Below the pieces are notes generated by a model. That model saw only the letters and a list, made by a program, of their open reading frames with translations. It did not search any database and was not told where the DNA came from. A program made the translations under genes and the position numbers. Below, piece by piece: positions 1-47,516 of a stretch of 47,516 nt of DNA (position 1 is its first letter; the number at the start of each line of letters is the position of its first letter). The stretch is from Tricharina praecox. Its lineage: Eukaryota. The stretch lies in contig NW_026250432.1 in NCBI RefSeq assembly GCF_024521635.1, positions 434,001-481,516 of the forward strand, read 5' to 3'.

Positions 1-926
1 AGCCGGCGCCACAGTTATTCCGGGGTGCATAACCCCAGTGGCCAGTGCCCATTAGCCTGTTCATAGGGCTGTTTGCCTGTATTTATCGAGTTCTCTTCCC
101 TGTTCTGGAGCCGCCATGTACACACATATCATACCGGTACTCTACGTCTACGCGAGTTCGAGAAATCGAAAGAACATATCTACCGACGGCAACTCTGCGC
201 TCTGTGCTCTGTGCTCTTCGCTTTGTGTCCACTGTCGGGCGGATTCTTCGCCGGAAGAGGCCCCCGCGCGCGCTGGGCTGACCGGCGCGCGGGGGCGCCA
301 ACTGGGCTATATTGTACGGATGCTATGTATGGATGGATTGGGACATGTCGACTCGCGTGTATGTATGTAGCGGTGGCGCCTAATAATGCGGAGAACGAAC
401 CCCGTTCCTTTCCCGATCGAGCCGGTGCAAGCTGCAAATGATAGCAATTGTCGAGATTTGACGAGTGAGACGCCGTGTCACCAGGCCGGATCGTCGGTAG
501 TCTATCTATATACCTCATTCACGCAGATCTTTAGATAGATGCACTTCAAAAACTCCCAGTCTCGGCTACGGTACTTGGCCATCTACTATAATAGGTACCG
601 TACTAGATATAAGTTACACTCCCACTGGTCGGGATGCCGGTTCATTGCCGAACCCGACTCCGCACCCTACGGCGAGAGCATCCGGAAGAAATCTTCAAAC
701 GCGGCAGTAAATACGTACCGTAGCCTAGTTTGGATGCTCAGCTAAAGTGACAAGATCCATGGATACACCGAGAGAGCGACGTTCACATATGACATCCGCA
801 CCCAACATCCAGCGTTTAAATAATCGATGGCCCACCGTGAGCTCAAGGCGTTGAAAGTTCCGACGATACTACTACCTAGTTAGCGGCACGCAGGCTGTCC
901 GGGCTCCGGACGTCGACGGTGTTCCG

Positions 927-1635
927 ATGCAGCCCTTTGCTCTGAAGTTCCGATCCCCCCAGCCCTCCGAAAGTGCATCGGATCCCGGTGGTTTTGAAAG
1001 GGAGCGTGTCGCCTGGTCGTTGATGGGGATCGTGCATGTTCCAACATCCCCATTTCTCGAAAGGCGCCCCTCCGCCCGCTCCGGTTCGGTACATACGAGC
1101 GAGACCCCAATGCTCCGTCGTCACCGAGCTCGTTCCCGCTATCTGATTCGGTCAGGACAGGACAATTACACAACCTCTCACTCGCAGCCCGTCGTCGGCA
1201 GAAGGTGTCCCGTGGGGCAACAAGAAAAAAACCTCCAAGCAAGCCGGAAAAACCCCCTTCCGCCACCTCGAGCCCAATCGCAATCGCAATCGGCAAAGGA
1301 GGTCTAGACAGGGAAAACCCCAAGGTATAGGTAGTGCCCCACGGTGCGAACAATCTAGACTGGAAACTAAGTTGTCCGTAGTTAAGGGATCCCCGGTGAA
1401 AGCGCAAGCTTCGTTTTTCGTTTCGAGCCCGTCAAATGTTTTGTTCCCCCCCAAGATCCAGCGCCCAGGGCTTCGCGTGGACTCGCCACTGCGGTTGCAG
1501 CCAGATATACAAGAAGTACAGAAAGGGAGTGAGACGAAATACCATCAAATGTTTTCCAAGGCTTTCGTGAACTCGCCACTGCGGATCTGGCCAGATGTAC
1601 CAGATGTACTGGTACAAACAAGAAGTGAGGCGTGA
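927..1635 (+). CDS. Hypothetical basic/Ser-Pro-rich protein, predicted 3 exons (927-1088, 1156-1324, 1382-1635), about 194 aa
   Basis: Two plausible introns (GTACAT..CTGAT..CAG 1089-1155; GTATAG..CTAAG..TAG 1325-1381) join ORFs 927 and 1372 in frame. The last exon has an in-frame 90-bp (30 aa) internal duplication (VDSPLRLQPDI / VNSPLRIWPDV). No recognised domain. Confidence 0.4.
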
Positions 1636-4600
1636 GGTGAAACCCAGCTCAGCTGTTGAGGAACTGAGGGGTAGCTACCTAGTAGCTAAACTTGAACTCG
1701 AACCCCTCTATGAAGCTATGTACGCCTAGATGTAGAGCACATACTTGCCCGAACTTCGAAGGCTACTATGGTGCTATGATAGTCGGACTTGTCTATCTAT
1801 CAGCTGAGGTACCTAGGTAGGGCCCTGCGCGATGTTTGTTGAACTTGCGCTGCAGCTTGCAGCTTGCAGCTCCCGGAAACAAGTATGTATGTAAACAAGT
1901 TTCGCCGCCTGCTGATCTTCAAACTCCCAGCAGATTGTCAAGCGCATCAGCACTCCCAATACGGTGATACGTTGAATAGTAGAGCGACGTCGCCACTTCT
2001 CCGCGCGGTAAACAAGAACCAACTTCTTGCACACTGTGAGCCTATGACCACTGTTGACATCGGCACAAAATCACAAAACCGCAACTCGAAACGAAACGTC
2101 TGGTCAGGGCTACACCTACCGGTACGGTATCGTACCGTAACTACTACCTATACTAGTCCACGCATCGCCTCGCAGACACATGTAGGAAATGCGTGGGACA
2201 CCCCCGATCGGCCACGCCGGCAGCGGCGGCGGGGCTTCTGGACCTTCGTTTTCTCTCGCCTTCGCCCTCGCCTTCCCATGGCTCGGGTTTTAGTGCGTGT
2301 TCTCGAAGCGTTCGGAAGAAACAGTGCGAGTGATAGCTCGTGCTTGACAGGGGGGGGGACATAATCGGATAGGTATCAAGGTTAACGATCTAGATAACTA
2401 CAGGAACACGGGCTGAGGTCCGCATGTTCCGATGGGAGGGAGGGGATGAGCTTGATGTGTGTACCTAAGCTGTTTCCCTTTTTTTTTTTTTTTTGCTTTG
2501 CTTTTTTACTTGGGGCCCGTCGGTGTTCGCGCCGGGCAAGGACTGCCCTGCCCTCAGTGCCCTGCCCTGTTCGAACTTCGATGGTCAGCAGTAAGTAACG
2601 TTACTCTAGCCGGTGGTCACTGGTGGTAACGGATGCCCGCCGGCCATCTGATTTCTTTCTTCCTTTTCTTTTCTTTCGAGTGTTCCTTCCCGTCGCTGCC
2701 ATGGGAGCCCACGCGGTCCCACGCGGCGGGGACGGCGATTTCGAATTCGCTTTTGCATGCAGTCTGCAGACGTCGTTGGCGCCAATTTCATTTCATATCT
2801 TTTTATATACCTATTTGTGTTTTTTTTTCTCCCTTTCTTCTGCATGCTCAGGTAGAGTACCTAAGATGGATAACTACAGTACTTACTACTCTACCGGTAG
2901 TAGAGTGCTGCGTGTTTCCAGGTACATACTTCCTCTACTATAGAGTACATGTATCTGCCTATTCTGCCTGTATAGTACCTACTATCATAGGATAGGAGTA
3001 GTATAGCAGCAGCAAGTGGCTGCCGCCTCTGCAGGGTCAAGACTTCAGGAGCTTCTGTATGTACTGGTACATATGTAGGTACATGTAAGCTACCAACTGT
3101 GCCTTTGCAAGTCAAAGCAAAGCACATACGGTGATCAACTACTTCTCAGGTGTAGTTGACCAAAGAACATCACGGACGGATACTCGAACACATTCCTCGG
3201 CAGAGCGGGAAAACGGGATCAACTATCAACCATCAAGTATCGCGTGTCGATAGCTAGTTATCCACTTGGAGCATCTAACTAGAGTACCGTGGTAGTGCTG
3301 GGTCTAATTGAATTCTATGGAGGCAAGGGCGGAAATTACAATTATATTGAGAAGTGGGAAGGCGCGCGGGGATCATGTCGACGATCAAAATGGCAGCTTG
3401 CAAAAATATGGAACTGAGGACGAGCCGATATGATAGGCAAGCGAGATGAGATGCTGGGTGGATACGAAAGGAGCGGGTGGAGAGGAGAGAGCTCCTGAGC
3501 TCTGCGCCGACAGCAGCACAGGATTGGACAGGAGGTGAGGTAGGGTGAGGTGAGATGCTCCAAGGACAGACAGCTCTTTCTCTCTCGCTCTTCTCCTTTC
3601 TTTCGACACGGGTAGAGGACTCTAACTTACCTACCCGTCGTGCATGCGCGACATCCAAGAGCTCTGCTCTCCCTTCATAGCTCCCAATCGGGAATAAAAA
3701 GGGGAATTGAGCGGGAAAAGCGACGGATGGCGGGCGGGCGGGCGATGGGCGACGGACGACGGACGCGTCAATCGAAAGCGAGGCGTAAAGAAAAAAGAAA
3801 AAAAGCAAGAAAAAAAAGAGAGATTTGCTCCCTTCGGAAGTCCGCTGATGGGCCGGAACAGATCCGGGGCCCGCGGTGATCCTAAAGCGCGCGGAACGGG
3901 AAGAACAGAGCAGAGCGGAGCGGAGTAGAAGCAAAGCGGAGAAGAAAAGAGCAGAGCAGAGCAAAGCACGAAGCTTCCCCGCTTGACGAAGATGATGGAT
4001 TGAGCAGCATGCTCTAAGTGCCGCTTTCGGAAACCGCACGCGGCCGGAGCTCCCGTTTCCCCCGTCACGTAAGGATGTGTAGTGGTGGAACGCGGAGGCT
4101 TTCTGCTTTCTTTCATTCTTTTCGAAAGGACAAGCGATGAGATATGAAACGGAGGAAAAAGGGATGAACTGTGAACATCGTCTCGTGAGCTTCGTCCCCT
4201 TCCCTTCACTTCCCTTGCCAATTCCTTGCCAATTCCTTACCTTTCCTTCGCTCGGAAGCCCTCCCTCGCTCTCTCTCTCGCTATGTAAGCTGCATGGCAT
4301 GCGGGTGATGGCATGCATAGGCTGCTAGCAGGTACTTGGTAAGAACTTACTCAGTTGGTTGGATTGGACGGAGCACTCAGCAAGTGCTAGTACCTAGCGT
4401 ACTCAATGCTGGGTAAGGATGAGACCGGCGGGGGGGGAGGTGGACAGGGATCGTGGCTATTCCTGATGATGATGTCTTGCAGCGGTCGTGCGCGGTGCCG
4501 CGGGTGGGGGGCGGGGACCAGTCAGGGCAGTCACCACACAGACAGGAGTAGGGAAGGAGTGGAGGCGTTGAAGCTTCGATGTCGTAGGTAGCTCGAGGCA

Positions 4601-5161
4601 GCTCTTGTGGGCAAACACGGTTGCTCTAGATACTCTACACACTGAGGGCCGCGAAGGAAGGGCGGCTTGGCGTCGTCTGTGCGCACCGGAGAGAGGAGAC
4701 CTCGTGGAGACCTCGTGGAGACCTGGTGAGGCCTTGCATTTGGGAAGAGAGACCTTGCTGGGATCTGGTGGGACCTATGTGTTACGGACAGACCTGTTGC
4801 GGTCGTTAAACGTTGAATTGTTTCTGTTGTCACGCTTTCTGTTCTTCCTGTCCGTCTTGCTTTCTTCTCATCATCATCATCATCACAATCACCATAGACC
4901 TTTCCAATTGATCACTTTTTGTCTCAGCCGTTTCTGGGTCTCTCAATACTATTCTCTCTAGCATTCTGCCGGTACTCTGAGGAGGTATGTAGGATGTGTA
5001 TATAGGCAGGCGGTTTGAGTCTTGACTAACTACTCTGCTCTGCTTGACTCTAGTTATGCCCGAAAGAGCAGTTCCATGCGATGCGGATCCATCGTTCGTC
5101 TCTTCTTATCCCCCCACTCGCACCCGCCCTGTCAACGCTGTAGACACATGTGTCTCCGCGA

Positions 5162-5198
5162 AGGAGGAGGAGGAGGAGGAGGAGGAGGAGGAGGAGGA
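5162..5198. repeat. (AGG)12 microsatellite
   Basis: Read directly from the sequence. Confidence 0.95.
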
Positions 5199-5224
5199 TA
5201 CAAGACGAGACGAGGCGCGATGAG

Positions 5225-5328
5225 CCGAGACCAGACGAATCATGAGCCCAAGCTTTGTCCGAGACCAGACAGTTGACAAACTCAGGCTTGTCCGAGACCA
5301 GACGATTCACGAACCCAGGCTTGTCCGA
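5225..5328. repeat. Minisatellite, about 33-34 bp unit, about 3 copies (core TTGTCCGAGACCAGAC)
   Basis: CCGAGACCAGAC recurs at 5225, 5259 and 5292; partial copy at about 5321. Confidence 0.85.
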
Positions 5329-6794
5329 AAGCGAATCTACATTTTTTATGCCACATTCCTGTGCCGAGCAGCACAACTGCAATCTTGCAATCGTGCAATT
5401 TCGAAGGGGGACAGAAAAAAAGGAGTTCCGATGTTCGATGGCCGGGCAGCCTACGGTATTATTATTACTGTGCTACTCTACACTCCTTCGCCGGGCGGTT
5501 ATGCAGCATTCAATTTCCCACTCCCACGGCCGTCTTGTCTTGTGCCCGTTTGCAGAAGCCGCCTCAGGGACTCACACAGCTCCCTCTAGGCATCTCGGCT
5601 TTTTTATTTTTTGGAAGGTTTCCGCGGTTGCCCGGTTACCGTGGCCTCATCACTTCACCATGCCTACCTCCTATCTACCTTTACTCTACACCTTGCCCAG
5701 CTGGCCCTAGCTTCCAGGGTGCTCTTCCCAGCTGACTTGACTCCTAAGAGCTGCCTTACGGTTGTCTTGCGAGCTCGAGCAGGGAACGGCCCCGACGGTG
5801 GTGGTAGTGATGGTGATGGTGATGATGGTGGCGGTGGTGGAAGTGACGGTGTTGAGCAATGGTGGTGGTGGCGGTGGTGGAGGTGGTGATGGGCAGTGGT
5901 GGTGGTGGCGGTGCTGAAAGCGGTGGCAGAACGCAAAAGCAAGAGCTCCATTTGTGTGTGGGGTTTTTCCGCCGTGACAGCGATAAAAGCTCGTTTATCA
6001 GAGGAAGGAGCTTTGACCAGGGACTGCCGTCATCGCGAAGCAGATGGCTCGATGTCTTCAAGGATCACCGTCCATCCAAGCACATATCTGCCTGCTAGGC
6101 GGAAGGCACATGGACTCGCTCTCTCCACCTTACTCGACTAGTGGTAAGTTATGCAGATATGTACTTTACTCGTACATGCATGCTCCAGAGTCTGCTTTAC
6201 TTACTTTACTTAGGAGCAGGGTGCTCGCTTTTAACTCCTTCAGGCTGAGCGAGCCTGCTTGCCTCTCGTTAGGAGAGAAAATTTTTGCTGATTCTCCTCT
6301 TCTCGAGAGCTCTTCGCCGTGGGGAGCTCTTCCACTTCACTTCACTTTCACTTCTCCTCAGCAGTGCAGGAGGGACGTTCGCCAAGATTTGCACGAGCGA
6401 GGGCGGGCACGCTACTTCCTGCGGGTGGGAAATTGACTTGCTTTTCCCTTTCCTTTCCTTTGCTTCTTCTTCCTTTCCTTTGAGACTTTCTGAGGGTTGG
6501 GGTTCGAGTATGTAAGTTGAGTAGCTCGAAGAGAATTTTGCTCTATACAAGTTAACTTCTTAGTACCCCCTCTAACGAAGTGACATCCCTGTGGAAAATG
6601 TGTAGGACACACAGACACGAGACGAGTTCCCTTCGACTTTAAACCAGGGAGAAGAAAAAAAGAAGGAAAAAAAATACCGAGGTGAGAGGCAGCAGGCGAG
6701 GAAGTGTGCACGGCCGGACTCTCCCGAACTGACACCGAGCCGGCAGGACGCAACCACACAGACATCTAGGAGCTCTGACCATGCCCCGTCGCGA

Positions 6795-6861
6795 TGCTTG
6801 CTTGCTGCTTGCCTGCTGCTTGTTGCTTGCTGCCTGCTGCTGCTTGCTGCTGCTTGCTTGC
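6795..6861. repeat. Degenerate (TGC/TGCT)n simple repeat
   Basis: Read directly from the sequence. Confidence 0.85.
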
Positions 6862-8657
6862 ACTTGTTGGCCTGGTGCTCGCTTGCTACACAAATCCTCC
6901 ACGCCTTCTGCCCTTCTTACATACACACTACACTACCCGCTCCATCGGGCGAAGAAACCCACCCCCATTCCCCCCAATCGCACCGAGATCGTGATCTGCT
7001 CTCCCCACTGCTCGCCGCGTGGGATGGATGACATTTGGAGAAGGATACAAGATATCTGCGGCCCCACGAGAATGACAGTCGATACGACGACCTGCTTGCC
7101 TGTCCGTTTCCTGTCCGTCCGTCAATCATGACCACTGCCAATCATGACCACCGCCAACTAGTATGGGGTGCGTCTGATTAGGTATTCTACTGCTGCCTCA
7201 TACCTCTTGCGCGATCCAACTTGATGCACATCACACTCGTTCGTCCGTGGCTTTTCATGGCAGCGTCATTGATCGTCTCGTCAATCTCTCCCTCTGGGGT
7301 CTCTCGCTGCGGGTGTCCGTCCCCGCGCCGGGGCCACCAAGAAAAACGGCCAATCGGCCTCCTGGGGAGGGGGGTTTGGTTTGAAGCAGAAGAAAGAGCG
7401 CTTCCTTCTCTGCAGAAGCTCCGTGTGACCCCTCTTTCATCTTTCCCCCTTCACACTTCACCCATCCCCCCATCCCCATCACGCTCACGGGCAAGCCTGT
7501 GGAGCTCTGCTCGACCTATCTGCAGCACTTGCTCCAGTATCAACAGCCTGTTACCTACATACAAACGGTCAAGATTGGGACTACCTACCTTTCGAAAGCA
7601 GATGGTGCGAGATGGGTGTCGGCAGGCGCACGCAACTGCCGATTGCATTTCATGCGACATCCATAGCCTCTTCCCCCCCTCCAAGTTCCAACGCAACCCC
7701 GATTACAGCTAGAACCGTTCGATCCAGTGCTTTGGACGGCTGGCAGCTGCTGCTGATGCTACTGCTTGGGAGGGATGGAGCTGGTTTCCCCTCTTCTCAC
7801 CCAGCGGCGGCGGCCAAGCCGGAACGGTGGACGCCATAATCTGCAGCGAGCAATACTTACTTTAGTTAAGGACAGGAGCAAAGAAGAAGAAGAAGGAAAC
7901 AGAGATGGGCGAGTAACGTGCATATCCTGGTGTCTGATTGGCGGAAGCTCGATTTTGTGACGAGCTGTTGCTCTGCTGGGGGGAGGGATGGGGGGGGATG
8001 GGGGTGGATACTACAGATAGCTCGCACAAGCTATCCCACCCCCCCCATCCCTCGAACCACACTACTAACCACGCCGCTACCAACACCATCACCAAATTTT
8101 TTTTGCCTGCTATTTTTTTTGTTTTTTTTTCTTCCCTATCCCTCCCCCCCTCCAACCGTCAGTCCTCCACTTCTCCGACCGGTAACGTCTCTTGTCCTAG
8201 TACTTACTACCATGCTCCCCCCCCATCAACCACCCCCCGGCCGCCGGAGCTCTCGACCTGTGCTTAACTTGCTCCATCTGCTTACCTGTGCTCTCCTACT
8301 TTGCTTCCCCTCATCCACCTTCCACCTACCCATCTACCCACACACACAAAAACAGATATACCCTACCCTAGGTCCCTCCACTCGACCTCCTACCTAATCA
8401 GAGAGCCCTCCGCCATCATCTGCATCACTGCCGCCGCATACCTGGAAAGTACCTTATACCTTAATCACTCGCACCGCCATCTCGCCTCAAACGAGAAAAA
8501 ACACAATTCCCCCAAATCCTACGCCTCACACCACCCGTTAAACCGACAAGCTGTTATACGAATACAGTCACCACCAGTCCGTGTTGCTGAATCTTAGCCT
8601 CTCACCGGCGTATTTCACCAACATCGAAACAACACAGCACCAGAACCAGCCATAACA

Positions 8658-10224
8658 ATGCCTCCGATGACGAAAACACCTTTCTCCTCCAAGAATCCGG
8701 CCACTCTGGCTAAGAGCTTCTCGACTGGCAGCCCTCACCCACAAGGCATCATCGGCGAGGTTGTATGTCCGCTTTTCAACAGCGATGGGTCGCAATGCCG
8801 CAAGAAGTGTGTTGGTGTGAGTTGCCGACCTCTCCTCGCCCCCCGAAAGTCGGGCTTGTATGCACGCTGGCGCGCACCGAGACTGACCGCGATCGTCGCT
8901 CTTAGAACTTTGCATACCGCTCCATCTGCGAACACATCCGCCGCGCGCACCCCGACAACTGGATCCCGAAGCTTCCGGCGAGCCCAGAGACATTCGCGAA
9001 GATGGTCGGAATCGTACCGAGACAGAACACCAACGGAATGCAGATCGCCAATGGCATGATGCACCACATTCCCGTCCAGCAGATGCGGAAACCCACCGTT
9101 GCTCGGAAACCGTCAAAACGTAAGTTCGCCATAACAATACACAACACCCCGTAACCGTGCTCTCCCTCATTGTCCTTCCCCCACACTTGCCTGCCCCTTA
9201 TTTCCCGATGGCGCACAAGGGCCAAGGTCGAACCGACCGGAAAGAAAGAAAGGTCTCCGAACACTATCAATCCTTCAGCTGCTGCGCGCATGTGTCCGTA
9301 CCCAGCATTGTTGGAGAATAGATTGTAAGGAGAACCTTTGTGCGAGTACGCGTCAGTGTGTGTGCGCGCGAGTGGTGCCTGGGCCTCAGTTCGTGAGAAC
9401 AAAACTCTCCGTTCCGAGCCAATTCTCCAAACCGCTCTTGCTCTCGCTAGTGTGCCCAACCATGATTGAATCACCGAGCTAACACACCTTGTTCAGTCTC
9501 GAAGTCAATGGATGATGATCACTACCACGACCTCTCCCCTCCATCCTCGGCCACCGACTCGGAAGCCCCCAACCTCCCATCACTCTCCGTCGCTGCTGCC
9601 TTCGCCGCACGATTCCCGGTCTACGACTACCCCTCTCACACCGAGGACGATGACGACATGGACGGCGAGCACGAGCTCGACGAGGAGATGCTCCGGGGCC
9701 ATACTGAGACCGAGACCGAAGACGAGGAGTACTCCAACCCATACTCGCACTTCCCCCCCTACGCACACATCCACCACCACCACCACGCCCTCCCTCCATC
9801 ACGCCCACGCAGTCAGAAGCCGAAATCCCAGAAGCGAAAGCGCCAGAGCACACTCGACTCGACCACCTCGACGTCTTCCTTCCCCAGCCGCTGGGACGAG
9901 CTGATCGAGGCCGCCACCAACCGCGCCGTCGTCGAGATGCCCCTCTCCCCACCACAGACCGCGCAAACACTGCCGAGCATCTGCCCAAATACCCCATCGG
10001 GTATGTCGGAAGCTAGCTCCGAAGGCAACCAGTGTGGACCCAAGGTAGAGTGCACCGAGTGCCGATCACTTGTGGGTCTTAACCGAGCTTTCGTATGCAC
10101 CGAGTGCGTCTCCGGATTCTGCGAGCCATGTGCCATTGACAACGCAAAGCGTGGCGTTTGCAGCGAGTGCAGAGTCATCGGCGCACGATGGAGGCCTTTG
10201 AAGATTAATGTTCTCTCGGGGTGA
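8658..10224 (+). CDS. Putative transcriptional regulator, RfeD-like fungal family (N-terminal C2H2-like Zn motif, C-terminal Cys-rich Zn/RING-like domain); exons 8658-8816, 8906-9119, 9497-10224; 366 aa
   Basis: Canonical introns GTGAGT..CTGAC..TAG and GTAAGT..CTAAC..CAG. The spliced product has CPLFNSDGSQCRKKCVG-NFAYRSICEHIRRAHPDNWIPKLPAS, RWDELIEAA and a C-terminal CTEC..CTECVSGFCEPC..CSECRVIGARWRPL. These match the conserved blocks I recall for Aspergillus RfeD-like proteins. Confidence 0.85.
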
Positions 10225-12391
10225 ACACGGAGCACGATGGCGTTTCTGTGCAAAGACTTGTTGCATATTGTTATTTGGCGTTGAAGGAGTTTCTGAGCGG
10301 CTTCCGGGGGTCGTGGAGTGGTGTGGGGGAGCCTCGGCTGGGTAGCTGTTTTTGGTGAGGATGCTTTTTTGGTGTACGGAGTTTCGGGTTCACTGGTTGC
10401 TTCGTCCGGATTGGCTTTTTTGGGAGCGCGCTCTGGAATTCGGTGCCAGCCTATGGGAGTCGAATAAGACATCACCCATCGTCTACCACCACCACCACCT
10501 CTTCCACTACCACCACCACGACACTGTTTCTCTTTTGGCCATTTCTCGGTAGGAACCTAATGGGGAGCCTCCCCGTCGCCGCTGTTGCGCTGCGGGTCAG
10601 ATGGCTTGTGTAGGACACGCGGACAGAAAATCGAACGAGCGAACGACCGCACGTTTCGGCTTCAATGTATTATTATCGACGAAAAGTTTTTCTGCTTTTT
10701 CCTTTGTTTACTTTTTGGGGGAGTTTTTTTCTTTTCTTGTATTTTTTTTACATCATCTACGGCTCATCAAAAGCGATACCACATCTGTTCTTCATTCGGT
10801 ACTTCATTGAGTACTCGGCACTTTTTCTCTTTTCTCTTTTTTTGTTTTCTTTTCTTTCGTCTGGGCTGGCTGCACTGGAAAAAAAAAGTTTCATCTTTCG
10901 CATTTTTCTTTGATCACAAAAAGTTCGGGTTTTCTGGGAAAAATTTCGCTTGGGGGTCCTTTCTTTCTTTGTCTTTACGGGGGTTTGATGGGATCTATTC
11001 TGTTCTGTGTAGAAAAGAAAAGTTTTTTTCCTCGTTTTTTCTCTGTGTGTGTGTGGTTTGTGTGTGTGTGGGTGTATGTACATAAGAAGTAGGGCACGGG
11101 AGGTGAGGGGCCTGGAGACTCGGGAGACTGGGGAGGGCGCGGGACGTTAATAATATGTTCTGTCTGCAGAATTGTCAAAAAAGTTGTCATTTTACTCCTG
11201 AATCCTGATGAGAAACTTGATCGATTGACCTCAGATCTCTGCCGGAGTTCACTGTGATTGTGTACGTGATAAGCTTGGTCTGGGCCTTTTACTTTTTTCT
11301 TTTCTTTTTCCCTTTTGTTTTTCCCTTTTGTTTTTCGGGTTTCTTTTTTCTTTTCCTCGTGCAATTGGGGGGGGGGGGGGGGGGGGTTTCCCCACAATTG
11401 GGATTGCGATTGGGATTTGAAATTTGTGCAACCTGATTCGACTCGACTCGCGCAAAGCTTTTTGTCCCCACGGGGAGAACTTCGGTGGTGGCTCTGCAGC
11501 AGCCTGTGAGCGCGTCGGGACTCGGCGGGAGAATGAAAATCGTGAAAATCTTGAAGCCTGCGGAATCCGGATGATTGAGACTTCAGCTCTAGAGAGGAGA
11601 GGAGTAGAGCTGAGGAGAATAGCCGGATGCCGGGCCGATTTTTGCCCGAGGTAGGTAGGTACTTACATAACTCACTACAGCTGCTCCAGATGGTCTACAG
11701 AAGTAGAGTAGCTACATACATAGGTGCTTTATGGACATCGTGAGGGCTGGTCTGACCTGGTCTGGTCTGCGCGCCTGCTCGGGCTTGGTAACTACAAGGT
11801 ATGTACTCGAGAGTCAACTAGCACTGTCGCCCGGTGAAAGTCTTGTCTTGTCCTGCGATGTTTCCGTGTGCTCACTGCTCACGGGGCTGCAACCTGCGAC
11901 TTGGGATGAACCTTCGAACACGAGGTATCTACTAGTACCTTAACTATCTTGCCCGCGGAGACGATGGGATGCAATCGTACGTTCATATGTACGTTCGTTC
12001 GTTTTTCTCCGTAAAGTTTCCTTTCTTTTGCTGACGTGCTTTCAATCTCGACTCTCGACTCTCGACTCTGGACTGTCGATTGTCGAGCTTGGGGGAGTCG
12101 GGGGATCAGCAGTCTTCTCTTTTCTTCTTCTTCTTCTTCTTATGTACTCGTCCGGTGATGTCTTTCCTTCCTTCTGCCCATGTGTGTGTTTGTGTTTTGT
12201 TTTGTTTTGCCCGACCCCCGACCCCTTCCCGGGCGACGGGCGTCATCGGTGTGGACATATGTACCTCATACAGAGTACATGCCGAGTCGACATCTACCAC
12301 CTCCTCAGCGCATCGTTCTGCACAGTGCACTGGGGCTGCGGGGGTGTTCCTGGTGGTGCGCTGTCCGTGTGTGCAAGCGAGCGAGACGATT

Positions 12392-12451
12392 TGCCTGCCT
12401 GCCTGCCTGCCTGCCTGCCTGCTTGCCTGCCTGCCTGCTTGCCTGCTTGCC
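12392..12451. repeat. (TGCC)n tetranucleotide microsatellite
   Basis: Read directly from the sequence. Confidence 0.95.
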
Positions 12452-12572
12452 TTCACGCACGCACGAGCTCGCCGAAAGTCGGGGGAAGGGCCTGGCCTGG
12501 CCATGGAACTTAGTTATGTAGCTGGGATCGTGTGGTTTTAACTTTTGTTTTCGGGGGCGGGGAAACATTGGG

Positions 12573-12663
12573 AAGACGAAGAAGCAGACGAACAGAAGAG
12601 AAGAGAAGAAGAGAAGAAGAAGGAAAGAAGAAGAAGAAGGAAAGAAGAAGAAGAAGGAAAGAA
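12573..12663. repeat. Degenerate (GAA)n polypurine tract
   Basis: Read directly from the sequence. Confidence 0.85.
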
Positions 12664-14395
12664 GGGTGGTGGGTGCGGCCGTGCGGGGAACCATGAGCGG
12701 CGGCAGCGGTGCATGCTGCATTGGGAAAGCTTCGCGAAGGGCTGCTCTTCTCTTCTCTTCTCCGCTCCTGCAGCTCGTGCGAAGGCGGGGGAGATGTATG
12801 TATGTATGTAGAGATGTGGAGATGCGGAGATTCCATGACGGGCCGGGCAGGCGGGATCGATGGGTGGGCATTGGGGATGTGATGCACTGATGGAGCTGGA
12901 GATGGTAAGGTATGCTGGGTGCATGTGCGAGGCGGGGTAAGGTAGGAGTTCATTGGGTGTCACTCGCGTACCATCGAACTTTCGTGCTGGGATTGTGGCA
13001 AAGGTTGTTCTTGAGGCTGCATACGCGCGTAAGAGACCATTCAGGGCAGCTGCTCGTTTTCGAGAGGATGGGATGGTAATCGGGGCACGCACGAGTGGTG
13101 TGTAGTTGTGGCTGGAGTTTGACGCGCGTATCAGTCTTGCGATACGTCCGTAACGTTCGAGGCATGCGATGATCTTGCATGCGGGTGACGGGTTCCCTGT
13201 GAACCATGAATCGTGGTTCGTGATCTCAGTTCAGAGAAGCGACAACGTTGGTGCTTTCGAGCGGGGCTGACCGAGCGGAATCGATAACGTGGCTGAGTTT
13301 CCGATGCCGAGCATAACAAGTACCTGTACTCATGGCCACGCCTCAAGAAAATCTGACGATGTAGCTGCGAATCCAAGCAGAAGTAGAACACTTCGAATGC
13401 CGTACCTACATACTTGGTCGCATGGATGCAGTCGCTGTATTTATCCTCTCAATCTCGGGCTCGGCTGGCAATTCTCCTGAAGCTTGTATTCGCAGCCTTC
13501 CGCCACTCCGCTGAAGATCAAGGCGTGTCGCGGTACATATTGGGAGACCCTCGACGGGTACGGGCAACTGATGAGACTGATTTAATTGACTAAAAGCAAC
13601 AAGAAAGAAAAGCAGGCCTGTGTACTTCAAGTCTATGATCCTCAAGAAAGTATCTCTGCAGTGTTGATAATCATGTCTGATGTGTAGAGCAAGAGACCGA
13701 CCGACTAGACGAACATAAAAGCAGCAACAGAGAACATTTCAACGTTGAGGCGACCGCATCGGGTCTGCCCGCCATCACACCTTGGTCCCACAATATCCGC
13801 GGGAGCTGGGATCTAGCCTGAATAGCCGACCGCCTACGGCACCCCCATTGGCCCTCAGACTCCGCCTACTTTCCAGCGGCCGCCGTGTTGACGTTGTATC
13901 GCGGGTTAGGGGTGGGCGGCTTAAGAGTTGCCTGGGTGGAGTGACGTGATACGCTCGCTCCTCCGCTCATCTACATACATCGTCCTCCAGATTCCCAGAA
14001 TCGAGTTACCAAGTTTTATTTTTGGCCGATCGCTGCCATGGTCTGACAAGTCAATGGGTTCCAAATTCACATGCAGTTCCAAGCCGAATTCTAAGTTGCG
14101 GCTCTGCAACGCCCGCCGCGATGCGGTGACCACGACGTCACCTCTTTGTATGGCGCTTCCCTGGTAATGATCGCCGCACTCCCGCCAACGACGTCATCGC
14201 TCATCGCGAACAATTTCCCACAATTGAAGATTGACGAGCACTTTAAAGCCAACGAACTTCCCCCGTCTCAGTTGCTTCCTCATTATACACTCCTCCTCCC
14301 CTACAAATACACGCAAATCTCTTTCCGATACACAATCAATCTACAATCCCACACGTACCTTTCATCTTCACATACTCACGCAAATCACATACACA

Positions 14396-15838
14396 ATGTT
14401 CGCCCGCACTCTTCGCCAGAAATCAACCACCTTTGCTCCCTCTGCCACCCGCACCTCCGTCCTTAGAAACCAGACTGCCAAGCGATTCCAATCGACCGCG
14501 TCGTCCACGGTACTTACAACCCTTCCGCCGCGTGAAGAGAAAGAAAAAACATCATGATTGCTGACCTGTGGATCGTAGAAAGCGAGTGCACAGGATGCGG
14601 CCACAAGCCCTCTGCTGGCCGGTGCCGTCGGTGGCCTTGTCACACTCACCGGAGGTACGCATTCACCCCATCTTTTCCGGTCTTCGCATACAACCACTGA
14701 CACGAGCGCAATCACAGGATACGCCTGGTACCACCTCTCCGGCACCTCGAAAGTGGTAAACACAGCCAAGACCACCATCAACCAGCTCCAATCCGCAAAG
14801 ACCACCATCACCGAGAGCACCCCTAGCCGCTCCGAGATCGTGCACTTCCTTCGCTCCAACTTCTCCCCCTACCTCACCTTCATTCCCGGAGCTTCCGCTG
14901 CGTTCGACGAGCTCGACGAGATCGCTGAGACCCACGGTGACGAGCTGAACCGTGTTCTGAGCGATGCCTACAACGATCTCAAGGCCGTGCTCGAGAAGGG
15001 AGGATTGGACAAGGGCACGGCGATGAAGGTTGGAGATATCGCGCGTCGCTTGGCCGGAGAGCTTAAGGAGCTCGGAAAGGACGTCGGACAGAAAATCCTC
15101 GAAGACAACCCCAAGCTGAAGGAGCAGATCGGTGGTGGAATGGAGCAGCTCAAGGACTTGGGACGCACCTACGGCCCTGAGGCGCAGAAGGTCGTCGATG
15201 AGACCTACAAGGAGGTCGAGGAGATCATCAGCAAGGGTCTTTCCCCCGCTGGCATCTACAAGGCTACGCAGTTGGTTCAGGAGAAGACGCAGCAGGTTAA
15301 GGATCTCGGACGCAAGGCTGCCGAGAAGGCTTGGGAGAAGGGAAGCGACGAGGCCCAGCAGTACCTCGACAAGGCGCCGCAGCTCAAGAAGATTGTCGAG
15401 GAGAACTTGGACTCCATCAAGGCTGTTGCCCTCGGTGGTGGTCTCTCCGTGAGCCAGATTCCCAACATCTTCCAGAAGATCAAGGACGTGGCGACCTCGG
15501 GAGGCGACAACAAGGAGAGCATCGATCGTCTGAAGCGCTACATGGAGGATCTTGCGAAGCAGGGAAAGAGCAAGATGGGCGGAGACGGTAGCGACACTTG
15601 GCAGTCTTTGATCACCATGGTAAGCGCCCCGCGTTAAACCACCTTTCTACTTTTGAGGCTAAAACTTTTTACGCAGGTCTTCAAGGAGACTCCCGATGTT
15701 AGCGAGATCATGGATATGGTCAACAAGAAGGGCCCGGAGGCCGAGAAGCTTGCGAAAGAGACCATGGAGGAAATCTCGGAGGTCCTGCGAAAGAAGGTCG
15801 ATGAAGCCAAGAAGCTCGCAAAGGAGGAGAAGAAGTAA
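14396..15838 (+). CDS. Putative mitochondrial, single-TM, apolipoprotein/apolipophorin-like helical protein; exons 14396-14509, 14579-14654, 14718-15619, 15677-15838; 417 aa
   Basis: Three GT-AG introns give a continuous frame. Arg/Ser/Thr-rich presequence ending KRFQST, a hydrophobic segment LLAGAVGGLVTLTGGYAWYHLSG, then long K/E-rich amphipathic helices. Strong C/G-ending codon bias. Confidence 0.85.
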
Positions 15839-17799
15839 ATCGACCTTTCCCAGTACGCTTGGCCGTAATTTCCTTGTATGTACCATAGTTAGTTGTTGCG
15901 GGGGTGTGTGTGGTCTGTGGAGGCATCGTTCTGGCGTTGTGCGTTTATGGTGCTTGACTTGATTGATTGAATTGAATATCATGGCGTTTCTTCACGCTGC
16001 TTTCTTCGGCCCGTCGGCACGCTGTCTGTTTTTTTCTCTTCGGCCCGCCGGCACGCTACGCTCCCCTTCATTTCGCTTTTGTGAGCGAGCGAGAGGGAGA
16101 TGAACGGACCGGACTATTATAGTGGCGGATCCTCTCAAGTGACAATGACATCGTGGTGCAGTAGGACGCTCGCACCAGTGGGTTGTGCGTACATAGAGCC
16201 GGACCGAAGCTAATGTAAGTGCTCGGCCTGCCTGACGCTACATACAACAGTACTAGATACCGGTACAACGCCAGCCGATCGTTCCGGACCCGAGGTTCTC
16301 GCGGCAGCACGTCACTGACGAATTGCCTAGCTCCTACACGATAGTTATGTATCTCCACCGTTGTTCCGAGCTCGGGCTGGATGCGGGGCGCACGCGCGGA
16401 GTGAAGGAGGGGTCAGCGGAGCTAGAGTAGCTTGCCCGAGGCAGGCAGGTAGGCAAGCCGGCCGGGGTGGGGGGAGGGAGAAGGGGGGAGGAACGCCCGT
16501 GCACTGCGGCCCTGCGGTGGCGGGTAGATGGTCGGAATTACGGAAACGTAAAAAGACAGCTTGGAGATCACGCGCGCCGGAGCTGGTGTTCCTCGTCCCT
16601 CGTCTAGACCGGCGGGCTTGGTCTAGAGAACTGTAGTGCGCACTGCAGCCCAGCTGCCCAGCTACCAGCTATGCACATACCAATTGCGCGTGTGAGGAGT
16701 GAGGAGTTCATCTTAACGTCGTATGCACCCTCTAGCTAGAGCATGTAGAGTTCTACATACATAGATGGGGATCGCCCGATCATCGTGGCTACCTAGCAGA
16801 CATCCGTCTGTGTGTAAACGCCATGCTGCGATTTACTAGTACCTACATAAGCCGTGAGGATGGCTGTGATGATTGTGATGATTGTGGTAATTGTGTTCTG
16901 CAGGCTGCACCGGACCGGGACTGCGGCTCAGTTGATGCTTGAGCCTTGCACCAGCTAGAGGTTCTTGGAAGCTCTAGTTAGCAGTCACGGTCAGCATGAG
17001 CTCGGAAGCTCATCGGCGCCACGGTCATGCGGGATTCCGCGGGCATCGGAGATAGGGCCCCGGTGGCTGGCTGTGGCGCTAGGCAGGACGAACAGCTAGC
17101 CACTCAAACGCAATCTGCACGGGAGCCGGACTATCGGCGAGGAACAGTAGTTTGGACGTAGATAGCCGGCGAGAAACCGGAATACCTAGGTAAGTAGAGG
17201 AGGAACCCGGGGGGGCCGAGAATTTCGCCGACGCTCTTCCGACGTTGTGGCCAGGACGGAACGCCGAACCCGTTACTAGAGTAACGGCTCGAATGCACCG
17301 GATTTCGGCAGATAGCTTGGCCGGCTGGCCTGTTTCGGGCTTCTAAAACATTCCATGCTGACTAACTTCCGATTCCAAGTATTCCGACGCACAGTGAAGT
17401 TTAAACCACACGACCCGCTTCGTCCAGCACTATCTCCCAGTGTAGGAAGTTGTCCCAGCGGAAATATGAACACGACGGATGGAAGACAATGGAGCGACGA
17501 GCTCGACGTATCACTATGCCCGTATCAGTCGAGGTCGCCGCTGCTCGAATTAGCCAGGTTTGCAGATTCACTCGGAGTACCGAGTGATGTTTCATCAGCG
17601 GGTTCTATCATAAACCAACCGTTTCTCACACACGAGGGCGCAAAAGGCCCCCGATACGGCTGGTAGGCATCTTCCCTATCTATGTGGTGTTCTCGAATTG
17701 GCGATATCAAACTGCATCCTCGTCGCCGTCAGGTAGGCTTAGTAATGCGCAGTGATTGTCGATGACGAGAATGAATGGGAATTTGGAGCAACCATTACT

Positions 17800-18322
17800 T
17801 CTCGGTCTTTCTACCTCGCTATCTACCTAAACATCTCGCCTCACTGCACTCACTCAGCAATCTTCATTCTTATGATACAACCACGCTCGCCTAAAGCTCA
17901 ATGGAGCGTCGCGTCGATCTCTACCTCGTCACTACTACAACATCTTGCCCCATCGCACTCACTCTACAATCTCTCTTCTTATAATCATGCTCGCTATAGG
18001 CTCAATGGAGATTCACGCCGATCTCTACTTCGCTACCACAACATCTCGCCCATTGGTTGTCTACCACCACCATAAGAGGAGCGATATGGGATAATAGGGA
18101 ATCAGATAAGATAGATGGAGGGGCTAGTCGTAGTGGATCCGAATGGTGATGTCAGCCGGACTACCTAGCTAGATCGAGTGACACTTCGAAGTTGAATAGA
18201 ACCTCAACTCTTCCATCATCGATCCTTCACTTTCACCGTTACCTTTGCCGGGCTACGTCAACAATCTTCGTTCTTACAGTCACGCTCGCCTAAAGCTCAA
18301 TGGAGCGGCACATCGGTCTCTA
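17800..18322. repeat. Diverged repeat of about 105-110 bp: about 2.5 tandem copies (17800-18055) plus a detached partial copy (about 18255-18322)
   Basis: CACGCTCGCCTAAAGCTCAATGGAGCG occurs at about 17882 and 18281, with a variant CATGCTCGCTATAGGCTCAATGGAG at about 17986. TCTCTAC..ACATCT..CACTCACTC blocks also recur. Confidence 0.75.
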
Positions 18323-19744
18323 CAGAGGGACTTGAAGGGTCGAGCAGGACCCGGCACGCCCGGGGTGCGCCGGAGGGCTGCCGCCTGTCTGGTCAACGGT
18401 GTGACCCAAGTGAGACCAATTTCTGACAGTATGGGGCGGCTCACCAAGATTGTGTGACATGATTGAGACTTGGTTGGACACGACTGCATTTGAGGCTGGA
18501 CCTTGACAGACCTGTTGCGACCAACTGTTTTTGTAGTGATTGTTTCTGTTTGTTGACATCGTCGTCGAGCCGACCTGATGCTGTCGGCCAAACGTCTGTT
18601 TTCGCCGCTCACTCTTATTTAAGCGGGCTCGCCGTTCTCTTCTCTTCGGCTTTCTGTACCGCTACGTTACGTTTTCTTTGAAGTTTTCTAGTTCTGCTGC
18701 TGCTGCTGTTTTCTACAATTGATCAATTTCTCTTTTACATCAACCCCCCCATCCGTGAGCCTTCACTATTTTTGTTAGAGAGGCCGCCGCTTGTTAATTC
18801 TCTTTCCCGGACCCTTACTTTCTCGAGACTACTTCTTCTCTGATTTCTCGAAGTGTGCCACTTATTCTATCGGGTCTTTCGGCTCGTCCCTTTTTACCTT
18901 AATAATTGATCTATTCGTCTGACCGGTGACTCGCTCTACCCCACCCTCACTACAACCCTTCCACACAAGTTGGCTGTGGGCCCCCTCCGGCCCCGGTCCC
19001 CTTCACTATGTACCTTTATTCTCTTCTCCCGAATCGACGCCCGCCAATGTTCTTTCTCTACAAAATTACATCAGTACGTACCACTCATCCAGAACCGGGC
19101 CGCCGCTTTCGTCTGCGAGCACCAACCACTTCGACCGGAATGCGCTGCGTCAACTTCGACCGGAATGTTTACTGTCCACTTCGTCCGGAATGCACCGCGT
19201 CCTAGGGATGACCCAGAACAAATATTGGCTCCGCCCAACCGGGCGTTCCCCCATCCAAATACGAACCTCTTCGGTCGGAACACGCCCCATCCGGATGCGA
19301 TTACAATCCTCCGGTGAGGCAATTGTTCGGAACGAGAAACGAGTTCAACTTTACGACCTCCACGGCTACAACAAGTAGAATGAGCCTACCGACATGCCGA
19401 CACGCGATTGGGGCTTGCCAGATACTTCAGGTACATCACCTCGGGAGAGCTGTTTCCATTCTACTCCAATGTGAAGCAAGAGCTGACGTGTACTAGCTAG
19501 AGCTCGTCGCCATCATCATCTTCTTCTTATTGATAGCTAAATCAACCTTTCTCGTGTTGATATATTCGTCACCACAGACAGAGCGACATAGTTCGATGGG
19601 AGTCGGGGGCAGAGGCGCCTCTGTGTTGCGGTGAGCGGCGGTGTGGTGGGACCAAAGTGTGATGGCGGGCAGACCCGATGCGGTCGCTTCAACGTTGAAA
19701 TGTTCTCTGTTGCTGCTTTTATGTTCGTCTACCTAAAAGGTGCG

Positions 19745-19966
19745 GAGTCATTGGAGTGTTAATTCGGATGTTTAGCGGTTTCTTAGCAGAGTGGGAGGAG
19801 ACGAGCAGTGGAGCAGTTGAGTCATTGGAGTGTTAATTTGGATGTTGAGCGGTTTCTTAGCAGAGTGGGGGGAGACGAGCAGTGGAGCAGTTGAGTCATT
19901 GGAGTGTTAAATCGGATGTTTATATAGCGGTTTCTTAGCTCAGTGGGAGGAGACGAGCAGTGGAGC
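19745..19966. repeat. 74-bp tandem repeat, 3 near-identical copies
   Basis: GAGTCATTGGAGTGTTAA...GGAGACGAGCAGTGGAGC starts at 19745, 19819 and 19893. Confidence 0.95.
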
Positions 19967-20244
19967 GGCAGACTCTCTCGTGGTTCTTCTTCCTGTACCG
20001 AGACACTCACCAATCAATTGACCGCCTAACCATCGTCACTCCCACCGTCCCGTTCCATGTACAGGAAGCTCAGCGCATAGTATGGATCCATGAAGCGTTC
20101 AACGCTCCATTCACTCTCACCTGTACCCACCAAAGTTCTGCAAAGTTCCATTCACTCTTACGTTCGCTCATCCAGCACGAGTGTCTGCAACAGCCCATTC
20201 ACTCTCACATTAGTCAATACACCATTGAGACTCTTGTCCTTCAA

Positions 20245-20250
<6 letters not shown>

Positions 20251-20297
<47 letters not shown>
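20251..20297. repeat. (TC)n microsatellite
   Basis: Read directly from the sequence. Confidence 0.95.
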
Positions 20298-20298
<1 letters not shown>

Positions 20299-20808
20299 AT
20301 TTCTACATTTCTGCATTTCTGCATTTATACTGTGCAAGCTAGGTATCCCTATGTTCTCAATAAGCTTCGGGGGTGAGAAGTTGGGAAGTTGAGAAGTTGC
20401 CATTTGCCTAACTGTACACACTTATATAGGAATAATCAGATTACCAACCCTTCGAGTTCCAAGCCCGTTCCGTCAGCTCTGGATATGCCCACCCCCGCCC
20501 CGTCAAATGATGTGTGTGGTCTGGCAATTTCTATTCAGCCTCATTCCTTCGGCATTGGAGTATGCATCCCAGACCCTCGATTTCCGAGCCGCGTGCCTGT
20601 ACGAGTGATCACTCATGAAGTAGGTAGAGTGGAGTATAATCAAGGGGAGTAGAAAAATGATGGTGCTACAATGTTTTGGGCGAAATATGATAGCTATATG
20701 GTTCTATTATGTGACGTACCAGTGGCCAGATGCGGTACAGCAGTACAACGCGTAGCAAGCACGGGTGCATATTCTTCACGGACTACATATCTACTACGCC
20801 GACACGGC

Positions 20809-20920
20809 GTATCGTTACGGCTCAGAACCTATCGATACGGCTTATAACGTATTAATACGGCTCGTAACGTAATGATATGGCTCATAGCGTATCGATACGT
20901 CCATAATGCATCAATACGGC
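20809..20920. repeat. 20-bp degenerate tandem repeat, about 5.5 copies (consensus about GTATCGATACGGCTCATAAC)
   Basis: ATCGATACGG-like cores recur at 20-bp spacing; the core GTATCGATAC is palindromic. Confidence 0.8.
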
Positions 20921-22159
20921 TGGAGGAGACCAGCATCTGGAGCCTGGAGGAGAGAGCAGCAGTAGAACAGACGCTATCCGCGGCGGTTCCAGCATGGTAT
21001 TCGCTGCGCTGCCAGGGCATTGACCGTGACGAGCAGCAGCAGAGGGGATAGGTATCCATAATCCACGGCGAGCAGCAATACCAGAGGGCCACTTTTGCGT
21101 GCGGTTCGTTTGCCAACACCCCTCGAGGCCGTAGTATCCCCTCCATCAGCCATACTTCTCGAATAACTTTGTCAGCACCCCACCCGGCCGCTCCTCCGAA
21201 CGGCGAATACCGGGTGTCTGGTCCAGATAGATAGATACTCGGGGCGGTCTGGCGTGGTCCTCAGCGGCTCACATCCCAGCGTGGATAGCCCAAATCTGTG
21301 CTATTAGGCAAGTACGTGCGCACGCATTGAATCGTAGTCACTGGTAGTGGGATGGTACAAAGCAAGGGCAAGGCGGGAATTCTTATTTTTTCGAGTGCGA
21401 AGCTGTGATCCCAGTTGTGATTCCCAGTTGTGATTCCTAGCGGAGAGGGGTGCGATTACTACGGAATACATACCATGGTCATTTTCATACCGAAGAACTA
21501 CCAGATTTTGTTCAATACGCATACCTACTTTTAGAAAAGTCTAAACAACATGTATTTCCATAACAGGAAACGTACCGTCTTTCTCATATAACGTATAAAA
21601 AAGTAATACGTCATCGAAGGACAACGAGAGTTCTACAATATTTCAATGCACTTCGTATGATTCTTGATACCGTAGAATTTCAACTCTAGGGAAAAAAGAA
21701 CACCTAAATTAAATCTGTATTCTCTCAATCCTGCTTGATTTACATCCGTGCGGTGGTACATACTACTGGAGACCTTTAGCATCAATCGCCCCCAATTTTT
21801 GCTACAGTATCTGGAGCGTATAAATCGGCGTAAATCACATTCTCCGGAATCTCGCCCGCACAGCTGAAGAGTACATCCAGTGAACAAACAACATCATGGG
21901 TTTCTTCTTACACACTACCTCTTGGATCGCGGTCTGCACACTTTCTTCACGAAGCGCATCATTAAACCGAGCGATGAAATCCAATGGTACAAGCAAGGAA
22001 GCAAGCAAGTAAGAAGCGCGACAGGTATAAAAGTATCCGATAAGCAAGAGACGAGGAAACAGAAACAAAGAGAGAAAGACACGTACACAAGGGGAGGGGG
22101 AGGGGGAGGGGAGTGAAAAGCAACGCAAAAGAAAAGCCAAAGGAAAGACAGCCCAAAAA

Positions 22160-23676
22160 TTACTCCCGAATCAACCAATACGTCAGCCCCAGAAGCGCAC
22201 CGAGACAGATGGTAGTCAGGATGCCGGCGCCGGCCCTGTCGCCAGTGGTGGTGGGACCGGTCTGCTTAAGCTCGTCCGCACTCAAACTCGACGTTCCACT
22301 ACCCTTGGAGGCATCACCCTTACTCGTTCCCGTCTTCTCGGTGTTGGGGGTTTTCACCGACGGGATGAGCAGCGACTGGAACACCTCCATGGCGCTCATG
22401 TGTTCGCCGACACCACCCTTGGCGATACCGTACGGGCTGTCGTCGTACGTCTGCTTGATCCACGACAAACCGCAGGTGTTGCCGCCGTTGTCGGCACCGT
22501 TGCAGGACTTGGCCGCAGCTACGGCGGACGCGCGCAGTCGCGTCATGATGAAGTCACGGCTGAACGGGCAGTACTGGTAGGTCTGGGCGAAGAAGCGAGA
22601 GAGGTACGCCTTGAAGGAACGCTGATCGGTGTTGCACGTGGGAGTGCGAGTGTACGGTGGGGGAGACTCGCAGGCGGACTCGCGCATGATGTTGGGAGTG
22701 CCGTCGTTGCGGTTGAAGAAGGGCTCGTCGGTGGCGTTGAGCAACTTGCCCGTCTCCGTTTCCCAGGTACTGGCCATGTCGGTGTTGGCAACGATGGTGT
22801 TGTAGTAGTCGTACATGGCGGCGGCCCCGCTGAGGTAGATACCGGCGTTGTAGCTCCACTGGATCTTGGACGACACGACACACTCCGGGATATGGCTACC
22901 GTCGTACACCTTGTAATCCGAGCTCACGAGGCCGTTGCTCAAACTCCACGCCCAGACCTTCTCGGCCCAGTCAATGTACGTGGTGTTGCCCGTGTACCGA
23001 CCCAAGCGCGCACCCATGTTGAAGAGCAACCCGTTGCTGACCGAGTTCTTGTAGTCGTAACCCTTGTTGCTCGAAAACACCTGCCAGCGCAGTCCACCAT
23101 CGCACGCCGCTTCGTCCCACCGCCCAACCTGACGGTTGAAGACGGCCTGCGCCAGCGCCAACCATTGCGGCTGGTCTGAGGGAGGATCGGGGAATCCGCG
23201 CTCGGCAGCGGCGAGGGCAGCGATGGCCCAGAAGGCCTGATCGTCGTTACCCAGGGCCAGCGTCTGGTTTGGGGGTTGATAGTCCTCGTCGGGACCAACT
23301 TGGAACAGCAGCGCTTCCGACACGATGTCGTTGTAGGTGTCGTCACCCGTGAAGGCCCAGTAGTCGATCCAGCCACCCATGGCGGCACCGGCTTCCCACC
23401 AATAGTACCCTTGATCGTTCTTTCCGTCGGCGGTCTGGATGAGACCGAACTCGCCCGGAATGAACCATGACTCCGTGTTCGGGTAGAGGGCGCGAAGCTT
23501 TCCGGCCGCGATGCCAGCCGCGCTCTTGATAGATTCTGAGCGAGTTAGCAGTGACGCGGACATGAGGGAGGGGGAAATGGCGAGGGACGGTACATACCGT
23601 TGTCGTCGGGGTTGAGGTCGATTGCCCACGCGCAGCCCGCGAGAGTCAACAGCAGAGGTAGTAACGACAGTTTCAT
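22160..23676 (-). CDS. GH76 mannan endo-1,6-alpha-mannosidase, DCW1/DFG5 family, GPI-anchored; exons 23676-23598, 23535-22160; 484 aa
   Basis: Signal peptide MKLSLLPLLLTLAGCAWA; intron GTATGT..CTAAC..CAG; motifs YYWWEAGA, GNDDQAFW (catalytic DD), GGLRWQ, YKNSVSNG, WSYNAG, DQRSFK; C-terminal TTGDRAGAGILT plus hydrophobic tail. Confidence 0.95.
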
Positions 23677-24756
23677 TGTGGAGGAGGTGGTAGTCGAGGT
23701 TGACGGCGATAGTGCGCAGGCCTCGAGCGAAAGGGAGACGAAATAACGTTGGAAGTGGGCCAAGAAACGAGCGTCGAGGACGCGCGGCGGCGAAGACGGC
23801 GGAGCTCACTAGGAGACTCGGCAGCGGACGGCGGCGGAACCGAAAAGGGGGGCGGGCCGGATGTTGCGGAAGCGTCGATTTTTGGCGGCCGGGGGATGTT
23901 CAATATGTACCGTAGCGGTGAGGCGGGGAGAGACAGGGGAGGAGCGAGGGCGGGGAGCGGGGAGGGCGGGGGACGGGATAGAAGAAGAAAGGGAGAGGTT
24001 GATGGTGGATGCTGGGCGGTGACGGGGAGGGGGCGAGCGAGCGAGCGTGAGCGCTGACAGTTCCTTGGTTGTGTCGATGAAGCGCAACGGCAGCCATCCC
24101 TGTTCTAGTAGCGTGGCCGGAAGGGTGAGTTTCAAGATCGATTCATTTTGTCGGCAACCCGCGAAAGACGCCACAAGACTTCGTGGCTACCAGCACCGGA
24201 TACTCAAAAGAAATGTACTGGTATCTGATTCTACATGCGCTCACTGTCAAGAAGCGACTCTTAGTCTCGTCTTTTTTACTCGCTCGGAGAGTTAACAATT
24301 CATCTCCTTTTTGCTTGTTCTCGTTCCTGTGCTAAAAATAGCATAAATTCCTCGCCAAGGGTTTTCTGAGGCGCTGGCTGTTTCGGGCTTCGTTCGGAGT
24401 TGAGCCACAGCATCGTGGCTTGCTAGGTCTCGGTGCGCCACAAAATGAAAGCCACACATATGGGTCGGGGCAGAGAACCGGGGAATCCCGACGATTTGTC
24501 CTGAGCCAACAACCGGACATCGATCAGCAGCTTTTTGATCGCTTCTTCCTCATGAATTTAAGCTTAATTACGTAGCCTGCCAAGCTGCCATTGAAAGCCA
24601 AAAGTTGCACGGCGTTGTTCACATCGTAGGTAGATAAATAGAGTACCTATGCCTTCGTTGGAGACAACTCCTTGACTACACTCCATCCATACATACACCC
24701 AAACCACGTCCTATGATATCCCCACTCAAACCACGTCCTATGATATCCCCCGCCAC

Positions 24757-26015
24757 CTACAGCCTGCATTCCGGCCGCCCCGCCGCCCCCACCATCGTAC
24801 ATTGTTCGCCCTGCGGCTCACCACGCTCCTCATCGAACGGCCGCCGCATTTCACACGTTGGATGCTCTGGATTATCGCTGCAGAAGTGGTCGTCGTCCTG
24901 GCCCGGATTCTTTGCGAACAGTCAGCAAAGCAATCTGGAGATTCTGATCCCGAAGGGCAGAAGGGTGCAGAGGGGGGCGCAGAACGGGTCCCCGCACCGC
25001 ATGCTCGTACTCCAGCGTCTTCATGAGCTTATACACCGTTGCCGCCAGGACCGCCCCCAGCGCCGGGCCCAGCCAGTAGATCCAGTGTTCGTGCGGAAAG
25101 CTGCGGTTGACGACGCACGGCCCAAAGCTCCGGGTGGGGTTCGCGCTGCCGCCCGTGAAATGCACGCCGACCAACTCGATCACGAAAAACACCAGGCCTA
25201 TCCCGATCGGCGCAAGGAACGTGGCCCGGTGCTTCTCCGCCGCAAGCATGAACACCGTGAACACCAGCTCGGCGGTCAGGAACATCTCGATGAACAGCCC
25301 CTGGGCCACGCTCGTCCCGCCGCCCAGCTTCGTGCCCACGTCTAGCGGCGTGGGGAACAATGCCGACACTATGGCCGCGGCGACGATGCCGCCTAGCATC
25401 TGCGCGACGAAGATGGTCGCCGCTTTGGTCGTGGAGAGGTTGCCGACAAGCCAGAAGGCGAAGGTTACCGCGGGGTTGAAGAGACCGCCCGACACCCGGA
25501 AGAAGATCCATACGTTGACGGCGAGGGAGAATCCGAACGAGAGCGCGATGTAGAGGAGGACGACGGGGTCGAAGGGCGGCGTGGCGATTGGGTCGGTGTT
25601 CGGGGGGATGTGCGCCACCATCGTCCCCCCGAAGGCGAATATTAGGTACAGCGTCGTTCGGGAGAGCGAGGAATGTCAGCATTGGAAGCGAAGGATGAGA
25701 TTAGAGGAAAAAAGAAACCCGATGAATTCGCCGAGCTGGGAGAGGTTAGCAATCTACTCTACTCTGTTCGGCGGAAACAACGGTGGAGGGTGGCTAGGCA
25801 TTACCCAGGCGACGAAGACTGATAATGAGGTCAGAAATAGCAAAGGCGGGAGCGGGAAATAAGGAAGACCAACGATTCTTGGTGGGTTTATTCATCCATC
25901 CTATCATGAGGCACCTCGGGTCCGCAGATGGCCGTAGCCACCAGTGCCGTTCACGCCTAGGACCAGTACTGTTGCCATTGGTCGGTGGTAGGATGTTGCG
26001 CGCAGTTCCAGCCAT
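24757..26015 (-). CDS. Aquaporin (MIP family, orthodox fungal type); predicted exons 26015-25874, 25818-25805, 25735-25719, 25658-24998, 24909-24757; 328 aa if intron 3 is spliced; possibly a defective allele
   Basis: Spliced product KNLFVAWLGEFIGTTLYLIFAFGG, SGGLFNPAVT, FIEMFLTAELVF, GGSANPTRSFGP, HWIYWLGP, LEYEHANPGQD. Intron 3 ends in CG rather than AG. Confidence 0.9.
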
Positions 26016-26495
26016 GATGATGATAGCGACTCTTCACCTCCGGGGAGCAGCAAAAGGTGGTTATATGTTGAGCAATGGCATCTCCGCCGGCGCCGCAGAA
26101 TGGTCAGAGTGGCTGAACAGTTTGTTGACGGCGATACACGTCATGGGTACTCCGGCAACCGCAAAACACGCCGCTGACATGCCCATGAGCGATGAGGCGT
26201 GCCGATGATGATGGTAGTTTGAGTTCAGTGCACATCGAGGGGCGGGCGGGGCGGAGCTTGATCTTTGCCAGTTTTCAATTCGAACACGCCTGTTAAGAAG
26301 AATAGGTAAGTAAAACACCGTCCGTCCGTCCAAGTATGCCTATTTCAGGATCCCAAATAATCCCCAATCGGTACACGATCCCCGCCCTGCTGAGTGTATG
26401 TTTATGCTCAGACGCCGCCGAGTCTATTTGTATATTGCCCCCTTCCCCCACTTGTTATATCCCCCCCACTTGGTACGACGGAGGATGTTGCCGAC

Positions 26496-27877
26496 CTATG
26501 CCATGGGCTTTCGCGCGACAGCAAATGTTCTACACCGACCAGATCAGAGAGTGCAAACGAGGCGGCTCGGATTGATTGCACTTACATATTGCCGTAAGCG
26601 TGCACTTTCTTGCTGTTGACCTCAACGTTGCATTGCCCGAACAGGGCATACACCTCTTCTGACGGCATATTGAGCACGCGGGTGAGCAGAGCAAGGCCAT
26701 ACGCCGAGAAGCCGGACTGAGTCGAGAGAGCGAACCAGGCGCCCATCTCCTTAAGCTTGCGATCGGAGGGCCAGGTGCCGAGCGGCAGCTTCATCTCCGT
26801 CTCCTTGTAGCTGCCGAAGTTCGCGGTCGTGACGAGATCGCGTATTGACGGGTTCATTAGCTGTAATGACCGCCCCGCCTTGGCGGCGGCTTGGTTCACC
26901 AGCTCGTAGTATCGCCATATCGCCGATTGCGGCGTGTACGTGTCGTCGTCGGCTTGGAGCTTGCCCGCGGCCGCTTCGACTATCTCGATGAAACCGCCGG
27001 GCTTGAGGCACCTGTGCACATACCAATCCGGGGTCAGTTCGGGGTTTTTTTTCTTAATCTTTATCTTGACTTTTTTTATACAAGGGCCGCAAGGCGCCCA
27101 TATAGAAGCGAGGGACAAGACAAACCTGTAGCATTGGCTCAGCAAACGAGGCCAGTCCTTGATGGAGCCCAGCATGCTGCGGATGTGGATGAACTCGAAG
27201 GAATCGTCGGAAAACATCCAATCGCACTCGACGTCGTCCACGACGAACTGGACGTTGGGCGGAACCCAGCTCGGCTGGATGGGTGATAGGTCCACTCCGA
27301 TCACTTGCGCCGCAGGAAAGCTGTCCCCCATATCTGTGATGGGTCATGGTTAGCCTGAGTGTCTGACAAAGGGTTTTGATCCGTCGTCATCATAGTAGCC
27401 CTGAAGAGCTCGAATAGAAAAGAAAAATAGAAGAAAAGAGCTTACCGATAGCCCAAATGCCAGTTCCAGTGCCAATGTCGAGTATCCGCGAGGCGTCTTT
27501 CGGTATCGGCGCCAGATGCAGTCTTCCCCTGAGCATCATGCTGTAGATGTGGTGCATCATGTCGAGTCTGTCCTGCTCCGTCTCGTCGTTTGGAAGAGCA
27601 TACTGGCCTGCGCGGAATGCGTGGTAGCGTCGGCCATTCTCATACACGTAGCTGTGGGGGCACCGAAACGTCGTCAGTCAGAGCTCAATAATAACAGCAA
27701 GTTCGGACGGCGATAAGTAGGTATCAAGGGTAGTACATACTCCAAGACGGACGAAGAAAGTGAGGCCGTCGACGATTCCGATCCGCTGGAATAGAGCGAG
27801 TCCTCGAAAGCGATAGATTCCGAGTGGTTATGCGAGTCGGCTGGGTCGGAATAGGCATCTGGCTGAAGGGAGGCCAT
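26496..27877 (-). CDS. LaeA-like class I SAM-dependent methyltransferase; exons 27877-27741, 27651-27446, 27333-27126, 27011-26586, 26529-26496; 336 aa
   Basis: YENGRRYH, YALPNDETEQDRLD, ILDIGTGTGIWA, GVDLSPIQPSWVPPN, LKPGGFIE, PLGTWP, ARKP; four GT-AG introns keep the frame. Confidence 0.93.
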
Positions 27878-30059
27878 AGTTATGGATTTCGCGCGTGCGT
27901 GAGGACCGACTCACTCATCGAGGGGGGGGTATGGTCTCCATATTAAGTAGTGTAGAGTACTCGACATAACGACTTCTCAATCTACTGACCCAGCTCGCAG
28001 GTGCCTCGCTAATAGGCCCCCTCGGTCGCCGCCATGTGAGTACATACGGTACACTACCATAGGTACTCTAGTTATCTGCATACTTGGTTATCGAGCTACG
28101 TGTGCGGAACAATCCTCCTATGCACATACACGTTGTACGGGGCGGGCCCGAGGAAGAATAAATAATGGCCTCGCTTGTAAGGGCATCGCACCTAGCTGCC
28201 GGACGCACATGTGTCCCACATTACGCGGACCGACGGGGGCGGGTGAGGGTGAGGGGCGCTCGAGGTTGGACTTGCACATTGCATGCACGACATGCGCCGA
28301 TCGCGGAAGTAGAGTACTGCATAACCTGCTTGTTCTGATGTGCAGACGCGTCTCTTACCTCGGGCAATATCAGATGCCTAAACTTCAGTGGTTGCTGTTG
28401 GCCGGTCGACTGCGGCAGCCCGTCCGAATATCCGCCATACCTAGTACCCAGCATTTCGGCGTTTACCCCACGGGAGGCCGCGGAGGGGCTGCTGGCCGAA
28501 AACTCGCAGCTATACTATAGTACATATCTAGCGGCTATATATTTAGCAGAGCAGAGTAAACACTGAACAGAGTACTTACTGATAATCATGTCCTCAGAAT
28601 CCTATATATCTGCGGGCAACCTGATACCACTTGGCATGCACCTGCTAAAGACAGCGAATTTGTTCCACCCCGCCACCTAATCTCCACTACCGGTATTAGC
28701 CGCGAACAGAGTGCCTATCATAGCCGTGCTCTGCGAGTCTGCGTGCGCCATGCTCACCATTGCTCTATGTACCGTGAGTAGAGTACCTGTGTACCATGGG
28801 TACGCTAGCAGTTACCAAGGTGAACGATTCGAATGCGGGGAAGGAACGGGACCATGGGTCGGCATGCATATGTGCCAGATCTCGAGATCATCTAGAGAAG
28901 AGTATGTAGAGGTCCTGGATGCCACACCGTGTATGTACGAATATTCGAGATGCGCCGTATGTACATTTCCTAGATGATGATTCGTCGTGCTCACGTATCC
29001 TTGCAAAAGGCTTCTCACCAAAACATCGTGAAAACGCTCGGAACTCCGTGGGACTGGCTGCTGACTGGTGATGGTCAGCACCGGGACGGACGGCACTATG
29101 TATCATACGTAGTAGCTGTGCATGCGTTTCATAGGGTAGGTATGTACGTATGTTCCATAACCGTACCTACCTACCTATTCGACATGGCTTACCACCTACA
29201 TGGTCTGCAGAGGAAGCGGCGGATGGTTGGCTGACGATGTTGCAAACCAGTGGTTCGCGGATACAGCTCCCTGTTCGAACCCACGAGATGGCTGCCATGC
29301 CGTGTACTACCGGTATGATAGTTGCGCTACATATCCCGAGCGGCCGACTTTTGCTGCGAGGCGAGGGCGAAAGCATCTCATATGTACTGTACTCTAGCTG
29401 AATGCATCCGCAACAGTGACAGCAGCTCTCGGTTCTACTCTACTAGTAATGTAGCTGGTGTGTTTATGCGGGAGACAAATATCCAATAATCGCTCGCACC
29501 CACACCAAAGCGTGAGGGCGACGATGATGATGATGATCATCATCATCATCAAGTGTGAGGACAAGTTTGTCTCAGGTCTCGACATCCGCACCCCCGAACC
29601 CCCCTTAAGGCATCCAGCTCGTGGTCCCGACGCTACGGCCGCGGGCCGCACCTTCGTTCGCATGGTACCTACCCATTCCGCCGTCGTGGGACCGCACTTC
29701 CCGGGCCGCCGTGCATCGCTCCATGGCAAGAACCGTGCATCTCGATACATGAGTGAGTTTCTAACCAGACGTCTCTACGATGAATCCGTCACATGCAGCC
29801 ACTGGCCAGCAGTCAGCAGCCAAAAGCCAGCAAGATTTCCACGCATATTCATTCATCCGGGCCCCCCAAAAAGCATATTTTTGTTTGATAAGCACACGAC
29901 GCTGGTTACAGGTGGCCAGTACCTAGAGGCAAGACAGACAAATCCCAATCACCACACTGGTTACTAACTACAAGTAGCTGGTAGACGCAAGAAAAGATGA
30001 ATCTCAATCACCATGCTGGTTACAGGTGGCTGGCAGAGACAACACGAAATGAATCTTAA

Positions 30060-31043
30060 TCACCACGCCGTATGCCCGCCATCGATGATCAGATCCGAGC
30101 CAGTCATGAACGAGCTGGCCTCAGACATCAGGAACACAGCCGCACCTCTGCCACGCCATTAGTCTCCGCCAACCAACCAACTAAACCGGTTCCAGCAAGG
30201 CTAGCACTCACCTGAACTCTTTAGGCGAGCTCAATCTCTGCATCATGTTCTGTCCTGCCCACTCCGCTTCTCGCTCGGGGAACTTGGTGAACAGGTTCAC
30301 CACCATGTCCGTGGCGATGTATCCCGGGCTAAGAGAGTTGACGCGGATGCCGTACTGCGCCCACTCAGACGCCAGGTTCTTAGCCAGCTGCTTCACCGCT
30401 CCCTTCGACGTGTTGTACGCCGGGCAGGCCAGACCCTGTTCGCGATGACATCAGCACCTACTCGCTCGCCCCCATCGCGATTACCCATGGTACGCAGAGA
30501 ACCTACCCTATTGGCAACCGTCCCACTCATACTAGCGATCAAGCACATGCTCCCCTTCGTGCCGGCCTTCAACATGGCCTTAGCCACCGCCTGAGCCGTC
30601 ATGAACACGCCGGTGACGTTGATGTCCAGCATGCGCGTCACATCGACCGCGGTATACTCGAGCGCCGGCGTCTCCTGCATGATCCCCGCCGCCGCGATGA
30701 GTCCGTGGATCCCGGCGGGCTCCGCGAGCTTGAAGATGGTGTTCTGAAGCGCCTCCGTGTCTCGCACGTCCACTTGGTGGTACGTGAGGCTTCGTCCGAG
30801 TTCCTTTGCGCGGGCGGCGACCTGGGCGAACTCGGTGGAAGGGGTGGCGAGCACGTCGAGGGCGTGCACTTCGGAGGTCAGCAATCATTATCGGAAGACT
30901 GGATGGGGGAGAGAAGAACTACCATCTGCGCCGGCTTCGATCAGGGCCTCGGCCTGCGTGAGCCCGAGACCGCGGGCACCGCCGGAGACCACAATGACTT
31001 TACCGGCGAGACTGAATTCGGGCAGAAGATTCTTGGTTGCCAT
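30060..31043 (-). CDS. Short-chain dehydrogenase/reductase, D-arabinitol 2-dehydrogenase / sorbose reductase-like; exons 31043-30923, 30868-30507, 30435-30212, 30147-30060; 264 aa
   Basis: VVSGGARGLG Rossmann motif, IASMSG, catalytic YNTSK, IRVNSLSPGYI, FMTGSDLIIDGGHTAW; three GT-AG introns. Confidence 0.93.
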
Positions 31044-32949
31044 GGTCACGGTAGGTGCTGTTGTTGATCGGATCGTTAGGTTATCTATTCAAATTGATTG
31101 GGATTTGCGGAAGAGAGAAGGCGGGGATGAGAGAGATGAGGAACGCTTATCTCCAACAAGCGACGAACTACTATACTTATAATCCCCCACAATCACGGAC
31201 AGGTATCTCGATCGAGGAGTGTGGGGTGCATTGTCGGATCCCCGGTCGAATGCGGTACGAGGCGGGGCAGCGACAGCTACCGGCACCAGGCTGATGGCCG
31301 GCGAGTGGGGGCTGCGTACCTCCAAAACCTGGGGTTTTCGGCAAGAAAGGCTCAACGTATGTATGAGTTTCTGGTTTCTGATGCGTCGTGACACAACTCC
31401 ATTTGTCCGCCGAGACCTGGGCACCCCTGGGTCGTAGGGCCCACTGCGGATAGATATCCGGCAGCTGCGAAATGCGGGGAAAGCTCGGGAGATATATTGC
31501 ATGTTGAGTGTGGAATCGTGGGGTCCTACCTACTGCTGAAACGAAGATTGTCGACGGACGAGAGGATGTTTCCCTCGGTTTCTTGCTGTGGAACGAACCG
31601 GACTGGCGGCAGTTGACGGCAAATGAGGATGTTTTGGAATATCTTGCCTTAGTTTCGGCAAGGGTTCGCCTGCCGGATCATAGTTGGGAATTCGGTTTCC
31701 GGTTCGTCACGTCAAGCGCTCTTGGGGGTGGTGCGACCCCACAACGACTGCGGCACGCATCACTACAAGATTTTAATACGGATTGGACAGATTTCAGCCT
31801 ACAACTTACAAGAGGTGCAGGCTAGCAATATTGGACTTCCTGCGAGGGACGAACGTCGGTAGGCTCTCGTCCAGGACAATGCCGTGGACGAGGCGGCCAG
31901 TGAGGCCCCCACCGTGAACAAGAGTGAATACGAGGGATGATGCACCCCGGAGGGAAACGAAGAAGCGGTGAGCATGCAGGAGCTTGTGTCTATAATGATG
32001 CATCCGGGGAAGCAGGGTGAACGGCGCAGCACGCCCGGTCGAGCGCTTTCACATGACATTTCTCCAGTTGAGATACACCTTTTAGCAGCCAGGGGGGATT
32101 GAACCACTGCCACGGGTCATTTCCCCACCTTGTGCAGATAGGAAAGTCGGACCAGTGTGTATATCGGCAGTCTTCATAGCCTGCATGTGCACAAACAGGA
32201 AATCCCAAAGGTAATACATAGTGGATAATGACTAGGTAGCTGGCGGAGTGAGGAGTGAGCCAGCTATGTACTTGTACATAGAGTCGGCAATGCGAAGGTT
32301 TGAAGAGGTCGATCGGCTCAAGGATCATACCGTAGTCTCGATGGTGATCACTCGCCACCAGTAGTCAATCTACTCTCAAGAAACCATGCAATCTAGTATA
32401 ACGAATATCAAGCTAGGTGATAGGCCCGGTCCTATCACCGAGTTTATAATCCTACCGCATGCCATTAAGGAGCGGATACGCTGATATCTAGCCTGCGACA
32501 TGGGGGGCTCTGCAATTAATCGAGAATAAGCGCCGCGGTTGCGAACATCGTACGAATGCCCGAGACGTCGAGCCTGCAGATAGCAGCCAGTAAACTATGC
32601 CTGAGTTATGATCAAGATTGCAACACCACGTCTACGAGTGCTAGAGACGTCCCCCGCTGATTTCTGCCGGTAGGTAGCTCGTTCGTTAGCATGTACCATG
32701 ACGGAGTCCACAATTCGTCGTGGTTGGCCCTAGGTCTTGACCATGACGAAGTGCCTAGCAACCGCTTGAAGCCTATGATACGGTACCTATTATGCGCGGG
32801 GCCAAGTTGATCAAGTGAAGGTGGGTACGACCTGAAGCGCCTTCGGAAGATGGTAAAGCAACCGTAACAACTCAAGCCGAACGTCGGAAACCAATAAGAG
32901 AGACGTCCACCTCTCCATACTCCAATGGGGTATCCACGCTCCGACCGCC

Positions 32950-33334
32950 ATGTCACAACTGGATTATTATACCGGCGTGCTCTGTCTCCCGACAGAAGTT
33001 CTGCTCAATATCACCTGCCGGCTGACATGGAGCGACCGGAAGCATCTACGCTTGCAAAGCCGGGCACACGCGTACTTCTTTGGCGACCTACCACTTAAGG
33101 ACTGGGCTGGCGATCTCGTAGGCGTTGCATTCTACGCCCTGTGTGAGTGGACCCCCCGTAATGAAGAGGGACTATGGTGAGATTGACTATGGCGGGATTG
33201 ACTACGGAGGCGATGCTAGCATGTACTACTGGTGGTTGTCCGTATATAGAGTTTATTTGTACTGTGGCTCAGTCGACGATGTGCAGTTTCTCCAATTATT
33301 AACTTGGGGTGGTGTGCAAAATTCAAATGAATAG
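32950..33334 (+). pseudogene. F-box-like gene relic (truncated or frameshifted)
   Basis: ATG-started ORF with LCLPTEVLLNITCRL..D..LRLQSR, which resembles an F-box motif. It stops after 76 aa inside a 15-nt triplication, and coding-like sequence continues in another frame. Confidence 0.45.
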
Positions 33335-34379
33335 GAACCTCCAACTGGAACTGTTGCCAGGTGGCCTTCACGGTAGCCTGTAACAGCCGGATGAAGTCCT
33401 TACGATGGGGTTCCCTCAAACAGCTGTACACTGGCTGAAGCTTCTCGTTTTCAGGTCAAAGTCTGATTTCTATGCATGCATACAGTTCTCGCTCAGAGTG
33501 AGAACGACCGCCATACCGGTGCTCTATTGCTGACCTATGCGGACCGTGGTGGTATCTATGCAGAATGCGTTCGCCTAGCTACATTGTGCAGCAAAGACAG
33601 ATGGACTCGGGTGTGAGGGTGAGTGATGCACCACCACCACCGCGAAATGGCGCTTAAGAAGGTGCGCCACTTACCCTTACACCCGTGGACATCCGTCGAT
33701 GCATCCCGTTTACAACGCGGCTTGTTACCAAACCTGGTATCAAATTTCATCTCCGAAACGAATAATTCATTCTTCCTCCCTTTATCACAACATTGATTTT
33801 GTTGCGAACGTGCTGACCCGGAAGTTCGAAGCGTTGTCACATGACCCCAGTTTCTCCGGCGCCCGATCAAACGATCTCTCAAAGTTAACCTTCCGAACGG
33901 TCTACAACATTAGGGGCCACTGCTGATACACAAAGCCACCCCGCAGCGGAATTCTTGACTCGGGTTTCCTTCCAATCCAGCTGTCTAGGTGGATGGTCAA
34001 ATCCTGGCGGGCTGAGAGGGTTGCTGCCATCACTCAGGAGCTATGCCCTCTCAGCGATTCGGTACTACATCGCAAATTATTTACAACATTGGTTTGACAC
34101 TGTTGCGTCGAAAGAAAGCATCAATCATGCGACATCTTAGACCGTAAGGTATCTACCAATCACATATTTGAGAGAAATACAGTTATACGGATGAGGCACA
34201 TCTATGTATTTCTCCGACTGGTCGTCGAACCGGGTCCACCATCTCCCTTAACCCTGCATAGATATCTTCGATTGGATTTCCACCTCCTACGGCTGGTGGC
34301 TGTGCAAGTAAGCATCTGCTTTCTTGCGTAACGATTCCACGGTATCTGAAAGAGAATTATGACTCGGTCGTCTCAATGA

Positions 34380-35391
34380 CTATCTCTGATATCTCTGACG
34401 GTGTGTTGGCGCTGGCTCTTGAGGAGCCTCAACAGCTTTCGTAGGCCCGCGGCGGGAGTGCTGATGTTCCGAGTGCTGCCGGTGGTTTGAATACCGTACT
34501 ACGTCATCATCATGGGCCGTGTTCCTTCGAGAGAGATATACGTATGTTGGCCCATGTTGAACCGAAATATCCGCTTTATTCCTGGCGTGCGATCGCCTCG
34601 ATGCAGAAGACACCCGATGATGATGACCGCCTGAGTGATAGGTTACTGGAGCATAAATCTCACTAGCAACCGGCCCGTGCTGTGTGCTGACAACTTCCCC
34701 TTCCATGAAGCCGGAAGACATCCGACGCTGAAATCCGTTGTGAACCTGGGCTTTTCGACCGTAAATCTCCTTAGCAACGGGCCCGTGCTGCGTGTAGATT
34801 CGGGGATTGGAAGATTCTCTACAGCCGCCCCTGTGGAGATCCCGCTCGTCTTCGTGGTATGCAGCTTGGGAATGTCTGTCTTCATCCGAATACACTGAGG
34901 AATATTCATCCGAATACACTGAGGAATATTCATCCGAATACACTGAGGAATATTCATCCGAATACACTGAGGAATATTCATCCGAATACACTGAGGAATA
35001 TTCATCCGAATATTCATGAGAATAAGATTCCTCATCCGAAAGATTAACCGGACTGTCCACGGCTTCACCCTCAAACCCGAGCCGCTCTCGACCATACTCG
35101 GTTGATTCGTCGAGGGGCACGGAATCTCCAGGTTGAGGATGATGGGGAATCGGCCGTGGTCCGTTCCTGATTTCAATTAGCCACACTTCATTCCGAGGTG
35201 CTTCGAGTCAACATACTTCGCCGAACCTATGCGTCTTAACGGGTGCTGCCTGGTCGGCACCTCGAGTTCTCCCTCTCGGTCATGCTCCACGGTATACACC
35301 TACTCCAACATGACTTTAGTGATTAAATCTCAGAGAGTTAAAACAGACGACTTACTGCATCGTAAATCTCGACATATTCGACCTTCTGCAT
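34380..35391 (-). CDS. Hypothetical repeat-containing protein; at least 3 exons (about 35391-35356, 35299-35217, 35166-34380); true start uncertain
   Basis: Long open exon with in-frame 24-bp repeats (YSSVYSDE) and three QHGP pseudo-repeats. Upstream introns GTATGT..CTAAT..CAG (35216-35167) and GTAAGT..TAG (35355-35300) keep the frame. Confidence 0.55.
34881..35013. repeat. 24-bp coding minisatellite, 5 perfect copies plus a partial copy (TTCATCCGAATACACTGAGGAATA)
   Basis: Copies start at 34881, 34905, 34929, 34953 and 34977. Confidence 0.97.
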
Positions 35392-35981
35392 TATTTCAGC
35401 AAGTAATGTGTTCTTTGATCCCCGCCGTACTCTTCAGCTCCAGGCAGCTGGTCGTCGGACTTAAATCAATCCACAAGCTCGAGTGGCAGGGCTGGGTATC
35501 CATGTGGGTCGCGTATCGACCACCCATTGGATGAGTACGATGATTCGATGAACCGCCTACAAACACTCAGAAAAAGGGAAATGTCCATATTATATCGGCT
35601 TTGTCGGAGCAAGTGTGCGTGGCCCAGCTGATAAGTGCTCATTCTGCGATGCACGATAGTTTTGTGCTTCTAGATATCCAGGCTCCCATCCAATACGCTG
35701 GGCGAAGGATTCCTTAGCTCGGATCCCGTTTCAATCCTGCTGCCTGCATGTTTGTTACACTGCAGATAATCATCCAGCCACTAATTGTGATGGGTTATTC
35801 CGCCTGTCAATCACCATCCGATAGAGTATACCCCGCACAAGCTACAACGAGCCCCATAGTTCCAGCCTCTACTTACACTGCTCCGCGATTTGCAGCCTCA
35901 CGGAACGCCTATTAATAATCTCTATGATGCCGCAGCTGCTAAGCATTCCTTCGCAATCAATCAATCGACTCGAAAATTACA

Positions 35982-38318
35982 ATGGCCGACGCGCAGCATC
36001 TCAGTCCGCCGACGGAACTACATGGCCGTACTCCTACTCGTACAGCCAGCAATCGCGGGCGTCCATTGTCCAGAGCCTCGCGGCAGCACAGTCCGTCTGG
36101 CACGGAGCTCGATGGTCATAAACTTGCATCTAAACACCAAAAGCGGTCGCAGTCCGGTTCGGATTCGGGTTCGGCGGTGTTGTGTTCCAGGCATCACGCT
36201 CGCGACCGATCTCAGGATTCGGGATTGCAGAACTTTCCAGCTCTGGCAGGATTAGACGCAGGTGGATGGCATATTCTCAGGAGCGGAACACAGATGCCCG
36301 AATTGTAGGAATCATGTTCACTTGGTCGACACCACCGCGAGCTAATGAGTCAGTTCGAAGGGATGATGTAGAACAGATACGAGAAGCGTTACTAAGGCGA
36401 GGAGGGAAGAACCTGTGGCAGATTTTCGGAGACAGGAACTATGTCGTGGTCATGTGTACCCATCCAGACGGTACAATCGAAGCGTCGAACGTTTCCGAGA
36501 GCCAGGAACTTTTGAAACGTCTCGAAGCGGTAAGAACACTGAAATCATGGATGGTTCGGTGAAGACTTACCGATTATAGGAAGCACCGAAGTCCCAACAA
36601 TTGTACGGATATCCATCCCTTCTACATTCGCGAGTTCATCATGGTGAAAATCTAATATGGTGATTTCGGTGGTCCGCCTATATTCGCGCTAAACAATGTT
36701 TTGGCAGTTATATCACGATGAACACGAGGAACGAAAAAAAAGGAACTTCAAATATCGGTAAATATCTTCGAGCAACTCGCACTCCACTATGATTTCCCCG
36801 TGGCATTCATCTAGACATTGTTTGACTACGATCGGCAACCTCGTCACTACGCATTTGGAAGTAGGGTGCAGTGCTATAGACCGGGGCCCAAGATACAAGG
36901 TATCCTATTCGTTGGAATAAAAGAAAGTACATATTATCGTGCTGACGAGCTATAGACTTTTGGTATACACTACCGGTTCGTCTGGCAATGAATTGCTCAG
37001 ATCCCCAGGGATCACATCGAGATGCTACGGCAGGGACATACCAACACAATGCTTCCAATCTCCTCCACCTTCACAACCAAAGGATTGACATCCGACACCA
37101 CGACCTTGCTGTACTCTGTCGCCACGACCTAGAGAACAAAAAGACGACTGTCATCTGCGTCAACTTTCATTCCCGCGTTCCACAGACCATCAAAGACCTC
37201 GGGGACCGAGTTTTTCGTGCATTGAATAGTGGCGGCACGGCGATGAACGACCGAAACCCCCTTTGGGTGAACCTTGTTTATATTGGCCAAGTGCTGTACG
37301 GTTGGAAGGTGGCATTCGAATATTTTGCGGCCGAATTGAACATCCATGTATGTTGATCATTGGATACTAGTGGAAGGAGAAAATGATGGCGATGCTGACC
37401 GGTTGTCGACGGCTAGGAGACAGAAATCGAAAAGAAAATGACAACCCAAGCGTAAGCTATACAGAAGTCATCGGCGACCGAAAGAACACGAGAAACCGAA
37501 AATGCGGAGAAAAACCGGATGCTCAAGACGAACCGAGCGCTTCATGCTATGGCCGCCCACTGCCTCCGATACAAAACCGAGGTCTATACTGTTACTACGG
37601 TGGTGAAAGCGTTGATGGAGCACCACGAGGAGATATCCGGAGAAATGAAGATACACGATGACGAGAGAGACAGAGTTCGTAGGGCGATGAAGCAACAGCT
37701 TGCGGAGGTTGTTGCTATCTCCAGATCGCAGGAAGAGTTGGCCAAGAAAACAAGTAACACACTGGCGTTGGTTAGTTAGCATTGTTCTGCTCAGCCGCGA
37801 CTTTCTGCGGATCGAATGCTGATTATCCGATCAAACAGTTGTTTCATTCTGTTCAAGCAGATTACGACCAGCAGCAGGTCGCCAATGGTGTCGAACTTCA
37901 AAAGATTTCTCTGGCCAATCAAGTCGAGGTCCAGCAAACTAGAAAGGACAGCTTTGCGATGAAGACCATCGCCATTATGACCGTGTTTTTTCTACCCGGA
38001 ACTAGCATTGCGGTAATCTTCACTACCTCTTGTTGCACTCAGACTGATGGATAGGAATTTCAAAGGCAATACTGGCTCTACCGTATTTCGAGGGCACCGC
38101 CGCCCACAGGACTTTATGGATATGGGCCGTGCTGGCAATAGCGCTGACTGGGATAGTGCTTGGACTGTTTCGGTTTCTATCAAGGCGAAAGAATAAACAT
38201 GCATCCTCCGATCTGGAGAATGCACGAAGTGGGGGGTAACGAGGAAGGCGGAGACGGCGGAGACGATGAAGAAGGCAGAGAAGATAGTAGGCGAAGAACA
38301 GGACTCAGCGATGGTTAA
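35982..38318 (+). pseudogene. Fungal CorA-like (Mg2+ transporter-like C-terminal 2-TM) protein gene, multi-exon, apparently disrupted
   Basis: Spliced C-terminus RKDSFAMKTIAIMTVFFLPGTSIA-AILALPYF..LWIWAVLAIALT is typical of fungal CorA-like proteins; internal blocks DFWYTLPVRL and NRALHAMAAH. In-frame TAG at 36812-36814, TAA at 37453-37455, and an apparent +1 frameshift in the A8 run at 36734-36741. Confidence 0.75.
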
Positions 38319-40095
38319 GAGTGGGAAGAAGGACCGGTGATGGTGCAGGGCAATCATCAATGTATATACCGAGAATATTCAGGTTGAAACTACACCAGCC
38401 CGTTTTCCAGAGAGGCCAGCTTTTTGAACAAGAGACCGGCCCCATGGTAAAGCGGTAGGTTATTTAATTAAACCGACCTCCGGGAATGTGGTTTGGTGAA
38501 TTCAACGTTTATGCCCACGGCTCGGCTGTTCTGCTCGCAAATCTTTAGAAATACTAGTCCATCGGTAACTAAAGTTAAGGTAATGTTCCTTCGTATCCGT
38601 TTCTCACCTATCTTGAACATACCAACTCTAATCAACCCACAATATCCCATGCTATTCCGGCAGATACCATATTGCGCCCACCGTCCTTCGCCGCTCTCAA
38701 GTTGCGGCGTTGAAGTCCCTCCTGGCAGTGAAGCTCCTACCGCTATTCTATCCTCCTGTTTCCTTTCGCCTGTTATCCTTCTCTATCTCTCGCCATCGCC
38801 GCATGTAGTTACCCTAATCGCGAGCCTTGTCGAGAGCATACTTCACAGCATGACTGCGAGCTTGACCGAAAGCTTAGTCGAGAGCGTAGTAAAGAGCATG
38901 CTAGAAAACATGACCGAGAAGATACTGGAAAGCATAAAGGTGACTCGTATGCCAGCGCGCATGACCGAGAGTGTAATGGAGGACCTTCATGTGAGAATAT
39001 TGATGTACGGCGGAAGCGTACCGGAAAGATGTGGGGTGAAAAACGGTTCTTTCTAGCTGCCGCGGGAGAAGCTCCTCTTGCAGCTGTCAATACAAATCTT
39101 CCTCCCTGCCTACCCCACTGGTAGGTCACGAATACAGCCTCGTACATACTCAGGCTGCCCGTTCGGTGCAAGGTAGTTACTTGTGTCTCAAACGAGCGTT
39201 CAAAGCAGTCGCGTATGTAATCATCCTGATACTGTACGTGCATACGTCAGAGCTTGCTATGAGCGAAATCACGACTCTTCACCAGACTCCTTCCCCTCCT
39301 TGTCTTCGCTTTGCATCCCCTATCTGGCCACCTTTTCCCTCACTCTGTTTCTTTGATTTCGATCGCTTCCGTCACCGATAACGCAATAATGAGGGGACGC
39401 AGGAGCGGCAAGGGCAGCACGGGTAGACGGTTGTGAACCGCTGCATTCCCAAGAGGTTCTTTTCCGATTGTGCGTTTACTTCCCAGGTGCCATTACTGAG
39501 ATGCGCCGGTTCCAGCTTCGTCGGCTTCTCTACACCCGAAACCGCTGCAGCACTCAATACGCCCGGGTATACACCATCGCACCCATCGGTCCTCCTATGC
39601 CACTACGTGGCCGTCTCACCCGCGGTAACACCCAAGCGCTCACCTCTCCGTGCAGAACGAACTCCCTCTTTCCACATCCAGCCGCTTTCCTGATTGATAG
39701 GGAGAGTCCACCTGCAGCAGACTCCCGGTCATACGATTCCCGCGTTATGCGACGGAAGCCTCTAACGCGAAAAACGAATTCTCCGCTCCCTGTCAACCGA
39801 TGCTGCAAAGTATATACCGGAACATCTACCGGCAGGCGGCTCAGAAATCGGTGGTGTACGCAACTTACATGTTTCGGTGTAGTTTAGGCGCGAGTGCGGC
39901 ACAGGTTTCTCGAACCGCAGGCTAATCAATCGATAAATCTATCGCGGAAAAAGATGATGAGCGCTTCGAATTCTTCCGTGCGGAACATGCTATAAGTAGT
40001 TCGGCCGTTCTGGGTTTCCCAAATTAAAACTTCGACACGACCAACTTCTTGTGGATCATAACGTGACACCGCCCGATCTCGATATAAACGGAACG

Positions 40096-41474
40096 ATGGC
40101 AGCCGCAGCCGCAATGGATCACGTAAGTGCAATCTGAGTGCCTTTGAATTGACCGCGAGCTGACATAGGAGGCGTCGGGTAGTTGGAAGTCAGCACCGAC
40201 GACGACGATTCGTCGGATTACTCCAGCAGCTTCACGCAGAGCTCGACGCATAGCATTACAAGCTCGATTGTGGACTACGTTTACGAGAATGGTAAGCCAC
40301 ATCGCTCGCACCCATCCCGGAGGAGCGATGCTGACCAAGATAGGAAGACGGTATCATCGCTACCAGGAAGGAAAATATATGCTTCCGAATGATGAGGTTT
40401 GTTATCCTATTTCCCAATCTACGTCGAATAGTTGTGCTCACACACCGAGGGATAGGCGGAACAAGACAGGTTAGTAGCCCTACCGGCACGAGCACTCGAA
40501 GGCCGATGATTGAGATCCGGAACAGACTCGACTTGTATCATCACCATGAGTTACTCACGCTCCACGGGAACCTTTACGTTGCAATCCTTCCGGTGAAGCC
40601 GCAGCGTATCCTGGACTGTGGCACTGGAACTGGAATCTGGGCGTTGGATATTGGAGAGGTTTTTCCATCGGCGGAAGTGATCGGAGTAGATTTGAGCCCC
40701 ATTCAGCCAGAATGGTATGCCAACACCTGAATACGAAGAATTGGTGGCGTAGCTGACGTAACGTGTGCAGGGTGGTGCCTAATGTCCGTTTCGAAGTCGA
40801 CGATCTGGAGATGGACTGGACCTACCATCCCGATTACTTCGATTTCATCCACTCACGCAACATCGCCCAAAGCATCCAGGACTGGCCCAGATATGTGAGG
40901 CAGATGTACAAGTAAACTCCACCCTTCGCTCTCCTTCTCCATTCCACTAGCTAACGTGGTGTAGACACACGAAACCAGGCGGCTACATCGAACTCGCGGA
41001 AACATCAACCAGAATATATTCCGACGACGAGTCACTGACCGGCAGTACGTTGGGATTGTACAACGAAAAATTCAACAAGGCTCTCGAGATAGCCGGATTG
41101 ATGTTTCCAACAGGGGAGACTCTGAAGAAGTTTGCCAAGGCTGCCGGCTTTGTGGATGTTAAGGTGCACTCTATCAAGCAGCCATGGGGTTCATGGCCAA
41201 AGGATCCGGAAATAAAGAGGCGGGGCATTATCGCCGCGATGATTTGTACTACTGGTCTGGAGGTCTGTCGCCACCCCAAAATCCCGCTCTCAATACTTCC
41301 TTTGCTGACTAGTTACTACTATAGTCCTACGGAATGGCTCCTCTGACCAGATACATGGGCATGAAGCCTGAGGAGGTGTTGAAGATGTGTGTCAATTCTA
41401 TGGTGGAGGTGGACAGTCGCAAGGTGCATGCGTATACTATTCTGTATCATGTGGTGGGGAGGAAGCTGGAATAG
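40096..41474 (+). CDS. Second LaeA-like SAM-dependent methyltransferase; exons 40096-40122, 40183-40291, 40344-40396, 40456-40469, 40526-40714, 40771-40911, 40965-41262, 41325-41474; 326 aa
   Basis: YVYENGRRYH, YMLPNDEAEQDRLD, ILDCGTGTGIWA, GVDLSPIQPEWVVPNVRFEVDD, TKPGGYIE, PWGSWPKD, VVGRK. Seven GT-AG introns, including a 14-nt microexon, give an intact frame. Confidence 0.93.
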
Positions 41475-43664
41475 TGGTATCGTTTTTACTCAAGATTTTG
41501 CTGTGAGATCAAAGAATTGGATCCAATGACGAAAGCAGAACCACCATCTGAGCTGAGTGGTACCGACTGATGTGAGATCCTTTGACCATGACGATCTCTC
41601 AGAAGGAAGCATAAATGGTGTGCTTTGCTTGAGTTGGACAGGGCGGATCAAGATGTGCTCGGGAGGAGCGTGCAGTTGAAGCAGTTGAAAGAGACACCGC
41701 CGTTGAGGAAGTGTGACAGTAATTAATTTTCTACTTATGTCCACCGGCGGCTCGTGATTATTCTAACAGTATGTACCATATGATTGAGGGGATTGCCGGC
41801 ATCGAGTATGTACCTGATCATTTTCGTGATTGTTCGGATCGGGTCTCAGCTCGGCCGCACAGAAGGGATGAAAGTACCGAATCACACGGCCGTCTCGCTG
41901 CTGGCCCCTTCAGTGGCCATTCTGAACAGTTCCCCTCCATTCGGCAAGATTGGACGTAGCTAGCGCACCCAGGTGATCTCCGAACCCGCCGGACCAAATC
42001 AATGAATGTACAACCCATATTCCTGTTGAATGTATGCTAAGACTCCGGGATGAGGGCAGGAGAGCGGGGAAGGCGGAGTTAAGTTTGCTTACGCGGAGAG
42101 GGGAGGCGAGGATATATATCCTGGGTGAGCAGCTATAGCTAGAACTACGGGAATCACAAGCAGCAGTTCGCACTCGTATAATTGTTCACTCCCTTCCCTA
42201 GGCGAGCGCACCCCCGTGACAAGCCCTGGTGAATCTCGTCCCGACACGACGATAAATACGTGCCCGAATTGACGTTGCATAGTACATGCTCATCACGATG
42301 AACAGTCCAACATAGAAAGGATGAAACATTCGGTGCTAGATTGGGATATACCTTGGGCGTGGAGCATTGCTGCCCTCCGTGAGACGATCACAGCTGCACT
42401 GGGAGAGTCTACCCATGCTATTTCGGAGAGTAAGCCCGGAGAGTCCCGCCTACTAAGAAGTCTGGCCGGATGTACCTATGGGAGTCGACGAATCTAGTGC
42501 CGAGTCGGCGATGCATAATACCCGATGTCAGATCTAGACGTCCGATAACTCCGGAAGACACCTTCCGCACCGGAGGACAATTTGGGCACCGGGGCGGCGA
42601 TGATAGGAGCCGGACGCCAAATGGCGAACCGTCAGCTATGATCTGTATAAATATATGTAGAGGACTTACTGCTATGATGAGACGAATACGCATCAGGTTT
42701 CCCATCACTGCTACCTTTCACACCGGAAACAATGAAGAATTCAGTAGCGGCTCGATAACGGATGCAGTGCCGAACTTTCAACTTGGATACATGCCGGCAT
42801 CAAAGTTGGATACATCTTCAAAGCGGCAAGAAACATTTTGCTGGAACGCCGGCAAATGTGTTCCTTAATCCGAGGCTACCCAGAGAGCCGAGCATAGTTG
42901 CATTGCGAGACAGCCTTAAGCCCAGCGAATCTGGGATAGGCTCACTTAGGGAGGAGCCAGGTTGGAAATCAGAGAGACGTAGTCCTGGCGAGATGAGCAT
43001 TGTTGTACGACGAGAGTTCGACCGGATATTGTCGACTATACCCAGCGAATCCTTCTTATCTACATTCGAGGGGTCGGCCGGAGGTTAGAGCGTATGTCCG
43101 GCAACACGAGCGTGATTGAATTCCGAGAGCACGCCCGGCGAGTCCTACACAGCTGGAGTGCGAGAGTCCGACGAAATCTCAGAGAGTAGGTACGGGCCGT
43201 GGTCAAGGGTTTATAGCTGAATTGCGGTTGCAAACTCGCGGATCGGCGGCCTCCAGTACCACCAAAACAGCGATTTGAGCATCCCACGGCCCAGGAGCAT
43301 TCCCAACTACTGCCCCGACAGAGTACTTTGTACGACCAAGACGCTTCCTCAATGCGTGAGATTCAATCACGTGGTTCCGTGTCCATCAGTGCAAAACCCA
43401 TGGCTACAATTGGCGATTCGTCAAAGCAAGCGAGTGATACATTGTGAGCACTCACAAGCGTGACAGTTTATGATGCTAAATGTACTGGGTGATATTCCAC
43501 AATGTAGGATCTATTGCGTGGCATATTATGATGGAGTCTATCCAATTATCTCACATTACAGTTTGCTCTTTGAAATGGAACCAGCAAGGTGTGAGACTGG
43601 AACGGTTTCAGGACAGTCATGTAACACTCCAATAGACTGTAATAAAGTACACTGGGCAAGTACT

Positions 43665-44163
43665 TGTAATAGTACGGCCGGGCAGGGCTCCACATAGCGA
43701 AGACGGGTGGACACGTGGACAGGAAGCCGGGCGAGCCAGGACAAGACGAGTCGGAAAGACAAGGCAAGGCGAGATTCAGTGCAGGTGTAATGGCACGGTC
43801 GGGCAAGGCTCCAGGTAGCGAAGTCGGGCTGGGGATCGGGTTCTGGGTTCGGCAGAGGCAAGACGGGTTCAGGGGACAAGGTGAGGCAGGACTCAGTGCA
43901 GACGGCAACTGTGACACCCCGATAGCTATCGGAGGACACGACGGTCGCAAGAGATGTGATTAGATAGTTCGGGTGATTAGAATAGAGTTGCGAGCCGAAA
44001 GGATAGTTAGAAGCGATTGAGGACAAGATAGGAAGGAGGGAGCAAACGGATTCCAGAGTCTAGACAGTGATCGGAGATGCGGGAGATCGGGATAACAGTT
44101 CAGAAGACTTTGAGATCTCCGTTCATAGGGCCCCGCAGTAGGAACTCCGATCCAGGGAAAAAC
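43665..44163 (-). mobile_element. Stack of partial, related LTR ends (probable nested solo or remnant LTRs)
   Basis: Two homologous segments of about 121-124 bp each begin with TGTAAT (43665, 43786), and a third segment begins TGTGACAC (43910). Motifs such as GGACAAGG..GCAGACGGCA and GGAACTCCGAT are shared with the adjacent LTR. Confidence 0.5.
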
Positions 44164-45040
44164 TGTTATGACGAGAGAATCGAACATCGACCGATGGGGG
44201 CAGACAACTTCGAGCGAAGAACTCTGCCGGCGCATGAGGGAGACAATTGCTCGGAAACCCCGATCTATCTTGGGCGCGTGGTGTTTACCACCTGCCTAGT
44301 CGAGAAGACTATCCGAAGAGAGCTGACGACGACTCGAGGCTAGGCCGCGGAACTCCGATGCAAAGGAAGCAACGGAGCTACGTTAGGCCGCACTCAAGAG
44401 GAATCACGTGCTGAGGATCGGAACGACTATAAGTCGAACCGAGCAGGCAAACCGAACCAAACTACAATCATCGCACCGAACAAACCATCGAAGAAACACC
44501 CTTAAGATTATTCCGTTGTGGATTATCGAAATCCCTGACTTTTATTCTATCCTCGACTTTACTATAGACTCCGACGACACAAACCCGTCCCAGTCTCACA
44601 GCAACTGAGAACAGAGGCAGGGACAAGGACTACGGCGCAGACGGCAGCCGAGGCAAGGACAGAGGTAACAGTGATTGAATTAACAAGTTGTTGCGTGAAG
44701 AACTAAATACAGAGGGGCAACGGCCCGTTTATATAGAAAATCCTCCACTTCTTCCCGCAACCTGACAATGACCGTGGGCATGTGCCAGACCCTGAGAAAT
44801 CCACCTTGCCAGTACCCCACTTCCGTGACTCATACCCTGCGCAGCCGCACTACCCCTGCTTCCTGCACACAGCCCCAATCTACTGCGGCTCATCGCTGCG
44901 CTATCCCTGCTCCCTGCACACAGCCCCAAATCCTCTGCGACTCATCCTTGCACTGCCTGTGCACTGCCTCTGCACTGCCCCCCAACTCTCCCGATCCTTG
45001 TGCCGACCCTCCCTTCGTCATTCCATCGCGAGCCGTGACA
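44164..45040 (-). repeat. 3' LTR (about 877 bp; TGTCACGG...TCATAACA on the minus strand), preceded by PPT (AGGAGGGA, 45053-45046)
   Basis: TGTCACGG starts 5 nt after the purine tract. TATATAAA at about 44735-44728, AATAAA at about 44546-44541, and a 51-bp duplicated U3 block at 44847-44946. The left boundary is inferred from TGTTATGA at 44164 and cannot be confirmed without the other LTR. Confidence 0.7.
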
Positions 45041-47373
45041 GTAGTCCCTCCTAAGGCTCGAGTTCCCACGAGAGCAAGTTCGACTGGTCCAGGCTGCATG
45101 GGGTATCGTCGATGGAAGTCGTCCACAGCTTGTACCTCGGTAAGGTTCTCCTCTGGTTCCCATGTTGGTGCCGCGTAGCCTCTCCATTTTACCAGGTACT
45201 GGAGTTTGCCCCTGAGGTTCCGGCTGTCGAGGACCTCTTCAACCTCCCATTCTTCTTGGTCGTCCACGATTACCGGAAGTGGTGGCGGTGGAATTTGTCC
45301 AGGGAAGGGATCGTCAGCGGAGGCATGAAGGAGGGATACAGGAAATGTTCGCTGCTTCTGAACGGTGTCCGGGATGTCCAATTCGTAGGCGTGGGTTCCG
45401 ATGGTCCGAATCACACGGTAGGGACCATGGTGTTTGTTTTCCAGCTTGCGACTGGGTCTCTCGGTGCGCCAGTTACGACCATCCACCCATACCATGTCGC
45501 CTGGTTGGAAGGCTGGCGCAGGTGTTCGGTGTCGGTCGGAGCCGTCCTGTTGCCGTGCCTGGGCATACCGCATTTGGCTGCGGGCGACGTCGTGGATTTG
45601 ATGCAACCGTTCCGCTGCACTCTGAGCTTGATGTTCCTCCTTGGTGTCGACACGGATATCCAGCTCAAAGTCACACCGTGGGTGGTATCCTAGGTTAGCG
45701 AAGAATGGGGACAGGGTAGTCGTGTCGGAGACCTGGTTGTTGCCAGCGAATTCGGCCAAGAAGAGGTAGTCGACCCAGTCATCCTGGAGGTAGCTGACGT
45801 ACGCGCGGAGGTGCTGTTCCATGACGGCGTTCATCCGTTCAGTTTGGCCGTCGGTCTGGGGGTGGAAGGCAGTTGACAGGCGTGGCTCGATCTTGAGGCA
45901 TGAGCATAGGTGTTTCCAGAATCTCGAGGCAAACTGGGGACCCCTGTCCGAGACGATGGTTTCTGGCAACCCGTGGTACCTGAAGATCCGGTCGCAGAAC
46001 AGCTCGGCCAGTCCTTCCGAGGTGATGGTCTTGGTGCATGGTAGGAGATGGCGTTGCTTGGTCAGTCGGTCAACAAAAACACAGATGGCGTCAAACCCCT
46101 TTGAGGCCAGTAAGCCAGTGACAAAGTCGACTGAGATGTGTTGCCATGGCTTCTCGGGTACTGGGAGGGGGCGCAGGACACCATAGGGTGCGTGCCGGGT
46201 GGCCTTGGTTCGTCGGCAGGTGTGGCAGTTTCGGACAAACTGGTCAACGTCCTTTCGCATCTGTGGCCAGTAGTACCTTCGAGCAAGTAGTTCCAGGGTT
46301 TTTGCGCGCCCTGGGTGCCCTATGGTCGGTGGGCCGTGATGGTCCTGGATCAGTCGTAGTCGGAGTCGGTCGTACTCTGGAACATAGAGGCAGTCTCGGT
46401 AGATCAGTCGCCCGTTGACTTCGCGGCATTCGGCCAAGGAGATCTCCTTCGAGTGGCGTGTACCATTTCGGAGTAGCTCGAGGATTCGATTTGGGACGGG
46501 GTCTATGTCGTACCCTTCTGTTATCAGTGACGTGAGGAGGGGACGGTCTTGTTCAGGTGTGTTGGTTGCTGCCAACCGGAGTTCTTCCGGTAGGTTGTCC
46601 GGTTTCAGGACTGCCTGCTGGTTGGCGAGCAGTCTTTCATCCCCTTCTTTAGGGAGGTCTCCTGACCTCCTGGTCAGTGCATCCGGTTTTCCTCCCGCTT
46701 TGCCTGGTCGGTAGACAATCTTGAAATGGAAACGGGAAAGGAACTCTGACCATCGCGCTTGTCGTCGGTTGAGTAGTTTCGTTGTCATGAAATACTCCAG
46801 ATTCTTGTGGTCGCTTAGGACTTGGATGGGGTGAGGAGCGCCCTCCAGATGTGGTCTCCACTCCTCAAAGGCGCGGATGATTGCAAGGAGTTCTTTGTCA
46901 TAGATCTCGTAGTTGCATTCTGCCGGGGAGTGTTTCTTGGAATAGAATGCCACTGGGTGCAGAATTCCCTCGTCGTCGTACTGAGATAGGACTCCGGCAG
47001 AGACGTAGTCGGAGGCGTCAGTTTCCACTACTATCTGCCGATCGTAGTCGAAGTGCCGGAGGATCGGGGCCGAGGTGAAAGCTGTTTTTAGTTCGTCGAA
47101 TGCTTTCTGCTGTTCTGGTCCCCACACGAAGGGAACATACTTTCCATCCTCCTTCTTGGTCAATGCTGTCAGTGGGGATACCACCTTGGAATAGTCTTGG
47201 ATGAATCGCCGGTAGAAGTTCGCAAATCCCAGAAAGCATTGCACATCGGTGACGGTACTCGGCTCCTCCCATTCCAGTATGCAGGAGACTTTCGCTGTGT
47301 CCATCTTGATCCCGTTTGTTGTAATGATCAGTCCCAAATACTTGACTTCCGTCTGGTAAAAAAAATGACATTT
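44890..47373 (-). CDS. pol: Truncated Pol polyprotein (RT thumb, RNase H, integrase, chromodomain)
   Basis: KC..YQTEVKYLGLII, FLGFANFYRRFI, VETDASD, YEIYDKELLAI, SDHKNL, HHCC zinc motif (HH..GHPG..CHTC), VDFVTGL, VSDRGPQF, HPQTDGQTER, GPY, chromodomain EWEVEEVL..YLVKWRGY..TWEPEENL. Confidence 0.97.
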   Translation of the reverse strand, partial: KCHFFYQTEVKYLGLIITTNGIKMDTAKVSCILEWEEPSTVTDVQCFLGFANFYRRFIQDYSKVVSPLTALTKKEDGKYVPFVWGPEQQKAFDELKTAFTSAPILRHFDYDRQIVVETDASDYVSAGVLSQYDDEGILHPVAFYSKKHSPAECNYEIYDKELLAIIRAFEEWRPHLEGAPHPIQVLSDHKNLEYFMTTKLLNRRQARWSEFLSRFHFKIVYRPGKAGGKPDALTRRSGDLPKEGDERLLANQQAVLKPDNLPEELRLAATNTPEQDRPLLTSLITEGYDIDPVPNRILELLRNGTRHSKEISLAECREVNGRLIYRDCLYVPEYDRLRLRLIQDHHGPPTIGHPGRAKTLELLARRYYWPQMRKDVDQFVRNCHTCRRTKATRHAPYGVLRPLPVPEKPWQHISVDFVTGLLASKGFDAICVFVDRLTKQRHLLPCTKTITSEGLAELFCDRIFRYHGLPETIVSDRGPQFASRFWKHLCSCLKIEPRLSTAFHPQTDGQTERMNAVMEQHLRAYVSYLQDDWVDYLFLAEFAGNNQVSDTTTLSPFFANLGYHPRCDFELDIRVDTKEEHQAQSAAERLHQIHDVARSQMRYAQARQQDGSDRHRTPAPAFQPGDMVWVDGRNWRTERPSRKLENKHHGPYRVIRTIGTHAYELDIPDTVQKQRTFPVSLLHASADDPFPGQIPPPPLPVIVDDQEEWEVEEVLDSRNLRGKLQYLVKWRGYAAPTWEPEENLTEVQAVDDFHRRYPMQPGPVELALVGTRALGGTTVTARDGMTKGGSAQGSGELGGSAEAVHRQCKDESQRIWGCVQGAGIAQR

Positions 47374-47516
47374 TTAGGGTTAGGGTTAGGGTTAGGGTTA
47401 GGGTTAGGGTTAGGGTTAGGGTTAGGGTTAGGGTTAGGGTTAGGGTTAGGGTTAGGGTTAGGGTTAGGGTTAGGGTTAGGGTTAGGGTTAGGGTTAGGGT
47501 TAGGGTTAGGGTTAGG
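47374..47516 (+). repeat. Telomere, (TTAGGG)n, about 23.8 perfect copies to the end of the window
   Basis: Perfect G-rich-strand hexamer array running 5'->3' toward the terminus. Confidence 0.99.

Follow-up and report, generated by a model that had tools for sequence, protein, structure and literature searches.

Telomere arrays cap truncated LTR retroelements in the Tricharina praecox assembly, with one junction inside a Ty3/Gypsy pol gene

How does a telomere come to stand on the middle of a retrotransposon gene? The question arises at the tip of contig C29 in the Tricharina praecox assembly (38.4 Mb, 104 contigs). The final 47,516 nucleotides of this contig are the stretch that we refer to as the window. 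At its right edge a perfect (TTAGGG)23.8 array (47374..47516, + strand, 100% matches) runs to the last base of the 481,516-bp contig with its G-strand outward. On its inner side it abuts the 5′-truncated pol gene of a Ty3/Gypsy element with zero spacer and zero degenerate repeat, just as a first-pass annotation of the letters alone had described. The element-telomere junction is real in the assembly, and it is this one assembly on which it rests.

The truncated element (44890..47373, − strand) belongs to a family that we call A. It keeps an open frame of 827 amino acids, beginning KCHFFYQTEVKYLG, which covers the end of the reverse transcriptase (RT), RNase H, integrase, an SH3 domain and a chromodomain (Chromo, 46.2 bits against a cut-off of 25.1). 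One full-length sister served as a ruler (approximately 6.2 kb, 560-bp LTRs, gag of 401 aa and pol of 1195 aa); it supplies gag and RVT_1 in addition to the window's domains, and its domain scan gave no protease family match. By this measure the break falls at about nucleotide 3310, where the Pfam RVT_1 region approaches its C-terminal end, and some 3.3 kb of the element is missing from the C29 end. Its 3′ LTR (43786..45040, − strand; about 560 bp, TG...CA) adjoins a purine-rich tract read by eye (45041-45052) and is interrupted by a solo LTR (43910..44600) that comes from another chromodomain Gypsy family, B, and has the 5-bp target duplication GCAAC on both sides. Element A was itself inserted into an older A-like LTR fragment (43665..43785, 81% alike over 43 nt) whose other half is absent from the window; none of 62 LTR right ends in the fetched loci, which are part of the genome, supplied the distal half of the locus as an LTR with a matching target duplication. 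The terminal stack at C29 measures 3.7 kb. Among seven full-length spans the 5-bp target duplication is exact in three, has one mismatch in one and is lacking in three. Judged by its domain order, TG...CA LTRs and 5-bp target duplication, the element is predicted to be a chromovirus of the Ty3/Gypsy group.

Between 45352 and 47298 the window copy has 13 scattered private substitutions. In an alignment of 27 rows, which represent about 24 copies once duplicates are discounted, the closest sister differs from it by 1.07%. This speaks for an older insertion that was broken where it stood, and against a fresh copy or a chimera. The substitutions are of mixed types, and RIP was rejected as their source. 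Certain sisters on different contigs are just 0-0.05% apart, so family A has spread recently; and since indels are rare among the sisters (10 gap positions in the 27 rows), the assembly appears generally accurate.

A search with the last 574 element bases returned at least 41 matches, and in all of the 19 other copies that were fetched the sequence runs on beyond the break into further RT; the array therefore replaces element sequence. Element and telomere have TT in common (47374..47375, + strand), where the sisters go on CGGGTTTGAG: T47375, within the first TTAGGG, is the final shared base, after which the window reads A and the sisters C. The end has the form of a de novo telomere, with perfect repeats joined straight to DNA that continues in intact copies and, in TT, an in-register overlap within the range of 1-4 nt. 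These observations support healing of the C29 end, presumably by telomerase, on a truncated Gypsy element, and one healed end alone is ordinary, textbook biology.

From the window alone it had been proposed that the lost codons read CCN GAA and formed part of a near-telomeric seed on which telomerase primed. Indeed, the sisters encode KPEKC, with TTTTTCGGGTTTGAG on the + strand in 18/19, and the predicted seed TTTTTCGGG is present at the break site in 18 of the 19 copies. The priming fared otherwise. Use of the seed's GGG would have retained the C where the window has A, so the overlap is only TT; telomerase did not extend the GGG directly, since it is lost and TT alone is shared, as at the other ends. 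Similarly, the codon-by-codon continuity of the frame up to the telomere is borne out in part: the 827-aa frame is open, and at 47358..47365 (+ strand), 10-17 nt from the junction, a private run of eight A (A8) stands where 19/19 sisters have GGAAA. This change of two substitutions and three extra bases gives KCHFFYQ in the window against KCHFHQ, or a point variant of it, in the sisters. Template switching during repair and a consensus error near the contig end are both possible origins of A8.

In the assembly 12 telomere arrays were found, every one of them at a right contig end, and a census of the assembly returned no CCCTAA arrays at left contig ends. All 12 abut LTR retroelement fragments whose sisters continue, in three families, both orientations and at 12 different break points. 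Arrays stand on internal sequence of family A at C17, C29, C33 and C94, on an A-type LTR at C14 (a 56-bp fragment only) and C72, on family B at C6, C38 and C39, and on family C at C8, C28 and C99, the last by way of a 33-bp pol fragment beyond a solo LTR. C6 and C99 are small unanchored contigs, and the anchored ends number ten. For comparison, 7 of 22 non-telomeric contig starts begin in families A, B or C, in a hand-picked set of which three were picked owing to nearby element matches. The first-pass annotation had read C29 as a terminal deletion healed within a Gypsy element and had raised the possibility that other ends terminate in the same one. Healing on a truncated element stands, but not as a single unusual event, and all 12 ends do stop in LTR retroelements, but in three families rather than in one element. 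The confinement of arrays to right ends, together with the nearly always rightward orientation of the flank element S (see below), is probably a convention of the assembler or of curation.

Read by eye, element and telomere overlap by 2, 2, 1, 2, 2, 3, 2, 1, 3, 0, 1 and 2 nt, that is by 1-3 nt at 11/12 ends. If the ends had been joined bluntly in random register, a sum of 21 nt would be improbable (p=0.0004), whereas it is compatible with priming in the best register at arbitrary breaks (p=0.20). Healing by telomerase thus fits the set, and long seeds are unneeded. The arrays are 119-157 bp long, the terminal stacks at the ten anchored ends measure approximately 0.06 to 23 kb, and 10-nt telomere words inside the stacks number 0 in 144,375 bases of terminal sequence. 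A TERT RNA-binding domain, without stops and over its cut-off, is present in the genome. The idea that healing is easy because Pif1 has been lost is unsupported, with PIF1 matches over the cut-off at three loci.

Several ends have features of their own. For example, at C94 (L045:9780-9800) there is no clean overlap, and the sisters have a 10/12 telomere-like site about 14 nt further on; a small deletion with seed use and a substitution with blunt addition are alternative accounts of it. At C14 (L038:9756-9775) a variant unit, TTATGGG, follows two normal array units, and degenerate internal repeats lie 2-3 kb inward. Just inside the stacks of C17 and C94 (L039, L045), 946 bp are 98% identical, a sign of recent exchange between the two ends, and at C99 just 33 bp separate the telomere from a solo LTR (L046:3731-4453) whose 5-bp target duplication is perfect.

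An absence of subtelomeric sequence had also been noted from the window. This is correct at the junction itself and fails further inward, where a diverged non-coding element, S (43215..43544, + strand), lies just inside the retroelement stack and recurs, 69-87% alike, at other loci, including other ends. Its six frames held nothing recognisable by eye, and Rfam gave 0 matches (E<=0.1, 33 kb) for S and its neighbours. With a profile built from eight loci, which C33 and C39 from outside the training set match partly, S was found, aimed at the tip, at 7 of the 10 anchored telomeric ends (C29 and six others), and gave no match at the ends of C8, C14 and C38. It occurs as well near the right ends of C40, C46, C47, C51 and C83, all without an assembled array, and at interior sites of C28, C39 and C15. 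Since S also borders internal nests (C28, C39, C47), it is no pure subtelomere marker; it may be an old subtelomere core, a nest-founding relic or an insertion target. Its presence at C29 suggests, without proving, that this is a long-standing end. The 20 long window ORFs scanned included no match to a telomere-linked helicase, and at 12/12 ends the telomere-adjacent DNA is retroelement and not a helicase-gene (TLH) subtelomere.

Families A, B and C also make up large nests inside contigs (C28:1129.8-1190.4 kb, C39:339.7-400.1 kb, C10:~193-255.7 kb and C8:~847-875 kb), whose borders were determined and whose interiors were fetched in part; these nests are centromere candidates. On C8, C28 and C39 such a nest (~28-60 kb) is present in addition to the terminal stack. 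Elsewhere, the element matches of C61 fall into three separate clusters, and at L119 (C39:45092-48250) a 2.3-kb LTR stack by a leftward S has non-library sequence beyond it, possibly a former end that is now internal.

We consider it probable that C29 stops at a genuine chromosome end, broken within a resident retrotransposon and healed there by telomerase, and that chromosome ends in this fungus are normally of this kind. Chromodomain Gypsy elements would insert into each other near chromosome ends and so build stacks, as the nesting in the window illustrates, perhaps because insertion is targeted to heterochromatin as it is for MAGGY. Occasionally a tip would break or erode inside the stack, and the template of telomerase, the presumed enzyme, would pair with the 1-3 bases at the very tip of the raw end, the overlap that is seen, in any register that fits and add an array; at C29 the break would have fallen at TT within the RT gene. 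With the stack absorbing the loss, no fixed telomere-adjacent sequence would persist. Given that 12/12 ends stand on retroelements and that S lies at six others, C29 probably lost about 3.3 kb of element and more of the stack, retroelement DNA and not unique genes. As these data come from one assembly, repeated turnover and a buffering of subterminal loss are what we infer, not what we observe. Plain healing explains neither the A8 change nor the telomere-like lost side at C29.

Both features enter into an account in which the seed directs the healing: the telomerase template, or else another telomere, would have annealed to the 8-nt seed, the mismatched tail would have been clipped or converted, and A8 would be a scar of template switching. 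The lost side at C29 is telomere-like at 5/6 bases, the best of 11 ends (null 0.0007 per site and 0.007 for any of the 11, with C94 omitted and the length picked post hoc from three tried). On that strand the 6.2-kb element has 11 clusters in which 7 of 8 bases match; the C29 break site is one of them, and another is approximately 14 nt from the C94 break. Further, with AA in place of GG a hairpin with the T run at the junction becomes perfect, a weak one at −2.4 kcal/mol. Nine ends together have 7 private change events within 25 nt of their junctions, where the rates of the individual copies would predict 2.35 (p=0.010, post hoc; C14, C72 and C99, whose sister alignments are too brief, are omitted). 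However, the seed's GGG is gone from the C29 junction, the lost-side likeness is 0-3 of 6 at 9 of the 11 ends and 4 of 6 at one, the overlaps fit arbitrary breaks (p=0.20), and the tests were picked after the data were seen. Direction by the seed thus appears unlikely to us.

A shade less likely again is a fission of chromosomes inside internal nests, possibly at centromeres, after which both halves were healed and the ends merely look subtelomeric. The internal nests of about 28-60 kb are made of the same families, S borders at least three of them, and Cryptococcus formed de novo telomeres next to Tcn2 at broken centromeres (10.1101/809848). However, three telomeric contigs hold a separate large internal nest, and the nests of C8, C28 and C39, present besides terminal stacks, argue against centric fission as the general cause. 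Moreover, the terminal stacks are mostly small (0.06-23 kb), and the 946 bp that C17 and C94 share at 98% are expected from exchange between ends.

Assembly artefact, whether a telomere read joined to the wrong element copy or a consensus error in the last bases, strikes us as very improbable. Arrays solely at right ends, array lengths near 150 bp, the position of A8 150 nt from the contig end and the lack of a supporting contig among the metagenome contigs listed would all fit it. Against it, the 12 junctions are distinct and in register, sister indels are rare, the private substitutions reach 47298 with no switch of nearest sister, the C29 stack is merely 3.7 kb, and a wrong join would leave real element-telomere junctions anyway; A8 alone could be a sequence error. 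We give as little credence to an eroded end that invaded a family-A copy through its LTR, by break-induced replication or with captured cDNA, came to a halt in RT and received its cap there: such replication causes mutations and can lead to ectopic telomeres (PMC7736798), and near-junction changes are in excess, but no donor was found (the nearest of the 27 rows, about 24 copies where 40 or more exist, is 1.07% away, with 13 private substitutions), and on its proximal side the element begins cleanly with its LTR, within an older one.

Two soil metagenomes carry the unique flank almost unchanged (in X1 with 5 other letters and 1 gap, on six contigs, over 38000-43596). The seven listed family-A contigs with loose ends at 47357 (four in X1, two in X2, one in X5) all have the sister form, and neither A8 nor the telomere junction is in any of the metagenome contigs listed, beside which 155 further loose-end rows exist. 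Because rare variants are lost from contigs and sequence resembling human DNA is filtered out, this result is no evidence either way on the junction. Run X5, listed as DNA, includes spliced contigs over the gene at 40090-41476 and a 3565-nt family-A contig. That gene (+ strand, multi-exon) is the outermost apparent gene, with about 5.9 kb between it and the telomere, and from a motif seen by eye we take it to be methyltransferase-like. Further inward the window holds ordinary genes, namely GH76 (22160-23899), aquaporin (24872-25675), methyltransferase (26582-27343) and RING-like (9466-10224), and tandem repeats of period 74 (19745-19966, 2.9 copies) and period 24 (34881-35012, 5.5 perfect copies). 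The best named matches of the GH76 protein are in Pezizales (Trichophaea hybrida 76%, Geopyxis 73%, Ascodesmis 73%), which places the fungus in that order, and an exact look-up of two proteins found no entry in the collection.

Parts of this arrangement are known from other systems. Magnaporthe (Pyricularia oryzae) is similar in the length of its TTAGGG arrays, in terminal truncation, in in-register seeds of 1-4 nt and in telomeres on truncated retroelements. For example, seeds of 1-4 nt occur in 19/24 de novo telomeres and seeds of 1-7 nt in 17/23 truncated MoTeRs (PMC7367193), 48% of 689 junctions are strain-private (PMC8381367), and terminal truncation is frequent while a helicase subtelomere is kept at most ends (PMC1635262). 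In the reference strain, the helicase-gene subtelomere at most ends is mostly avoided by transposons, whereas all Tricharina arrays found cap LTR fragments. Likewise, its truncated elements are non-LTR MoTeRs in telomere repeats, whereas those found here are of LTR type, lie in both orientations, have many internal copies and leave no interstitial repeats. MAGGY-type chromoviruses have the same order of RT, RNase H, integrase and chromodomain, TG...CA LTRs, 5-bp duplications and nests, and the MAGGY chromodomain directs insertion to H3K9 methylation (PMC4600332, citing Gao 2008). Unlike those of MAGGY, the nests here are the physical chromosome tip. Schizosaccharomyces japonicus, with LTR elements clustered at centromeres and telomeres, similarly has LTR families at internal nests and chromosome ends, and is not known to have telomeres joined mid-element at every end (PMC4600332). 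Human neotelomeres have overlaps of 1-3 bp, breaks often in repeats and occasional extra junction changes (PMC4427916). They are rare and pathological, whereas here such junctions would be the standing state of all ends. HeT-A and TART of Drosophila and TRAS and SART of the silkworm are telomere-specific retroelements. As with these and MoTeR, the elements studied here form terminal DNA and may buffer loss; but the former are non-LTR, polarised and telomere-targeted, whereas the latter have LTRs, lie both ways, occur internally too and are without telomere remnants. Among papers surveyed by title or opening, mostly outside the subscription literature, none reported all ends capping truncated LTR elements, and a study of Neurospora chromosome ends may describe a similar arrangement. 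Unlike a single healed end, the genome-wide architecture of 12/12 arrays on broken LTR elements appears to be a new form of a known phenomenon.

A tentative extension, which we hold to be possible and less than even in its chances, is a two-part cycle in which active chromodomain LTR elements would lengthen the stack outside a conserved boundary element and frequent telomerase-healed breaks would shorten it, preferably at telomere-like sites within the elements, where healing would be mutagenic. If true, such a cycle would be a counterpart of retrotransposon telomeres that is based on LTR elements and retains telomerase; no end would have a fixed telomere-adjacent sequence, and those internal nests that have the boundary element would once have been ends. 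Every telomere found in this assembly reads as a separate healing event on multicopy DNA, and thus as a natural experiment: since sister copies show exactly what was lost, one can read from sequence how a fungal telomerase primes, which seeds it uses and what mutations arise at its junctions. For this lineage, matching chromosome ends between strains by telomere-adjacent sequence would be unusable, and whether LTR stacks serve as a sacrificial buffer for subterminal genes becomes testable.
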